Assembly (NCBI GenBank): GCA_965228735.1
Contig: OZ245838.1
Location: 2,752,001-2,816,000, forward strand
Source of the DNA: Planctomycetota bacterium
GTDB taxonomy: Bacteria > Planctomycetota > UBA1135 > UBA2386
Direction of reading: 5' to 3'
Length of the DNA: 64,000 nucleotides
The notes under the pieces: model-generated
Databases searched by the model: none
The model's input: only the letters and a program-made list of their open reading frames with translations
What the model was told of the DNA's origin: nothing
Program-made: the position numbers and the translations under genes
Shown here: positions 1 to 64,000 of the stretch, in pieces
Position numbering within the stretch: position 1 is the stretch's first letter
How the letters are laid out: each line of letters starts with the position of its first letter

Positions 1-610
1 CTTGCGCGGTATGTGGGATGATCGCGATGCGCACGTCGACGCCCGCGTCGGTCACCTCGGGCGGGCCCGCGATCGTCAGTGATATACCATCTAACGTAAT
101 CGAGCCCTTTTCGACGCAGTAGCGGCCGAGTTCGCCCGGCACGCGCACGCGCCAGTCGCCACCGACCTCGGGGTCGATCCCCGCGACGACCTCGCCGACC
201 CCGTCGACGTGGCCCTGCACGAGGTGACCCCCGAGCGGCTGGCCGGCCCGCAGCGCCGCCTCGAGATTGAGCCGGGTGCCGGGCTCGACGCTCCCAAGCC
301 ACGTCCGGTCCAGGGTTTCCGAACTCAGGTCGAAGCCGGCGACCGAGCCGGCGACGGTGACCACGGTGCAGCACACCCCGGACAACGCGATCGAGTCCCC
401 GAGCCGCGGGGGCGTCGCGAACGCCGCGTCGAGTCCGGGCGGATCGGACTCGGCGCCGGCACCCGGGCCAGCCGCATGGCCGGCCGCGGCGCCGGCGGCG
501 GCGCCAGCGCCACCACCGACCGCGCCGAGATCGACCTCGACCCGCAGACCACCCGCCGCGGGTCGCACCGCGGTGACCGTACCGATTGCCTGAACGAGGC
601 CCGTGAACAT
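1..610 (-). CDS. ribE: Riboflavin synthase (partial, 3' end outside the window)
   Basis: Not in the ORF track. Reverse translation from the ATG at 610 gives MFTGLVQAIG...GDSIALSGVCCTVV...ETLDRT...LNLEAAL...GGHLVQGHVDG...VEKGSITLDGISLTI...IIPHT, the canonical riboflavin synthase motifs. Confidence 0.95.
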   Translation of the reverse strand, partial: MFTGLVQAIGTVTAVRPAAGGLRVEVDLGAVGGGAGAAAGAAAGHAAGPGAGAESDPPGLDAAFATPPRLGDSIALSGVCCTVVTVAGSVAGFDLSSETLDRTWLGSVEPGTRLNLEAALRAGQPLGGHLVQGHVDGVGEVVAGIDPEVGGDWRVRVPGELGRYCVEKGSITLDGISLTIAGPPEVTDAGVDVRIAIIPHTAQ

Positions 611-762
611 GCGGCCGAGCCTATCGGCCACGACGCCGCCGGAGAACAGTGGACCGCCGGTCCCCGCGCGGTGCCCGACCCGCAAACTTGGCCGTTGCGC
701 GATCTTGACCACCCCTGGGCCGAACCCTACTCTGGTCCGCCCAATCCTCGGGGCAAAGCACC

Positions 763-1479
763 TTGCGCTGCGCCATCCTGACGCTCTTCCCGGCCGCATT
801 GCGGCCTTATCTGGACGAGAGCATTCTCGGGATCGCGCAGGCCCAGGGCCTGCTGGAGGTCGATCTCGTCGACTTCCGGAATCATGCCTACGACCAACAC
901 CGAACCGTCGACGATCGACCGTTCGGCGGCGGTCCCGGCATGGTGCTCAAACCCGAGCCGATCTTTGACGCTGTTGAAACCGTGGAGCGCCAGCATGGCG
1001 CGTTCCACAAGATCCTGCTCTGTCCGCGCGGTGCGACGTTCGACCAGCGGCGGGCGCGCGAACTGAGTCAGAAGGAACGACTCATGATTCTGTGCGGCCG
1101 CTACGAGGGTTACGACGAGCGCATCCGCGACGGTCTCGACTGGGAGGAGATCTCGCTCGGCGACTTCGTGCTCGCCGGCGGCGAACTCCCGGCGCTCTGC
1201 GTGCTCGAAGCCGCGGTGCGCCTCATCCCGGGCGTGCTGGGCTGTGCCGACTCGGCGACGCTCGAGTCGTTCGAGTCCGAGCTGCTGGACTACCCGCAAT
1301 ACACGCGGCCGCGCGAGTTCCGCGGCATGTCGGTTCCCGACGTGCTGCTCTCGGGCGACCACGGCGCGGTGGCGAAGTGGCGCAGAGAGCAGGCCCGCAT
1401 GCTGACCTCCCGCAAGCTCGCAGCAACTCGCAGCGACGTGAACGGGAACGGCGATTCCGCGGGCGAGCGTAGTACCTGA
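763..1479 (+). CDS. trmD: tRNA (guanine-N1)-methyltransferase
   Basis: Motifs LTLFP, VDDRPFGGGPGMVLK, CGRYEGYDER, SLGDFVLAGGE, LDYPQYTRP, LLSGDH; TTG start; lies upstream of rplS. Confidence 0.97.
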   Translation: MRCAILTLFPAALRPYLDESILGIAQAQGLLEVDLVDFRNHAYDQHRTVDDRPFGGGPGMVLKPEPIFDAVETVERQHGAFHKILLCPRGATFDQRRARELSQKERLMILCGRYEGYDERIRDGLDWEEISLGDFVLAGGELPALCVLEAAVRLIPGVLGCADSATLESFESELLDYPQYTRPREFRGMSVPDVLLSGDHGAVAKWRREQARMLTSRKLAATRSDVNGNGDSAGERST

Positions 1480-1568
1480 CCGAACTGAACCAATCTTCAT
1501 CACTGACCGCCGACCGGCTGGAGGCCCGCTGCCCTCCCGCCCCCCGGCCCAACGGACTGAATCAACCC

Positions 1569-1991
1569 ATGAACATCCTGCGCCAGATCGAACTCGAGCA
1601 CATGAAGCCGTCGATCCCCGACTTCGGGGTCGGTGACTCCGTGGACGTGCACTACCTCATCAAGGAAGGGGACAAGGAGCGCGTGCAGCTGTTCTCCGGC
1701 ACCGTGATCGCGCTGCAGGGCAGCGGCATCCGGCGCACGGCGACCGTTCGCCGCATCGTCGCGGGCGAAGGCGTGGAGCGCACGTTCCCGCTGCACAGCC
1801 CGCGCGTCGCCGACATCAAGGTGCAGGGCCGCGGCGTCATCCGCCGCGCCAAGCTCTACTACCTGCGCGAGCGCGAGGGCAAGGCCACGCGCCTCAAGCC
1901 CAACCTCGGCAAGCCGCTGCAGCCCCGTTCGGGCAAGGGCAGCGGCCTCGAGCCCAAGCAGGCCGCGGATGCGGCCCCGACGGAAGAATAA
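1569..1991 (+). CDS. rplS: 50S ribosomal protein L19
   Basis: IKEGDKERVQLFSG, GVERTFPLHSP, RRAKLYYLR. Confidence 0.98.
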   Translation: MNILRQIELEHMKPSIPDFGVGDSVDVHYLIKEGDKERVQLFSGTVIALQGSGIRRTATVRRIVAGEGVERTFPLHSPRVADIKVQGRGVIRRAKLYYLREREGKATRLKPNLGKPLQPRSGKGSGLEPKQAADAAPTEE

Positions 1992-2048
1992 CCGGCCCCG
2001 GCTGCTCTCCGACCCTAGTCCGTTCTGCTCACAGATACTCGGGGCGCG

Positions 2049-2084
2049 CCACCGCTCGCCGAGTCCCCACCGCTCGCCGAGTCC
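2049..2084. repeat. Perfect 2x18-bp tandem repeat (CCACCGCTCGCCGAGTCC)
   Basis: Read directly at 2049-2066 and 2067-2084 in the rplS-secDF spacer. Confidence 0.85.
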
Positions 2085-2153
2085 ACTGCACTGAAGCGAT
2101 CGCGCCGACCGACGCGCCAAGCGACGACCCGGCCGCAGCCGCAATCCACGATC

Positions 2154-5100
2154 ATGCTCGAGAACGTTCGCGCACAGCTCATCCTCGTCCTGCTCTCGAT
2201 CGTCGGGGCCATCGTGTGCATCACGCTGTTCCCGCCGCTGTTCGGGCCGGACCTCCAGGGCGGCACGCAGCTCATCTACGAGGTGCCCGAGGACGTCATC
2301 GCCAGCCTGACGTCGAAGAAGGACTCGGGGGTCACCAAGGACGAGATCATGGCGCAGACCGTGACCGTCCTGAAGGACCGCATCGACCCCAACGGCACGC
2401 AGGGCGCGACGGTCAGCCGCAGCGGCGACACCGGCGTCCTGATCGAACTGCCCTACTACGAGGACCCGCAGGAGCTCGACCGCGCGAAGGAGCGCATCGG
2501 CAACCTCGGCAAGCTCGAGATGCGGATCGTCGCGGACCAGGAGTACTCGGGGGCGGCCACGGAGACCGCGGGCGAGATCCGGTTCGACATGAACAAGGAG
2601 AAAGAGCGGCTGCAGGCCTGGCTCGACCAGGAAGGCAACCGCGACGCTCTGATGAGCAGCCGCAAGGAGGTAACGAACGTCCTCCGGCGGTTCAACGAGG
2701 CCGGCCCGGGCGTCGGCCCGCTCGCGTTCCCCCACCTCAAGTGGTACCCGCGGCTCATCGGCGAGGGCCAGAACAAGGGCCAGTGGGACACCTCGTACGC
2801 CGACTCGCCGGCGCTGAGCCAGGCGACGGTCAAGGTCTACACCGACGAGCAGTGGAACAACGGCCTCATCCCCGAGGCGATGTTCGACGCCGCCAAGGAG
2901 CGCGGCGAGGCGCCGTTCGTGATCGAGTTGACCGCGGTCAACATGCACGAGGAACACTTCTCGGGCGAAGACCTCGATCCGGCGTCGGTCAAGCCGACGG
3001 CCGGTGACGGCGGCGGGCTTGCGGTCGCCTACGCGGTGCAGGGCGCCAAGGCCGGCGCCTACGGCGAGTGGTCCGAGAAGTACATCGGCAAGGCCAGCGC
3101 GATCATCCTCAACAACGTCGTCAAGTCGGCGCCGGTGTTCGAGAGCCGCATTCCGGGCAACGGCCGCATCACGGGCGACTTCACGCGCGCCGAGGTCGAG
3201 GAGCTCGTGAAGGTGCTGCGCACGGGCTCGCTGCGCGTCGAACCGGAGTTCGTCAGCGAATACACGGTCGGCGCGACGCTCGGCAAGCAAGCGATCAACA
3301 AGGGCCTGATCTCGCTCGCCATCGGCGGCGTGCTCGTGTTCTTGTTCATGGTCTGGTACTACCGCAGGCCCGGCGTGATCGCGTGCATCACGCTGCTCCT
3401 GAACATGACGCTGCTCTACGCGGCGATGGTGTTCATGCAGGCGACGATCACGCTGCCGGGCCTCGGCGGCATCGTCCTGACGCTCGGCATGGCGGTCGAC
3501 GCCAACGTCCTGATCTACGAGCGCGTGCGCGAGGAGCTCGACAAGGGCAAGGACCTGGTCCGCGCGGTGCGCGCCGGCTTCGAGCGCGCGATGTCCGCGA
3601 TCCTCGACTCCAACATCACGACGTTCCTCGTCGGCATCGTGCTGTTCAACGTCGGTGTCGGCCCGGTGCGCGGGTTCGCGGTCACGCTGATGTGCGGCAT
3701 CGTGATGACGGTGTTCACGCAGTTCTTCGTGACGCGCCTGATGTTCCACTTCGCGCTGCGCAAGAAGTGGCTCGAGGGCTACACCCCGCGCCGCCTGCTC
3801 GGCGCCTCGCACATCAACTTCGTCGGCCGCATCCGTCAGGCGCTCGCGTTCAGCACGATCGTGATCCTCGCGGGTCTGATCTTCGCGTTCACGCAGGTGC
3901 CGCGGAACGTGATGCTCGGCATCGACTTCACGGGCGGCGGCAACCTGCAGATGGTCGTCGCCGAGGCCACGACGGCGGACGCGATCCGCAGCAAGCTCGC
4001 GGCCGATCCGAACTTCTCGAACGACTATCCCAACTGGACGGTCAACACCGTCGGGGAGCTCGACGACCAGCAGCGCACGAACATGTTCAGCGTGCGGCTC
4101 AAGCTCAACGACGAGCAGCGCCAGTCGATCTCCGAGGGCCGCGGCGAATGGCGCAAGCTGCGCCTCGCGCGCCGCGAGGCCAACGAGCCGCCGCCGGAAC
4201 CGTTCGAGCCGCCGTACATCACGACGCTCAAGCAGGTGTTCGACACCGACCTCGTCGAGCCGGCCTCGAGCGCCGAAGCCCTGGTCGAGGTGCCGCGCAA
4301 CGCGAGCCTGCGCTACGCCCAGATCGAGCTGCACTTCCAGGCGCCCGTCAAGGTCGCGGACGCGCAGCAGCAGGTCATCGCGAACAAGCTGCTCGGCGGC
4401 CTCGTCGAGGCGCTGCCGGATCCGACGGCATCCGAGAGTCAGGACGTGCTGCTGCAGTGGCGCGTGACCGAGGACATCCGCGAGTGGGAGCTCTTCGACA
4501 TCGCGAGCGCGGCGTTCGCCAACCTGCAGACGGTCAACGGCAAGAAGGTCATCCTGAGCAACCCGTTCCCGCAGGCGCAGGAGATCCAGGGCAGCCTGGT
4601 CGACGACCTGCGCAACGCGGCGATCAGCGCGCTGATCATCTCCTGGGCGCTCGTCATCTTCTACCTGCGCATCCGGTTCCACGAGTACAAGTACGGCTTC
4701 GCGGCCGTCGTCGCGCTCGTGCACGACGTCCTCGTGACGTTCGGCATCGTCGTCGCAGCCAACTACTTCGGCCTCGTCGAGGCGGAGATCAGCATCTCGA
4801 TGATCGCCGCGTTCCTGACGATCATCGGCTATTCCGTGAACGACACGATCGTGGTGTTCGACCGCATCCGCGAGAACCTGCGCGAGAACGCGAAGGAGGG
4901 TGTGACCGAGCCGATGAGTCCGGTCGTCAACCGCTCGCTCAACCAGACGCTGTCCCGCACGCTCATCACGACCGGCCTGACGCTGTTCGTGGTGTTCGCG
5001 CAGTTCGGCGTGAACTGGGACAGCGGCAGTGAGCTCGGCGCCTTCGCGTTCGCGATGATCGTCGGCATGTTCTCCGGCACCTACTCGACGATGTTCATCG

Positions 5101-5261
5101 CCGCGCCGATCCTCATCAAGATGCGCCAGGAGCAGATCATCATCGAGGACGACGACGACGACGAAGCCGAGAAGGCCAACGCCGAGATCGAGGCCGAGTT
5201 CCAGGCCCGCGCCGCCGCGGCGGCCGAGGCGGAAGCCGAGGCCGGCAAGCCGGCGCAGTAA
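2154..5261 (+). CDS. secDF: Fused protein translocase subunit SecDF
   Basis: GPDLQGG; TLPGLGGIVLTLGMAVDANVLIYER (SecD); GIDFTGG and GYSVNDTIVVFDRIREN (SecF), all in one ORF. Confidence 0.96.
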   Translation: MLENVRAQLILVLLSIVGAIVCITLFPPLFGPDLQGGTQLIYEVPEDVIASLTSKKDSGVTKDEIMAQTVTVLKDRIDPNGTQGATVSRSGDTGVLIELPYYEDPQELDRAKERIGNLGKLEMRIVADQEYSGAATETAGEIRFDMNKEKERLQAWLDQEGNRDALMSSRKEVTNVLRRFNEAGPGVGPLAFPHLKWYPRLIGEGQNKGQWDTSYADSPALSQATVKVYTDEQWNNGLIPEAMFDAAKERGEAPFVIELTAVNMHEEHFSGEDLDPASVKPTAGDGGGLAVAYAVQGAKAGAYGEWSEKYIGKASAIILNNVVKSAPVFESRIPGNGRITGDFTRAEVEELVKVLRTGSLRVEPEFVSEYTVGATLGKQAINKGLISLAIGGVLVFLFMVWYYRRPGVIACITLLLNMTLLYAAMVFMQATITLPGLGGIVLTLGMAVDANVLIYERVREELDKGKDLVRAVRAGFERAMSAILDSNITTFLVGIVLFNVGVGPVRGFAVTLMCGIVMTVFTQFFVTRLMFHFALRKKWLEGYTPRRLLGASHINFVGRIRQALAFSTIVILAGLIFAFTQVPRNVMLGIDFTGGGNLQMVVAEATTADAIRSKLAADPNFSNDYPNWTVNTVGELDDQQRTNMFSVRLKLNDEQRQSISEGRGEWRKLRLARREANEPPPEPFEPPYITTLKQVFDTDLVEPASSAEALVEVPRNASLRYAQIELHFQAPVKVADAQQQVIANKLLGGLVEALPDPTASESQDVLLQWRVTEDIREWELFDIASAAFANLQTVNGKKVILSNPFPQAQEIQGSLVDDLRNAAISALIISWALVIFYLRIRFHEYKYGFAAVVALVHDVLVTFGIVVAANYFGLVEAEISISMIAAFLTIIGYSVNDTIVVFDRIRENLRENAKEGVTEPMSPVVNRSLNQTLSRTLITTGLTLFVVFAQFGVNWDSGSELGAFAFAMIVGMFSGTYSTMFIAAPILIKMRQEQIIIEDDDDDEAEKANAEIEAEFQARAAAAAEAEAEAGKPAQ

Positions 5262-5305
5262 TTCTCCCCCACCCACCCGCCCCATCGCTTCTGCCCGCAG
5301 CTCCG

Positions 5306-6997
5306 ATGAGCCGACCGATGAGCGGGCTCCACGCGGAGCTGCGGATCCCCGAACTGCTGCTGCCGTTCGACCTGCGGCGCACGGCGCTGCTGCGGACCGA
5401 CGTCCTCGTGATCGGCTCGGGCATCGCGGGCGCGTGCGCCGCGCTCCACGCGGCGGCGGACGGCGCCGACGTGCTGCTCTTGTGCAAGGGCGACCTCGTC
5501 GACACCAACACGGCCTGGGCGCAGGGCGGCATGGCGATCGCGCGGCGGCCCGAGGACAGCCACGCGGCGCACGTCGAGGACACGCTGCGCGTGGGCAACG
5601 GCCTCTCCGACCCCGAGGTCACCCGGCACGTCGTGGCCGGTGCAAACGCGGCACTCGAGTGGCTCGAACGGCTCGGCACGCGCTTCGACTTCGACAGCTC
5701 CGGCGCGTTGCAGCTCTCGCGTGAGGGCGGTCACAGCCACGCGCGCGTGGTGCACGCCAACGGCGACGCGACCGGCCGCGAGATCCAGCGCGCGCTCGCC
5801 GAGGCGCTGCACGAGCATCCGCGGATCACGGTGCGGACCGACACGTTCGTCCGCGACCTCATCGTGCGCGGCGGTCGCTGCCTCGGCGCGATCGCGCTGC
5901 AGGGCGACCTCGACCTCGCCGTCGAGGCGGGCGCGGTGGTCGTCGCGACCGGCGGCACGGGCCAGGTCTTTCGCGAGACAACCAACCCGACCGGGGCGAG
6001 CGGCGACGGCCACGCGCTCTGCTGCCGCGCGGGCGCGCGCATGGCGGACTGCGAGTTCGTGCAGTTCCATCCGACGACGCTCTACATCGCCGGCGCCTCG
6101 CGCTTCCTGATCAGCGAGATCGTGCGCGGCGCGGGCGCGGTCCTGCGGGATCGCAACGGCGACCGCTTCATGCCCGAGTTCCACCCGATGGCCGAGCTCG
6201 CGCCGCGCGACGTCGTGAGCCGCGCGATCCAGGAGCGCATGGTCGCGACCGGCGACACCCACGTCTACCTCGACCTCAGCACGGTCGAAGGGGACCCGCG
6301 CACGATGTTCCCGTCGATCGCGCGCATCTGCAGCACGTTCGACCTCGATCTCGCCCGCGACCCGATCCCGGTGCGCCCGGGCGCGCACTACGCGATCGGC
6401 GGTGCGTGCACGGACCTCAACGGGCACACGTCCGTGGCCGGCCTGCTGGCCGTCGGCGAAGCCGCGATGTCCGGCCTGCACGGCGCCAACCGGCTCGCGT
6501 CCAACTCGCTGCTCGAGGGCGCGGTCCTCGGCCGCCGCACCGGCATGGCGGCCGCCGAGCTCGCCCGCCGCCCGCGCACCGAACTGCCCCGCCGCGGCGG
6601 CGAGCTGCCGGGTGACGGCGAACGCCCGCGGCTGCTGCACGACGATCTGCTGTACTCGCTGAAGAGCTTGATGGGCCGCCAGGTCGGCCTGAGCCGCAAC
6701 CGCGACGGTCTCGAAGAAGCCCTGAGCCGGATCGGCTTCTGGAACCATTACCTCGTGCGCGCCAGCAGCCGCGACCTGCGGGCGTTCGAGCTCGCGAACA
6801 TGCTCACGGTCGCCGCGCTCGTGACGATGGGCGCGCACGCTCGCGAGGAGTCACGCGGGACGCACTTTCGGAGCGACTTCCCCGACCGGGACGACGACCG
6901 CTATTGTCGGCGACTCGAGATCGAGCGCGCGACGGACGGCACGCTGCGCTGCAAGGCCGGCGAGCCGCTCACCGCGAGCGACCGCCAGGAAGCCTGA
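5306..6997 (+). CDS. nadB: L-aspartate oxidase
   Basis: VIGSGIAG, WAQGG, REGGHS, FVQFHPT, LISE, ELAPRDVVSRAI, GLHGANRLASNSLLEG, EESRGTHFRSDFP. Start may be 5318. Confidence 0.93.
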   Translation: MSRPMSGLHAELRIPELLLPFDLRRTALLRTDVLVIGSGIAGACAALHAAADGADVLLLCKGDLVDTNTAWAQGGMAIARRPEDSHAAHVEDTLRVGNGLSDPEVTRHVVAGANAALEWLERLGTRFDFDSSGALQLSREGGHSHARVVHANGDATGREIQRALAEALHEHPRITVRTDTFVRDLIVRGGRCLGAIALQGDLDLAVEAGAVVVATGGTGQVFRETTNPTGASGDGHALCCRAGARMADCEFVQFHPTTLYIAGASRFLISEIVRGAGAVLRDRNGDRFMPEFHPMAELAPRDVVSRAIQERMVATGDTHVYLDLSTVEGDPRTMFPSIARICSTFDLDLARDPIPVRPGAHYAIGGACTDLNGHTSVAGLLAVGEAAMSGLHGANRLASNSLLEGAVLGRRTGMAAAELARRPRTELPRRGGELPGDGERPRLLHDDLLYSLKSLMGRQVGLSRNRDGLEEALSRIGFWNHYLVRASSRDLRAFELANMLTVAALVTMGAHAREESRGTHFRSDFPDRDDDRYCRRLEIERATDGTLRCKAGEPLTASDRQEA

Positions 6998-7024
6998 GGC
7001 GCGCGCCGACGCGGGCACTTCGAG

Positions 7025-7076
7025 GCCGTGCTCCCTGGCCGCACTCCGTAGCCGCACTCCAAAGCCGCACTACCGA
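7025..7076. repeat. Four degenerate 13-bp tandem units (consensus GCCGCACTCCNNN)
   Basis: gccgtgctccctg / gccgcactccgta / gccgcactccaaa / gccgcactaccga, immediately upstream of hflX. Confidence 0.75.
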
Positions 7077-7088
7077 ACAGTTGGGACC

Positions 7089-8438
7089 GTGAAGAGCGAC
7101 AACAAGATCGACCAGAGCTTGGGACCGCCCGTCGAGGCGATCCTGTTCGGCATCGTGCCGGCCGGCGATCCGCGCACGGCGGCCGAGGCACTGCACGAAC
7201 TGCAGCAGCTCGCGGACACGGCGCAGTTCGTGACGGCGGGTTGCATGGTGCAGCACCGGCGCCAGGCCGACCCGAACAGCTACGTCGGTTCGGGGAAGCT
7301 CGACGAACTCGCCGAGGTCGTTCGGCTCGCACACAGCGGGGCGGTGATCTGCGACGACTCGCTGACGCCGACGCAGGCGCGCACGATCGAGGCCGCGGTC
7401 AAGGTGCCGTGCATCGACCGCAGCGAACTCATCCTGCAGATCTTCGGCATGCACGCGCGCACGCCGCAGGCGCGACTGCAGGTCGAGCTCGCGGCGCTGC
7501 AGTACGAGATGCCGCGGCTGAAGCGGCGCTGGACGCACCTCGAGCGGCAGCGCGGCGGCATCGGTCTGCGCGCGGGCGCGGGCGAGAAGCAGATCGACGT
7601 CGACCGCAACCTGCTCCGCACGCGCATCGCCGCGGTCAACAAGGAGCTCAAGCGGATCTCGCAGCACAAGGTGCGCGAGGTCGCCGCGCGCCCCGACCTC
7701 TTCACGGTCGCGCTCGTCGGCTACACCAATGCAGGCAAGTCCAGCCTGATGAACCGGCTCACGGACGCAGGCGTGCTCGCGGAGAACCGGCTGTTCTCGA
7801 CGCTCGACACCCGCACGCGCCCGTGGCGCCTCCCCGGCGGCCGCACGATCCTGCTCACCGACACGGTCGGCTTCCTGCGCAAGCTGCCGCACCAGCTCGT
7901 CGCGTCGTTCCACGCCACGCTCGAAGAAGCGCTCCACGCCGACCTGCTGCTCGTGCTCGTCGACGCGAGTTCCCCCGAAGCCTCAGACCAGCTGCGCACG
8001 GTCGACGAGGTGCTCGACCAGCTCGAGGTCGGCACGCTGCCGCGGCTGACCGTGCTCAACAAGGTCGACAAGGTCGAGGATCGCGCGGAGCTCGCGGCGC
8101 TGTGGCAGCTCGAACCCAACGCCGTGCCGCTGTCGGTGGCGACCGGCGAGGGCGAGAGCGACTTGATGGCCGCCGTGCAATCCCATCTTGCGACGGTAGA
8201 GAACCGGCTCTCGATCCTGCTGCCGCATACGGCGGGCAGCATGCACAGCGAGATCCGGGCGCGCGCGACCGTCCTCAGCGAGTTCTTCACGGACGAGGGC
8301 TGCCTGATGGAGATCCAGGCGTCCCCGGCCGTCCTCGGTCGCCTGCTCGCGACGGGCGCGCGCATCGCCGAACCCACGGCGGAGCCGGGCCCGTCCGCCC
8401 CCGCGGACGATCCGCCCGCAGATTCCCCAGAACCGTAA
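7089..8438 (+). CDS. hflX: Ribosome-splitting GTPase HflX
   Basis: LQVELAALQY, LVGYTNAGKSS, LFSTLD, DTVGF, FHATLEE, NKVD. Confidence 0.96.
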   Translation: MKSDNKIDQSLGPPVEAILFGIVPAGDPRTAAEALHELQQLADTAQFVTAGCMVQHRRQADPNSYVGSGKLDELAEVVRLAHSGAVICDDSLTPTQARTIEAAVKVPCIDRSELILQIFGMHARTPQARLQVELAALQYEMPRLKRRWTHLERQRGGIGLRAGAGEKQIDVDRNLLRTRIAAVNKELKRISQHKVREVAARPDLFTVALVGYTNAGKSSLMNRLTDAGVLAENRLFSTLDTRTRPWRLPGGRTILLTDTVGFLRKLPHQLVASFHATLEEALHADLLLVLVDASSPEASDQLRTVDEVLDQLEVGTLPRLTVLNKVDKVEDRAELAALWQLEPNAVPLSVATGEGESDLMAAVQSHLATVENRLSILLPHTAGSMHSEIRARATVLSEFFTDEGCLMEIQASPAVLGRLLATGARIAEPTAEPGPSAPADDPPADSPEP

Positions 8439-8626
8439 CGGACCCACGGTAATCCGCAGACCGGCCGCAGCCGTGCCGCGGATCGCGGGCCGGCGACCCG
8501 GGGCTCGCCAAAGTTATGGAATCGGTGCGAGAATCGCCCCCCCCTCCGCTCGCTCCATTCTGTGAGTAGACTTATGGGCATCACGGTCCCTGCGTGATGC
8601 CACTCTCGTTCTCCAGAGGAACCCTC

Positions 8627-11600
8627 ATGCGATTCATGTCTCTGTCGACGGGGCTCGTTTTTGCCCTGTCCCTCCCCACCGGTGCGTTGGCGCAGAATGC
8701 GCAAGGCGACGTCCCGTCCCAGGATTCCGCGGCCCGCACGCCGGCGACCGATAACCGGATCCACCTGAAGTACGGCGTCTTCGATCCGCTCGCCGGTCTG
8801 CCGATGGTCGAGGAAACCCTCCTCGCCGCAGCCGACACCAACCTCTACATCGTCCAGTTCGACTACGCGTTCATCGACGCGGACCGCAACGCCCTGCGCG
8901 AGCTCGGCGGCAAGCTGCATGCGCCGCTGCCGCACAACGCCCTGATCGTCCGCATGGACTCGGCCGCCGCGGCCGCGGCCCAGAACATCGAGGGTGTCCG
9001 CTGGGTCGGCGACTACCAGCCGGCCTACCGTCTCGAGGGCGACCTGCTCACGGCCATTTCGACCGGCGGCGAACTCCCGGCGCAGAACTACAACATGGTC
9101 ATGGCCGACAAGGCCAACGACAAGGCGGCGCTGGGCGCCAAGATCGCCGCGCTGGGTGGCGAAGTCGTCGACGAGCACCGCGGCAGCCTGCTGTTCACGG
9201 CCAAGCTGACGAAGGCGCAGCTCATCATGGCCGCGCGCCTCGACGAGGTCCTCTGGATCGATCGCGAGACGGCCAAGGAGCTCGACATGGACAACGCCCG
9301 CGACGTGCAGGGCAGCGACTACCTCGACACCGTGGCCGGCTATGACGGCGACGGCAACGGCAGCGGCCGCATCCGCGGTCACGTCTACGAAGGCGTCGAG
9401 TCCAACCACCCCGACTTCGTCGTGCCGATGGTCAACGTCCGCAGCGGCGGCCAGGCCCAGAGCCACGGCCACTGCACGGCCGGCATCATCTTCAGCGACG
9501 GCACGGCCAGTGGCGCCAACGCGGTCGGCCACGCGCCGGGCGCTCGCGGCTACTACACCAACTACTCGACCGTCACGGCCGGGTGGTCGCGCAACCAGGT
9601 CATCAGCGACGTCGTCAACGTGCACAACTGCCTGTTCACGACCGCGTCGTGGGGCAACACGCGCACGACGCAGTACACGTCGATCTCGGCCGACGCCGAC
9701 GACATCGTGTTCGACCACCGCATCCCGTGGACGCAGAGCCAGTCGAACGCCGGTAACCAGAACTCGCGTCCGCAGGCGTGGGGCAAGAACATCATCTCGG
9801 TCGGCGCGCTGCGGCACTACAACGACAACAACCCGGGCAACGACCAGTGGGCCAACGGCGCCTCGATCGGCCCGGCGGCGGACGGTCGCATCAAGCCCGA
9901 CCTCTGCAACTTCTACGACTCGGTCGGCACCTCCGACCGTTCGGGCAGCGCCGGCTACGCCAGCGGCAGCTTCTTCTCGGGCTTCAGCGGCACCTCGGCG
10001 GCGACGCCGATCACGGCCGGCCTGAACGCGCTCGCGATCGAGATGTTCACGGACCACATCTTCGGGAACTCGCCCCGCGTCAACGGCGGCAGCGACTTCC
10101 AGAACCGTCCGTACGCGCAGACCGTCAAGGCGCTGCAGATCGCGAACGCGTCGCTCTACCCGTGGGGCGTCGGCGCTGGCCAGGCGATCCGCGACTGGCA
10201 GGGCTGGGGCTACGGCAACGTCCGCACGATGTACGACAACCGCGCCCGGCACTTCATCGTGCCCGAGGACCGGCCGATCCAGCAGGGTCAGACCCACACG
10301 TACTTCATCGACGTCGCCCCTGGCACGTCCATGCTGAAGATCGCGATGAGCTACCTCGACCCGGCCGGCCCGGTGTCGCCGGCGATCTCGCGCATCAACA
10401 ACCTCAACATGCAGGTCCGTCGTCCCAACGGCCTGCTCTACTGGGGCAACAACGGCCTGAAGAGCGGCAACACGTCGCAGGTCGGCGGCGGCAGCGACAC
10501 GCTTGACACCGTCGAGGTGTTCGTGATGCCGAACCCGCAGGCGGGTCAGTGGCGCATCCAGATCACGGCCCCGACGATCGCGCAGGACGCGCACGTCGCG
10601 ACCGGTGCGACGGACGCGACCTACGCCCTCGTCGCCTCGGGCGGCACCGCGGCCCAGACGGGTTGCGCGCGCTACATCCCGGACAACGATCCGACGAGCG
10701 GCACGATCAACACGATCCCGTTCGGCACGACGTCGTCGGGCAGCACGGGCCTGACCTCGCTCTTCGCCAGCAACAACGGCGGCAGCGTCGGCGGCACGAT
10801 CTTCTTCGACATCACGGCTTCCGGCACCGACAACATCTGGCTCGCCGGCATCGACGTGAACGTCAACGGGACGTCCGCTCCGGTCGGCACGCCGCTCGAG
10901 GCCGACATCTACTACGACTTCAACAGCACCTACGCTGGCATCGAGACCACCCCGGGCGCCTGGACGACCTGGACCGCCGCCAAGGGCGTGTCTGCCGGTC
11001 AGGACCTCGAGAGTCGACTCGTGTTCAACCGCCCGATCCAGATCTCGGCCGGCCAGACGTTCGCGATCGCCGTGGTGGCGCGCAACTTCGCGCACCGCTA
11101 CACCAACGGCGCGAACACCTTCAACGACTCCAACGTCACGATCGACCTCGGCTCGGCGACGAACGAGGCCTTCGGGCCCAGCGTGTTCAACCCGCGCTCC
11201 GGTAACGTGACCGTGCGTTACGCGGTGGACGGTGGTGCTGGCATCAACTGCCACTACCAGCAGGTCCTGCGCTCGGCCGACCTCGGCGGAGCCGGCGCCA
11301 TCACCGATCTCGCGTTCGCGCCGTCGGCCACGGCCCGGCACTACAACCGCACGATGCGGATCCGGATGGCCCACCGGCCTGCCGGCTACGTGATGTCGAC
11401 CACGTTCAGCAACAACATCTCGGGCTACACGACGGTTCTGAACGAGAGCTGGTACTCGTGGAACACCGAGAGTGACACCTGGACGCAGGTCGGACTCGAG
11501 AACCCGTTCAACTACAACGGGACGAGCGATGTCGTCGTCGAGATCTTCCTGACCGGCAACCTCGCGCTCGAAGGCTCGACCGGCGGCTTCCGCCGCGGCA

Positions 11601-12085
11601 CGGAGCAGCGCCTGTTCAACTGGACGTTCCCCTACACCAGCCTGCCGACCACCGGCACGCTCGGCAACGCGGGCACCAAGATCCGCGCCGAGTTCGGCTG
11701 CGGTGGCGGCAACGAGTTCGACACCGCGTGCGGCCCGCTCACGGCGAGCCACACCGGCAACGGCCAGCCCGGCACGACGTTCCGTTACGTGATGAACGAT
11801 GGTGTTCCGAGCAGCGGTGCGATCATCCAGCTCGGCTTCAACAACACCCGGACGAGCCTGAACACGTTCGGCTTCACGAACTGCAACCAGTGGAACGACA
11901 ACGTCGCCTCGGTGTTCAAGTTCACGAACGCGAGCGGTAGCGCCAACCACCCGATCTCGCTGCCGTCCACGGCGGCGTTCAACGGCCTCGTGATCCACGG
12001 GCACTGGTACAACTTCGACGCCAGCGCCCCGGCCGGCATCACGGTGTCGAACTCGACGCGCCTGATCATCGGCGAAGCGCCGTAG
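8627..12085 (+). CDS. Secreted S8 (subtilisin-like) serine peptidase with multiple C-terminal beta-rich domains
   Basis: AGAGGA RBS before ATG 8627; signal peptide ending ALAQ; prodomain; SHGHCTAG, DGRIKPDL, FSGTSAATP, QGWG motifs. Confidence 0.88.
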   Translation: MRFMSLSTGLVFALSLPTGALAQNAQGDVPSQDSAARTPATDNRIHLKYGVFDPLAGLPMVEETLLAAADTNLYIVQFDYAFIDADRNALRELGGKLHAPLPHNALIVRMDSAAAAAAQNIEGVRWVGDYQPAYRLEGDLLTAISTGGELPAQNYNMVMADKANDKAALGAKIAALGGEVVDEHRGSLLFTAKLTKAQLIMAARLDEVLWIDRETAKELDMDNARDVQGSDYLDTVAGYDGDGNGSGRIRGHVYEGVESNHPDFVVPMVNVRSGGQAQSHGHCTAGIIFSDGTASGANAVGHAPGARGYYTNYSTVTAGWSRNQVISDVVNVHNCLFTTASWGNTRTTQYTSISADADDIVFDHRIPWTQSQSNAGNQNSRPQAWGKNIISVGALRHYNDNNPGNDQWANGASIGPAADGRIKPDLCNFYDSVGTSDRSGSAGYASGSFFSGFSGTSAATPITAGLNALAIEMFTDHIFGNSPRVNGGSDFQNRPYAQTVKALQIANASLYPWGVGAGQAIRDWQGWGYGNVRTMYDNRARHFIVPEDRPIQQGQTHTYFIDVAPGTSMLKIAMSYLDPAGPVSPAISRINNLNMQVRRPNGLLYWGNNGLKSGNTSQVGGGSDTLDTVEVFVMPNPQAGQWRIQITAPTIAQDAHVATGATDATYALVASGGTAAQTGCARYIPDNDPTSGTINTIPFGTTSSGSTGLTSLFASNNGGSVGGTIFFDITASGTDNIWLAGIDVNVNGTSAPVGTPLEADIYYDFNSTYAGIETTPGAWTTWTAAKGVSAGQDLESRLVFNRPIQISAGQTFAIAVVARNFAHRYTNGANTFNDSNVTIDLGSATNEAFGPSVFNPRSGNVTVRYAVDGGAGINCHYQQVLRSADLGGAGAITDLAFAPSATARHYNRTMRIRMAHRPAGYVMSTTFSNNISGYTTVLNESWYSWNTESDTWTQVGLENPFNYNGTSDVVVEIFLTGNLALEGSTGGFRRGTEQRLFNWTFPYTSLPTTGTLGNAGTKIRAEFGCGGGNEFDTACGPLTASHTGNGQPGTTFRYVMNDGVPSSGAIIQLGFNNTRTSLNTFGFTNCNQWNDNVASVFKFTNASGSANHPISLPSTAAFNGLVIHGHWYNFDASAPAGITVSNSTRLIIGEAP

Positions 12086-12100
12086 TTCAGCGACGACGAA

Positions 12101-12171
12101 CGTTCGGGGCTGCCGGCCCCGAACGGACGAGAACGGGCCCCGCGGACACGCTCCGCGGGGCCCGTTCTCGT
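12101..12171. terminator. Two adjacent hairpins between convergent genes; probable bidirectional terminator
   Basis: 10-bp stem 12101-12110/12116-12125 and a perfect 20-bp stem 12127-12146/12152-12171 with a 5-nt loop. Confidence 0.75.
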
Positions 12172-12247
12172 TCTGCCGTACGACACCTTGCCGTCCGGGA
12201 CTCGGTCCTGGCTCGGATCCAGACGCGGAAGGTCGAGCCGCCGCGGC

Positions 12248-15200
12248 CTACGCCGGTTCGATCACGACGAGCAGGTCTTCGGCCTGCACCGCCGCACCGC
12301 TGTCGGTGCAGAGCTCGAGCACCGCGCCGGCGATCGGCGCGCGCACGACGGTTTCCATCTTCATGGCCTCGAGCGTGACCAGCGGATCGCCGGCCGCGAC
12401 ACTCGCGCCCTCGCTGCAGTGCAGCGTGACGACGCGACCCGGCATCGGGGAGCCGACCTCGGTCTCCTTGTTCGGATCGGCACGACGACGCGAGTCGTCG
12501 GCCGGCGCCGCGGCGGCGTCGATGACCGTGATCTGACGGTTCTGGCCGTTGAGCTTGAAGTAGACGGCCACTTCGCCGTCCTCGTCGGGTTCGCCGACCG
12601 CCTCGAGCGAGATCACGAGCGTCTTGCCGGCCTCGATCTCGACCCAGACCTCCTGCCCGATGTCGAGGCCGTAGAAGTAGACCGGCGTCGGCAGCAACGC
12701 GACGTTGCCGCACCGCCGGCGGGTCGCGAGGAAGTCGTCGAACACGCGCGGATAGAGCGCATGGCTCACGAGGTCACGGTCGGTCGCGGGCTGGCCCTTG
12801 CGGCTCTCGACGTGCGCTCGCGCCGCTTCGAAGTCGAACGCCGGCATGCCGGCACTCGGGCTGCCCTCGAGCACGGGCTGCCCCTGCAGGACGGCCGCGC
12901 GCAGCGCCTCGGGGAAGCCGCCGGGCGGCTGCCCGAGGTAGCCCTGGAAGTACTGCACGACGCTCTGCGGGAAGTCGAGCCGGCGCGCGCGGTCGAGGAC
13001 GCGCTCGAGCGTCGCGTGCGTCGACTGCGCGAGGTCGCGCTCGAGCACGAGCAGGTCGTTCTGCACGAGGAAGATCGCGAAGTCGCCGACCATCTTCGAG
13101 GACGGCGTGACCTTCGGGATGTCGCCGACGAGCTGGTTCACCACGGCGAACGCGTGCCGCACGTCCTTCCAGCGCTCGAGCAGGCCGAGCGAGGCGACCT
13201 GCGGCCGCAGGTTGGAGTACTGCCCGCCCGGGATCTCGTGATAGTAGACCTCGCTCGTGCTGCTCTTGAGCCCGCACTCGAACGGTGCATAGAACTCGCG
13301 CACCGCCTCCCAGTAGTCGGCGAGCGGCTGCATCGCCTTGTTGGTGAGGCCCGTTTCCTGCGGGTGACCGCGCAGTGCTGCGATGAGCGCGTTCATGCTC
13401 GGCTGCGACGTCAGCCCGGCCATCGGCGCGAGCGCCGTATCGACGATGTGCACGCCGGACTCGACCGCCGCGATGTAGGTCGCGATCCCGTTACCCGACG
13501 TGTCGTGCGTGTGCAGGTGGATCGGCAGCGACGTGACCTCGCGCAGCCGCTTGATCAGCATGCGCGCGGCCTGCGGCCGCAGCAGGCCGGCCATGTCCTT
13601 GATGCAGAGGATGTGCGCGCCGAGCTGCTCGATGCGCTTCGCGAGTTCGGCGTAGTACTCGAGTCCGTACTTCGTGCGCGCCGGGTTGTCGATGTCGCCC
13701 GTGTAGCACATCGCGACCTCGGCGATCTTGCCCGTCTGCAGCACGCGCTGCACGGACACGGCCATCGAGTCGAGGTCGTTGAGGCTGTCGAAGATGCGGA
13801 ACACGTCGATGCCGGTCTCGGCAGCGCGGTCGACGAACGCCTCGACGACGTTCTGCGGGTAGCTCGTGTAGCCCACGGCGTTGGCGCCGCGGAGGAGCAT
13901 CTGGTGCAGCACGTTCGGGATCGCCGCCTTGAGCTGCTCGAGCCGTTCCCACGGATCCTCGTCGAGAAAGCGATAGGCCACGTCGAACGTCGCGCCACCC
14001 CAGGTCTCGAGCGAGAACAACGGCTGACACAGGTGGGCCGTCGCCGGCGCGACCGCGAGCATGTCGCAGGTGCGCATGCGCGTGGCGAGCAGCGACTGGT
14101 GCGCGTCGCGCATCGTCGTGTCACACAGCAACGGGTGCCTGCTGGCCTGCTGCTTGATCCACTCGACAACCCGTTCGGGGCCGCCCTCGGCCAGGAGCTG
14201 GGCCGTGCCGGCGGGCGGCGGCTCATCCGGCACCTCGGGGATGGGCGGCGCGAGGAAGCTGCTCGGCGACAGCCGCTGCTCCGGCTTGATCGTCGCGTGG
14301 CCGTTGACGATCACGTCCGCGAGATACGTCAGCAGGCGCGTCGCGCGATCGCGCCCGACCTGGATCTCGTACAGCTCGGGAGTTTCGTCGAGGAACCGCG
14401 TCCACGTCTCCCCGCGCAGGAACGCCGGGTGCGCGATCACGTTCTGCAGGAACGCGAGGTTGGTCTTCACGCCGCGGATACGGAACTCGCGCAGCGCGCG
14501 CAGTTGCTTCTGCGCCGCGCTCTGCAGCGTGCTGCCGTACGAGATGCACTTCACGAGCAGCGAATCGTAGTATCCGCCGACGTGGGTCCCGGCGAGGCTG
14601 TCGCCGCCGTCGAGCCGAAGCCCGAAGCCGCCCGGCGACCGGTAGGCCATGATCGCGCCCGTATCGGGCAGGAACTCGTTCTGCGGATCCTCGGTCGTGA
14701 TCCGGCACTGGATCGCGAACCCGCGCGGCCGCAATTCCTGTTGCGACGTGATTCCGATCGCCGGCGAGCTCAGCGCGTGCCCCTCCGCGATGCGGATCTG
14801 CGCCTGCACGAGGTCGATGCCGGTCACCTGCTCGGTCACCGTGTGCTCGACCTGCAGCCGCGGGTTGATCTCGATGAAGTAGTGCTGCCCCGCCGCATCG
14901 TCGACGAGGAACTCGACCGTGCCCGCGTTGTAGTAGCCCGATCCGCCCGCGAGCTTCAGTGAGTCCTGGAACAACGCCTCCCGCACGTCCTCTGCGAGAT
15001 TGGGCGCGGGCGCCATCTCGACGACCTTCTGGTGCCGGCGCTGGACCGAGCAATCGCGTTCGTTGAGGTGCACGACGTTGCCGTGGCGGTCGCCGAGGAT
15101 CTGCACCTCGATGTGACGCACGCGCGGCAGGAACTTCTCGAGGAAGACGACGGGGCTGCCGAACGCAGCCTGCGACTCGCTGCGCGCCTGCCGCAGGCTC

Positions 15201-15757
15201 TGCTGCACGTCCGCCGCCTGCCGCACCACGCGCATGCCGCGGCCGCCGCCGCCGTGCGCGGCCTTGACGATCGTCGTGCCGTGCTCGGCGAAGAACTTCG
15301 CCGCCGCCGCGAACGCAGCCGCCTCGTCGGCCGGCAGTTCGAGCCCGGGCACGGTCGGAATCCCGAGCCGCGCCGCTTCCTTGCGGGCCTCCACCTTGTC
15401 GCCGAGGAAGCGGATGACGTCCGGCTTCGGACCGATGAACGCGATGCCGGCGGCCTCGACCGCCGCCGCGAACTCGTGGTTCTCCGACAGGAAGCCGTAG
15501 CCGGGGTGGATCGCGTCGACGCCGGCACTCTTGGCGATCTCGAGGATCTCGTCGCCCGCGAGATAGGCCCCGACCGGCGACTTGCCCTCACCGACGAGAT
15601 ACGACTCGTCGGCCTTGTAGCGGTGCTGGTGCGTCGCGTCCTCGGCGCTGAAGATCGCGACCGTTCGGAGGTCGAGCTCGGCGCACGCGCGGAACACGCG
15701 AATCGCGATCTCGCCGCGATTGGCGCAGAGGATCTTGCGAAACGAGCGGACTTCCAT
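12248..15757 (-). CDS. pyc: Pyruvate carboxylase
   Basis: ANRGEIAIR, RDCSVQRRHQKVVE, RDAHQSL, WGGATFDV, HLHTHDT, KVTPSSKMVGD, and the C-terminal biotin site EAMKM. Confidence 0.97.
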   Translation of the reverse strand: MEVRSFRKILCANRGEIAIRVFRACAELDLRTVAIFSAEDATHQHRYKADESYLVGEGKSPVGAYLAGDEILEIAKSAGVDAIHPGYGFLSENHEFAAAVEAAGIAFIGPKPDVIRFLGDKVEARKEAARLGIPTVPGLELPADEAAAFAAAAKFFAEHGTTIVKAAHGGGGRGMRVVRQAADVQQSLRQARSESQAAFGSPVVFLEKFLPRVRHIEVQILGDRHGNVVHLNERDCSVQRRHQKVVEMAPAPNLAEDVREALFQDSLKLAGGSGYYNAGTVEFLVDDAAGQHYFIEINPRLQVEHTVTEQVTGIDLVQAQIRIAEGHALSSPAIGITSQQELRPRGFAIQCRITTEDPQNEFLPDTGAIMAYRSPGGFGLRLDGGDSLAGTHVGGYYDSLLVKCISYGSTLQSAAQKQLRALREFRIRGVKTNLAFLQNVIAHPAFLRGETWTRFLDETPELYEIQVGRDRATRLLTYLADVIVNGHATIKPEQRLSPSSFLAPPIPEVPDEPPPAGTAQLLAEGGPERVVEWIKQQASRHPLLCDTTMRDAHQSLLATRMRTCDMLAVAPATAHLCQPLFSLETWGGATFDVAYRFLDEDPWERLEQLKAAIPNVLHQMLLRGANAVGYTSYPQNVVEAFVDRAAETGIDVFRIFDSLNDLDSMAVSVQRVLQTGKIAEVAMCYTGDIDNPARTKYGLEYYAELAKRIEQLGAHILCIKDMAGLLRPQAARMLIKRLREVTSLPIHLHTHDTSGNGIATYIAAVESGVHIVDTALAPMAGLTSQPSMNALIAALRGHPQETGLTNKAMQPLADYWEAVREFYAPFECGLKSSTSEVYYHEIPGGQYSNLRPQVASLGLLERWKDVRHAFAVVNQLVGDIPKVTPSSKMVGDFAIFLVQNDLLVLERDLAQSTHATLERVLDRARRLDFPQSVVQYFQGYLGQPPGGFPEALRAAVLQGQPVLEGSPSAGMPAFDFEAARAHVESRKGQPATDRDLVSHALYPRVFDDFLATRRRCGNVALLPTPVYFYGLDIGQEVWVEIEAGKTLVISLEAVGEPDEDGEVAVYFKLNGQNRQITVIDAAAAPADDSRRRADPNKETEVGSPMPGRVVTLHCSEGASVAAGDPLVTLEAMKMETVVRAPIAGAVLELCTDSGAAVQAEDLLVVIEPA

Positions 15758-15883
15758 GGGAGCGCCGGGGTGTTCGTTCTCTTCGGCTGCCGAGAGGAGA
15801 CCCTGTAGCTACACTATCGGCACACAGTGCGGCAACCTGCGACAATCGGTTGCCAGCCGGGCAACCGCGACTACGGGATCACC

Positions 15884-17107
15884 GTGCATCGACAGCAGAC
15901 GCAGCCACGACGCCGGCGCCGGCCGCTCGAGATCGGCCTCGCCGCCGCGCTGACCGCCGCCTTTGCGCCGCGGCCGGCCGCCGCCCAGGAACCCGCGCCC
16001 GAATCGCCGGCCGCCGAACTCGACGCCGGCCCCCTCCTCGGATTCCACGAGGTCGTCACGGATCGGCCGCGCGTCGTGGCCGTCAAGATCGCCGAGCTCA
16101 CGGGCACCCGGGTGTTCGAGCTCTGCCGCGACGACCGCCGACCCCGCTTGCTCGCGCGCCTCGACCGGAACCACCTGCTGCTGACCCTGAGTCGACGAGA
16201 CGCACTGTTCGTCGTGCACGCACCGAGCGGGCGTCGCCTGGAGATCGTGGAGAACGCGGTGTTCCTCGGCCAGCGCGGCGACGACCTCGTGATCCAGCGG
16301 GCCGGCCAGATCGAACGGGTCTCGTGGCGCGAGCCCACGACCGAGCCCCGCGCGTTCGGCGGCCGCCCGCTGCAACGGGTCGTCCTGCACGACAACCTCG
16401 CGTTCGGAGTCGCGCGACCGGACGACGGCCGGCCGCGGGTCGAGGTCGTCAGCCTCGTGACCGGCAGGAGCCGCGAACTCTGGACCGCGCCGAACGACCG
16501 GAGCCGGTTCCGCCTCGCGCTCTCCCCGGGCGGCCAGTGGCTCGCGGTCGCGGCGATGGACGCTCGGTTTCGTGGCCAGCTCGTCATCCTCGACACCGCG
16601 ACGGGCAAGCCCGTGCGCACGTTCGAGAACCTGGTGGTCGACCTGTCGCCGCTCGCGAGCGGCATGCCGACGCTCGAGGTCGCGTTCGCGGACGACGACC
16701 ACGTCGTCAGCTCGGAGTCCCGGGGCGCACCGCGCGGAATCGGTGGCGAGTTCGTGCACGTGACGCGCAGCGTGCGCACCGGCGAGGTAACGAACGAGGA
16801 GCCCTACGCCCCGCTCGGGGTCCACCACCGCCTCCCCGTTCCCGTCCAGGCCGAACCGCGGTTTCGGCTCGAGCGCGGCCCGCACGAGGTCACGCTGCAC
16901 ACCATCAGTCGGCCCGAGCCGCTCGCCACCCGCGATCGGCAGCACCTGCAGTACGAGGACTTCTCGATCGCGCCCGACGGCGGGTTCGCAGCGGCCCGGC
17001 TCGGCGAGAAGCGGCGCGCGCTGACCGTATTCGCGCCCGACGGCAGCGCCCGAGCCGTGAGCGCCGGCTGGTCCCACGGGCTGATCTGGCTGCCGGCGCA
17101 CCGCTGA
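15884..17107 (+). CDS. Secreted hypothetical protein, possibly a beta-propeller (TolB/WD40-like)
   Basis: Signal peptide ending AAAQ; repeats LSPGGQWLAV and IAPDGGFAAA. GTG start inferred. Confidence 0.6.
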   Translation: MHRQQTQPRRRRRPLEIGLAAALTAAFAPRPAAAQEPAPESPAAELDAGPLLGFHEVVTDRPRVVAVKIAELTGTRVFELCRDDRRPRLLARLDRNHLLLTLSRRDALFVVHAPSGRRLEIVENAVFLGQRGDDLVIQRAGQIERVSWREPTTEPRAFGGRPLQRVVLHDNLAFGVARPDDGRPRVEVVSLVTGRSRELWTAPNDRSRFRLALSPGGQWLAVAAMDARFRGQLVILDTATGKPVRTFENLVVDLSPLASGMPTLEVAFADDDHVVSSESRGAPRGIGGEFVHVTRSVRTGEVTNEEPYAPLGVHHRLPVPVQAEPRFRLERGPHEVTLHTISRPEPLATRDRQHLQYEDFSIAPDGGFAAARLGEKRRALTVFAPDGSARAVSAGWSHGLIWLPAHR

Positions 17108-17189
17108 CCCCCCGCCGGCGAGAACGCCCGTCAGCGGCTTGCACCCGAAGTTGTCTTTGCCCGGCGACCTGCTATCGTTCGCCTGCTGC

Positions 17190-17828
17190 ATGGGCGCGAC
17201 ACGTCCTTTGACGACCACGGCGCCGCGGACCCCGATCCGCCGGGCGCCTGCAGCGGCAGCCGGACTCGCCGCGGCTGCCAGTCTCCTCGGAGTCACCGCC
17301 GCCTGCGCCGGCGGACCGAACCTCGCGCGCGCGATCACCGTTCGCGAGGGGGAACGCACCACGGTCCGCCTCGTGCAGTTCGACGAGCGCAAGGTCCTGA
17401 CGCTGCAGAACAGCTCGAGCGGTTCGGCCCTCGAGGTCTACCAGGACAGCGACGACCCCCTCGTGAAGGTGCTGCCCGACGCGGACATGCAGCGGCTGCT
17501 CGACGTGTTCGCCGAGGCCGAGATGTTCCAGACCGCGAGCAGTTCGGCCCCCGCCGAGGCCAAGAACGCGCTGATCGTCGATCACGGCGGCAGCCGCTTC
17601 GTGTTCCACCTGCGCGGCATGCCGCAGGATCGGATGCAGCGCTACCTCGAGGCCAAGGCCTACTTCGTCACGGTCTACAGCAACGCCGAGTCGTTCCACT
17701 CGGCGAAGATCAACCGCATGGACCTCGAGAACGAGAAGCACCGGGCCCGCTACGAGGCGGTCCAGTCGCGGCGCAAACTCGGCAGCGGCGGCAGCGGCAA
17801 CGACGACGGCCGGGGGCGCGGCCAGTGA
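17190..17828 (+). CDS. Hypothetical lipoprotein
   Basis: Hydrophobic leader ending TAAC; typical codon bias; stop overlaps the kdsB start (GTGA). Confidence 0.65.
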
Positions 17829-18577
17829 CCCTCGGCGCCGTCGCGATCGTGCCGGTGCGCGTCGGCAGCCAGCGACTCCCGGGCAAGGCTCTCCTCGAAG
17901 AAAGCGGTCGGCCGCTGTTCCTCCACACGTGCGAGCCGGCGCAACGAGCGGCCCGGATCGACAAGGTCTACGTCGCGACCGACGACGATGCGGTCGAGGC
18001 GGCCGCTCGCGCGGCCGACATCGAGGTCGTGCGCACGAGCCCGGACTGCCGTACGGGCAGCGAACGCTGCGCCGAGGCCGCGCGGTCGATCGACTGCCGC
18101 GCGGTGCTCGACATCCAGGGCGACTGGCCCGAGGTCGCGCCGTCCGACCTCGACGCGCTCGCGGATCAGCTCCTGAGCGGCGCGGCCGAGTGCAACACGC
18201 TCGCGGCCGAGCTGCACGATCAGGCCAGGATCGACGACTTCAACGTCGTCAAGGTCGTCTGCGGCGTGAGCCGCAAGGCGCTCTACTTCAGCCGCGCGGC
18301 CATCCCGTTCCGGCGCACTGCCGTCGAGGGCGCACCCGGCACGGCGCCACTGCGGCGCCACATCGGGGTCTACGGTTTCACGCGCGACGTCCTGCTGCGC
18401 GTTCCGGAACTGCCGAGCAGCGGGCTCGCCGAGACCGAGAGCCTCGAGCAACTGCGCTTCCTCGAGAACGACATCAGCATCCACGTCATCGACGCCGCGG
18501 GCGATCCCTGGGGCATCGAGACGCGCGCGGACTACGACGCCTGGCTGCAGCGCCGCACCGACAGATCAGCATCATGA
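17825..18577 (+). CDS. kdsB: 3-deoxy-manno-octulosonate cytidylyltransferase
   Basis: [55 protein letters not shown]. Confidence 0.95.
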
Positions 18578-20202
18578 CCAAGTACATCTTCGTGACCGGC
18601 GGCGTCGTCTCGTCGCTCGGCAAGGGCCTGACCTCGGCGGCGATCGGCTGGCTGCTCGAACGCCACGGCCTCAAGGTGTCGATGCAGAAGCTCGACCCCT
18701 ACATCAACGTCGACCCCGGCACGATGTCGCCGTTCCAGCACGGCGAGGTCTACGTGACGGACGACGGCACCGAGGCCGACCTCGACCTCGGTCACTACGA
18801 ACGCTTCACGAGCGCGCGGATCAACAAGGACAGCAACTACACGACGGGCAAGATCTACAAGTCCGTCATCCAGAAGGAGCGCCGCGGCGACTACCTCGGC
18901 AAGACGGTGCAGGTGATCCCCCACATCACCGACGAGATCAAGATGGGGATCCGGGCCGGCGCCGCGCCGAGCGACGGCGAACCCGCGCCCGACGTCGCGA
19001 TCACCGAGATCGGTGGCACCGTCGGCGACATCGAGAGCCTGCCGTTCCTCGAGGCCATCCGTCAGTTCAGCCTCGAGCAGGGGCCGAACGACTGCATGTT
19101 CATCCACCTGACGCTGCTGCCCTACCTGCGCGCGTCGGGCGAGCTCAAGACCAAGCCGACGCAGCAGTCGGTCGGCAAGCTGCGGGAGATCGGCATCCAG
19201 CCCGACGTCCTCGTGTGCCGCACCGAGGTCGCGATGGAGCCGGACATGCCGAAGAAGATCTCGCTCTTCTGCAACGTCCGTCCCGAGGACGTGATCGAGG
19301 AGAAGGACGTCAGCTTCTCGATCTACGAGGTCCCGCTCATGTTGCGCGACTCGGGCCTCGACCGCCGCATCCTGTCGCACCTGTCGATCGAGCCGCGTCA
19401 GGAGGTCGACGTCAGCGACTGGCAACAGCTGCTCGCGACGGTGAAACAACCCGACCACGAGATCGAGATCGCGGTCGCCGGCAAGTACATCGCGCTGCAC
19501 GACGCCTACAAGTCGATCTATGAATCGCTGAGCCACGCGGGCATCGCCAACTCGTGCAAGGTCAACCTGCGCAAGGTCTCGGCCGAGCAGGTGGCCAATG
19601 AAGGCGCCGACGGCCTGCTCGACGGTGTCGACGGCATCCTCGTCCCCGGCGGCTTCGGCGAGCGCGGGTTCGAGGGCAAGATCGCGAGTATCAGCTACGC
19701 CAGGAAGCACAAGATCCCGTTCCTCGGCATCTGCTACGGCATGCAGGCGGCCGTCGTCGAGTTCGCCCGCAACGACCTCGGCATCACCGATGCGACGACG
19801 ACTGAGTACGACAGCAACGCGAGCAACCCCGTGATCTCGCTCATGGAGGAGCAGAAGCAGCGCAGCGATATGGGCGGCACGATGCGACTCGGCGCTTTCG
19901 AGTGCCGGCTCACCCCCGGCACGCACAGCCACCGCGCCTACGGCAAGGACACGATCCACGAACGCCACCGCCACCGTTACGAATTCAACAACGCCTATCG
20001 CGAACAGTTCGAAGCGAAGGGCTTCGTGCTCGCCGGCACCAACCCCAAGCACGGCCTCGCCGAGATCGTCGAGGTGCCGGACCACCCGTGGTTCGTCGGC
20101 GTGCAGTACCACCCCGAGTTCAAGACGCAGCCGCTGCAGGCGCACCCGCTGTTCCGCGACTTCGTGAAGGCCGCGATCGCCTACCAGGGCGAGAACCGGT
20201 AG
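18574..20202 (+). CDS. pyrG: CTP synthase
   Basis: [62 protein letters not shown] overlap with kdsB. Confidence 0.98.
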
Positions 20203-20216
20203 CAGCAGGAACGCCG

Positions 20217-20840
20217 ATGACCGCGACCTTCTCGTTCCTCGTCGACACCTATCGGACGGAGATCGAGAAGACCCTGTCGGTGTGGACGATGGCCGCGGGG
20301 GGCGGCGCGGATCTGCTGCAACGCCCGCGCGCCGGCGACCGCCGCGGCCGCAACCTGCTCGAGCACATGGTGCACCAGTGCCAGTCCGAGCACGGCTGGT
20401 TCCAGAACATGCTCGGCATCGCGACCGCGGGCGAAGTGTTGCCGACCGACGAGACCGTCGCGGGGTTCGTCGCGACCTACGCGGCCGCTGCGACCGCACG
20501 GCTCTGCGCACTCGAGAGCCAGACCGAGCCGTGGTGGCTCGAGAACGTGAAGTTCTTCGACGTCGAACGCTCACGCGCGTGGGTCCTCGTTCGCCGCATC
20601 GCCCACTCCGCGCACCATCGCGGCCAGCAGACGAGCCTGCTGCGGGCGCAGGGCATCGCGCTCTACTCGACGTATGGCCCCACGGCGGACACCGGCGGAC
20701 TCGGCCCCGACGGCGCGCCCGTGATCTACCGGCACCCGGACACGACCGCGCTGCTGCGCGGCGAGGTGCCAGAGCCATTCCGTGAGCTGCCGCCCGCGAC
20801 CGAGCGGCGCGTCACCGAGCGACCCGACGACGCCGAGTAG
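20217..20840 (+). CDS. DinB family protein
   Basis: His motifs HMVHQCQSE and HSAHHRGQ...YGP. Confidence 0.8.
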   Translation: MTATFSFLVDTYRTEIEKTLSVWTMAAGGGADLLQRPRAGDRRGRNLLEHMVHQCQSEHGWFQNMLGIATAGEVLPTDETVAGFVATYAAAATARLCALESQTEPWWLENVKFFDVERSRAWVLVRRIAHSAHHRGQQTSLLRAQGIALYSTYGPTADTGGLGPDGAPVIYRHPDTTALLRGEVPEPFRELPPATERRVTERPDDAE

Positions 20841-20862
20841 CGCGCCGACCGCGACCGCTCCG

Positions 20863-21981
20863 CTACTTGCCGCCCTTGCGCCAGATGTCGCGGAACGCCT
20901 TGTAGGCCTCGTTCTTCGGATCCAGCTCGAGCGCCTTCTCGATCAGCTCGAACGCCTCCTTGCGCTTCGTGGCGGCATACATCACGCCGGCGTGCCGCGA
21001 GTAGACACCCGCGAGCCAGGCGTTGTCCGGCGTCTTCTTGACCGCCTTCTCCGCGGCTTCGAGCGTCTCCTTCGAGATCTTCACGCCGAGCTTGATGATG
21101 CTCTTGTCGATCTTGTCGAGGTCGTCCTGCCGCTGGTAGATGATGTCCTGCATGCGCTGGCCGAACGACAGCACCTCGTCGTCGGGGATGTCCTTCCACG
21201 CCTTCGACGCGAGCTTCGCGGCCTCCTTGAGGTTGTCGCGGCCGTACTCGATCCGCGCCATCTGGTCGTAGCCGAGGAACTTCACGCGCTTGTTGCGCTG
21301 CTGGGCGAGGAACTTGCGCAGCGGCTCGAGGTCCCAGTCGGTGTTCGCCGTGCCGGGCTTCATCGTCTCCTGGAACAGCTTGAGCAGCATCGCCTCGGCG
21401 ACGTGCTCGTTCCTGCCCTTGGGATCGAGTGCGATCATCGCGTCCACGACCTTCATCGCGCCATCCGCGTCACCGATCGCCCGCAGCTTGGTCACGAGGC
21501 TGGCGCCGCTCTCGAAGTCCTTCGGATCGTCCGCGATCGCCTGGCGCAGCCCCGCGATCGTGCCCTTGCCGCTCGCGACGCGTTCGAGCTCCTGGCGGAA
21601 CTCGTCGGCCGGCGAGTAGCCCTCGATCAGGTCGACGATGTCGCCGTTGGGCTTCACGAAGACGACCGTCGGGACGTTCTGCACGTTGTACTTCTCGAAC
21701 AGCGGCGTGCCGATGTCGGTCTCGGCCTCGGCCCCCATGCACACGTACTTCGAGAGCTCGGCGATGACCGTCGGATCCGCCATCGTGCCGCCGAACATCG
21801 ACGTGCACGCGTTGTGGTCCTTGCGCCAAAAGTAGAGCATGACCATCTCGCCGCGCTCCTTCTCGGCCGCGATGCGCGCGCCGTCGAAGTCGTCGGTCCA
21901 CCACTTGACGCCCTGCGCGGGCAGCGTCGCCGCGGCTGCGAGTAGGAACAGAACGAACGAACGGAGCGGTGTCAGGCGCAT
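20863..21981 (-). CDS. Exported thioredoxin-fold plus TPR protein
   Basis: Signal peptide ...LPAQ; W..DFDGA...A.KE...MLYF, KYNVQNVPTVVF, IEGY (thioredoxin-like); C-terminal ALELDPKN TPR. Confidence 0.75.
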   Translation of the reverse strand: MRLTPLRSFVLFLLAAAATLPAQGVKWWTDDFDGARIAAEKERGEMVMLYFWRKDHNACTSMFGGTMADPTVIAELSKYVCMGAEAETDIGTPLFEKYNVQNVPTVVFVKPNGDIVDLIEGYSPADEFRQELERVASGKGTIAGLRQAIADDPKDFESGASLVTKLRAIGDADGAMKVVDAMIALDPKGRNEHVAEAMLLKLFQETMKPGTANTDWDLEPLRKFLAQQRNKRVKFLGYDQMARIEYGRDNLKEAAKLASKAWKDIPDDEVLSFGQRMQDIIYQRQDDLDKIDKSIIKLGVKISKETLEAAEKAVKKTPDNAWLAGVYSRHAGVMYAATKRKEAFELIEKALELDPKNEAYKAFRDIWRKGGK

Positions 21982-22101
21982 GGCGACAGTCGGAGGCGAT
22001 GGTCGGGAGCGATATTCGGATTGGGGGCGGCGAACGGCCGTGGGACGGACATCGTAAAGGGCCGGCTGATCGCGGGCCAGCGTCCGCGCTACGATGGCCG
22101 C

Positions 22102-23889
22102 ATGAGAACGGCTGCGCTCTTGCCTTTCGTTGCAGCGGTGACCCTGGCCGCGCTCGCGGTGGCCCAGGGGCCGGATCGGGAACCCGGTCAGGACCCCGGC
22201 GCGCCCCCGCCGCTCGCCCGGCTGACCGGCGTCGTGCTCGACTCGCACTCGCAGCCGGTGCCGGCCGCGCTCGTGACTGCGGAGCAAGACGGGGCCGTCG
22301 TGCGCCAGACGCGCACCGACGCGACGGGGCTCTTCGTGCTCACGAACCTGCCGCGCGAGGGCCTCGTGGTGCGCGCCACCACGACGGGGAAGGCGCCACT
22401 CGTGGGCGCCCAACGGCTGCAGGCGATCGATCTGCGCGCCGGCACGGTCGAGATCCGCACGATGCCGGCCCGCCGGGTCACGGGCGTATTGCGTGGTCCG
22501 GACGGCCAGCCGCTCGCGGGCGCCTGGGTCGCGCTGTCTCCCACGGGCTTCGCCGCGCTCGGAGCGCTCGCCTCGGCGACGACTACGGACGAACGCGGAG
22601 CCTTCGGGTTCGAACTCGCCGCCTGCGGGCCGCTCGCGCTCCGCGCGTGGGCTAGAGGCTGCGCGGGCTTCGCGCAGACGATTCCGACCGGCACCGAGCC
22701 CGTCGAGCTCGAGTGCAGCATGCCGGATACGACGATCGTCGAACACACCTTCCGTCTCGATGATGCGGCGGTCGCGCGCGCGCACCGCTTCGAGTTCGGG
22801 GTGCGGGCAGTCGCGGGCGGCTCGGAGATACTGATGCCGGAAGCCGCGGTGACGGCCGCCGTCGAGAACGGTCGCTGGCTGGTGCGCGGTTGGCCCAGAG
22901 CGGACTCGATGCAGGCGGCGCTGCGCTCGCCCACGATCGCGACCGAGCCGATGTGGCAGGAGATCGTCGCCGACTCCGGCGACCGCACGAAGACGTTCTA
23001 CCACCAGGTCGGCGACAGCGGCTTCATCCGCGGCAAGCTGCGCGGCGAGGACGGCGTCGCGCTCGGCGGTCAACAGCTCGCGGTGCGGGGCTGGTTCAAG
23101 GGCCAGGAGCGCAGGACGTACGGCACGTCGGCCGCGGACGGCTCGTTCCGCCTGATGGCCCCGGTCGGCGACGGCGACGGCTTCGTGATCGAATGCCTGG
23201 ACGACGGCTACGTTCTCGTCGACGACTCGGAGCCGCGCGGTCTGCGCGTCGCCGGCCTGCAGCATCGGAGCTATCTCAGACGCAAGCACCGCGAGGGCGC
23301 CGATCACGATCTCCTGCTGACCCGTGCGGCCACGATCACGGCAACGATCCTGACGAGCTCGGGTGAGCCCTTTGCCGGTGCGAGAGTCGACATTCAACTC
23401 GTGCCGCCGAACAAGATGATGCGGGTGCTCGGTCGCCGGCGGGGCGGCGCGATGGTCGAGGTCAGCCCATGGGCGATCCATCGACGGGCGGATCCTCGCG
23501 GCGACTTGCGGGTAGCGGGCATCGATCTCGAAGCCAACAGCGAGTTCGGCCTGCAGATCGGTGGCCACCGCGGGTGGGCCGAAGTCCTCGTGCCGGTCGC
23601 CAGCGACCGCGTCGACGTCGGCGAGATCCACTGCGAAGCAGGTGCGACCCTGCAAGGCGTCGTGTTCTCGTCCACCGGCTGGCCGGCGCCCGGCGCCACC
23701 GTGCGCGTGATCACGTTCCGCGGCGTCGAGCGGGTTCACATCCTCCATACCGACCGCGCCGGCCGTTTCACCCTCACCGGCCTGCCGCCCGGAACGTGCG
23801 ACGTTGCGCTCCTGACCACCGACGGGGACCATCGCGGCCAGGCTCTGAAGCTCCCGGAATCCGGCACGGCGACCGTCGAGCTCCGCTGA
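22102..23889 (+). CDS. Secreted protein with carboxypeptidase-regulatory-like (transthyretin-like) repeats, paralog 1
   Basis: Signal peptide; repeated G.V....G.P+.GA.V...TD..G.F motifs. Confidence 0.75.
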   Translation: MRTAALLPFVAAVTLAALAVAQGPDREPGQDPGAPPPLARLTGVVLDSHSQPVPAALVTAEQDGAVVRQTRTDATGLFVLTNLPREGLVVRATTTGKAPLVGAQRLQAIDLRAGTVEIRTMPARRVTGVLRGPDGQPLAGAWVALSPTGFAALGALASATTTDERGAFGFELAACGPLALRAWARGCAGFAQTIPTGTEPVELECSMPDTTIVEHTFRLDDAAVARAHRFEFGVRAVAGGSEILMPEAAVTAAVENGRWLVRGWPRADSMQAALRSPTIATEPMWQEIVADSGDRTKTFYHQVGDSGFIRGKLRGEDGVALGGQQLAVRGWFKGQERRTYGTSAADGSFRLMAPVGDGDGFVIECLDDGYVLVDDSEPRGLRVAGLQHRSYLRRKHREGADHDLLLTRAATITATILTSSGEPFAGARVDIQLVPPNKMMRVLGRRRGGAMVEVSPWAIHRRADPRGDLRVAGIDLEANSEFGLQIGGHRGWAEVLVPVASDRVDVGEIHCEAGATLQGVVFSSTGWPAPGATVRVITFRGVERVHILHTDRAGRFTLTGLPPGTCDVALLTTDGDHRGQALKLPESGTATVELR

Positions 23890-23925
23890 CCAACCTCTCG
23901 CCAACGACCAAGCAAGGACAAGACC

Positions 23926-24396
23926 ATGGACATGCCCCGCCCGACCGACGCCCACCAGAAACTCGAACGCCTCGCCGGCACCTGGACCGGCGAAGAGAAC
24001 ATGCACCCGTCCGAGTGGCTCCCCGACGGCGGCAAGGCTCAGGGCGTCACGACGAGCCGGAAGGCCCTCGCGGGCTTCTCCGTCGTCACCGACTACGAGC
24101 AGTCGATGGGCGGCAACGTCACGTTCCAGGGCCACGGCATCTACACGATCGACCAGCAGACGCAGGACGTCGTGCTGCACTGGTTCGACAGCCTCGGCGG
24201 CGGCCACGAGGAGTTCCGCGGCAACTGGACGAGCGCGGACCAGCTCGTGCTGCGGAGCAAGAGCCCGATGATGGGTCACATGCGCATGACGACCGACTTC
24301 CGCACGGATGGGACGATGGGGTCGAAGATGGAGAACTCGCAGGACGGCGAGACCTGGCGCACGATGTTCGACGCGGTCTACACCAACGAGGCGTGA
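23926..24396 (+). CDS. DUF1579-like protein
   Basis: PTDAHQKLERLAGTWTG...F.GHGI...WFDS.G; AAGGA RBS. Confidence 0.7.
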   Translation: MDMPRPTDAHQKLERLAGTWTGEENMHPSEWLPDGGKAQGVTTSRKALAGFSVVTDYEQSMGGNVTFQGHGIYTIDQQTQDVVLHWFDSLGGGHEEFRGNWTSADQLVLRSKSPMMGHMRMTTDFRTDGTMGSKMENSQDGETWRTMFDAVYTNEA

Positions 24397-25865
24397 TGCG
24401 AAGCGCTGCCGCTGCGCTGTCGATGGCCACTGTCCTGGCGCACACGGCAACCGGGCAGGCCCCGATCGCAAGACTCAGCGGCGTCGTGCTCGACCCGCAC
24501 AGCGAACCCGTGATCGCCGGCCGGGTGACCGTCGAGGTCGACGGGGCCGTGCTCAGCCAGGCGTTCACGGACGCCACGGGGCGCTTCGTCGTGAAGGATG
24601 TCCCGCGAGAGGGCGCCGTCGTGCGCGTGACGACGCGGGAGCCGACCGTCGGCGCGACGTTCGTCGACCGGGAGGTGCAATGGGCGGGCATGGTCCAGAT
24701 CCAGACGATGCCGGCGCGCCAACTCACGGGCCGCGTCGAGGCCGACGGCGAGCCGGTCCCCGGCGCCTGGGTCGCAGCCTCGCCGTTCGGCCCGACGATG
24801 CTCGGCGCGCTCGCGGTCGCGACCACGACGCGAGCCGACGGCACGTTCGAGCTGCCGTGCGTGCCGTGCCGAGCAATCACGGTGCGCGCCTGGACGAAGG
24901 GTCGCTACGGGCTCGAGACCGCGGTCGACGCGAGTTCGGCCAAGGCCTCGGAGCTCGTCTGCGAGCTGCCGTATCCGGCCGAGGTCGAGCACACGGTCGA
25001 AATCGTCGGCGCCGACGCGGACGCACTCAACGACGCCCGCCTCACGGTGGTCGCGAGCCACGCCGGCCCGCGTGTACTGCTGCCGCCCGAACTAGCCCAG
25101 CCGCGACCCGAGGCACCCGGCCGTTGGCGCCTGTGCGGCTGGCCGCTGTCGGATGACCTCGAGCTCCGGGTCGAGTCGACTACGATGCCGAACGGCCGGG
25201 CCACGCAACGAATCGAGCCGTTCCATGCCGGCAGGCGTTGGACCTTCGATGCCGCCAGCGATTCACCAGCGACGCCGCATCGCCCTCCCGAGTACGACAC
25301 CGATACCCCACTCCCGACGCCGATCCATGCGACGATCTCGAGTGTCAAGGGCGATCCGGTCGTGGGGGCGACCGTCATCGCCGTCCCACTCGACCGTCCC
25401 GAGCAAACAGCACGGCAACGGCTCCGCAGTTACCGGCGCAATCGCCGACTCATCGGAACCACGAACCTCCGCGGCGAGCTCGTGATCCAACCGTTCTACC
25501 CGGGCGAGACCGAGTACGTGCTGCATATCAGCAGCCCTGCCGGCTGGGCGGAGGAACCGTTTCGAAAGAACGGCGACGAGGTGATCGACCTCGGCGTGCT
25601 TCGCTGCCGCGCGGGCGCGACGTTACGCGGCGTCGTCCGGAACCACACCGGCGCTGTGCGCCCCGCCGCCCTGCTGCGCATCTCGACCTTTGAACCGACA
25701 CCTCGCGATCGATTCGTGATGACGGATCGCGAAGGCCGCTTCTCGGTGACGGGGCTGCCGCCGGGTGAAACAGTGGTCACCCACCTCGCGGGCTCATACG
25801 AGCTGGAGTCGAACCCCGTCCAACTGCCGAAGTCGGGCGCGGTCGACGTGACCCTCGACCGCTGA
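24396..25865 (+). CDS. Secreted protein with carboxypeptidase-regulatory-like repeats, paralog 2
   Basis: TGATG coupling to the upstream gene; collinear similarity with 22102-23889. Confidence 0.72.
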   Translation: MRSAAAALSMATVLAHTATGQAPIARLSGVVLDPHSEPVIAGRVTVEVDGAVLSQAFTDATGRFVVKDVPREGAVVRVTTREPTVGATFVDREVQWAGMVQIQTMPARQLTGRVEADGEPVPGAWVAASPFGPTMLGALAVATTTRADGTFELPCVPCRAITVRAWTKGRYGLETAVDASSAKASELVCELPYPAEVEHTVEIVGADADALNDARLTVVASHAGPRVLLPPELAQPRPEAPGRWRLCGWPLSDDLELRVESTTMPNGRATQRIEPFHAGRRWTFDAASDSPATPHRPPEYDTDTPLPTPIHATISSVKGDPVVGATVIAVPLDRPEQTARQRLRSYRRNRRLIGTTNLRGELVIQPFYPGETEYVLHISSPAGWAEEPFRKNGDEVIDLGVLRCRAGATLRGVVRNHTGAVRPAALLRISTFEPTPRDRFVMTDREGRFSVTGLPPGETVVTHLAGSYELESNPVQLPKSGAVDVTLDR

Positions 25866-25868
25866 CCG

Positions 25869-27116
25869 TCACTCCTGCCAGTGGCGCAGGGCGAAGTCGA
25901 GGTACTGCTGCCAGTCGTAGGCCGTGATGTTGTGGCTCCCGACGCGCACGTGGTAGCCGACGTGATCGCCGACCGGCGTGTTTGCCGCGGGCCATGCCTG
26001 CACACCGAGCGCCTCGAGACCGTAGGCCTCCCACGCGGGTGCGGCGTGCACGCACGCCAGGAACTCGCCCTCCGGATCCGCCCAGGTGTCGCGGCTCGCG
26101 CTGCCGACGTAGACCGCCCGCGGTGCCGACAGCGCGATGAGCATGTGCTGATCGACCGGGCAGGTCGTCGGGTCGTTCGCGTAGCGTCGATACGTCGGCG
26201 TGAACCAGTGCGGGAACCGCGACGTGATCGCGGCCGTGGTCTCACCGACCGGCCGCCGCATGAGGGCGGCGCCGCCCTCGCCCGAGTTGTTGGAGACGAC
26301 GACGTCGAAGCGGGGATCCAGCGCGCCGGCCCAGAGCGCCGTCTTGCCGAGCCGGGAATGGCCGAGCACCGCGAGGCGCTTCGCATCGACCGTGACCTCG
26401 CGTTCGAGGTAGTCGGCGATGAGGCGGAGACCCTGCGCCCATGCCGCGATCGCCCCCCACTGCCCGGGCCGCCACTCGGTCGCCGCCCCCCGCGGTGAGG
26501 CCGCACCGCGCAGTCCGACGCGGAAGCCATCGGGCCGATCCGGCTCGATGTCCTCGTACCACGCCGTCGCCACGGCAATGCCGCGCTGCATCGCGAGCGC
26601 GAGCGGCCACCGCGCCACGCGGTGGCCGCGGGCGTGCTCGTTGCCGTCCGGGATCGGCACGGCCGGATCGTCGACGAGGGTGTGGTTGCCGCGGAAGTTG
26701 AGGCCGACGACGCACGGCACGGGCCAGTCCGCGCCGTTCGGCACGTGGACCATGAGCTCGAACCCGTCCCACTTCGGCACGGCTGGCAGCGTGACCCGAA
26801 CGCGCACGCGCGTCGCGACGCCATCGAGCGCCTTCGGTTCGGTGTGCAGCACCTCGAACGCCGGTTCGCCGAGGCCCGGCGGCACGCGGCCGTAGACGTG
26901 GTGTTCGAACAACCCGCGGATCTCGTCGCGGCGCGTCGCCTCCCAGTTCGCCTTGGACCGCACGCCCAACGGCGGCAGCCCGAGCAGGTCGACCGGCGCC
27001 GTCGCCTCTGCCTTCGCCGGGGGCGGCACGGGCTTGCCGCGCGGCGACACGCGCGCGCTGCTGCAGCCAACGGCGACGGCAACGAACACCGCGAACAGGA
27101 GAACGATGGCGCGCAT
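25869..27116 (-). CDS. CE15 family glucuronoyl esterase-like lipoprotein
   Basis: Lipobox AVGC; WGAIAAWA, GHSRLGKTALWAGA, SGEGGAA, FPHWF, PVDQH, WADPEGE, G.H. Confidence 0.85.
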   Translation of the reverse strand: MRAIVLLFAVFVAVAVGCSSARVSPRGKPVPPPAKAEATAPVDLLGLPPLGVRSKANWEATRRDEIRGLFEHHVYGRVPPGLGEPAFEVLHTEPKALDGVATRVRVRVTLPAVPKWDGFELMVHVPNGADWPVPCVVGLNFRGNHTLVDDPAVPIPDGNEHARGHRVARWPLALAMQRGIAVATAWYEDIEPDRPDGFRVGLRGAASPRGAATEWRPGQWGAIAAWAQGLRLIADYLEREVTVDAKRLAVLGHSRLGKTALWAGALDPRFDVVVSNNSGEGGAALMRRPVGETTAAITSRFPHWFTPTYRRYANDPTTCPVDQHMLIALSAPRAVYVGSASRDTWADPEGEFLACVHAAPAWEAYGLEALGVQAWPAANTPVGDHVGYHVRVGSHNITAYDWQQYLDFALRHWQE

Positions 27117-27219
27117 GGCCGCAGGATCGGGCGCCGACCCGAGGCAGTCAAACCGCAGGCGCCCGATTGCCGGGGGATTTGCTGCGCGGCCTCGGACCCG
27201 AACCTATCCTCCCGCGGGC

Positions 27220-27798
27220 ATGCGCACGCTGCTCGGAGTCTCACGCGGCATCGATCGCCTGAACCGCGGGCTCGGGCGCGCCGTCGCGTGGCTGCTGCTC
27301 GTCATGGTCGCGATCGGCGCCTACAACGCGATCGCGCGCTGGTCGGAGAAGTACACGGGCGTGCCACTGTCGTCCAACGCGTGGCTCGAGCTGCAGTGGT
27401 ACCTGTTCAGCCTGGTCTTCCTGCTCGGCGCGCCATGGGCGCTGCGGCGCGGTGATCACGTCCGCGTCGACGTGATCTACGGCGGGCTGCCCGAACGCGG
27501 GCGCTGGTGGATCGACCTGTTCGGCACGCTGATCTTCCTGATCCCGTTCTGCATCTTCGCGGTCTGGATCAGCATCGACTTCGTCGCCGACTCGTGGGCC
27601 GAGGGCGAGATGTCGAACGACCCCGGCGGGCTGCCGCGCTGGCCGCTGAAGCCGGTCGTGCCGATCGCGTTCCTGCTGATCCTGCTGCAGGGCGTCTCCG
27701 AATTGTGCAAGCGCGTCGCCCTGCTGCGCGGCGCGACGCCCACCGAGGCCGGCCTCGTCGAGCCGGACGACAGCCGGGAGCCCGAGGAGGTCGCGTGA
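27220..27798 (+). CDS. dctQ: TRAP transporter small permease subunit
   Basis: ELQWYLFS, HVRVDVIY, SNDPGGLPRWPLK. Confidence 0.9.
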   Translation: MRTLLGVSRGIDRLNRGLGRAVAWLLLVMVAIGAYNAIARWSEKYTGVPLSSNAWLELQWYLFSLVFLLGAPWALRRGDHVRVDVIYGGLPERGRWWIDLFGTLIFLIPFCIFAVWISIDFVADSWAEGEMSNDPGGLPRWPLKPVVPIAFLLILLQGVSELCKRVALLRGATPTEAGLVEPDDSREPEEVA

Positions 27799-29129
27799 TG
27801 CACGAACCGCTCGGCCCCTTGATGTTCGTCGTCGTATTCCTGCTGATCTTCGTCGGCTACCCGGTCGCGTTCGCGCTCGGCGGCACGGCGCTGATCTTCG
27901 GCCTGCTCGGCATCGCGGCGGAGCGGTTCGGCATCGACTACCTGCAGCTGTTCCCCGAACGCGTGTTCGGGGTCATGAGCAACCAGATCCTGCTCGCGAT
28001 CCCGTTCTTCATCTTCATGGGAACGATGCTCGAACGGTCGCGGCTGGCAGAGGACCTGCTGCGAACGATCGGGCTCGTCTTCGGGCCCGTGCGCGGCGGA
28101 CTCGCGCTCGCCGTAGTGTTCGTCGGCGCGCTGCTCGCAGCGGCGACGGGCGTCGTCGGCGCATCCGTCGTCGCGATGGGCATGATCTCGCTGCCGATCA
28201 TGCAGCGCTATGGCTACGGCAAGGAGCTGTCCACGGGCGTGATCTGCGCCGCCGGCACGCTCGGCCAGATCATTCCGCCGAGCGTCGTGCTCGTCGTGCT
28301 CGCGGATCAGCTCGGCGAGAGCCTCGGCGACCTGTTCCGCGGCGCGCTGCTGCCCGGTCTCATGCTCGCCGGCCTCTACGCGCTCTACGTCGTCTGGCTC
28401 GCATGGCGCCATCCCGAACGCACGCCGGCGATCCCGGCACGAGAGCGCGAACGCGTCCCCCACCTCGGCCGCGAGGTCATCAAGGTCATGCTCCCGCCGC
28501 TGCTGCTGATCGTCGTCGTCCTCGGCAGCATCTTCGCCGGCATCGCGACGCCGAGCGAAGCTGGCGCGCTGGGTGCGGTCGGCGCGATGATCCTCGCGGC
28601 GTCGACGAAGCGGCTCGACCGCGCGTGCCTGCGTGACACGGCGCAGTCGACGCTGCGCATCTGCAGCATGGTCATGTTCCTGCTGATCGGCTCGACGGCG
28701 TTCGCGATGGTGTTCCGCGGCCTGCACGGCGACGTCTGGATCGAGGAGCTGCTGACCAATCTGCCCGGTGGCGAGGTCGGCCTGCTCGTCGTCGCCAACC
28801 TCGCGATCTTCGTCCTCGGCTTCTTCATCGACTTCTTCGAGATCGCGTTCATCCTGCTGCCGCTGCTCGCGCCGGCCGCGCGCGCGCTCGGCATCGAGAA
28901 CGAACGGATGATCTGGTTCGGCGTGATGATCGCGATCAACCTGCAGACGAGCTTCCTCACGCCGCCGTTCGGGTTCTCGCTGTTCTATCTGCGCGGCGTC
29001 GCGCCGAGCTCGATCCCGACGAGCGCGATCTACCGCGGCGCAATCCCGTTCATCGCGATCCAGCTCGTCGGCCTCGGGCTCGTGATCGCGTTCCCGGAGC
29101 TCGTAACGGCGCTGCTCGAACCACGTTGA
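27798..29129 (+). CDS. dctM: TRAP transporter large permease subunit
   Basis: GYPVAFALGG, LLAIPFFIFMG, GTLGQIIPPS, QTSFLTPPFGFSLFYLRG; TGATG coupling. Confidence 0.93.
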   Translation: MHEPLGPLMFVVVFLLIFVGYPVAFALGGTALIFGLLGIAAERFGIDYLQLFPERVFGVMSNQILLAIPFFIFMGTMLERSRLAEDLLRTIGLVFGPVRGGLALAVVFVGALLAAATGVVGASVVAMGMISLPIMQRYGYGKELSTGVICAAGTLGQIIPPSVVLVVLADQLGESLGDLFRGALLPGLMLAGLYALYVVWLAWRHPERTPAIPARERERVPHLGREVIKVMLPPLLLIVVVLGSIFAGIATPSEAGALGAVGAMILAASTKRLDRACLRDTAQSTLRICSMVMFLLIGSTAFAMVFRGLHGDVWIEELLTNLPGGEVGLLVVANLAIFVLGFFIDFFEIAFILLPLLAPAARALGIENERMIWFGVMIAINLQTSFLTPPFGFSLFYLRGVAPSSIPTSAIYRGAIPFIAIQLVGLGLVIAFPELVTALLEPR

Positions 29130-29213
29130 GCGAACGGGCCCGAGCCCGCGAGGCACCGGAGCCAGCGGGGCCCCCTGCACCTGCCGGCCGGACCCGTTAC
29201 ATTCCGTACCGTC

Positions 29214-30122
29214 ATGGATCTCCCGGGAACGCAAGCGAGCCCGCTGCCGTACTGCGGAGCCGTCGACCAGCGTCGCGACCGGATCGGCACCCGCTACTCG
29301 CTGCCGCGTTGTTCGACGGACCTGAGCGAGCGCACGCGGTACGACTACAACACGCTCGGCTACCGCGGGCCGGAGTTCGATCCCAACGCGCGGCTGCGGA
29401 TCTACGCGTTCGGCGAGAGCGACGCGTTCGGCGTCGGCGTCGAGCTGGCGGACGCCTGGCCGTCCCGCGTCGCCGAGTTCGTGCGCACGAGGCTCGGACT
29501 CGCGGATCGCGAAGTGTGCTGCCTCAACTTCGCCGAGCCGGGCGGGTCCAACGCGCTGATCGCGCGATCGGTGATCAGCCAGTGCACGGCAGCGCCGCCG
29601 CACCTCGTGCTCGTCAACCTCGCGGAAGCGCGCCGCGCCGAGGTGCTCGTCGAGGACGAAGCGTTCAACGCCGGACCGTGGTTCGAGGACCCGAAGGAGC
29701 GGCGCCGGATCAAGCGGAGCGTGCGAGGGCACCCGCGCGCCGCGGTCTACGGGGAAGCGCTCGATCGGGCCGCCGGATACCTCACGTTCGCCAACCACCT
29801 GAACGCCGCGCAGGCCACCCTGCACGACCTGCTCCTCATGCAGCTGTTCGTCAAGAGCCGGAACATCCCCGCGATCGCGACCGCGCGCCCGGCGCTCGAC
29901 CCGACGCGCGGACCGCAGTGCAACCACGCGGCCACGCGACCGTTGCTCGCCGCCGTCGACCCGAGCTTCTTCGCGGCGCACGCGGTCCGCACCAGCGAGC
30001 ATGCGCCGGCGGCCGATGGCGCGCACCTGGGCACGGCGGCGCAGCGAGCGATCGCGGACACGATCTGCCGGCAACTCGAGACCCGTGGTGTGCTTGCGCG
30101 GGTACAGGCGGCAGTGCGTTGA
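29214..30122 (+). CDS. SGNH/GDSL-like hydrolase (hypothetical)
   Basis: YNTLGYRG, AFGESDAFGVGV (block I-like), NFAEPGGSN, C-terminal DGAH. Confidence 0.6.
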   Translation: MDLPGTQASPLPYCGAVDQRRDRIGTRYSLPRCSTDLSERTRYDYNTLGYRGPEFDPNARLRIYAFGESDAFGVGVELADAWPSRVAEFVRTRLGLADREVCCLNFAEPGGSNALIARSVISQCTAAPPHLVLVNLAEARRAEVLVEDEAFNAGPWFEDPKERRRIKRSVRGHPRAAVYGEALDRAAGYLTFANHLNAAQATLHDLLLMQLFVKSRNIPAIATARPALDPTRGPQCNHAATRPLLAAVDPSFFAAHAVRTSEHAPAADGAHLGTAAQRAIADTICRQLETRGVLARVQAAVR

Positions 30123-30137
30123 CCCCGGGGCGGCGCG

Positions 30138-31271
30138 TCAGCTCCCGTGCGCGAACTTCGCGTAGCTGAGTTCGTTCGTTCCGAACCAGCGGAAGCTCTC
30201 GGTGCGGAACTTGCGCCAGTGCTCGAGGATCTCGCGATACGACGAGTCACCCGCGGCCTCGTCGTCGAGCAGGCTCTCCGACGCGTCGCGCGCCGCGCGC
30301 ATGATGTCGTCGCCGAACGGGCGCAGCTGCACACCGTTGTCGAGGAGCCGCCGCAGCGCCTGCGGGTTCTGGTGGTCGTAGCGCCGCTGCATCGTCGCGG
30401 CCGCGACCTGCGTCGCCGCTTCGAACGCGGCCTGGTAGTCGGCCGGCAGCCGATCCCACGCGGCCTGGTTCACGAAGAACCCGAGCGACGGGCCGGGTTC
30501 CCACCAGCCGGGGTAGTAGTAGTTCTTCGCGACGCGGTGGAAGCCGAGCTTCTCGTCGTCGTAGGGCCCGACGAACTCGGTCGCGTCGATCGCGCCGCGC
30601 TCGAGCGCGGGATAGATGTCCCCGCCGGCGAGCACCTGCACCGACACGCCGAGCCGATCCATGACCTTGCCCCCGAGGCCCGGGATGCGCATCCGCAGTC
30701 CGCGCAGTCCACCCACCGACTCGACGGGCTCGCGGAACCACCCGCCCATCTGCGCGCCGGTCGACCCGCAGTAGAAGTTGCGGATGCCGAAGTCGCTGTA
30801 GACCTTCCGCAGCAGCTCGAGCCCACCGGCCTCGAGCAGCCACGCCATCTGCTCCCGCGACGTGAGGCCGAACGGCACGCAGGTATCGAACGCGAGTGCG
30901 GGAGCCTTGCCGGTGTAGTAGTAGCCGCCCGTCTGACCGACCTCGGCCGAACCCTTCTGCACCGCGTCCATCACCTGCAGCCCGGGCACGAGCTCGCCGG
31001 CCTGATGGCACAGGATCCGGAACGCGCCATCCGTCATCGCGGCGACCCGTTCGGCGAGCACCTCGGACGCCCCGTACAGCGTGTCGAGCGAACTCGGGAA
31101 GCTCGACGCGAGCCGCCACTCGACGAGTTTCCGCCCCTTCGCGACCCCGGCGCGCGCGCCGGCATCGCGCCGCATGACCCCGGTCGTCGCGGCCCCGACG
31201 ACCCCGGCCGCAGCGCCCACGAGCCCCCCGGTCAGAAACGTCCGCCGCTGATCGAAACCCGAATCGGCCAT
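30138..31271 (-). CDS. dctP: TRAP substrate-binding protein (DctP/TakP type), Tat-exported
   Basis: QRRTFL Tat motif; WRLASSFP, QMGGWF, MRIPGLGG, IYPALERGAIDATEFVGPYDD, YYYPGWWE. Confidence 0.9.
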   Translation of the reverse strand: MADSGFDQRRTFLTGGLVGAAAGVVGAATTGVMRRDAGARAGVAKGRKLVEWRLASSFPSSLDTLYGASEVLAERVAAMTDGAFRILCHQAGELVPGLQVMDAVQKGSAEVGQTGGYYYTGKAPALAFDTCVPFGLTSREQMAWLLEAGGLELLRKVYSDFGIRNFYCGSTGAQMGGWFREPVESVGGLRGLRMRIPGLGGKVMDRLGVSVQVLAGGDIYPALERGAIDATEFVGPYDDEKLGFHRVAKNYYYPGWWEPGPSLGFFVNQAAWDRLPADYQAAFEAATQVAAATMQRRYDHQNPQALRRLLDNGVQLRPFGDDIMRAARDASESLLDDEAAGDSSYREILEHWRKFRTESFRWFGTNELSYAKFAHGS

Positions 31272-31321
31272 GAACCAGAGCCTACGTGGTGATGCCGTAC
31301 GGTACGCGGTTCAAACCGCAA

Positions 31322-31415
31322 GGCCGTACGGTACCTGGTTCATGCTGCCGGCCGCGAGGGCGTTGCCTCCCGGGCGGCGTTGCGGCCGGCAGCATGAACC
31401 AGGTACCGTACGGCC
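31322..31415. repeat. Perfect 34-bp inverted repeat; REP/MITE-like element copy 1
   Basis: GGCCGTACGGTACCTGGTTCATGCTGCCGGCCGC (31322-31355) and its exact reverse complement (31382-31415); extra degenerate arm at 31294-31313. Confidence 0.9.
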
Positions 31416-31416
31416 A

Positions 31417-32535
31417 TCACAGCCACTGCTGCACTGCTGCGAGCACCGTGCGCGGTTCGATCAGCGCCTGGCAGTGCGGGACCTTGTCACAACGTGGCAG
31501 GTAGCAGCAGATGCAGTCCAGGTCGGGCACGAGCTTGCTGCCGCGGCCGTAGAGTTCGATCTCGGGTGCCGAGGTCGGGCCGAAGAGGACGACGGCCGGG
31601 GTCTTGCGCGCGGCCGCGACGTGCACCGCGAGCGAGTCGCTCGTGACGACGACGCGGCAGGCGTCGATGAGGGCGGCGAAGCGACCGAACGTGTTCTCGT
31701 TGCCGCCGTCGAACACCGGTCGGCCCTCGGCGCCGGCGATCAGGTCGCGATGGCGCGCGCTCTCCTCCGGGCCACCGAGCAGCAGAACGGCGAGCCCAGC
31801 GTCGGTCGCGAGTTCGAGGAACGTGCGCTGGTGCTCGAGCGTCCAGCGCTTGTATTCCCACCGCCCGCCCGCACCCGTGTTGAGTCCGACGAGCGGTCGG
31901 TCGCTGCCGAGACCGGCCACGAACTCCTTCGCGCTCGCGGTCTCGCGTTCCTTCGGCTCGAGCACCGGCTCCGTCACCTGCGCCGGGTCGAAGCCGAGCA
32001 CGCGCGCGACGAGCGCCTGGTAGGTCTCCTGGTTCGCTCGTTTCTGCACGTCGTCGACGCCCATGCCGAGCCACAGAGCTGCGCCATCGGACAGCGGCAC
32101 GACGCGGCCATTGGCGTCGCGCACGTAGCCGCGCCGTTCCTTCGCGCGGGCCATCGCCGCGAGTGCGGCCGCGTCGGGATCCGCGTCGGGACAGAGCACG
32201 ACGTCGAAGTCCTCGGTCGACAACCGCGCGGCCGTCACCGCGTCGCCGGTCGTCAGCACCTCGTCGACGAACGGGTTGCCGTCGAACAACGCCGCGGCGG
32301 CCGGCCGCGTGACCCAGGTGACGTGCGCGCCCGGCCAGGTCGTGTGCACCGCGGGCAGGAACGCCGTCGTCCGCAGCACGTCGCCCGTCGCCGCGAGCTT
32401 GACCATGAGCACCCGATGCCGGACCCGGTCGTACTCGTCGCAGCTCCCGCACACCTTCCCGCGCTGCTTGTGCGGCGCGCACGGCCGGTCCCAGCGCACG
32501 TGGCGGCAGTCGGTTCGGAGGTCTTCGGGCTTCAC
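31417..32535 (-). CDS. GT9 family (ADP-heptose:LPS heptosyltransferase-like) glycosyltransferase
   Basis: VKLAATGDVLRT, GLNTGAGGRWEYKRW, VVTSDSLAVHVAAA, LFGPT. GTG start inferred. Confidence 0.9.
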   Translation of the reverse strand: MKPEDLRTDCRHVRWDRPCAPHKQRGKVCGSCDEYDRVRHRVLMVKLAATGDVLRTTAFLPAVHTTWPGAHVTWVTRPAAAALFDGNPFVDEVLTTGDAVTAARLSTEDFDVVLCPDADPDAAALAAMARAKERRGYVRDANGRVVPLSDGAALWLGMGVDDVQKRANQETYQALVARVLGFDPAQVTEPVLEPKERETASAKEFVAGLGSDRPLVGLNTGAGGRWEYKRWTLEHQRTFLELATDAGLAVLLLGGPEESARHRDLIAGAEGRPVFDGGNENTFGRFAALIDACRVVVTSDSLAVHVAAARKTPAVVLFGPTSAPEIELYGRGSKLVPDLDCICCYLPRCDKVPHCQALIEPRTVLAAVQQWL

Positions 32536-32628
32536 TGAGGACGTATCGGCAGCACGCGGCGCGAACAAAACCTAGCAGACCGGCGGCCCGGGATTGGACA
32601 CAACCCGGTCAACACCGAGACTTCATTC

Positions 32629-33066
32629 ATGCTCGAACCAGGTCAACCCGCTCCCGACTTCACCGTCCCCGACGAGAACGGCAAGCAGCACTCGCTCGCC
32701 GACTACCAAGGCAAGACGCTCGTCCTGTGGTTCTACCCCAAGGCCGACACGCCGGGTTGAACCGCGCAGGGCAAGGGGCTCCGTGATCGATTCCCCCAGT
32801 TCCTCGCCAAGAACGCCACGGTCCTCGGCGCGTCCACGGACGACGCCGCCGCCAATCAGGCGTTTCGCAGCAAGTTCGACTTCCCGTTCCCGCTGCTCTG
32901 CGACACGGACCACACGCTCGCCAAGGCCTACGGCGCGATCGCGGACGGCGCCGAGAACGCGAGCCGCGCGGCCGTCGTGATCGACCCGGACGGCAACGTC
33001 CATCGCTACTGGCCGAAGGTCGACGCGCAGAAGTTCGCCGAGATGGTGTTCCACGAACTCCCGTGA
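32629..33066 (+). CDS. bcp: Peroxiredoxin (BCP/PrxQ type) with in-frame TGA at the peroxidatic position; probable selenoprotein
   Basis: MLEPGQPAPDF...LVLWFYPKADTPG[TGA 32758-32760]TAQGKGLRD...VLGASTD...FPLLCD...RAAVVIDPDG; one continuous frame through the TGA to the stop at 33064-33066 (145 aa). Confidence 0.88.
32775..32796 (+). promoter_or_regulatory. Candidate bacterial SECIS hairpin
   Basis: GGGG-c-TC[cGUgauc]GA-uu-CCCC; apical loop begins ~21 nt after the UGA, with GU near the loop start. The stem is weak and was folded by eye. Confidence 0.4.
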
Positions 33067-33096
33067 CCGCTGGCGGCCCGGCATGATGGGGTCGCC

Positions 33097-33663
33097 ATGA
33101 CTGCTCTCACCATGCTGTGGCTGCCGATCCTGCTGTCGGCGGTGTTCGTCTTCGTCGTCAGCTCGATCATCCACATGGTCCTGCCGATCCATCGCAAGGA
33201 CTTCGGCAAGGTGCCGAACGAGGACGACGTCCGCACCGCCATCCGCGCGGCCAACGTCCCGCCCGGGCAGTACATGCTGCCGTGCGCCGGCTCGATGAAG
33301 GAGGCGCAGGAGACCGACTTCATGAGCAAGCTCAAGGAAGGCCCGGTCGCGACGATGATCGTGCGGCCGAACGGCATGTGGAGCATGGGCCCGGCCCTCC
33401 TCAAGTGGTTCGTGTTCAGCCTGCTCGTCAGCGTGTTCTGCGGCTACCTCACGGGCATCCACGTCGCCCCGGGCGGCGAGGCGATCACCGTGTTCCAGAT
33501 GACGGGCGCGATCGCGGTGCTCGGCTACGTGTTCACCCACGTGCACGAGTGGACGTGGAAGGGCCTCGGCACGAACATCATGGTGAAGTTCGCGATCGAT
33601 GGGGTGATCTACGCGCTCGTCACGGCCGGCACGTTTGCGTGGTTGTGGCCGTCCGCGGTCTGA
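33097..33663 (+). CDS. Conserved-looking integral membrane protein
   Basis: Several hydrophobic helices; strong GC3 codon bias. Confidence 0.75.
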   Translation: MTALTMLWLPILLSAVFVFVVSSIIHMVLPIHRKDFGKVPNEDDVRTAIRAANVPPGQYMLPCAGSMKEAQETDFMSKLKEGPVATMIVRPNGMWSMGPALLKWFVFSLLVSVFCGYLTGIHVAPGGEAITVFQMTGAIAVLGYVFTHVHEWTWKGLGTNIMVKFAIDGVIYALVTAGTFAWLWPSAV

Positions 33664-33669
33664 GACCGA

Positions 33670-34188
33670 CTACCGCTCGCGTGACGCGAGCTTCCAGACC
33701 GCGTTGCTGAAGAGCATCGACAGGCCGACGACGATGAATACCGCCGCTACGAGCAGATAGAGGTAGGGCGTCACATCGCCGTCCATCATCCCGAACATCG
33801 ACAGGATGCCGGGCAACAACAACACGCCGTAGACGGCGACCAGCAGACCGCAGACCTTGAGCGCGACCCACAGCCAGTCGTAGCGGTCGAGCCCGGGCGC
33901 CGTCGTCGCGGGAACTGCCGGAGCAGTCGACTCCGGTCGATCCGCGTCCCGACCGACTCGATCCACCCCCATCGCGCGCAGCATCGGCTCGATGTTGGCG
34001 AACAGCAGGAACAGGCCCGCGATCAGCGGAATGCCGCTGTCGAGAAACGCCGCGAGCGATTCGTTGTTGTCCTTCTCCGTCCAGCGATGCAGCGTCATCA
34101 CGGCGTCTGGCACGGCGACGACCCCCTCGACGAGCAGCCACAATCCGCTCGCCTTGACGAGCAACCACGCGATGTCGTCCCGCTCCAT
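33670..34188 (-). CDS. Small membrane protein with an internal duplication
   Basis: RDDIAWLLVKASGLWLLVEGV resembles RYDWLWVALKVCGLLVAVYGV; about 4 TM segments. Confidence 0.6.
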   Translation of the reverse strand: MERDDIAWLLVKASGLWLLVEGVVAVPDAVMTLHRWTEKDNNESLAAFLDSGIPLIAGLFLLFANIEPMLRAMGVDRVGRDADRPESTAPAVPATTAPGLDRYDWLWVALKVCGLLVAVYGVLLLPGILSMFGMMDGDVTPYLYLLVAAVFIVVGLSMLFSNAVWKLASRER

Positions 34189-34199
34189 GACGGCGGAGT

Positions 34200-35297
34200 C
34201 TATCCGCCAGCCGCGACGAGCCGCTGGACCACCGCCTCGATCTCCGGCCCGAGCCGGTCCGCGGTGAACATCGCCAGGCACCGCTCGCGCCCGAGCGCCC
34301 CGTGCTCCTCACCGAGCTCGGGATCCTCGAGGTAGCCGGCGAGCGCCGCGGCCAGCGCGGGGGCGTCACCCTTCGGCACCACGGCGCCGGTCTCGCCCGC
34401 GACGACGATCTCGCCGTTGCCGCCAGCATCGGACACCACCTGCGGCAGCGCCGCGAACCCGGCCTCGAGGCACGCGTTGCACAGCCCCTCGTGGAACGAC
34501 GGCATCGTGAACACGTCGGAGCTCGCGTAGACGTCGTGCACGGGCTTGACCGGCCCCGGCAGCAGCACGCGGTCTTCGAGGCCGAGGCGTTGGCTCTGCC
34601 CGCGCAGCTTCTCCAGCTCGCTGCCGCCGCCGGCGAGCAGCAGCACCGCGCGCGGGAACTGCGGCGCCAGCTGCGCGAACGCGTCGATGAGCACGTGCTG
34701 CCCCTTCCGCGGTCGCAGCACGCCCGCGAGGCTGATCACCTGCGCGTCTGCCGCGATGCCGAGCCGTTCGCGCGCGACGGCCTTCTGCTCCTGCAGCCCC
34801 GTCCACGGCGCCGGATCGATGCCGTCGTAGACGAGCGTGATCCGATTCTCCGGGACCCCACCGTGCAGCAGCCGCCGCCGGATCGCGTCACAGATCGCGA
34901 TCGTGTGATCGACGAGCTTCACGTACCGCGCGCCGCCGAACAGCCCCGGCTTGATCGGGTAGTCGATGCGTCGGATCGTGAACTTCTTCGCCGGGTGCCG
35001 CCGCAGCACGAGTCCTGCCGTGACCATCGATCGCGGACACGCGTAGTGGATCACGTCCGGCTCGACCGTGCGCGCGACGCGCCGCACCTTGGTCCACAGA
35101 TCCGGCCGCCACCACCGACGCAACGGAGCGGTGTGGTATGGCACCCCGAGTTCGTCGGCGACGGGAGCGAACCTCGCCCCGGACGCGAGCAGCAGGTGGT
35201 TGTCGTGCCCCGCTGCGATGAAGTGCTCGAGGATCAGGCGCAGCTGGGTCTCGCCGCCGGAGAAGCCGGTCTCGGCGAGGACGTGCAGCAGACGCAT
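34200..35297 (-). CDS. GT4 family glycosyltransferase
   Basis: FSGGE, RKGQ, PSFHEGLCNACLEA (EX7E). Confidence 0.9.
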   Translation of the reverse strand: MRLLHVLAETGFSGGETQLRLILEHFIAAGHDNHLLLASGARFAPVADELGVPYHTAPLRRWWRPDLWTKVRRVARTVEPDVIHYACPRSMVTAGLVLRRHPAKKFTIRRIDYPIKPGLFGGARYVKLVDHTIAICDAIRRRLLHGGVPENRITLVYDGIDPAPWTGLQEQKAVARERLGIAADAQVISLAGVLRPRKGQHVLIDAFAQLAPQFPRAVLLLAGGGSELEKLRGQSQRLGLEDRVLLPGPVKPVHDVYASSDVFTMPSFHEGLCNACLEAGFAALPQVVSDAGGNGEIVVAGETGAVVPKGDAPALAAALAGYLEDPELGEEHGALGRERCLAMFTADRLGPEIEAVVQRLVAAGG

Positions 35298-35327
35298 GGC
35301 GTGCGCGCGCGGCCGGCGCGGCGGCCG

Positions 35328-36530
35328 TCAGCGCCCCTCGATGGAGCTCGGCGCCGGCGCCGGCACGCTTCCTTTGGCAGTGCCCGCATCCACCACACCC
35401 GCGTCCTCGAGTTGATCACCGACCGACGGCAACCCGGTCTGCAGCCAATGCAGGATGCGCGCGACCCGATGGAAGTAGCGGTGATGCTGCATCACCTCCG
35501 CGTGACCGCTCGCGGCGATGCGCGCCCGTTCGTCGGGCTGGTTGAGCCAGTTCTCGATCTGCTCGAGCGCCTCGTCCTCGTCGTGATACCACGCGAGGTG
35601 CTCGCCGTGGCCGAACACCTTCTCGAGCCGCGGCACGTAGTGCGTCAGGTGGAACCCGCCGCACGCCAGCGTGAGGAACGTGCGGTTGCTGAAGTAGTAG
35701 GCGTCGTCGTTGACCTCGTTGATCCCGAGGACGATGCGCGAACTCGCGCACACCTTGGCGTACTCGCGGTTCTTCACCGCCCCACGCACGCGCAGGTTGC
35801 CCTTGAGGTGCGGCCACCGATCCCAGTGCATGCCGAACACCTGGGTGTCGAAGCGCTCGGCGACGCGCGCGAGGAACGACGCGCGCTGCCCCTTGCGGCC
35901 CGGGCCACCGATGAACGCGACGTCGCGGACCTTCTTCTGCGCCGGTGCCGGGTGATGGAAGCGCGGCGTGAACCCGCTCATCAGGAACGCCATGTTGTCG
36001 AGCCCGCGCTCCCGCAGCCACGCGAAGCGCGCCGGGTTGCTCATGCAGATCATGTCCGCGAGCTCGAAGTAGTCGACGATCGAGCCGTCGAGCGACTCGA
36101 GGGCCTCTTCGCACCACACGACGATGCGGGCATCGCGCCGAAATTCGGCCGCGAGCGCCGCCGGCAGATCGCGGAAGAACACGAACACCGTGTCCGGCTG
36201 GTAGCGGTGGAATTCCGCCCGAGCCATTTTGTTCGCGAGGTTGGCGCCGAACCAGCGGCGCCACGTCGTGAGGTTGCGCCAACGCACCTCGGCGCCGTGT
36301 TCGCGCAGTGCATCGACGAGCGCGCCCGTGCACCGCGTCCGCGACATGCTCTTGCCGTAGAACAGCACGCGTCTTACGGGCCCCAGGCGGGAGGCGTTCA
36401 GTCGCGCGGAACCCGCAGCCGTTGCACTCGCGCCAGCCGCTCCCCCGTGGGCCGCCCCACCTCTCGGCGGAACGGCAGGAAGGATGACCGGCTGGCTGTC
36501 GCCGTCTATCTGGTTGTCCTCAGTCCCCAT
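35328..36530 (-). CDS. Glycosyltransferase (CgeB/YkvP-like, GT-B fold)
   Basis: DVAFIGG, SRIVLGIN, SNRTFLTLACGGFHLT, ERARIAASG. Start uncertain. Confidence 0.8.
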   Translation of the reverse strand: MGTEDNQIDGDSQPVILPAVPPRGGAAHGGAAGASATAAGSARLNASRLGPVRRVLFYGKSMSRTRCTGALVDALREHGAEVRWRNLTTWRRWFGANLANKMARAEFHRYQPDTVFVFFRDLPAALAAEFRRDARIVVWCEEALESLDGSIVDYFELADMICMSNPARFAWLRERGLDNMAFLMSGFTPRFHHPAPAQKKVRDVAFIGGPGRKGQRASFLARVAERFDTQVFGMHWDRWPHLKGNLRVRGAVKNREYAKVCASSRIVLGINEVNDDAYYFSNRTFLTLACGGFHLTHYVPRLEKVFGHGEHLAWYHDEDEALEQIENWLNQPDERARIAASGHAEVMQHHRYFHRVARILHWLQTGLPSVGDQLEDAGVVDAGTAKGSVPAPAPSSIEGR

Positions 36531-36627
36531 CCGCGTCCGCCCCCATCCGTGCCGGGTAGGCGAGGTGCCACAGGCGCTCGCTCGACCGCCGTAGTTGTCA
36601 CCCCGATCCTGGTAAGCGCCGTCCTCG

Positions 36628-37701
36628 TCAATGCCGGCCGTCGAGTCGCGCAGAGCCCGACCTGGCAATTGCGAGTTCTTGCTCGATTCGTTCCTCGCTG
36701 CACGTTGTTGGAACATACAAAGCAGTGCCGCCGCCGAGCCACCACCACTTTCGGAAGAAAGCCCAGAACACGGGCGAACGGGAACCGAACAACTGATTGG
36801 CGCGCTGACCGAGCCACACGTCGCGGAAGTCGTGACGACCGGGCAACCAGCGACCGTCGGGTTGCTCGCCCCGGTGGCTGTGGAGCACGCCGGACCAGCG
36901 CACCCGGCGCGTGAATCCGGTCGACTCGCGCAGACAACGCAGGACGCGCCGGCGCGCGTAGGCCTGCCGCTCCGCCGCGGCCCGCACCAGCGCCTCGTCG
37001 AGTTCGGCCTCATCGTGCAGGAGACCGCCTTGCACGAGCTCCGCGGCCTGCTCCACCGGCACGTCGCGCACGAGTCGTGCGGCGGCGGCAAGTCGCGCCG
37101 CGCGGTCGGTGCGCGGCGAGGACTCGGCACTCGCGGACTGCAGGTCGAGGACGGCGACCTCGCCGCTCGCGAGGCGCACGAAGTTGTCGGCATGCAGATC
37201 GCGGTGCACGATCCCGGACGCCAGCAGGCGGACCGCCAGCGCTGCCTGCTCGGCCAGCCTCGGTGGTGTGGCCTCGGCGGCCGGCAGCGGCAGCGCTCGC
37301 GTGACGAGCCACGAGCGCCAGGGCAGCCCCAGGCGCCGGGTCTCGCGCACGTCGACGACCTCGGGGCAGGGGATGCCGGCGGCGCGCACCCGGGCCAGCA
37401 TCGCGGCCTCGTGCGCGGCGGGCAGGGATCGCACGAGGTAGCGGAGGCGGTCCTTGAGGCGCGGGAACGTCATCGTCTTCACGAACACGTCCCCGACCGG
37501 CAGGGTCGCGCGGTGCACGCTGCGGATCAGGCGCGTCTGGACCGGCGCCAGCGCGGCCGGCAGCTCACCCGTCGCGGCGAAGTGACGCCACCATTGGCCG
37601 AGGCTCTCGCGTTCGGCCGCCGTCGCTGCGGTCGGCACCGCAGCCGACGCCCCATCCGACGCCAGACCCGAAGAACGGGCGGACCCGGACCCCGACGTCA
37701 C
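36628..37701 (-). CDS. LPS/sugar kinase (Kdo/WaaP/InaA-like)
   Basis: VFVK, E..ML, GIPCP, GIVHRDLHADN, VLDL kinase motifs; lies within the glycosyltransferase cluster. Confidence 0.75.
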   Translation of the reverse strand: MTSGSGSARSSGLASDGASAAVPTAATAAERESLGQWWRHFAATGELPAALAPVQTRLIRSVHRATLPVGDVFVKTMTFPRLKDRLRYLVRSLPAAHEAAMLARVRAAGIPCPEVVDVRETRRLGLPWRSWLVTRALPLPAAEATPPRLAEQAALAVRLLASGIVHRDLHADNFVRLASGEVAVLDLQSASAESSPRTDRAARLAAAARLVRDVPVEQAAELVQGGLLHDEAELDEALVRAAAERQAYARRRVLRCLRESTGFTRRVRWSGVLHSHRGEQPDGRWLPGRHDFRDVWLGQRANQLFGSRSPVFWAFFRKWWWLGGGTALYVPTTCSEERIEQELAIARSGSARLDGRH

Positions 37702-38933
37702 GAGCCCCCCGCCGTGGCCCCGCCGGCCCCACCACCGTCAGTGTAGCCAGCCCGGTCATGCCCGTTCACAGGCGCCAGGATCCGCGCGTAGTGCGTCGCG
37801 GTCACCCTGGCCGCGCGCAGCGGATCCATGACCGTCCGGGTCACGCGCAGCGCCGCGGCACCCATCGCGCGCCGCGTGTCCTCGTTCTGCAGCAGGCTCA
37901 GCAGCCCGTCCGCGAGGGCCGCGCCGTCCTCGCGCCGGACGAGCCCGGGCGGCTCCCCGGCCGTGCGCGTCGCGAGCAGCGAGGGCAGGATCCCGCGATC
38001 GGTCGCGACGACCGGCACCCCGAACGCCATCGCGTCCGTCACGGCGCGACACGTGCCATCGCTGCCCGGAACGAGGAACAAGAACGCATCGAGCGCGCGC
38101 AACGCCGCGTCGTAGTCGGGTCCGCGTTGGTAGCCCGGCAGCACGACGTGATCGCCGAGGCCCAGCCGCTGCACGGGTTGTTGCACGAGCCGCCGCGTGT
38201 CCTCGTCGTTGCCGCGCCCGAGCAGGACGAAGCGCACGTTCGGCTGCCGTGCGACGACGCGCCGGGCGATCTCCCACAGCAGATCGAACCGGCGATGCGG
38301 CTGGATGCGCGCCGTGATCCCGACGAGCAGATCCGCTGCCGAAACACCGAACCGTGAACGCGCGGACGGCCCCTCGACCGGCCGCGGCTCCGTCACCGGA
38401 TCGAGATACTCGACCGCGTCGGCCGGCAGCCCGAAGGCCTCGCGCACGCCATCGCGCGCCGCCGGCGTCGGGGCGAGCACCGCGGCCGTGCGGCGAAACG
38501 CGAAGCGCTCGCGCCAGCCGCGCGGCGGCGGCTCGGGGTCGTAGAGCGTGCGCACGATGCGCGGCGGCTGCCGCAGCCGCCGACACGCGAGCGCGGCGAG
38601 CAGGTGATCGCCCGGCAGGTGGCAGTGCAGGATCGCGAACCGCTCGCGGTGGATCATCGCCCGCAGCCGGCCGACGTCGTGCAGCAGCGCGCGCACGCGG
38701 AAGTGTTTGCGCAGCTGCAGTCCGGTGAGGACGGGCAGCTGCCAGCGAAACAGCTGATCGGCGACGTCGTGCCGCCCGCCCGCGTGCAGCCAGCCGGCCT
38801 GCGCGAACGCGACGTCGAGCCCGAGCCGCCGCAACCGCGCCGCGGACCGGATGGCGGGATCGGCCGGCCCCGTCCACTTGTAGTTCGCGAACAGGTGCAG
38901 CACGCGCGCATCGGCCAGCGCCGCGACCGTCAC
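37698..38933 (-). CDS. GT4-like glycosyltransferase
   Basis: NYKWTGPA, TARIQPHR, GSDGTCRAVTDAMAFGVPVV; GTGA overlaps at both ends. Confidence 0.82.
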   Translation of the reverse strand: MTVAALADARVLHLFANYKWTGPADPAIRSAARLRRLGLDVAFAQAGWLHAGGRHDVADQLFRWQLPVLTGLQLRKHFRVRALLHDVGRLRAMIHRERFAILHCHLPGDHLLAALACRRLRQPPRIVRTLYDPEPPPRGWRERFAFRRTAAVLAPTPAARDGVREAFGLPADAVEYLDPVTEPRPVEGPSARSRFGVSAADLLVGITARIQPHRRFDLLWEIARRVVARQPNVRFVLLGRGNDEDTRRLVQQPVQRLGLGDHVVLPGYQRGPDYDAALRALDAFLFLVPGSDGTCRAVTDAMAFGVPVVATDRGILPSLLATRTAGEPPGLVRREDGAALADGLLSLLQNEDTRRAMGAAALRVTRTVMDPLRAARVTATHYARILAPVNGHDRAGYTDGGGAGGATAGGS

Positions 38934-39763
38934 GAGCCTTCCCCCTCGCAGCGCGACCGCGCGGCCCGCGGCAGCCACATGAGCCGCCAATACTTCTTCC
39001 AGTCCGTGTAGGCCGCCATCGCCGCGACGACGAACCCGCGCCAACCGTCGAGGAAGCCGCGCTTGAGCAGCAGGCTCTTCACGAACACCGCAGGCGGTCG
39101 CACGAGCAGGTCCAACGGATTCGCCCGGCGCCCCTCCGCGGCGAGCGCCTGCGCCGCGATCCGCGAGAACGAGTCGATCGTGCGCCGGTGATCGCGAAAG
39201 CTGCGATAGCTCAGGTGTTCGATCCCGTCCGCGAGCCGCACCGCCGAAGCACCGCCGGGCAGCTGCACGCGATCGTGCGGGTTGCGCCCACCCCACTGCG
39301 CCTGCCGCCGGTCGAACAGCCGGATCTTGCGATCGGGCCAGAACAAACCGCGCCGCAACACCCGGCCGAGGTAGTGATTGAGCCGCGGCATCTCGTAGGC
39401 GACGCCCGACAAGCCGACAGCCGCGAGTTCGCGCACGCTTCGCTGCAGCGGCGGCGTCGCGCGTTCATCCGCATCCAGACAGAAGACCCAGTCGTGCGCG
39501 CACTGCTCGACGGCCCAGTGCTTCTGTTCGACGTAGCCCGGGAACGGCGCGTTCACGATCACCCGCGCGCCGTGCTCGGCGGCGAGCTCCTGCGTGCCGT
39601 CGTCGCTGCCGCTGTCAACGACGACGATCTCGTCGCAGAACGCCAGCGACTGCAGGCAGTCGACGATGCGATCCGCTTCTCGAAACGTGATGACGCAGCC
39701 GCTGATCGGCGTGCGCTCGGGCTCACGCGTTGGCGTCGCCATCGGCCGCGAGTCCGTCGCCAT
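38930..39763 (-). CDS. GT2 family glycosyltransferase (KdtX/WaaE-like)
   Basis: VVVDSGSDDGT, WVFCLDADE, WPDRKIRLF, GFLDGWRG. Start may be 39742. Confidence 0.88.
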   Translation of the reverse strand: MATDSRPMATPTREPERTPISGCVITFREADRIVDCLQSLAFCDEIVVVDSGSDDGTQELAAEHGARVIVNAPFPGYVEQKHWAVEQCAHDWVFCLDADERATPPLQRSVRELAAVGLSGVAYEMPRLNHYLGRVLRRGLFWPDRKIRLFDRRQAQWGGRNPHDRVQLPGGASAVRLADGIEHLSYRSFRDHRRTIDSFSRIAAQALAAEGRRANPLDLLVRPPAVFVKSLLLKRGFLDGWRGFVVAAMAAYTDWKKYWRLMWLPRAARSRCEGEGS

Positions 39764-40136
39764 CGACCGCGCTCGCATCGCCGCCGGCACCGGCCGACGC
39801 CTCGATGTCGCCGTCGTCGATGTCACCCGGCGGCGCGTCGGAGACCATGCGCGCGTGGATGCTTTGCAGGGCATCCTGGATCTCGATCAGACGCCGCCCC
39901 CAGTCCTGGAGGCGGCCATCCTGCTCGACCGCGTTGGCGGCCGCCTTCATCACCCGATGCCGCTCCTCGGCGGTGAGGCCGAGCTTCTCGTGCAGCAGGT
40001 ATTGGTTGCTGTAGCCGAGCACCTGGTTCCAGCGCAGCAATTCGAGCACCTGACCGAGCAGCTCGACGAGCTGCAGTTCGGCCTCGGTGAGGCCCATCTG
40101 CCGGGCCTTCTGCTTGCGCCTGCGATTGCTGACCAC
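39723..40136 (-). CDS. Hypothetical protein
   Basis: 137-aa ORF with coding-like bias filling the gap between sodB and the GT2 gene. Confidence 0.6.
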   Translation of the reverse strand: MVSNRRRKQKARQMGLTEAELQLVELLGQVLELLRWNQVLGYSNQYLLHEKLGLTAEERHRVMKAAANAVEQDGRLQDWGRRLIEIQDALQSIHARMVSDAPPGDIDDGDIEASAGAGGDASAVDGDGLAADGDANA

Positions 40137-40152
40137 GTGCTCGACCGATCGA

Positions 40153-40746
40153 TCAGCCGAGGTTCTGGTTCGCGAAGTCCCAGTTGATGAGGTGGTCGAG
40201 GAACGCCTTCATGTAGTCCGGCCGCCGGTTCTGGAAGTCCAGATAGTAGGCGTGCTCCCAGACGTCCATCGTGAGCAGCGGCGTCGCGCCACCGGTCATC
40301 GGGTTCTCCGCGTTCGGCGTCTTCTTGATCGCGAGCTTGCCGCCCTCGAGCACGAGCCAGGCCCAGCCGCTGCCGAACTGCGTCGCGCCCGCCTGGGCGA
40401 AGTCGGCCGCGAACTTGTCGTAGCCGCCGAGGTCCGCATCGATCTTCGCCGCGATCTTGCCGGTCGGCTTGCCGCCGCCACCGGGCTTCATCGAGTTCCA
40501 GTAGAACGTGTGGTTCCACACCTGCGCGGCGTTGTTGAACACGCCGGCCTTGTCGGCCTTGCCGGCCGTCGCCTTGATGATGTCCTCGATCGCCATGTCG
40601 GCGAACTCGGTGCCCTCGATCAGCTTGTTGCCGTTGGTCACGTAAGCCTGATGGTGCTTGCCGTGATGGACCGACAGGGTTTCGGCGTTGATGTGCGGGG
40701 ACAGCGCGTCGAGCGCGTAGGGCAGGGGGGGAAGTTCGAGTGCCAT
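40153..40746 (-). CDS. sodB: Superoxide dismutase, Fe-type signature
   Basis: LPPLPYA, HHGKHHQAY, NNAAQVWNHTFYW, QFGSGWAW, DVWEHAYY; AAQ and TQFGSG point to the Fe class. Confidence 0.95.
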   Translation of the reverse strand: MALELPPLPYALDALSPHINAETLSVHHGKHHQAYVTNGNKLIEGTEFADMAIEDIIKATAGKADKAGVFNNAAQVWNHTFYWNSMKPGGGGKPTGKIAAKIDADLGGYDKFAADFAQAGATQFGSGWAWLVLEGGKLAIKKTPNAENPMTGGATPLLTMDVWEHAYYLDFQNRRPDYMKAFLDHLINWDFANQNLG

Positions 40747-40867
40747 GGTTCTTACTGTGGTCGCGGCGCGGGCCGGTTCAACGATGGAACTCGCCAAGTT
40801 ACGGAACCAGCGGATCACCGCGAGCCGAATCCCCGCGATGCACCTCGCGCCACCGATCCGCGAGCGG

Positions 40868-40915
40868 CCCTGACCGCAGGGGCCCTGATCGCAGTGACCC
40901 TGACCGCGGGACCCT
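40868..40915. repeat. Three ~15-bp tandem units (CCCTGAYCGCRG...) in the divergent sodB/mazG spacer
   Basis: ccctgaccgcagggg / ccctgatcgcagtga / ccctgaccgcggga-ccct. Confidence 0.65.
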
Positions 40916-40951
40916 CGACGCCCGCGCCGGCGAACGGATAGCCTGCCGCGA

Positions 40952-41824
40952 ATGGCCGAGCCTCCGAAGCGGGACACGTCCTCCAACCTGCCGGGCATCA
41001 CCCGCCTGCTCCAGACCGTCGCCGCCCTGCGCGCCCCGGACGGCTGTCCGTGGGACCGCGAGCAAACGACCGACTCCATGGCGCAGCACCTCGTCGAGGA
41101 GGCCTTCGAAGCCGCCGATGCGCTGCGCCGGCTTGACGATCCGGCAGCCGGTGAGGAGCTCGGCGACGTCCTCGTGAACGTCGCGATGATCAGCCACATC
41201 GCGAGCGAGACCGGCCGCTTCGCCGTCGACGACGTCGCCGACCGCGCCGCCAGCAAGCTCGTGCACCGCCACCCCCACGTCTTCGGCGACGACAGAGGCC
41301 GCGTCGACGGCGCCGACGCGGCCTATCGCAACTGGGAACGGATGAAGCAGCGCGAACCGCGCCCCGGCCAGATCCACACTGGTCCCAGCAGCCAGGATGC
41401 CGCCGCCCGCCGCAGCGTGCTGGCCGGTGTGCCGGCAGCCCTGCCGAGCCTGCTGCGCGCTTTCCGAATCGGTGAGAAGGCGGCTCGCACCGGGTTCGAT
41501 TGGCCAGACCGGACCGGCCCGCGTGGCAAGCTCGACGAAGAACTCGGCGAGCTCGACGAAGCGGTCGCCGGCGGCGACCCGGCGCGTATCCGGGCCGAAC
41601 TCGGCGACGTCCTGTTCAGCGTCTGCAACCTTGCCCGCCACCTCGGCGTCCAGCCCGAAGTCGCCCTCGCCGACACCTGCGACGAGTTCCAGCGCCGCTT
41701 CATAGCGGTCGAGCGCAAGTTCGATCACGATCTGCGCGGCCGCCCGCTGGCCGAGCTCGAAGCCGCCTGGCAGCAGGCCAAGGCAGCCCCCGGGGACGGG
41801 ACCGACGGCGAGCCGACGGCCTGA
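40952..41824 (+). CDS. mazG: Nucleoside triphosphate pyrophosphohydrolase
   Basis: LRAPDGCPWDREQT, EEAFE, EELGDVL, RHPHVFG, GFDW, second ELGDVLF. Confidence 0.95.
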   Translation: MAEPPKRDTSSNLPGITRLLQTVAALRAPDGCPWDREQTTDSMAQHLVEEAFEAADALRRLDDPAAGEELGDVLVNVAMISHIASETGRFAVDDVADRAASKLVHRHPHVFGDDRGRVDGADAAYRNWERMKQREPRPGQIHTGPSSQDAAARRSVLAGVPAALPSLLRAFRIGEKAARTGFDWPDRTGPRGKLDEELGELDEAVAGGDPARIRAELGDVLFSVCNLARHLGVQPEVALADTCDEFQRRFIAVERKFDHDLRGRPLAELEAAWQQAKAAPGDGTDGEPTA

Positions 41825-41980
41825 CGGACGCCCGCCACGGGATGCCGGCGATCAGGCCCCAACCCGGCCTCCTCCGGCCTGATCACGGTTCGCCGAATCA
41901 CCTCAAATACCGATGGTATAGTGATTTAAGAACCGGCCCGAAAACCGGCGAACTTCCGCCAGCAGCGGCACGGGTACTGC

Positions 41981-42077
41981 ATTTCCCCCATCGGTGGAAA
42001 GAAACGCCTGGGCATGGGCCCAGTGGCAGGGATTGGCCCTGGTGCGGAGTGGTGCCGCACCAGGGCCGCTTTTTTTT
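41981..42077 (+). ncRNA. Candidate small RNA (unassigned)
   Basis: Consecutive hairpins tttcc..ggaaa and ctgggc-atgg-gcccag, then a terminator; no credible ORF; AT-richer region upstream. Confidence 0.35.
42035..42077 (+). terminator. Rho-independent terminator
   Basis: 13-bp perfect stem GGCCCTGGTGCGG/CCGCACCAGGGCC, 7-nt loop, then GC and T8. Confidence 0.88.
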
Positions 42078-42221
42078 GGCCCGGGGAACCCTGACGAGCG
42101 CACTCCGCGCCGCCGTGGGTGAATCCACACCCAAGCCATCAGCCCAAATTCCGGTTGAGCGATATCGAGTCGCGGGCCGGAGGTGCTGGGTTGGGTGTTG
42201 GTTTCGGCGCCGGCCGCGGCC

Positions 42222-43184
42222 CTACCAACCAGCGAGCTCGGCCTCGGCGGCGAGGACTCCGAAGGCCGCCCAGCCCGGCCGCGCCGCGAGTTCTTCGAGC
42301 CCGCGCTGCGCCGCCGCGCGATCGCCGGTCACGAGCGCGTGGTGCGCGAGTCCGAACGCGAGGGCGGCGCCGGAGCTGCCGTCGCCGGGGGCGAGCTCCG
42401 CACGCGTGAGGCGCCCGGCGTAGAGCAGGCAGAGGCGGTGGTAGCTCGTGTTCTCGACGACGTCCATTGCCGGGGTGATCGGCGCGACCACGGCGGCGGC
42501 GCCCGCGGTGTCGCCGAGTCGCATGCGCACGCTCCAGAGCCAGTGCGTCACCGCGACGCGCGACTCGTCGTCGTCGGTCACCGCGAGGCAGTCGAGCCAG
42601 GCAGCCTCGGCCGCGGCGAAGTCGCGGGCGACGAAGTGCGCGAGACCGAGGTGATAGTGCACGTTGAAGTGCAGCGAGCTGTGCGGGGGTCGTCCCGGCG
42701 TCGGCAGCCCGTCTGGCTCCGTCTGGTCGGGTTCGGTGCGGCACCCCACTGCGGCGCGGGTCAGATCAGTGATCGCGCGATCGATCGCGCGGACCGAGAG
42801 GTGCCGGTGGCCGCGGTGACGCAGCAGGAACGGATCGTCGGGGTGCCGCTCGAGGGCCTCGGTGTAGACGTCGATCGCGTCGTGGTAACGGCCGAGGTAG
42901 CCGAGCCGGCGGCCGACCCAGATCGCGGCCTCGCGGTCGTTCGGGCGCTCCGCGAGTTCGGCGCGCGCAGCAGCGAGCAGCTCGTTCTGCCGGGACTCGA
43001 ACGCATCGGCGAGCGGCGCCAGCGCGAGCGGTCGGCCGTCGAGCGACCGACAGACGGCCCCGGCGGGCAACGTCGGGTCGCGCAGCGCCGGCATGCCGCC
43101 GCAGCTCGCGAGACTCACCACGGCCACCGCCGAGAACGCCCGCGCCATCGCCCCCGCCGACACCCACACGTTTCGATCCTGCAT
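42222..43184 (-). CDS. TPR-repeat lipoprotein
   Basis: Lipobox LASC; TPR-like helices (GRYHDAIDVYTEALERHP, YHLGLAHF). Confidence 0.75.
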   Translation of the reverse strand: MQDRNVWVSAGAMARAFSAVAVVSLASCGGMPALRDPTLPAGAVCRSLDGRPLALAPLADAFESRQNELLAAARAELAERPNDREAAIWVGRRLGYLGRYHDAIDVYTEALERHPDDPFLLRHRGHRHLSVRAIDRAITDLTRAAVGCRTEPDQTEPDGLPTPGRPPHSSLHFNVHYHLGLAHFVARDFAAAEAAWLDCLAVTDDDESRVAVTHWLWSVRMRLGDTAGAAAVVAPITPAMDVVENTSYHRLCLLYAGRLTRAELAPGDGSSGAALAFGLAHHALVTGDRAAAQRGLEELAARPGWAAFGVLAAEAELAGW

Positions 43185-43234
43185 CGCTCTGCTCCTGTTT
43201 CCGTTCAGTTGGTTCCCGGTTCGTCGTTGGTTCT

Positions 43235-44242
43235 CTAGTCGGGCCAGTGACAGCGCACGACGCGCCCGGCGTCGTCGTCCGCGACGAACAGCAGCGCGCC
43301 GACCGCGAACCGTTCGCGCAACCGCTCGATCACCTGCACCCCACGTTCTTCGCCGAGCACGAGCAGCGCGGTGCCGAGCGCGTCTGCGACCGCCGCGTTC
43401 GGACCGATCACCGAACAACTGACGACGCGGGACGTCGCACTCCGGCCGGTACGGGGGTCGAAGACGTGGTGCGCGCGCTCACCGTCCGCGGTGAACGCGT
43501 TGCGGTAGTTGCCGCTCATGCACATCGACTGCTCGCGCAGCGGCAGCACGGCGAACGGCTCGCGACGACCGAGCGCAGCCGCGGTCGGGTCCTCGACGCC
43601 GATCTGCCATGGCGAACCGGGCGCCTTCTCCCCGCGACACCAGATCTCGCCGGTCACGTCGAGGTAGAAGCTCGACAGGCCGAACGCGACGAGGCGGCGA
43701 TCGAGTTCGTCGAGGCACGCACCCGCGACGATGCCGTCGAGGTCGAGCTGGGTGCCAGCCGGGGCGCGCACCGTCCCATCCTCGACGGTGACCCGCGCGT
43801 AGCCGACGCGCGCGCTCGCGGCGTCGAGCTTCGCGGGGTCGAGCGGACTGCCGTTCGCCTTGGCCTCGCGGTAGAGCGCGAGCAGCGGCCCGACCGTAGG
43901 ATCGAATGCGCCGTCCGTCGCGGCGGCGAGTTCGAGCGCGAGCTCGAGCACGGCGCAGAAGCGCGGTGTCCCGTCATGCGGCTCTCCCGCGCGCAACGCG
44001 GCGTTGCATCGTTCGAGCTCCGAGTCGTCGCGCCACTTGGAGAACGCCGCGTCGAAGTCCGCGAGCGTCGCTTCGACGACGCGCTGCAACGCCGCCTGGT
44101 CGACATCGGCCACGTACTTCACCGTGTACGACGACCCCATCGTCGGGCCCGAGAACGAGCGCACCTCGGGCACGCGCTCACAGCCGGCGAACGGGATCGC
44201 GAGCAGGGCAGCCAGCGCGGTAGCTCGGCGGAGGATCGACAT
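43235..44242 (-). CDS. apbE: FAD:protein FMN transferase (lipoprotein)
   Basis: FAGC lipobox; GPTMGS, DGAFDPTVGPL, SGNYRN, HVFDPRTG, ADALGTAL; near the nqr operon. Confidence 0.93.
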   Translation of the reverse strand: MSILRRATALAALLAIPFAGCERVPEVRSFSGPTMGSSYTVKYVADVDQAALQRVVEATLADFDAAFSKWRDDSELERCNAALRAGEPHDGTPRFCAVLELALELAAATDGAFDPTVGPLLALYREAKANGSPLDPAKLDAASARVGYARVTVEDGTVRAPAGTQLDLDGIVAGACLDELDRRLVAFGLSSFYLDVTGEIWCRGEKAPGSPWQIGVEDPTAAALGRREPFAVLPLREQSMCMSGNYRNAFTADGERAHHVFDPRTGRSATSRVVSCSVIGPNAAVADALGTALLVLGEERGVQVIERLRERFAVGALLFVADDDAGRVVRCHWPD

Positions 44243-44434
44243 CGGCAGCCCGCGATCCTACGCCCGATCCGCCGCCCGGCCACCTTCGGCGTCGCGCCGG
44301 GCCGAGCCGTCCTCTGGAGCCGATCCGATCGGCGCTCGAGGTCGCACCACGCGACAAAACCGCTACCCTCGAGCGCTCTTCGTCTCCGCCGGCCACCAGG
44401 CCGCCTCCCCTCAGGCCCCGTCCGAACCTCCGCC

Positions 44435-45736
44435 ATGGCCAAGACCACCCGCCGAACGTTTCTAGCTACCTCGTCCACCGCCATCGTCACTGCCGGAACG
44501 GCCAGTTCGATGGCGTTCACCCCGCACATCGCCGGCAAGGACGAGATCCGCGTCGCGCTGATCGGCTGCGGCGGTCGCGGCACCGGCGCCGTCGCGCAGA
44601 TCATGAACACCAAGGGGCGCACCAAGCTCGTGGCGGTCGCCGACGCGTTCCACGACAAAGCGGCCAGCACAGTCGAGAACCTCAAGGGCCACGACGAGTC
44701 CAAGGTCGACGTCCCGCGCGAGCGCATCTTCTCGGGACTCGACGCGTTCCAGAAGGCGATCGACAGCGACTGCGATCTCGTCGTGATCGCGACGCCGCCC
44801 GGCTTCAAGCCCGTGCACTTCGACGCCGCGGTCAAGGCCGGCAAGCACGTCTTCATGGAGAAGCCGGTCGCGACCGACGCGCCGGGCGTGCGCCGCGTGC
44901 TCGCCGCGGTCGCCGAGTCCAAGAAGAAGAACCTCGCGGTCGCGATCGGCCTGCAGCGGCGACACGAGCCGAAGTACATGGAGACGATCCAGCGCGTGCA
45001 CGACGGCGCGATCGGGGACCTGATCCTCGCGCGCGTCTACTGGAACGGCGGCGGCATCTGGTATCGCAACCGCAAGCCGGAGATGACCGAGATGGAGTTC
45101 CAGTGCAACAACTGGTACCACTTCAACTGGATCTGCGGCGACCAGATCGTCGAGCAACACATCCACAACCTCGACGTCGGCTGCTGGGCGAAGGGCAGTT
45201 ACCCGGTCAAGTGCAACGGCATGGGCGGGCGCGAGATGCGCATGGGCGGCGACCGGACCAAGTCGCAGATCTTCGATCACACGTTCTGTGAGTACACGTT
45301 CGCGGACGGCACGAAGATGTACAGCCAGGGGCGCCACCTGCGCGGCAGTTGGACGAACGTGAGCGAGTCGCTGCACGGCACGCTCGGCACGTGCAACCCG
45401 GCCGGTCGCATCGAGGGCCCCAACAAGTGGCGCTTCGAGGGCAAGAGCCCGGGCGGCCACCAGCAGGAGCAGCACGACCTCATCGAGGCGCTGAGCCGCG
45501 GTGAGATCTACAATGAGGGCGAGTACGGCGCGATGTCGACGTTCTGCGCGATCCTCGGCCGCGAGGCGTGCTACTCCGGCAAGGAGATCCAGTGGGACGA
45601 CCTGCTGAAGCGCGGGCGCGACCTGTGCCCCGGGATCGACGGCTACCGGATGGATTCGGAGCCGCCGACCAAGCCGGACGAGAACGGCGAGTACCCGGTG
45701 CCGATCCCCGGCAAGTACAGCCCGTTCGCGAGCTGA
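44435..45736 (+). CDS. Gfo/Idh/MocA family oxidoreductase, Tat signal
   Basis: TRRTFL, LIGCGGRG, ATPP, GKHVFMEKP, GLQRR, EQHIHNLD. Confidence 0.9.
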   Translation: MAKTTRRTFLATSSTAIVTAGTASSMAFTPHIAGKDEIRVALIGCGGRGTGAVAQIMNTKGRTKLVAVADAFHDKAASTVENLKGHDESKVDVPRERIFSGLDAFQKAIDSDCDLVVIATPPGFKPVHFDAAVKAGKHVFMEKPVATDAPGVRRVLAAVAESKKKNLAVAIGLQRRHEPKYMETIQRVHDGAIGDLILARVYWNGGGIWYRNRKPEMTEMEFQCNNWYHFNWICGDQIVEQHIHNLDVGCWAKGSYPVKCNGMGGREMRMGGDRTKSQIFDHTFCEYTFADGTKMYSQGRHLRGSWTNVSESLHGTLGTCNPAGRIEGPNKWRFEGKSPGGHQQEQHDLIEALSRGEIYNEGEYGAMSTFCAILGREACYSGKEIQWDDLLKRGRDLCPGIDGYRMDSEPPTKPDENGEYPVPIPGKYSPFAS

Positions 45737-45964
45737 TCGCCGGCCCGGGCCCGATGACGGCTCGACGTTGCAGCGGCCACGGGCCTGAACGATCGTTCCG
45801 GCGCGCACCTCGATCGTGAGCACCGGGCGAACGTCGTTGCCGTGCGGACTCGAGCCGCCCATCGGTCCGCGCAACGCGCAACCCCCTCGCGTGAGCTTCG
45901 GCGACGAACGCTGGCCCGGTATCATCCGGGCCGACGTCCGTGACGCCGTCATAGCGAGCAGCGA

Positions 45965-46942
45965 ATGCGATCGATCCACCCCGCCTCGCTCGCGCTGCTC
46001 TTCGGAGCTTGCGCGAGCGCCCCGCTCGAACTGCGCGCACCGAATCCCGAGCTCGCAGTCACGGTCGCCCCCGGCGAGTTCCCGGGTGCCGGCAGGCTGG
46101 CAACCGGCTTCGACGCACGCACCACGGATCGCGCCTGGCGCGAGGGCGACACCGTGGTGTTCGGGCTGCGGCTGCAGCAGGGCGAGTCCGCGCAGCGCTG
46201 GCTGCTGCGACTGCGCGTGCTGCCGAGCCCGCGCTTCACCGTCGAGACGAAGAACGGCACGACGACGGACGGCGTGAAGTTCCTCGGCCTGCACCGCAGC
46301 TGGAACTACACGGCGAAGGTCGACGGCGAACTGCGCGAGGTCGAGGTCGAGTCCGGCATCGTTCGGGTCGCCGTGAGCGTGCACGACCCGGACGGCTCAC
46401 TGCTCGGCGATTCGATCGTGAGCCTGCCGGCAGACCTGATGACGAACGGCCTGCTGCCCGGAATCGAAACCGCGATGCGCCTCGAGGCGAGCACCACCGG
46501 CAACGATCCGCTGCCACCGAGGACCAGCCTCGAGGACCTGCGGCCGATGGCGGAAGGCCTGATCGCGCTGCTCGCCCTCCTCGACGTCGTGCAGAACGAC
46601 AGCGTCCTGCAGGGGTATTTCTGGCAGGTCGTCCAGAAACCGAGCCTCTGGTCCGTCATCCGCACGATGGGCGTGAGCGCCTCCCTCACCGCGTCCCCCG
46701 AACGCAGCGTCCGCCTCGAACAGCTCCCCGAAGCGATCCTCCCGACGGACCGAGCGTTCGCCATGCCCCTCCGGGTCGACGTCAACGACACCCCAGCCCT
46801 GCTGGCCGACGTCATCGCCATCGATTCGGCTCGCCCCTACGCCCTCTGCAGCGGCATCATCGCCGCCTCCGCCCGCCACCCGACCGAAAAGGACCTCACC
46901 TTCGAAGTCCGCCTACTAGCCGCTCGCCTGGGCAAGGAGTGA
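45965..46942 (+). CDS. Hypothetical lipoprotein
   Basis: Leader ending LLFGAC; 325-aa ORF with coding bias. Confidence 0.65.
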   Translation: MRSIHPASLALLFGACASAPLELRAPNPELAVTVAPGEFPGAGRLATGFDARTTDRAWREGDTVVFGLRLQQGESAQRWLLRLRVLPSPRFTVETKNGTTTDGVKFLGLHRSWNYTAKVDGELREVEVESGIVRVAVSVHDPDGSLLGDSIVSLPADLMTNGLLPGIETAMRLEASTTGNDPLPPRTSLEDLRPMAEGLIALLALLDVVQNDSVLQGYFWQVVQKPSLWSVIRTMGVSASLTASPERSVRLEQLPEAILPTDRAFAMPLRVDVNDTPALLADVIAIDSARPYALCSGIIAASARHPTEKDLTFEVRLLAARLGKE

Positions 46943-46952
46943 AGGCCACCAC

Positions 46953-47003
46953 GCACCCGTACCGTATGGGTGCCTTTGCAGCGCGAACCAGGTTCCGTAC
47001 GGG
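46953..47003. repeat. Degenerate copy of the CCGTACGGTACCTGGTTC repeat family
   Basis: gaaccaggttccgtacggg (46985-47003; 1 mismatch to the arm) and the short hairpin gcacccgtaccgtatgggtgc (46953-46973). Confidence 0.65.
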
Positions 47004-47157
47004 CCACCCCCGCATCCCCGCCCCGCGAGCCGCAGGCGAGCCCCCCTCCTGGGCGTATGGCCCCCGCCGGCCAACTCGCCGGTACCGTTGTTGGCCGAGC
47101 CCAGGAGGACAAAGACGTTCGGCGACTTCGGTGGCTGTCGCCGAGCGCAGCTCGGCG

Positions 47158-48390
47158 TCAGCCGCCGAAGTCGTCGAACGCGATCATTTCCTTCTCGACG
47201 CCCAGATCATCGAGCATCTTGAAGACGGCGCTGTTCATCATCGGCGGGCCGCAGAGGTAGAACTCGATCTCGTCGACGTTCTCGTGGTCCTTGAGGTGGT
47301 TCTCCATGACCACCTGGTGGATGAAGCCGGTGTAGCCGTCCCAGTTGTCCTCGGGCAGCGCGTCGCTGAGCGCGACGTGGTACGAGAAGTTGGGGAAGTC
47401 CTTTTCGATCTTCTCGAAGTGGTCGGTGTAGAACATCTCGCGCTTGCTGCGCGCGCCGTACCAGTAGCTCACCTTGCGGTCGGTCTTGAGCGTGTGGAAC
47501 AGGTGGAAGATGTGGCTGCGCAGCGGCGCCATGCCCGCACCGCCGCCGATGTAGACCATCTCGCGGTCCGTGTCCTTGATGAAGAAGTCACCGTAGGGAC
47601 CGGAGATCGTGACCTTGTCACCCGGCTTGAGCGAGAAGACGTAGGAGCTGCAGATGCCCGGCGGCAGGTCCATCTGGCGCGGCGGCGGCGTGGCGATGCG
47701 GATGTTGAGCATCACCATGTTGCCCTCGGCCGGATGGTTGGCCATCGAGTAGGCGCGGAAGACCGGCTCGTCGTTGTTGGCGACGAGATCCCACAGCTTG
47801 AACTTGTCCCAGTCCTCGCGGAACTCCTCTTCGATGTCGAAGTCCGAGTACTTGAGGTTGTGGTATTCGGGAACGTCGATCTGGATGTAGCCGCCCGACT
47901 GGAAGTCGATGACCTCGCCCTCGGGGAGATCGACGACGAACTCCTTGATGAACGTCGCGACGTTGTGGTTGCTCCGGACCGTGCACTCCCACTTGCGGAT
48001 GCCGAAGACCTCGTCCGGCACCTTGACCTTCATCGGGCCGCGGACCTTGACCTGACACGCGAGGCGCCAGCCTTCCTTGGCTTCCGAGCGGCTGATGGAC
48101 GTCATCTCGGACGGCAGGATGTCGCCGCCGCCCTCGAAGACCTGGCAGGTGCACATCGCGCACGAGCCCTTCCCGCCGCACGCCGACGGCAGGAAGATCT
48201 TCTGGTTGCTCAGCGCCATGAGCAGGTTGCTGCCGACCTCGACCTCCGGCGACTTCTCCGGGTCGTCGTTGATGAGCAGCTTGACCTTGCCCTTCTGCAC
48301 GAGCCGGCTCTCGCAGAACATCAGCACGAGCACGAGCAGGATGACGACGCACGTCAGCGCGACGACGCCGATCAGGATCGAAGTGAACAT
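47158..48390 (-). CDS. nqrF: Na+-translocating NADH:quinone reductase subunit F
   Basis: [47 protein letters not shown]. Confidence 0.97.
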
Positions 48391-48436
48391 TGGGTTGCCT
48401 GTGGCTCCTGGGAGTCTTCTCTCAGATTCCCCGAAC

Positions 48437-49096
48437 TCAGATACCACTGAAGGTCATGAACGCCATCGCGATCAGACCCGTGGTAATGAACGTGATGCCG
48501 AGGCCCTTGAGCGGCCCGGGCACGTGCGCCGTGCGGATCTTCCAGCGGATCGCCGCCATGCTCACGATCGCGAGCAGGAAGCCGATGCCGGAGCCGAAGC
48601 CGTAGACGGTCGCCTCACCGAACGTGTAGTTGCGTTCGACCATGAACAGCGAGCTGCCGAGGATCGCGCAGTTCACCGCGATGAGCGGCAGGAAGATGCC
48701 GAGCGCCGCGTAGAGCTTGGGGCTGAACTTGTCGACGGCCATCTCGACGATCTGCACCGCGGTCGCGATCGACGCGATGAAGGTCAAGAACTGCAGGTAG
48801 CTCAGGTCGAGGTCCGGGAATCCCGCCCACGCGAGCGCCCCCGGCGCGAGGATGAACGTCTGCACGGCCCAGTTGATCGGCACGGTCAGTCCCAGCACGA
48901 ACACCACGGCGATGCCGAGGCCCATCGAGCTGTCGACGCGCTTGCTCACCGCGAGGTACGAGCACATGCCGAGGAAGAACGCGAGCAGGATGTTCTCGAC
49001 GAAGATCGCGCGCAGCACGATCGAGATGTAGTTCGCAGCGGTGCTGGTGCCCTCGATCGGGTCCTGCAGCGCGGTCACGAAGAGTTCGGCGGTCAT
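48437..49096 (-). CDS. nqrE: Na+-NQR subunit E
   Basis: [38 protein letters not shown]. Confidence 0.95.
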
Positions 49097-49108
49097 CTTT
49101 CAGTCTCC

Positions 49109-49771
49109 TCAGTTCTTCTCGACGTAGCCACTGATCGCGCGCTGCACCCAGACGAGCACACCGAGCAGGAGGAACGCGCCGGGGGCGAGCACCATGAGGC
49201 CGTTGTTGACGTAGCCGGCCTCGTAGAACGCCTCCGGCACGACGGCGTAGCCGAACAGCTTGCCCGAGCCGAGCAGCTCGCGGATCGCCGCGACGACCGC
49301 GATGATCCAGGCGTAGCCGAGGCCGTTGCCGATGCCGTCGAGGAAGCTGCGGTAGGGCCCATTGCCCATCGCGTAGGCCTCGAGGCGCCCCATCACCATG
49401 CAGTTCGTGATGATCAGGCCAACGAAGACCGACAGCGACTTGCTGAGGTCGTACATGTAGGCCTTGAGCAGCTGGTCGAACAGGATCACGAGCGACGACA
49501 CGACGACGAGCTGGACGATGATCCGGATCTTGCTCGGGATCATGTTGCGCAGCAGCGAGATCGTCACGTTCGCCAGCGCAGTGACCATCGTCACGCCGAT
49601 GCCGAGCACGATCGCCTTGTCGAGTCGCGTCGTCACAGCGAGCGCGGAGCAGATCCCGAGGACCTGCAGCGCGATCGGGTTGTTGTCCCAGAGCGGGTCG
49701 AGGATGGCGCGCTTCTCTTCCTTGCCGAAGAGCGGCGCCTTCTTGGTTGCGGGTGCAGTTGTGCTGGTCAC
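49109..49771 (-). CDS. nqrD: Na+-NQR subunit D
   Basis: [37 protein letters not shown]. Confidence 0.96.
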
Positions 49772-49804
49772 GGTTGGATTCCTTGGCTTCCTCCGACCTA
49801 CTGG

Positions 49805-50509
49805 TCAGTCACCCTTGTTGTAGAGGTACTTCGAGAACGCCCTGAGGTCGGCCTCGACGAACGTCTCGACGCCCTTGCCGGTGATCGTCGCGCCCGCGAG
49901 GCCGTCGACGGCGTGCTTCTTCTCGCGTTCGATCGACGGATCGACGTTGCCCTTCTTGACGGTGACCGACACGAGATCGCCGTCCTCGTCGAGCACGGTC
50001 TTGCCCTTCCACTGGTTCTGCCACTGCGGGTTGTCGACCTCGCCACCGAGACCGGGCGTCTCCTTGTGGTCGTAGAACGTGATGCCGCGCACGTGGTTCT
50101 TGTCGCCATCGAGCGCGAGGTAGCCGTAGAGCGTGCTCCACAGCCCGCGACCCGAGATCGGCAGCACGTAGGCCTCGACCTCGCCGCCCTCCGCCTTGGT
50201 CGTAGCGACGACCCGATAGCGCTTGCCGTCGGCCTCGAGCGGTTCCATGTCGGTCTTCGCGCCCGACTCGGTGTCGATCACGAACTCCTCGACCCGGTCC
50301 TCGTAGAGCTTCTCGAGCTCCTCGCGCGGCCGAGGATCGTCGGCCGTGCAGAGCCCGGCCGCGATCATCACGTTCTTCTGGCGATCGAACTCCTTCGCCG
50401 CCGCCTGGATCTCGCGCAGCGAATTGGCGGCGACGGCCAGCGTGAGACTGGTCGCGACGCATACGCCGACCGCGAAGATCAGGACGTAGCCGTTGCTGTT
50501 GATGTTCAT
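49805..50509 (-). CDS. nqrC: Na+-NQR subunit C
   Basis: GRGLWS, HKETPGLGGE, WKGK, VDGLAGATIT; ATGA overlap with nqrB. Confidence 0.95.
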   Translation of the reverse strand: MNINSNGYVLIFAVGVCVATSLTLAVAANSLREIQAAAKEFDRQKNVMIAAGLCTADDPRPREELEKLYEDRVEEFVIDTESGAKTDMEPLEADGKRYRVVATTKAEGGEVEAYVLPISGRGLWSTLYGYLALDGDKNHVRGITFYDHKETPGLGGEVDNPQWQNQWKGKTVLDEDGDLVSVTVKKGNVDPSIEREKKHAVDGLAGATITGKGVETFVEADLRAFSKYLYNKGD

Positions 50510-51783
50510 GAGCGTTTGAGCCTCCGCTTGATGTTGCCCTGCACGACGAAGTGGTCGATCGTCGGCGCGAACGCGTTGAGCAGCAGGATGGCGAGCATCG
50601 TGCCTTCCGGATAGGCCGGGTTGATCATGCGCACCAGGATCGTGAACAGGCCGATCAGCGCGCCATAGATCCACTTGCCGACCGCCGTCTCACACGAGCT
50701 CACCGGATCGGTCGCCATGAAGACGATGCCGAACAGGAAGCCACCCGCGAGCAGGTGGTCGATCGGCGACAGCGTCACCTGCCCCTCGACCAGCGCCTCG
50801 GGCACGATGTGCGGCATGAGCAGGGCCGAGCCGACCAGACCGAGCACGCCGGCGACCATGACCTGCCAGCTCGCGACGCCCATCGCGATCATGAAGCCGG
50901 CGCCGAGCAGCACGCAGAACTTGCTCGTCTCACCGGCGCTCCCCGGGATGAACCCGAAGAACATGTCGGTCCGACTCCAGGTCTCGTGCACCACCGCCGA
51001 CGCGCTCTCGGTCGCGGCCTTCGCGGTCGCGAGCACCGTCGGCGACGAGTAGCCGTCGATCAGGTAGGCCGGGTTGGTCGCGACGTCGTCGTTGCCCGCG
51101 ACCCAGACCATGTCACCGGAGAGCTGCGCGGCGAACGCGAAGAACAGGAACGCACGCACCATCATCGCGACGTTGAAGATGTTCATGCCGGTCCCGCCGA
51201 ACACCTCCTTGCCGAGAATCACGGCGAACGCGACACCCGTGGCCAGCTGCCACAGCGGGATCGACGCGGGCACGATGAGCGCGATCAGCATGCCGGAGAC
51301 GAGATACCCCTCGCTGACCTCCTCCTTGCGGATCACGGCGAAGAACATCTCGATGCCGAGCCCGACACCGTAGCTCACGATGAGGATCGGCAGCATGCGC
51401 TGCAGCCCGAAGACGACCGTGTCGAAGAACGACGGGTCCGCGAGGCTCGGAGCGCCCACGACCGACTGCAGCCAGCCGAGCGAGTAGCCCTCCGGATCGT
51501 AGTTCCCCGCCTCGATCATGCCGCCGATCGCGAGGAAGTGCTGGTAGCCGTTGCCGTAGAACGACCACAGCAGACACGGCACGAGCGCGAGGATGACGGT
51601 GTTCATCACCCGCTTGAGATCGACGTAGTCGCGGACGTGCACGCCGGACCGATCGGTCCGGTGATCCGGCGCGAACAGGAACGTCTCGAACGCGTCGAAC
51701 AGCGGCCACACCTTGTGGAACTTGCTGTCCTTCTCGTGGTAGAGCTTCTTCTGCTTCTCGACCAGGTTGCGCAAGAACTGCAT
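50506..51783 (-). CDS. nqrB: Na+-NQR subunit B
   Basis: HVRDYVDLKRVM, GKEVFGGTGMN, IPGSAGETS, FMATDPVS, NPAYPEG. Confidence 0.96.
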   Translation of the reverse strand: MQFLRNLVEKQKKLYHEKDSKFHKVWPLFDAFETFLFAPDHRTDRSGVHVRDYVDLKRVMNTVILALVPCLLWSFYGNGYQHFLAIGGMIEAGNYDPEGYSLGWLQSVVGAPSLADPSFFDTVVFGLQRMLPILIVSYGVGLGIEMFFAVIRKEEVSEGYLVSGMLIALIVPASIPLWQLATGVAFAVILGKEVFGGTGMNIFNVAMMVRAFLFFAFAAQLSGDMVWVAGNDDVATNPAYLIDGYSSPTVLATAKAATESASAVVHETWSRTDMFFGFIPGSAGETSKFCVLLGAGFMIAMGVASWQVMVAGVLGLVGSALLMPHIVPEALVEGQVTLSPIDHLLAGGFLFGIVFMATDPVSSCETAVGKWIYGALIGLFTILVRMINPAYPEGTMLAILLLNAFAPTIDHFVVQGNIKRRLKRS

Positions 51784-51786
51784 CGC

Positions 51787-53139
51787 CTAGCCCTCCTTCT
51801 CGAACATGTCGAGTCCGCTGCGAATGACCCCACCGACGTCGATCTTGCAAGGATCGGCAAACGTGCAGAGCGCGACGTCTTCCTCGGTGACCTCGAGCAG
51901 GCCGAGCTTGATGGCCTCGTCGAGGTCGTTGGCCTGAATGGCGCGACACAGGAACGTCGGGAAGATGTCGAGCGGCGTGACCCGCTCCCACGATCCGATG
52001 TTCACGATCGGCCGGACGCCGCCATGCAGGCGCGCATCGACCGCGTATTCCTTCTTGCCGGGCAGCAGCCAGGACACGCTGCGGTGCATCGTGAGCTTGG
52101 TCGGCTGCGGCTTGGCCCAGCCGAACAGGTCGCGACGGTCCGTGCCCTCCGCGATCACGGTGACGGTCGAGGTGCGAAAGCCGATGGCGCCGTCGCTCTC
52201 GATGGCGCGCCCGTGCAGCACGTTGCCATCGATCACCCGCACGTCGCCGGTGATCGGCTGCCCGCCGTTGAAGACGGCTACCGGCGAACCGTGCCGCACC
52301 CGGAAGTACTGTCGCTGCGGCGCCTCGCTACCGCCGACCGCGACGACGATACGGGCCGGATACTGCCCGCTCTCCACCCACTGCCCGAGGCGCGCGACGT
52401 CCTGAACGCGCAGCGTGTAGGCGATCTCCTCGCTCTTCAGCGGCCGGATCTCGTGGATGTGGGTGCCGGTCAGACCCGCCGGGTGCGGGCCGGAGAAGTT
52501 GTGCACCTCGACGCCGCTCAGGTCGCGCAGATCACTCTGGTCCTGGCCCTGCGCGTGCAGTGACAGGTAGACCGGACCGTCCGTCAGCTGCTTGAGCAGG
52601 TCGATGCCGCGCTGCACCTCGGCCTTCTTGCCGCCCGTCAGGAACGCCGGGTCGGCGGCGAGAGGCGCCGTGTCCATGCCGTTGACGAAGATCGCGACGG
52701 GCTTCTTGTCACCGCGCACGAGCTTGCCGACCGGACGCTGCACGAACAGGTGCCAGAGGCCCGCGTTCTTCAGCGCCTTGCGCAGCGACTCCGCGTCGCT
52801 ACCGGGCTTGACCGCGTCGGCAAACTGCTCCTGCCCACCACCCGCGAGCCCGTTCTCGATCACGACGCGCCGCAGGAAGCGGCGCGCGCCGTACTCGATC
52901 GCCTTGACCTTGCCCGTCGTCGGCGAGCAGAAGACGACCTCGCGGTCGATCTTGTCGAGGAACAGCGGCTGTCCCGTGACGACGTTGTCGCCCTCCTTGA
53001 CGAGGACCTTGGGTTTGATGCCGAGGAACTCGGCGGTCTCGACGGCGACCTCTTCGGCCTCGGGCGCATCGCTCAGCGTGCGCTCCGGGGAGCCGGCCAG
53101 AGGGAGATCGAAGCCTTTCGTGATGGTATGGGTGGTCAT
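51787..53139 (-). CDS. nqrA: Na+-NQR subunit A
   Basis: ITKGFDLPLAG, MDTAPLA, FSGPHPAG, EEDVALCTFADP.K. Confidence 0.95.
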   Translation of the reverse strand: MTTHTITKGFDLPLAGSPERTLSDAPEAEEVAVETAEFLGIKPKVLVKEGDNVVTGQPLFLDKIDREVVFCSPTTGKVKAIEYGARRFLRRVVIENGLAGGGQEQFADAVKPGSDAESLRKALKNAGLWHLFVQRPVGKLVRGDKKPVAIFVNGMDTAPLAADPAFLTGGKKAEVQRGIDLLKQLTDGPVYLSLHAQGQDQSDLRDLSGVEVHNFSGPHPAGLTGTHIHEIRPLKSEEIAYTLRVQDVARLGQWVESGQYPARIVVAVGGSEAPQRQYFRVRHGSPVAVFNGGQPITGDVRVIDGNVLHGRAIESDGAIGFRTSTVTVIAEGTDRRDLFGWAKPQPTKLTMHRSVSWLLPGKKEYAVDARLHGGVRPIVNIGSWERVTPLDIFPTFLCRAIQANDLDEAIKLGLLEVTEEDVALCTFADPCKIDVGGVIRSGLDMFEKEG

Positions 53140-53233
53140 CCCGTTGCAGGTCGGGCCAGGGGAATCAGGCCGTCAGTGGCCTGGGTGCGTGAGCTTTCGG
53201 CAGCGGATCGCGGCAGCGACTTGGTCGGACGGG

Positions 53234-53413
53234 TCACCGACACGCCTCGACCCCGGGTTCGCCGGAGCCGGGCTCGCGCCCGCAGGTGTTGCACGAGCCG
53301 TCGGCGCTGAGTCCCCCGCACGAGCCGGACAGCCGCCGGCCGGACAATGCGAGGAACACGACCGCGACGACCGGGATCGTGAACACAAGGACGGGAAGCA
53401 GGACCGAGGACAC
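53234..53413 (-). CDS. nqrM: Na+-NQR maturation protein NqrM-like
   Basis: About 59 aa from GTG 53413: a TM helix, then GRRLSGSCGGL...CNTC...C (4 Cys); directly upstream of nqrA. Confidence 0.72.
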   Translation of the reverse strand: MSSVLLPVLVFTIPVVAVVFLALSGRRLSGSCGGLSADGSCNTCGREPGSGEPGVEACR

Positions 53414-53612
53414 CGTTTTCGCTCCGAAAAGTCGCAAGCAGGTTAGCGAACGGCGCCCGAGATTCGAGGCTGCGATTTCGAGAGCAGCGCGAATCCGGGG
53501 ACCGAAGGCCGGGTATCTGGTCGAACGCCGGGGCGCGGCCGCCGAATTTCGCGAATCGCCGACTCCAGCCGGGAATCGCGCCAATGCGGCCCGAAGTCAG
53601 CGGCGCGGCCCC

Positions 53613-53879
53613 TCAAAGCCGGGCCAGCACGAGATCCGAGAGCGCCCCGAGCGTGTTGCAGTTGCGCAGCGACACGTCCTGGTCCTCGACCTTGACCCCG
53701 AAGCGGCTCTCGAGGAACTCGACGATCTCGAGAACGCCGGCCGAATCGACGATCCCCGAGGTCACGAGCGGCGTGTCGGTCTCGAGCCCGTCGCCCCGAC
53801 CGTCGCGAAACCAATCGGCCACGAAGCCGCGGATCTGGGCCAGCACGGAGTCTCGGGTCGGCAGCGGTTCGGCGGTCAT
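53613..53879 (-). CDS. Acyl carrier protein
   Basis: 88 aa, acidic; DTPLVTSGIVDS..VLEIVEFLESRFGV.V carrier-protein motif. Confidence 0.85.
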   Translation of the reverse strand: MTAEPLPTRDSVLAQIRGFVADWFRDGRGDGLETDTPLVTSGIVDSAGVLEIVEFLESRFGVKVEDQDVSLRNCNTLGALSDLVLARL

Positions 53880-54260
53880 GCGGGCGGCAGACTATGCCAG
53901 CGAAGCGGCGCCCGGGAAAGGCCGAGAACCCGGCCACGGAGCACTGATGCCATGAGTGTGGATTTCCCGGCGCGCGCCGCGCCCAAGCGCCGGCGGGCCG
54001 CGCGCTTGCGGCAGGAGGGTGCCCTCGGGCCGGACGCGTGCCCGGGACCGCGGAGCCGGCAACGAGTTGCGGACATCCAACCACACGCAAGGCATCAGCC
54101 CCGGGGGGATGCGGCGGTGGCTGCCCGAGTTCGTGGACAGAACCCCACAACTACCTGCAAAGTCTCGACCTGCGCGCGTTCGCCAGCCGCCCGATTGACC
54201 GCCGCTGCGTTGCGCGCGGCCCGAGCCGCCATTACCGTCCGTCCCCGGGAGGCTCAGGTC

Positions 54261-55154
54261 ATGCTGTATTCGCTCGTCATTCCGGCCCACAACGAGGAAG
54301 GCATCCTCACGGCGACGGTCGACAGGATCCTCACGGCGATGCGCGCCGAGGCGATCCCGACGGAGCTCATCCTCGTCGAGGACAACAGCACCGACGGGAC
54401 GCTGCCGGTGATGCAGGCACTGCAGTCGCGCTGGCCGGAGATCCGGATCGTGCAGCGCACGCCACCGGGCGGGTTCGGTCGCGCGGTGCGTTCCGGCGTC
54501 GAGGCGGTCACGGGCGACGTCGTGGCGATCGTGATGGCGGACGACTCGGACGACCCGAAGGACATCGTCGCCTACTACCGCAAGATCCAGGAAGGCTACG
54601 ACTGCGTCTTCGGCTCACGCTTCCGGAAGCAGAGCGTGGTGAAGGACTACCCCTGGTTCAAGTACGTGCTCAACCGCGTCGTGAACAAGATGATCCAGAT
54701 CCTGTTCTGGACGAAGTTCAACGACATCACGAACGCGTTCAAGGCCTACCGCACCGAGGTGATCCGCACCTGCGGGCCCTACACGGCGTGCCACTTCAAT
54801 ATCACGATCGAGATGTCGCTGAGCGCGCTGATCCGCAAGTACGACATCGCGGAGATCCCGATCAGCTGGTACGGCCGGACCTGGGGTTCGTCGAGCCTCA
54901 AGGTCACGGAGATGGGCCGGCGCTACCTCGCCGTGCTGCTCAAGCTGTTCTTCGATCGCATGCTCGTCGCCGACGACCTGCTGTCGGAGAAGGTCGCCGC
55001 GCACGGTCGGCAGCAGCAGCACACGGATCGGCTCGAGCAACGGCTCGGCGAGGTCGAGTCCAAGCTGGGCATCCAGCAGGCAGCGGAGATCCAGCAGAAG
55101 GGGACCGCGGCTGCCGCACCGGCCGCGAAGACCGCGGCGCGGGACGCCGGATGA
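54261..55154 (+). CDS. GT2 glycosyltransferase (polyprenol-phosphate glycosyltransferase/DPM1-like)
   Basis: VIPAHNEE, EDNSTDGT, GFGRAVRSG, MADDSD, VFGSRF, DITNAFKAYR; GGGAGG RBS. Confidence 0.9.
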   Translation: MLYSLVIPAHNEEGILTATVDRILTAMRAEAIPTELILVEDNSTDGTLPVMQALQSRWPEIRIVQRTPPGGFGRAVRSGVEAVTGDVVAIVMADDSDDPKDIVAYYRKIQEGYDCVFGSRFRKQSVVKDYPWFKYVLNRVVNKMIQILFWTKFNDITNAFKAYRTEVIRTCGPYTACHFNITIEMSLSALIRKYDIAEIPISWYGRTWGSSSLKVTEMGRRYLAVLLKLFFDRMLVADDLLSEKVAAHGRQQQHTDRLEQRLGEVESKLGIQQAAEIQQKGTAAAAPAAKTAARDAG

Positions 55155-56230
55155 GCCAGCGGTTTCGGCACGCACTCGTGACCGGCGGCGCCGGCTTCGT
55201 CGGCAGCCGACTCTGCCTGCGGCTCAGAGCCAGTGATCCCGATCTGCGGGTCACGGCGTTCGACAACCTCGTTCGCCGCGGCAGTGAGCTGCACGTGCCG
55301 CTGCTGCGCGAGCACGGCGTCGAGTTCCGTCACGGCGACATCCGGTGCCCCGAGGACTTCGAGGGGTTGCCGCCGTTCGACCTGCTGCTCGAGTGCTCGG
55401 CCGAACCGTCCGTGCACGCGGGCCAGGACGGCTCGCCCGTCGGCGTCGTGCACAACAATCTCACGGGCACGCTGCACTGCCTCGAAGCCGCGCGCCAGCA
55501 GGACGCCGCCGTGCTGTTCCTCAGCACGAGCCGGGTCTACCCGATCGCGCACCTGCGGAGCCTGCGGACCGAAGAACGGGCGAGCCGACTCGCGCTCGCG
55601 GCCGAGCAATCGTTGGCCGGTTGTTCGGAGAACGGCATCGCCGAGGACTTCCCGCTCGACGGTCCGCGCTCGTTCTACGGCATGACGAAGCTCGCGGGCG
55701 AGGCGCTGATCCACGAGTACGGCTTCACCTATGGCACGCGCGCGCTGATCAACCGCTGCGGCGTGATCGCGGGCCCGGGCCAGATGGGCAAGGTCGACCA
55801 GGGCGTCGTGACGCTGTGGGCCGCGCGCCACATCTACGAGCAGCCGCTGAAGTACATCGGCTTCGGCGGGCACGGCAAGCAGGTGCGCGACATCCTGCAC
55901 GTCGACGATCTGTGCGACCTCGTGATGGCGCAGCTACAGCGCAGCGAGCTGTGGGACGGCCGCATCTACAATGCCGGCGGCGGCACCGCGCACTCCGCCT
56001 CGCTGCTCGAACTAACGGGCCTGTGCCGCGAGCTCACGGGCAAATCGGTCGCCATCACGCCACAGCCCGAGACCAACGCGGTCGACGTGCCGCTCTACGA
56101 GACGGACAACGCCAAGGTCACCCGCGAATGCGCCTGGTCCCCGCAGCGCAGCGTTGCGCAGACGGTCGAAGAGATCGTCGCCTGGATCCGCGATCGAAAG
56201 GACGAGCTCCGCCCGATCCTCGGCACGTGA
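55151..56230 (+). CDS. NAD-dependent epimerase/dehydratase (RfbE/CDP-paratose epimerase-like)
   Basis: VTGGAGFVG, DNL.RRG, YGMTK, DQG, GKQVRDILHV; ATGA overlap. Confidence 0.88.
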   Translation: MSQRFRHALVTGGAGFVGSRLCLRLRASDPDLRVTAFDNLVRRGSELHVPLLREHGVEFRHGDIRCPEDFEGLPPFDLLLECSAEPSVHAGQDGSPVGVVHNNLTGTLHCLEAARQQDAAVLFLSTSRVYPIAHLRSLRTEERASRLALAAEQSLAGCSENGIAEDFPLDGPRSFYGMTKLAGEALIHEYGFTYGTRALINRCGVIAGPGQMGKVDQGVVTLWAARHIYEQPLKYIGFGGHGKQVRDILHVDDLCDLVMAQLQRSELWDGRIYNAGGGTAHSASLLELTGLCRELTGKSVAITPQPETNAVDVPLYETDNAKVTRECAWSPQRSVAQTVEEIVAWIRDRKDELRPILGT

Positions 56231-56233
56231 CCC

Positions 56234-56366
56234 CCCGTACGGTACCTGGTTCAGACTGCCGGGCCGAAGCGGCGGCGACGGCGCGAAGCGCCGCAGCCGC
56301 CGCCTCGGCCCGGCAGTTTGAACCAGGTACCGTACGGGTGACCTTAGGTACCGTACGGGTGACCTT
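56234..56366. repeat. REP/MITE-like element copy 2: long hairpin plus a 21-bp tandem duplication
   Basis: CCCGTACGGTACCTGGTTCA (56234-56253) pairs with 56319-56338 and the stem continues inward; AGGTACCGTACGGGTGACCTT occurs twice (56325-56345, 56346-56366). Confidence 0.9.
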
Positions 56367-56407
56367 CCGCTGTTTCGCGGCTCACTCCTCCCCTACCATT
56401 CGGGGCC

Positions 56408-57553
56408 ATGGTTCATGGCGGTAAGACAGTGGTCGTCACCGGCGCGGCCGGGCTCGTGGGTTCGGAGGCGGTCAGCTTCTACTCCGAACGCGGCGCCCGG
56501 GTGCTCGGGGTCGACAACAACATGCGGCGGTCGTTCTTCGGCGCGGACGGGGACACGACGTGGAATCGCGAGCGGCTGCAGCAGGCGTATCGCGGCTACG
56601 AACATCGGCATCTCGACATCCGCGATCGCGAGGGGATCGACGCGCTGTTCCGGGCGGAGAAACCCGATCTGATCGTGCACTGCGCGGCGCAGCCGTCGCA
56701 CGACCTCGCGGCGCGGCGCCCGTTCGACGACTTCGACGTCAACGCGGTGGGCACGATGAACCTGCTCGAGGCGTGCCGGCAACACTGCCCCGAGTCGCCG
56801 TTCGTCTTCACGTCGACCAACAAGGTCTACGGCAACGCGCCCAACGAGGTGCCGCTCGTCGAACTCGAGACGCGCTGGGACTACGAACGGCCGGAGGACC
56901 GCCAGGGCATCGACGAGACGTGCCGCATCGACCAGTGCCTGCACAGCCTGTTCGGCGCCTCGAAGGTCGCCGCGGACGTGATGGCGCAGGAGTATGGCCG
57001 CTACTTCGACATGCCGGTCGGCGTGTTCCGCGGCGGCTGCCTCACGGGCTCGCACCATTCCGGCGCGGAGCTGCACGGCTTCCTGGCCTACCTCGTGCGC
57101 GCGACGTTCGAAGGGCGGCAGTACCGGATCTTCGGCTACCAGGGCAAGCAGGTGCGCGACAACATCGACAGCCGCGACGTGATCGCCGCGATGGATGCGT
57201 TCGCGCAGGCACCGCGCCCGGGCGAGGTCTACAACCTCGGCGGCGGGCGGGCGAACTCGATCTCGATGCTCGAGGCGATCGCGACGATCGAACACCGCAC
57301 GGGCAAGACGCTCGCTCACGAGTACGTCGACGACAACCGCATCGGTGATCACATCTGCTACATCACCGACATGTCCAAGTTCCGGTCGCACTATCCGGAC
57401 TGGTCGCTGCAGCACTCGCTCGACGACGTGTTGACCGACATGGTCGACGCGATGGCCGAGCGCTACGCGCGCACCGACGCGGCTCCGGTCGCCGCGCGCC
57501 GCCCCTACTCGAGCGACGAGAGGGTCAACGAGGACACCGCGACGCCGAGCTGA
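56408..57553 (+). CDS. NAD-dependent epimerase/dehydratase (RfbE-like, second)
   Basis: [50 protein letters not shown]. Confidence 0.88.
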
Positions 57554-59523
57554 CGGCGTTCGTCGCGCAGCCCGTAGTCGAACGGGGCGAACGCGTCGGG
57601 GAACACGAACTCGAGATCGAACGGGCCGGCCGCGATCGGCGGCACCGCGAGATCGACCGTGACATGATCGTGGTCCACGGCCACGAATTCACCGACGACC
57701 TCGCCGAACGCGCACACCTGCACGCGCTGCGTCGGCGCGCGCTCGGCGTCCACGTTCGTCATCGCGTAGGTGAGCTCGAGCCGCAGCGGTCCGGTGTGCG
57801 CGGGCGCCTCGAAGCGCATGCGTGCGCGCCGACCGGCACTCCAGACGAACCCGCCCTCGTCGATGCTCCAGCCCTCGCGCAGGAACGGTCTGGCGTTGCC
57901 GTCGAAGCCGAAACGCAGCTCGTCACCCCAGTGGTAGGCCGCCGGCGCGAGCCGACGCGGGGCGGCGGCCTCCGCGGCGAACACCGACCAGCGCCGCCGG
58001 GCGAGATAGTCGGCGCCGGCCCGGACGCGGGCCGCGTTGCCGTAGAGCGCTTCGAGCTCGGTGTCCGCGCGATTGCGGTAGTCGACGAGCATCGGCACGA
58101 GCATGGAACGCGACGCGTGCTCCGACTGCGCGATCGCGAGCCCGACGCGATAGCTCTGGACCGCGCCGACGGTGAGCAGAACGAGTCCGGCGACGGCAAA
58201 CCACCGTAGGGCGGCCGGCGGCCGTGAGGAGTCGGCGGGTGCCCCCGCGCGCGCCGGAAGCCGCAGCAAGGCAGCGAGCAGCGTGACGAGCACCGCGATG
58301 ACCGGCAACGAGTAGGTCGCGTAGGCCGCGCGATACGCGAGGTGACCGTTGCCCGAACGACCGACGGCGATCATCGCGAGCGTCGCGAGCGCGAACGCGC
58401 CGACCCCGATCCAGATCCCCTGCCGCGCGAGATCGCGGCGCCGCCACAGCACGACCGTCGCGAACGTCAGCGCGAGCAACACGAGGATGCCGACGACCTC
58501 ACCGAGGTCACCCGCGGCCTCCCCGGACCCCGCGACCCACGCACCGCACAACGTGACGAAGAAGTCGAGCAGGCGTGCTGGCTCGAGCAGCGCCGACGTG
58601 ACCGACGCGTGGTGCACGGGCGTCCGATAGCCGATGAAGTAGACGCCCCACACGAGCCCGCCGACGATCAGCCACGACAACGCGAGCCGCACGATGGCGC
58701 CCCGGTTGCTCACCGCCTCCCGCCAGCACGGCAGCAGCAGCACGAGCCCGGCCGGCCAGGCCAGGAGCCCCATGGCCGACGAGAACGAGGCGGCCGTCGC
58801 GCCGAGGATCGCGCCCAGGAAGTGCCGGTTGCGCCCGCGTTTCGGAACGCCCCCGACAGCAGGGTCGCCGACCCGCCCGACCGCGACGTGCAGGTGGAAC
58901 ATCGCGATGAACGTGAACGTCAACGGCATCGTCAGCCCGATCTGGAAGCCCCAGAGCAGGTTCTCCGCCTGTCGCCAGCTCAGCAGCAACCACGCCACGA
59001 GCACGAACCACACGGGCGCGAGGCCGAACCGCAACCGCTCGCTGCGCCGCACCGCGAGGTAGGCGTAGAGCAGCATCACGCTCATGTGCAGCACGGTGAA
59101 CAGGCTCTGCGCCACGGTGTCGTACTGCGTCGCCCACGCGAGCAGGATCGCGCACGCCCGCGGGATGATGATGCGGTGCTCGTTGTGGAACGCGAGCAGC
59201 TCCGCGAGCCCGGCGTCGCCCGTGTCGATCGCCTCGAACAGGTGGACGAACTCCCACTCGTCCCAGAACGGCAGGTCGACGGCGTAGCTCGACACGTACG
59301 CGAACGTCGAGACCGCTGCCGCGAGACCGGCGATGCACCAGATCACCGACGGGCGGAACGGGCCGCGCACCTCGAGGCTGGTCACCCCGGCACTGGTCAC
59401 CCCGGCACTGGCCACGTTTGGGCTGGACTGGGACGACGGAGAAGGACTGGACGGCCGGCGGTTCAACGCCGGCGGATGGTATGGCGCAGCCGACGCGCTG
59501 TCATGCGTCGACCGCCCCATCAC
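57505..59523 (-). CDS. Polytopic membrane protein, GT-C-like, with a C-terminal periplasmic domain
   Basis: PFWDEW and HNEHRII after TM1; many TM segments; C-terminal GWS..E...WS...D.R.LG. Start uncertain. Confidence 0.65.
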
Positions 59524-59549
59524 CGGTCATCCGGCGCCCGGCGGGGCGC

Positions 59550-61568
59550 CTACCCGCCGACGACCAGCGCCGCGGCGTCGGACATCACGCCGCCGAGGCC
59601 ATTCGCCCCGGCATCGAACGCAAACGCCTGCGAGAAGAACCGCGTGCCGACGAACATCGTCGACGCCGGAATCGCCAGGTTGAACGACACCGTGTTGCCG
59701 GTGCCGAGCAGCAGCAGCGTGCTGTCGGGCGACGCGTAGCCGGTGCAGCCCGGCGCGCCGAACGGCGCGAGGTCGACCGGCAGCGGACCGAAGGCCGACG
59801 TCGTCCGGCTCAGACCGAGCCAGAACACCGCGGCGTTCGTCGGGACGTTGTCGACGTTCGCCGTCATCGTCGCGCCGACCACCGGCTGGCTCGACACCGT
59901 GTTCGTCGGCACGCCGAGCGAACCCGCGCAGCCCGCGCCGATGTAGCCGTAGCCGCCCACGCCCGTGACCGAGTTGGTCGCGTAGTAGAGCGCGCCGTTC
60001 CAGATGCGCGGGTCGAAGACCGTGCCGGAGAACAGCGGATCACCCTGCGTGATGCCGGCCGTGATCGTCAGGTCGCTGTTGCTGAACGTCTCCACCTGAC
60101 CCGTGTTGGTGTAGGACGGCGACGAGCCGATCTGCTGGATCGCGAGACCGTGAACGCCGCTCGCGAGGAAGACCGGCGTCGAGAAGCTCACGAACGTGCG
60201 CTCACCGGGGCCGGCCGCGGTGACCGTTTCGTTCGCGACCTCGCGCCACTCGGTCGGGTCGGTCTCGCTGCCGACGTAGGTGCCGGGCTTCTGCCAGAGC
60301 ACGACCGTCAACGGCTGGCCGATCGCCTGGTTGCTGCGGACGTGCATGCCACAGACCGTCAGGCCCTCGGGGTTGGTGACGTCCGCGTCGATGAAGTTCG
60401 TGCCGCCCGTCGCGGTCGCGCTGATGATCACACCGCCGACGTCGAGCGTCTCGAGTCCGGTCGCGACGGCGATCTCGCGGGTCAACGTGACCGTCGGCTG
60501 ACAGAGCCGCCCGACGTTGAGCGTGATCTCGACCGGCACGCAGCCGTTCGGATACACGAAGATCGGGTTCTGTGCGGTCGAGTCGGTCAGACCATCACCG
60601 TCGAGGTCCCAGTCCCAGCTGGTCGGCGTCGGCGTGCTCGTGTCCGTGAACTGGACCGTGTTCTGGCCGATGAGCGCGGCGGTGAAGTCGGGAGTCACGA
60701 TATCGGTGACGATGTAGTTCGTGCGCGTGAGCTGCGTCGTGCCGCCGGCGTCGAACATGAAAACCGTGACGTCGTACGACCCGCAGGTCGTGTAGGTCGT
60801 CGACGGGTTCTGGACGGTCGTATCGACCGTGCCGTCACCGTCGAGATCCCAGGCCCAGCCGACGATGCCGGACGGGTTCGAGGTCGCGCCGATGCCGGTG
60901 AACTGCACCGCGAGCGGCGTCGCTCCACCCGTCACGTCCGACGTGAAGCTCACGAACGTTCCGCCGACGACGTACTCGAGCGCGATGTTCGCGTGGCGCG
61001 GCGCGAAGCCGTTCCCCGTCGTCGGATCGAACGGATCGAGCGCGGACGACCGCCGCACGCGCGCCGACGACATGTCGAGCGTGACCTCCGCCGTGCTGTA
61101 GGTCGGCGGCAGCGCCGGCGTCGGCGAGTTCGGGTTGGTGTAGATCGGGTTGCCGCCGTCGTGATGCAGCGCCATCCCGTAGGTGCCCATCGGCAGGGAG
61201 ATCGGCGAGGTCAGCACGTAGGTCGTGCGCCCCCCGGTGAACGTGACCGTCACGGAAGACGCCAGGGTCCACACGGACGCGTTGGTCTCGTTGCCGTTCG
61301 CCGTCGTGCCGGCCGGCGTGAGGTAGACGTCGAGCTTGTTGGTCAGGCTGAACGTCGTCGCCATGTTCACATCGATCTCGGTGATGATGATCCCGCTCGG
61401 ATCCGTCACGTCGACCTCGAAGAGCTGCGTGATCGGCGACGGGTTGGAGTTGCTGACGACGAGGCCGCCGACGAAGTTCGTCGTGCCCGGTTGCACACCG
61501 GCCGTGACCGGGGATTGGGCAGTGACGAACGGGGCGGCGCAGAGCAGTGAGAGAAGGAGTCTTTGCAT
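59550..61568 (-). CDS. Secreted PKD-domain protein
   Basis: Signal peptide ...VTAQ; two PKD repeats (PLAVQFT...WAWDLDGDG...QNP; VQFTDTS...WDWDLDGDG...QNP). Confidence 0.85.
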   Translation of the reverse strand: MQRLLLSLLCAAPFVTAQSPVTAGVQPGTTNFVGGLVVSNSNPSPITQLFEVDVTDPSGIIITEIDVNMATTFSLTNKLDVYLTPAGTTANGNETNASVWTLASSVTVTFTGGRTTYVLTSPISLPMGTYGMALHHDGGNPIYTNPNSPTPALPPTYSTAEVTLDMSSARVRRSSALDPFDPTTGNGFAPRHANIALEYVVGGTFVSFTSDVTGGATPLAVQFTGIGATSNPSGIVGWAWDLDGDGTVDTTVQNPSTTYTTCGSYDVTVFMFDAGGTTQLTRTNYIVTDIVTPDFTAALIGQNTVQFTDTSTPTPTSWDWDLDGDGLTDSTAQNPIFVYPNGCVPVEITLNVGRLCQPTVTLTREIAVATGLETLDVGGVIISATATGGTNFIDADVTNPEGLTVCGMHVRSNQAIGQPLTVVLWQKPGTYVGSETDPTEWREVANETVTAAGPGERTFVSFSTPVFLASGVHGLAIQQIGSSPSYTNTGQVETFSNSDLTITAGITQGDPLFSGTVFDPRIWNGALYYATNSVTGVGGYGYIGAGCAGSLGVPTNTVSSQPVVGATMTANVDNVPTNAAVFWLGLSRTTSAFGPLPVDLAPFGAPGCTGYASPDSTLLLLGTGNTVSFNLAIPASTMFVGTRFFSQAFAFDAGANGLGGVMSDAAALVVGG

Positions 61569-61730
61569 CGGTGTAGCTGCGAGAAATGCGAGCCGGGCGG
61601 GGGCTCCCGGCGCGGCACACGATATCCGAGCGCCGCGCGCCGCAACGGTCCAGTAGCCGGGTGTTGCACCCGCGTGACAGATCGCGGAGCAACTGGTATC
61701 ACCCACCCCCCCCACGACGCGGCCGCGGGC

Positions 61731-62714
61731 ATGACCGACGAAGACGATCCACCGAAACCCCGCCGCCGCATCCGCGCGTCGAACATCCTGGCGCAGCTGA
61801 CGTCGGTCGGGTTCCCGTTCGCGATCGCAGGCCTCCTGCCGACCCGGCACTGGATCGTCGATCTGCCCGCGTGCTTTCCGGTGCAGGGCGGCGCGCTGCT
61901 GCTCGTCGGCGCGATCGGTCTCGCGATCGCGCGCCGCTGGTGGCTCGGCGCGATCTGGGGCCTCGGCGCCGTCGCCGCTCTCGTGGTCATCGCTCCGGGC
62001 CAGATCCGCTGCGCCGCCGAGCGACTGTCGGCCGACGAGGGCGCGCCGTCGGCCGGCCGGCTGACCGCGATCGCGCTCAACCTGCAACGCGGCGCCCATC
62101 GCCACGCGGACCGCGCGGTTCGGCTCCTGGAGACGGACACGCCGGATCTGCTGTTCGTCAGCGAGCTCACGCCGGGCTGGCACCGCGGCATGGCAACGGT
62201 GCTCGGACGCTATCCGTATCGGCACGAACAGGTCGACCCGGGCTACTACGGCCTCGCGCTGTACAGCCGGTATCCGATCACCGCCACGACCGTGCCGCTC
62301 GGTGTCGACTGGGCGCCGGCGATGCGCGCCACGGTGCGCACACCGTGGGGCGAGGTCGGCCTGCTCGGCATCCATCCCCCCCGCCCTGGCCGCCGCCACC
62401 GCAACGGCAACCGCGATGCCGCGCTGGCGGCGATTCCGGACCGCCTCGAGGGGTTGCCCGCCCGCCGGCTCGTGCTCGGCGACTTCAACGCGACGCCCTG
62501 GAACGGCGCGTTCTCGGATCTGCTCGGCGCGACCGAACTGCGGCACGGCAACGGCCTCGGCTTCGCGCCGTCCTGGCCCACGTCGCTCCCCTGGCCCTTC
62601 CGCGTCCCGATCGATCACGTGCTCGTCGGCGGCTCGCTCGTCGTCGAGGAGGTCGCGATCGGCGACTCGTTCGGCAGTGACCACGCGCCGCTCTTCGTGC
62701 GGGTGCGACTCTGA
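61731..62714 (+). CDS. Endonuclease/exonuclease/phosphatase family membrane-anchored protein
   Basis: N-terminal TM segments; PDLLFVSE, YSRYP, GDFNATPW, IDHVL, GSDHAP. Confidence 0.88.
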   Translation: MTDEDDPPKPRRRIRASNILAQLTSVGFPFAIAGLLPTRHWIVDLPACFPVQGGALLLVGAIGLAIARRWWLGAIWGLGAVAALVVIAPGQIRCAAERLSADEGAPSAGRLTAIALNLQRGAHRHADRAVRLLETDTPDLLFVSELTPGWHRGMATVLGRYPYRHEQVDPGYYGLALYSRYPITATTVPLGVDWAPAMRATVRTPWGEVGLLGIHPPRPGRRHRNGNRDAALAAIPDRLEGLPARRLVLGDFNATPWNGAFSDLLGATELRHGNGLGFAPSWPTSLPWPFRVPIDHVLVGGSLVVEEVAIGDSFGSDHAPLFVRVRL

Positions 62715-62743
62715 CCGCGAACCCCCTGCCCACGCTAGAGCCC

Positions 62744-63510
<767 letters not shown>

Positions 63511-63514
<4 letters not shown>

Positions 63515-64000
63515 TCTTCGCGCGGACCGCGACCGACCGCGCGCTGCGCCGGCTGTTCTGGCAGATCATGACCCGCGGCCGCACGGCGGCCGACGAGAAG
63601 GCGAAGAAGCGCATGGGCTCGATGGGCCTGAAGATGACCTTCTTCATCTACCTGATGTTCGGGCTCATGCCGGCGCTGACGGCATTCAACCTGCCAACGC
63701 TCGCGTTCGCGGGCGTCATGCACGGCGTGTCGCTGATGTTCGCGTCGCTCGCGCTCGCGGCCAGCGCCGGCAACCTGCTGTTCGCGCGCGAGGAGACCGA
63801 GATCCTGCTGCACCGCCCGGTCGAGCCGCGGCAGCTGCTGCAGGCCAAGGCCTGGGTCATCATCCGGTTCGCGCTCATCCTCGCGTTCGCGCTCAACTTC
63901 GTCGGCCTGATCACCGGCTCGATCCTGCCCGAGGTGAACTTGCTGTTCGCGCCGGTCCACCTGCTGTCGACGACGCTACTCATGGTCTTCTCGGCGGGCC
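63511..64000 (+). CDS. Putative ABC transporter permease (partial)
   Basis: GTGA overlap with the ATPase stop; hydrophobic frame open to the window end (..EETEILLHRPV..LLQAK). Confidence 0.75.

Follow-up and report, generated by a model that had tools for sequence, protein, structure and literature searches.

The described modules closest to the domain reported here are dockerins, T9SS type A CTDs, the tags of the PEP-CTERM class and SLH/DUF4214-type anchors. Dockerins are calcium-binding helical repeats of about 60 residues. SLH/DUF4214-type anchors are folded modules, helical and usually repeated, that hold proteins on the envelope from either terminus without being cleaved. PEP-CTERM, VPLPA-CTERM and IPTL-CTERM tags combine a motif of about 25 residues with a membrane helix and a basic tail, one type of terminal tag serving many exported proteins. 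The T9SS type A CTD (TIGR04183/PF18962) and FlgD_ig (PF13860) are Ig-like sandwiches present in single copy on Sec-exported cargo of all kinds; according to the accessible portion of PMC4804311, the T9SS CTD is 60-100 residues long, strictly C-terminal, cleaved by PorU, and has its conserved residues clustered in the last strands. Dockerins are mostly, though not always, C-terminal: the accessible part of PMC2930009 gives 156 C-terminal, 32 internal and 19 N-terminal ones for Ruminococcus flavefaciens FD-1. A planctomycete cohesin-dockerin "planctosome" has been put forward as a hypothesis, in the portion of PMC6461901 that is available, for another planctomycete family. Here we describe a terminal domain of about 135 residues that shares features with each of these modules and lies outside the T9SS CTD, PEP-CTERM and dockerin families by sequence.

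The domain came to light in two exported proteins of the window, by which we mean the whole 64-kb stretch of DNA that was analysed (Table 1). The original prediction held that the ends of an S8 protease and a PKD protein align, that both proteins have Sec signal peptides ending in Ala-Gln, and that their cargo differs. The terminal similarity is real: all the motif pairs named there fall in register, BLASTP with BLOSUM45 aligns the termini at 22% identity across 118 residues (E=6e-7), and their Smith-Waterman score of 76 compares with 33.4±6.1 for shuffled sequences, none of 2,000 shuffles scoring as high. Both copies were also recovered by a leave-out profile from which the two window domains and their closest paralogues had been removed, the rows that stayed keeping their alignment from an earlier profile. 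Cleavage at A|Q was read in both signal peptides by eye and by a heuristic. As to the cargo, the PKD domain scores above the Pfam cut-offs, but the S8 label comes from homologues, since PF00082 was found in 117 of the 120 listed and gave no match in the window protein itself; 113 of these 120 terminate in the shared domain. The S8 copy retains the two cysteines, Pro98, Gly105, Ser-Asn and the final Gly, and has a His in place of a Gln that is near-invariant elsewhere (287 of 297 members). Both window proteins are thus confirmed members of one large, unannotated domain family. A profile search of the window yielded no third member, and an Rfam search of the window no matches.

Table 1. Features of the two window proteins that share a terminal domain
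Feature	Position	Strand	Evidence
S8 subtilisin-family protease gene, 1152 aa, exported, shared domain at its end	8627..12085	+	ORF list; ATG 8627, stop 12085; homologues
S8 protein, predicted 22-aa Sec signal peptide; Gln is the first mature residue	8627..8692	+	Sequence reading, heuristic
Weak PPC (pre-peptidase C-terminal) match in the S8 protein	10289..10567	+	PF04151 at 17.5 bits, short of the 25.9 cut-off
Shared terminal domain, S8 copy	11693..12082	+	Profile i-E 9e-24; leave-out profile 81.5 bits; envelope 11693-12076
PKD-domain protein gene, 672 aa, exported, shared domain at its end	59550..61568	-	ORF list; ATG 61568, stop 59550
PKD protein, predicted 17-aa Sec signal peptide; Gln is the first mature residue	61518..61568	-	Sequence reading, heuristic
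PKD domain	60711..60923	-	PF18911 40.9 bits, PF00801 28.3 bits, both above Pfam cut-offs
Shared terminal domain, PKD copy (copy used for folding)	59553..59954	-	Profile i-E 2e-31; leave-out profile 114.0 bits; envelope 59553-59969; AlphaFold2 mean pLDDT 96.6, all-beta

Two further observations concern the surroundings of these domains. Subtilases usually have a catalytic Asp in their triad; in the window S8 protease a Glu apparently occupies this position while the His and Ser motifs are intact, and Glu stands there in 97 of the 97 S8 homologues that could be parsed by pattern (23 were not parsed). Adjoining the PKD gene, positions 53286-59523 contain glycosyltransferase and nucleotide-sugar epimerase-like genes and a multi-helix membrane protein, as judged by their translations.

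The size of the family was determined in the 7.19-Mb genome. The two termini, each used as a lone query, matched 17 and 70 ORFs. With an iterated profile and a threshold of i-E≤1e-3, the matches numbered 297 among the 61,526 six-frame ORFs, and no reversed decoy did better than 0.0096. When the last 175 residues of each of 5,403 genes, called by a purpose-made dicodon gene caller, were searched without filters, 354 proteins scored above 12 bits and no reversed decoy did. These counts were taken from the earlier iterated profile because later MAFFT-based iterations degraded and re-weighted ones gathered decoys. In 11 further proteins the domain lies immediately behind the signal peptide and no C-terminal copy is present. 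The profile count that the original prediction had proposed therefore comes to about 365 proteins (354 C-terminal and 11 N-terminal), or 7% of genes: hundreds rather than a few. The expectation that the domain is always C-terminal held only in part. Nearly all of the 354 copies lie at the very end, 339 finishing at most 15 residues before the stop, but 14 have 16-60 residues beyond the domain and one has more, and the 11 N-terminal copies depart from the rule altogether. The domain was single in every protein, none of 387 candidates having two copies. Members are about 22% identical. In public data, a cut-off of E≤0.001 gave 33,254 cluster representatives (50% identity), and the stricter E≤1e-10 gave 13,852; among the best 150 of the 33,254, the domain was C-terminal in 148 and N-terminal in 2, and one fragment had a doubtful partial second copy.

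Carriers were also expected to have signal peptides. By a home-made rule, 234 of 296 carriers (79%) have one, against 1,595 of 4,382 other genes (36%), so that carriers are strongly enriched for signal peptides. A signal peptide followed by Gln at position +1 was found in 211 of the 296 carriers and in 576 of the 4,382 other genes. The mature chain thus starts with Gln in 71% of carriers, and it does so in many other exported proteins genome-wide; such a start recalls the Bacteroidetes "Q-rule" for pyroglutamate.

We compared the domain with known families. None of 62 members matched any Pfam or NCBIfam family at E≤0.01 and a PDB sequence search gave no match at E≤10, so these searches revealed no known domain with another function. 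In the Atlas, only unnamed Planctomycetota clusters were found at 0.97-0.98, named clusters reaching at most 0.83. The domain is undescribed in the literature searched; supplements and subscription papers lay outside that scope and may hold an unnamed mention. The available part of bioRxiv 10.1101/817700 makes no mention of it, the main text being without "C-terminal", "secretion" or "signal peptide", and neither does the available part of PMC11032199. Membership of the closest described classes was examined individually. TIGR04183/PF18962 matched none of the 62 members, the same model scoring 44.7 bits on P0199, a protein discussed below, and TIGR04183 had no match in the genome, where the search control was likewise unrecovered. 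The length of the domain and its presence at either end also set it apart from the T9SS CTD. A hydrophobic 17-residue stretch, as a membrane helix would require, is found in the last 40 residues of 0 of the 354 C-terminal copies, and a basic tail (at least three R/K in the last six residues) in just 3, unlike the PEP-CTERM class. Dockerin (PF00404) matched 0 of 62 members and nothing in the genome. SLH and DUF4214 show no sequence match to the domain either.

To gain insight into its structure, the PKD copy was folded by AlphaFold2 with a 62-row alignment, which gave an all-beta model of high confidence (Table 1). Its fold matches are generic Ig-like sandwiches with tied Z scores of 7-8.7, those at Z 8.2 to 8.7 having an rmsd of 2.4-3.1 over 87-92 residues; the best had Z 8.2, rmsd 2.4 and 87 aligned residues in one search, and Z 8.7, rmsd 3.0 and 91 aligned residues in a second. 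The tied best matches include CBM56, adhesin and Ig domains, and no solved T9SS CTD is among the matches listed. The domain is thus predicted to be an Ig-like sandwich. A lipid-binding NPC2/ML fold, which had the top Foldseek E-values, was discarded, as its TM score is about 0.3 and its rmsd 12, and it is absent from the second-search matches listed. The two cysteines are both present in 176 members, both absent in 44 and discordant in 19, and they form the strongest coupled pair by covariation across 495 rows. This joint presence and top coupling make a Cys14-Cys71 disulfide likely. The near-invariant Gln111 couples with Ser/Thr127 and with residues 72-75 and is probably structural. A catalytic or cross-linking role for it was rejected, since it has no conserved catalytic partner and is absent in 10 of 297 members, the window S8 copy included. 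A homodimer prediction, with a score of 0.01, speaks neither for nor against a dimer.

Conservation is concentrated in the last strands of the domain, as it is in the T9SS CTD (PMC4804311). This feature, together with the Ig-like sandwich, the mostly C-terminal position and the Sec-exported cargo, is what might be expected if the domain were a T9SS- or sortase-like sorting signal at the C-terminus, removed by a protease so that the cargo becomes covalently linked to the surface. We regard this as very improbable. Conserved N-terminal copies and C-terminal extensions argue against it, and the domain has neither a membrane helix nor a basic tail, nor is there a conserved cleavage motif upstream of it. 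SprA (TIGR04189) was found in none of five genomes, in a search that likewise did not recover its control, and the one C25 peptidase of the genome stands in a context unrelated to T9SS. Exosortase (PF09721) as a partner was also rejected, as it does not track the domain, being present in 13 of the 30 multi-copy positive genomes (those with at least five domain matches) versus 51 of 120 others. The parallel drawn originally with T9SS CTDs and PEP-CTERM was therefore apt in one respect, a terminal tag on exported cargo that is exchanged for known tags, but it failed in the N-terminal copies, the extensions, the missing helix and the existence of untagged relatives.

The exchange of tags was seen on two kinds of cargo. 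Among the best 120 homologues of the choice-of-anchor I family, 68 carry the domain and six a divergent form that we call type B. Others end in a T9SS CTD (P0199, the protein recognized by TIGR04183), a dockerin (P0207), PEP-CTERM (P0233, TIGR02595 23.4 bits), DUF4214 (P0216) and RTX repeats. In a galactose-oxidase-like family, 28 of 120 listed homologues (49-100% identity) carry it N-terminally, and their C-terminal tails are just 0-2 residues long. The remainder have 36 dockerin-like tails, 8 FlgD_ig, 14 IPTL-CTERM-like and 2 other tails, or are untagged (32); these classes were assigned by regex, except for four dockerins and the eight FlgD_ig, which were assigned by Pfam. Thus, the domain occupies the slot of known anchors and sorting signals, even from the opposite end of the chain, and the replacement of C-terminal tags by N-terminal copies indicates that it works at either end. 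That the same cargo bears dockerins, T9SS/FlgD tails or PEP/IPTL-CTERM in other bacteria favours the proposal of a sorting or anchoring tag. A search for such exchanges on S8 cargo in 30 domain-negative genomes gave only three matches and was uninformative.

Type B is a second, Cys-richer terminal domain carried by P0187-P0190, P0197 and P0198. Compared with the domain over 123 columns (E=3e-4, probability 40%), it is likely, though not firmly, homologous by sequence; it was undetected in this genome. In genome G022, an oxidase (L195:1417-3627) has a C-terminal tail of 170 residues whose last strands look domain-like by eye, a resemblance that is not significant (E=0.035).

The family is large, real and unannotated, and it is of the terminal sorting or docking type. 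The reading that we favour, with moderate confidence, is that the domain is an uncleaved, dockerin-like module that docks exported proteins non-covalently on the outer cell surface. Carriers would be exported by Sec and would then fold in the periplasm, acquiring the Cys14-Cys71 bond there; the folded protein would cross the outer membrane through a general secretin pathway for which the domain is dispensable, and the domain would bind a putative surface partner, which may be a protein scaffold, lipopolysaccharide or another glycan. This reading builds on the observed family size, position at either end, single copy, signal-peptide enrichment, coupling of the cysteines and exchange of tags on the same cargo. 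N-terminal copies, C-terminal extensions, the absence of a helix and the untagged relatives are easier to reconcile with a docking module than with a C-terminal signal that is cleaved off. Among the known modules it works most like dockerins: hundreds of signal-peptide proteins with unrelated cargo, a mostly C-terminal module with a minority behind the signal peptide, a single copy, the same slot on the same cargo, and dockerin expansions in other planctomycete lineages. The likeness does not extend to structure, since the domain is an all-beta sandwich of about 135 residues with a likely disulfide. Cohesin (PF00963) was found in 0 of 5 genomes, in a search that recovered its control in two and that divergent cohesins could escape.

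The cargo is diverse. Clustering of 267 cargo regions gave 87 clusters, and 27 of 60 carriers picked to span many of these clusters had Pfam matches, among them kelch and Vps10 propellers, trypsin, S8, M14 and M43 peptidases, sulfatase, multicopper oxidase, FG-GAP, LamG, a beta-lactamase fold and choice-of-anchor I; NCBIfam added ELWxxDGT repeats. Five carriers are CxxCH cytochromes. True lipoproteins are rare, about 2 of the 354 domain proteins (12 regex matches, judged by eye), and ELWxxDGT cargo in this genome either bears the domain or is an apparent lipoprotein without it. The cargo is also unusual in composition. It contains 0.6% Lys, compared with 3.0% in other exported proteins, and the domain itself 0.3%. 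We scored 689 soluble proteins of at least 280 residues with a signal peptide and Gln, leaving out their last 140 residues. The domain was present in 250 of 273 proteins with a K+E+R fraction below 0.12, in 9 of 74 between 0.12 and 0.15, and in 0 of 342 at 0.15 or above. Tagged cargo was less charged than untagged homologues in the genome in 50 of 60 comparisons, which share homologues and hence are not independent. We infer that the low charge is an extracellular-type composition.

Near-complete coverage of low-charge proteins (250 of 273) is the pattern expected of an obligatory export signal, and it counts against docking. It leads to another reading, one that we consider possible if unlikely, in which the domain acts as an export tag that is folded and whose position on the cargo does not matter: a secretin-type machine, either a GspD/E/F type II system or a twin-secretin/TPR/ExbB/ExbD/ExbD locus running on the proton-motive force, would recognize the domain in the periplasm and export the whole protein. 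The absence of the domain from high-charge proteins, the lower charge of tagged members of the same families and the exchange with true export signals (T9SS CTD, FlgD_ig) support an export tag. Since CxxCH cytochromes mature in the periplasm, the five that bear the domain would need folded export. Against this stand untagged exported relatives in domain-positive genomes, among them the MAM-ending S8 proteases described below. An untagged oxidase is present in the domain-positive genome G024, and untagged oxidases share the composition of the tagged ones, so that export appears to be independent of the domain. These proteins would, however, no longer serve as counter-examples if they reside in the periplasm, as they may. 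Docking, which remains our preferred reading, and an export tag are not exclusive of each other.

A further possibility, that the domain serves to keep proteins within the enlarged periplasm of planctomycetes, for instance on peptidoglycan, appears highly improbable. It would agree with the Sec signal peptides and the likely disulfide, and no exporter is tied to the domain. Yet typical periplasm-like families lack it, namely PQQ propellers, most sulfatases, amidohydrolases and S9 peptidases (families judged by eye). Moreover, tagged cargo differs sharply in composition, and the same cargo is surface-tagged in other bacteria.

A generic binding or stabilizing module, serving particle or glycan adhesion as CBM, PKD and MAM domains do and spread without a dedicated partner, is also improbable, if not to the same degree. 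The Ig-like fold is in keeping with it, as are the matches to CBM56, adhesin and Ig domains that tie for best and the existence of about ten proteins that consist of a signal peptide and the domain and nothing else. MAM domains can also substitute for the domain in some S8 proteases, since MAM repeats, without the domain, end 4 of the 120 listed S8 homologues, one of them in this genome. However, generic binding modules usually repeat and sit internally, whereas this domain is single in 387 of 387 cases and terminal; it also joins 87 unrelated cargo clusters and is distributed among genomes in an all-or-none fashion. The untagged, MAM-ending, exported S8 form of this genome lies at G000:C1:891893-895762, and the S8-MAM combination recurs in other genomes. 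Four smaller genes here encode exported proteins that appear, by motif, to end in MAM; like the S8 form, they are low in charge and untagged.

The relatives are titled Planctomycetota MAGs. The domain was found in 19 of 20 relatives and in 31 of 150 genomes of the phylum, 30 of which have at least five matches (27 candidates scored per genome). G015, of the same order, has none, and 435 kb of its sequence gave no match where about 18 would be expected at the density of this genome. In a quick RpoB tree of 31 genomes, rooted at the midpoint, the distribution requires two changes, which a single gain and a loss in G015 could explain; with only two changes, phylogenetic profiling carries very little independent signal. 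At least 12 dockerin matches were found in 14 of the 150 genomes, all of them domain-negative, while domain-positive genomes had at most five. This apparent exclusivity of dockerins and the domain rests on few independent lineages, given the two changes on the tree.

The original prediction had suggested looking for outer-membrane or peptidase genes that co-occur with the domain. Five candidate machines or scaffolds were followed, and none was specific to it. The genome has seven secretins, including a GspD/E/F cluster. One locus, L097 (G000:C1:6769699-6784599), encodes in order a lipo-secretin, two TPR proteins, ExbB, two ExbD and a secretin; it is syntenic in G016, G017 and G030 and is possibly an undescribed proton-driven secretin machine. 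Its twin secretins of about 880 residues are present in 29 of the 30 multi-copy positive genomes. They were rejected as a specific partner, since they score in 135 of 151 genomes of the phylum and occur in the domain-negative G015. The 949-residue TPR partner occurs in 15 positive and 5 negative genomes and was not found in the positive G013, and the ExbB/ExbD of L097 have best-hit counterparts in G015. No link between the domain and a secretin was seen. A domain-only ORF within the twin-secretin locus has no signal peptide and no counterpart in the five other loci examined, and was treated as an inserted fragment. A bolder reading, which we consider unlikely, is that deep-branching planctomycetes have an undescribed secretin machine that reads the domain as a portable, position-independent address and both exports and displays about 7% of the proteome. 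Such a machine would combine a pair of large TPR-secretins with two TPR proteins of the periplasm and a motor made of ExbB/ExbD. Were it so, a secretin-type system would have one discrete, transplantable signal, and the choice of folded substrates by secretins would become directly testable.

The search for a docking partner covered scaffolds as well. An operon at L098 (G000:C1:2689306-2703361) contains three to four large Big_5 lipoproteins between pyrB and a prepilin peptidase/OmpA; it is syntenic across several families and expanded in G015, and nothing beyond Big_5 is annotated in it. With a single query, Big_5 appeared specific (17 of 17 matches in positive genomes), but a profile then found it in 20 of 120 other genomes and at five loci in G015 as well as in all 30 multi-copy positives, and it was rejected. 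Codon bias gave no clear enrichment that would reveal a dominant coat subunit (24 of the 256 top genes versus 18 expected). No scaffold or partner was found among the candidates tested, which counts against docking. As regards the proposal that the domain tags cargo for an export or surface-attachment system, the number of hits, their position, the signal peptides and the exchange of tags favour it, but no dedicated machinery is tied to the domain. An exosortase with a C-terminal extension, encoded in a polysaccharide cluster at G000:C1:1004129-1006018, is apparently an orphan, as no PEP-CTERM substrate was found by regex among the called genes.

In a large branch of the Planctomycetota that is for the most part uncultured, this one domain labels most of the extracellular-type proteome, and its profile is an immediate predictor of surface and secreted proteins in these genomes. 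It would represent a lineage-wide tagging system beside T9SS CTDs, PEP-CTERM and dockerins, unusual in acting from either end of the cargo, and identifying its partner would expose a new surface scaffold or export machine. One of the proteins made up of a signal peptide and the domain alone, at G000:C1:499811-500227, is His-rich and is possibly a surface metal binder; its neighbours are, by eye, a small beta-barrel-like gene and an outer-membrane efflux-like gene.

Follow-up and report, generated by a model that had tools for sequence, protein, structure and literature searches.

A peroxiredoxin gene with a predicted selenocysteine codon at the peroxidatic position, from a planctomycete genome with many candidate selenoproteins

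In a 64,000-nucleotide stretch of contig OZ245838.1 from a Planctomycetota bacterium (positions 2,752,001 to 2,816,000 of the forward strand; hereafter the window), a gene for a BCP/PrxQ-type peroxiredoxin contains an in-frame TGA at the peroxidatic position, codon 44. Judged from sequence comparison, this codon is very likely decoded as selenocysteine (Sec). The reading is based on a frame that is open on both sides of the TGA, an intact PxxxT..U motif with its Arg, a set of sel genes, alternation of TGA and TGC at this codon among homologs, and a hairpin found in TGA genes only. An earlier note, made from the letters of the window, had proposed Sec recoding rather than decay, and it is supported by the machinery, the alternation and the independent contigs described below. 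The gene also amounts to a correction of the annotation, since gene callers split or overlook what is predicted to be an antioxidant selenoenzyme.

The gene and its reading frame

As shown in Table 1, the coding sequence has a single in-frame TGA and ends at a second one. From the ATG at 32629, 43 codons lead to the TGA at 32758-32760 and 101 further codons follow; codon 44 is the sole internal stop of the 145-codon frame. The gene is missing from the program-made ORF list, as the earlier note had said, and the start, the position of the TGA and the number of codons after it were all confirmed. The peptide flanking codon 44 reads FYPKADTPG-U-TAQGK. The peroxiredoxin motifs VLGAS.D, FPLLCD and R..VVID.DG, which had been described as intact downstream of the TGA, are all found in the frame.

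With a dicodon model, for which 2534 long ORFs of the same genome served as training set, the coding score per codon was 0.68 before the TGA and 0.64 after it, which bears out the normal codon bias claimed for the downstream part; the five other frames at the locus scored from -0.25 to -0.84. After the TGA no start codon occurs in frame until codon 117, which excludes a separate gene for the 3' part. A homology search with this 3' part gave just 12 loci, the closest named one being a Planctomycetota MAG (69%).

No sigma-70-like promoter was found in positions 32400-33800 of the window, and an Rfam scan of 32000-33700 returned chance matches only. A membrane-like ORF of 188 aa (33097-33663, +), for which Pfam and NCBIfam gave no match, lies 30 nt 3' of the peroxiredoxin gene. 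The same ORF adjoins the peroxiredoxin ortholog in three other loci (L035, L036 and L037), so the two genes are possibly co-transcribed.

Table 1. Features of the peroxiredoxin locus, in positions of the window
Feature	Position	Strand	Evidence or remark
BCP/PrxQ-type peroxiredoxin CDS, 145 aa, one in-frame TGA	32629..33066	+	Ends at TGA 33064-33066
Active-site motif P37-x-x-x-T41-x-x-U44	32737..32760	+	P37, G43 and C/U44 invariant, T41 nearly so, in 27 homologs
TGA codon 44, predicted selenocysteine at peroxidatic position	32758..32760	+	TGA/TGC homolog rows; contigs of 4 studies
Lys49, site of the helix-2 resolving Cys in many BCP/PrxQ	32773..32775	+	Sequence
Predicted bacterial SECIS, 7-bp stem, 7-nt loop (32782-32788)	32775..32795	+	Covariation, RNAalifold, codon test
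Cys91, sole Cys of the protein, end of predicted strand 89-91	32899..32901	+	Homolog rows; AF2 model
Arg113, conserved catalytic Arg of peroxiredoxins	32965..32967	+	Invariant in 27 homologs; requirement from PMC4749874

Assignment to the peroxiredoxins

Peroxiredoxins are defined by the active-site pattern Pxxx(T/S)xxC/U plus a distant conserved Arg (PMC4749874), and the predicted protein has both, in P37, T41, U44 and R113. Pfam AhpC-TSA (PF00578) matches residues 4-125 (E 6e-37, 126.7 bits), and 128 PDB sequences were matched, the top ones mostly named BCP and the best being 5enu (E 4e-24). In the AlphaFold2 (AF2) model (pLDDT 96.7), strand 30-35 is followed by helix 42-60, whose first turn contains residue 44. 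Pfam, the PDB matches and the AF2 model agree on a thioredoxin-like fold in which helix 2 carries the catalytic residue in its first turn.

By sequence, the protein is nearer to BCP/PrxQ than to the other five Prx classes, and we class it as a BCP/PrxQ-type peroxiredoxin on that ground. The best NCBIfam matches were PrxQ (E 7e-32) and PRK09437 (E 3e-28), well above the AhpC, Tpx and Prx6 models, with scores below the equivalog cut-offs of these PrxQ/BCP models (110.5 vs 260 for NF053650; 98.9 vs 140 for PRK09437). Like the BCP/PrxQ enzymes of PDB 5enu, 3drn and 5iph, it has the FYPK..TPG.T motif and a length of about 145-160 aa, but those enzymes carry Cys where Sec is predicted here.

Sec peroxiredoxins are known, as had been stated from the outset. 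A Sargasso Sea survey catalogued 43 of them, with TxxU and in COG1225, in 2005 (PMC1088965), and Prx is listed as an experimentally verified selenoprotein in a 2026 catalogue of 119 families (PMC13188914). The Sec-Prx of COG1225/PF00578 (PMC1088965; PMC13188914, Table 1) share with the present protein the fold family, PxxxTxxU and widespread Cys homologs, and likewise have an in-frame UGA with a SECIS in the coding region. In what these sources give we found no defining difference, except that the window's copy is without a resolving Cys. PrxU of Eubacterium acidaminophilum, which PMC13188914 cites as a Sec peroxiredoxin shown by experiment, also has Sec at the peroxidatic position; its model (NF040737) is longer, with 233 positions, and the weak match (50.5 bits vs a cut-off of 270) places it in another subfamily. 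The window's gene is thus an addition to a known Sec-Prx family, and its genomic context is the more notable part. Neither the 2026 review (PMC13188914) nor the BSepDB paper mentions Planctomycetota in its main text; selenoproteins were reported earlier in some planctomycetes (PMC4807772).

Decoding of UGA in the genome

The genome analysed is one contig of 7.19 Mb, and loci of this genome outside the window are given below in positions of that contig. If the TGA is a Sec codon, the machinery for Sec should be encoded, and a search for selA, selB, selD and tRNA-Sec found all four. selA was matched with E 1e-109 and is directly followed by selD, which itself has an in-frame TGA; selB scored 336.6 bits against a cut-off of 242. 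The tRNA-Sec gene (76.6 bits; 2825088-2825186, -) lies about 9 kb past the right end of the window, far from selA-selD and from selB. Its predicted fold has an 8-bp acceptor stem and a 5-bp T stem (8/5) with a long variable arm, and it is the only tRNA with a TCA anticodon among the 67 called by ARAGORN. Relatives of the same order mostly have selA (59/60) and tRNA-Sec (56/60) too.

TGA is the main stop codon of the genome and terminates 1670 of the 2534 long ORFs, which argues for site-specific recoding and not for a changed code. That UGA is read here as another residue, either Cys by a special tRNA or Trp or Gly by a changed code, is very improbable. Systems that read UGA as Cys exist, and Cys at this position would likewise yield an active enzyme. 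However, the use of TGA as a regular stop, the single TCA tRNA with the anatomy of tRNA-Sec, and the presence of SelA and of a SelD that is itself encoded with a TGA all stand against such a reading.

TGA and TGC among homologs

The earlier note had proposed a search for orthologs that alternate between TGA and a Cys codon at this position, and such alternation was found. Among 57 homolog rows, taken as the best loci of the homology searches and including TGA genes down to about 40% identity, codon 44 is TGA in 36 and TGC in 21. The tree of these homologs requires 11 switches between TGA and TGC, of which 10 are forced by well-supported branches. A further 14 loci, chosen for carrying a TGA, all proved to have it at codon 44 as well.

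A survey of 201 genomes of the phylum gave matches in 85, and in 31 of these a TGA version was found. selA was found in 29/31 genomes with a TGA version vs 32/54 with Cys versions only (Fisher p 9e-4, uncorrected for kinship); because the genomes are related, neither the homolog counts nor the genome counts are independent. Two TGA genomes lacked a selA match. In one of them (G168) selB and tRNA-Sec were found. In the other (G149, 90% complete) selB and selD fell below cut-off and the tRNA-Sec match was marginal, which counts against the Sec reading. A TGA gene without sel genes in G149 may reflect an incomplete bin, a misbinned contig or a relic. This genome has a BCP gene with a catalytic TGA and a SECIS-type loop at C47:26916-27338 (L132).

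A check of reads had also been suggested for the window's own TGA. Contigs assembled from four runs of four studies showed no difference over the TGA codon; three of the four carried a flag for near-identity and may come from the same source DNA, and a run marked as possible source was excluded. The runs listed as holding this DNA included no RNA run. A nonsense mutation (that is, a pseudogene) or a sequencing error would take one change, TGC to TGA, and the hairpin of the window's copy is thermodynamically unremarkable, as such an origin would allow. Against it stand the identical TGA in the contigs of the four studies, the TGA at the same codon in 36/57 rows and 14/14 further loci, the coding score undiminished past the TGA, and the synonymous conservation specific to the SECIS described below. 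Conservation effectively refutes an origin by mutation or error, to which we give a practically negligible probability; Sec recoding is the reading kept in what follows.

A hairpin downstream of the TGA

The predicted SECIS lies 21 nt 3' of the UGA and has G-U at loop positions 2-3 and one stem mismatch in the window's copy. It had been described as a weak SECIS-like hairpin. Taken alone it is indeed weak: in single-sequence folding it was no better than shuffles (z = 0.24, 1.85, -0.63 and -1.22 for four folded segments).

A different picture came from the homologs. In 21 TGA orthologs the stem is paired in 92.5% of cells, a value reached by 0/500 shuffles, vs 41.6% in the same columns of 11 Cys homologs, for which 192/500 shuffles were as high; this shuffle test is uncorrected for kinship. 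Three pairs of the stem show changes on both sides among the TGA orthologs, slid registers reach at most 55%, and RNAalifold predicts the same helix unprompted. The loop includes the codon of Arg52, which is CGT in 34/36 TGA rows and in 0/21 TGC rows; genome-wide, CGT makes up 6.4% of Arg codons. Among 14 more distant TGA peroxiredoxin genes only five have CGT there, and this loop signature is limited to the closer homologs. With at least 10 switches between Sec and Cys on the tree and a loop codon that follows the switch, the family offers a clean natural experiment.

The bSECIS model asks for a loop of 3-9 nt with G in its first two positions, a stem of 4-16 bp, a distance of 16-37 nt from the UGA and an energy at or below -7.5 kcal/mol (PMC13188914). 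The geometry of the hairpin fits (7-nt loop, 7-bp stem, G at loop position 2, 21 nt spacing). The energy is borderline, at -3.7 kcal/mol for the upper 7-bp stem alone, -12.6 for the stretch +9..+48 and -7.94 for the ortholog consensus. It is the comparison across homologs, and not the single sequence, that strongly supports the predicted hairpin as a SECIS. On the established bacterial pathway (PMC13188914), SelB carrying Sec-tRNA would bind the G-U loop of this hairpin and deliver Sec at the UGA.

Putative catalysis and recycling

In the enzyme so made, the selenolate of Sec44 would attack H2O2 or organic peroxides and be converted to a selenenic acid. How the latter is resolved depends on the thiols at hand. 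No resolving Cys was found at +5, where the protein has Lys49 (the absence of this Cys from UTAQGK had been pointed out before), or in helix 73-83 of the AF2 model, and Cys91 is the sole Cys. Since neither +5 nor helix 3 offers a Cys, recycling by an outside thiol is favoured, and the selenenic acid would, with fair probability, be resolved in this way, in the manner of 1-Cys peroxiredoxins. Glutathione/glutaredoxin or a partner of the thioredoxin family would be the likeliest donor. A gshB match over its cut-off and a candidate Sec-glutaredoxin are present in the genome. 1-Cys peroxiredoxins depend on Trx, GSH or Grx for their regeneration (PMC5811025), and about one third of PrxQ have no resolving Cys, which is not needed for membership in PrxQ (PMC4749874).

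Alternatively, Sec44 could be recycled through an internal Se-S bond to Cys91, an unusual resolving position. Cys91 is present in 31/36 TGA rows vs 12/21 TGC rows, and 16 of the 18 TGA rows without the +5 Cys have it. On the other hand, the position is otherwise occupied by S, A, T or V, a core strand of the AF2 model ends with this residue, and the five resolving positions given in PMC4749874 do not include it. We consider such a bond unlikely, a weaker rival to 1-Sec recycling by an outside thiol, and the role of Cys91 is probably structural.

The +5 Cys is kept in 18/36 TGA rows vs 19/21 TGC rows (p 0.003, uncorrected), which suggests that this Cys is less necessary where Sec is present. 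Loss of the resolving Cys is found mainly among Sec versions, so that close pairs could serve to test why Sec is used in a peroxiredoxin.

Other candidate selenoproteins of the genome

The earlier note had also raised the possibility of further missed selenoproteins, and many candidates were found. The genome has 23 AhpC-TSA matches, 10 of them with a TGA, in each case at the position of the catalytic Cys. A first, loose read-through scan gave 243 TGA, 230 TAG and 42 TAA candidates. Because TAG candidates were about as numerous as those with TGA, a coding score with a hairpin is no proof by itself, and candidates were kept only if they had a known Sec motif or a TGA aligned in paralogs or orthologs. 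Twenty-six read-through candidates were checked against Pfam and NCBIfam, and tiers were assigned by hand. Known Sec motifs define the first tier (32 sites, 31 ORFs) and the second has 10 sites with the TGA aligned across paralogs or orthologs; 7 sites in 6 ORFs make up a third tier and are candidates only. A hairpin with a G-U loop follows 7 of 11 sites found by HMM only vs 307 of 2000 Cys codons.

By these sequence criteria, the supported selenoprotein ORFs of the genome seem to number about 41, and with the third tier the total may reach 47. Among them are Prx, TlpA, Trx, Grx, MsrA, AhpD, SelW, HMA, rhodanese, deiodinase-like proteins and SelD. The ten most selenoprotein-rich genomes in BSepDB have 46-63 selenoproteins and are said to be mainly from anaerobes (PMC13326102). 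Two strong matches to heme-copper oxidases were found in the present genome. Several TGA codons were rejected as ordinary stops: that at +4577434 is the end of MlaE, and those at +135423, +222294, +4654131 and -6417379, with others of 70 candidates, were judged so by eye.

Four kinds of protein are candidate new Sec families. The first is a gene resembling MetE, the cobalamin-independent methionine synthase (PF01717; 1761486-1762649, +; L145), with TGA at 1762143, where 20 loci have TGA in 9 and Cys in 11. A perfectly paired 6-bp hairpin is found in its TGA genes only, and the start of the loop resembles that of the peroxiredoxin hairpin; the peptide encoded at the hairpin differs between TGA and Cys versions. 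Its neighbours, by eye, are DsrE-, TusA- and OsmC-like.

The second kind comprises three FG-GAP-repeat proteins with a UC motif (TGA at +3065085, -5872224 and -406817; locus L149). In relatives the TGA is present in 22/22 matches, so that no Cys version occurs among these 22, and at the same site in 20/20 loci checked, and a strongly conserved hairpin lies downstream. The third is an ASPIC/UnbV FG-GAP protein (TGA at +5458926; L146), for which 4 of 5 homologs have TGA and the fifth has Glu. The fourth is a UxC protein without known family (TGA at +5150736; L148), with TGA in 10/10 rows, two of which are aligned one codon off.

All four are absent from the catalogue of 119 families as given in PMC13188914, and no Sec-specific NCBIfam model matched them. 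Nor were they found in the literature searched, in deep-Sep (PMC12013277) or in the BSepDB text; the supplements, the BSepDB site or GenBank may list them.

Taken together, these observations may describe an overlooked, selenoprotein-rich and O2-respiring lineage of planctomycetes with 41-47 selenoproteins, near the top ten. It would have at least four uncatalogued Sec families (the MetE-like protein in a DsrE/TusA sulfur-relay cluster, the FG-GAP UC proteins, ASPIC/UnbV and UxC), and within the peroxiredoxin family repeated gain of Sec would free the resolving Cys. We put this joint claim slightly above an even chance. According to a review, aerobic bacteria rarely retain selenoproteins (PMC13188914); the wider result, if true, bears on this rarity in aerobes and adds several enzyme families to the selenoproteome.

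Some further observations concern single loci. Four paralogs have an HPLGCTU-type motif (TGA at +3484699, +6929513, -4855623 and -7087946), and the one that was scanned had no Pfam or NCBIfam match; three thioredoxin-like proteins are related to them (TGA at +2546238, +5497385 and +3235945). Candidate double-Sec sites are found in two HMA-like ORFs (1929-2525, -, L152; 583199-583819, +, L162) and in a G-U-x-G-S-G-U stretch (TGA pair at -4484867; L166), and there is a candidate C-terminal UxxC at -3763190 (L170). At 204483-205726 two AhpC paralogs, 57% identical, stand in tandem, one with Cys and one with TGA, and are followed by a TlpA-like gene that contains a TGA.
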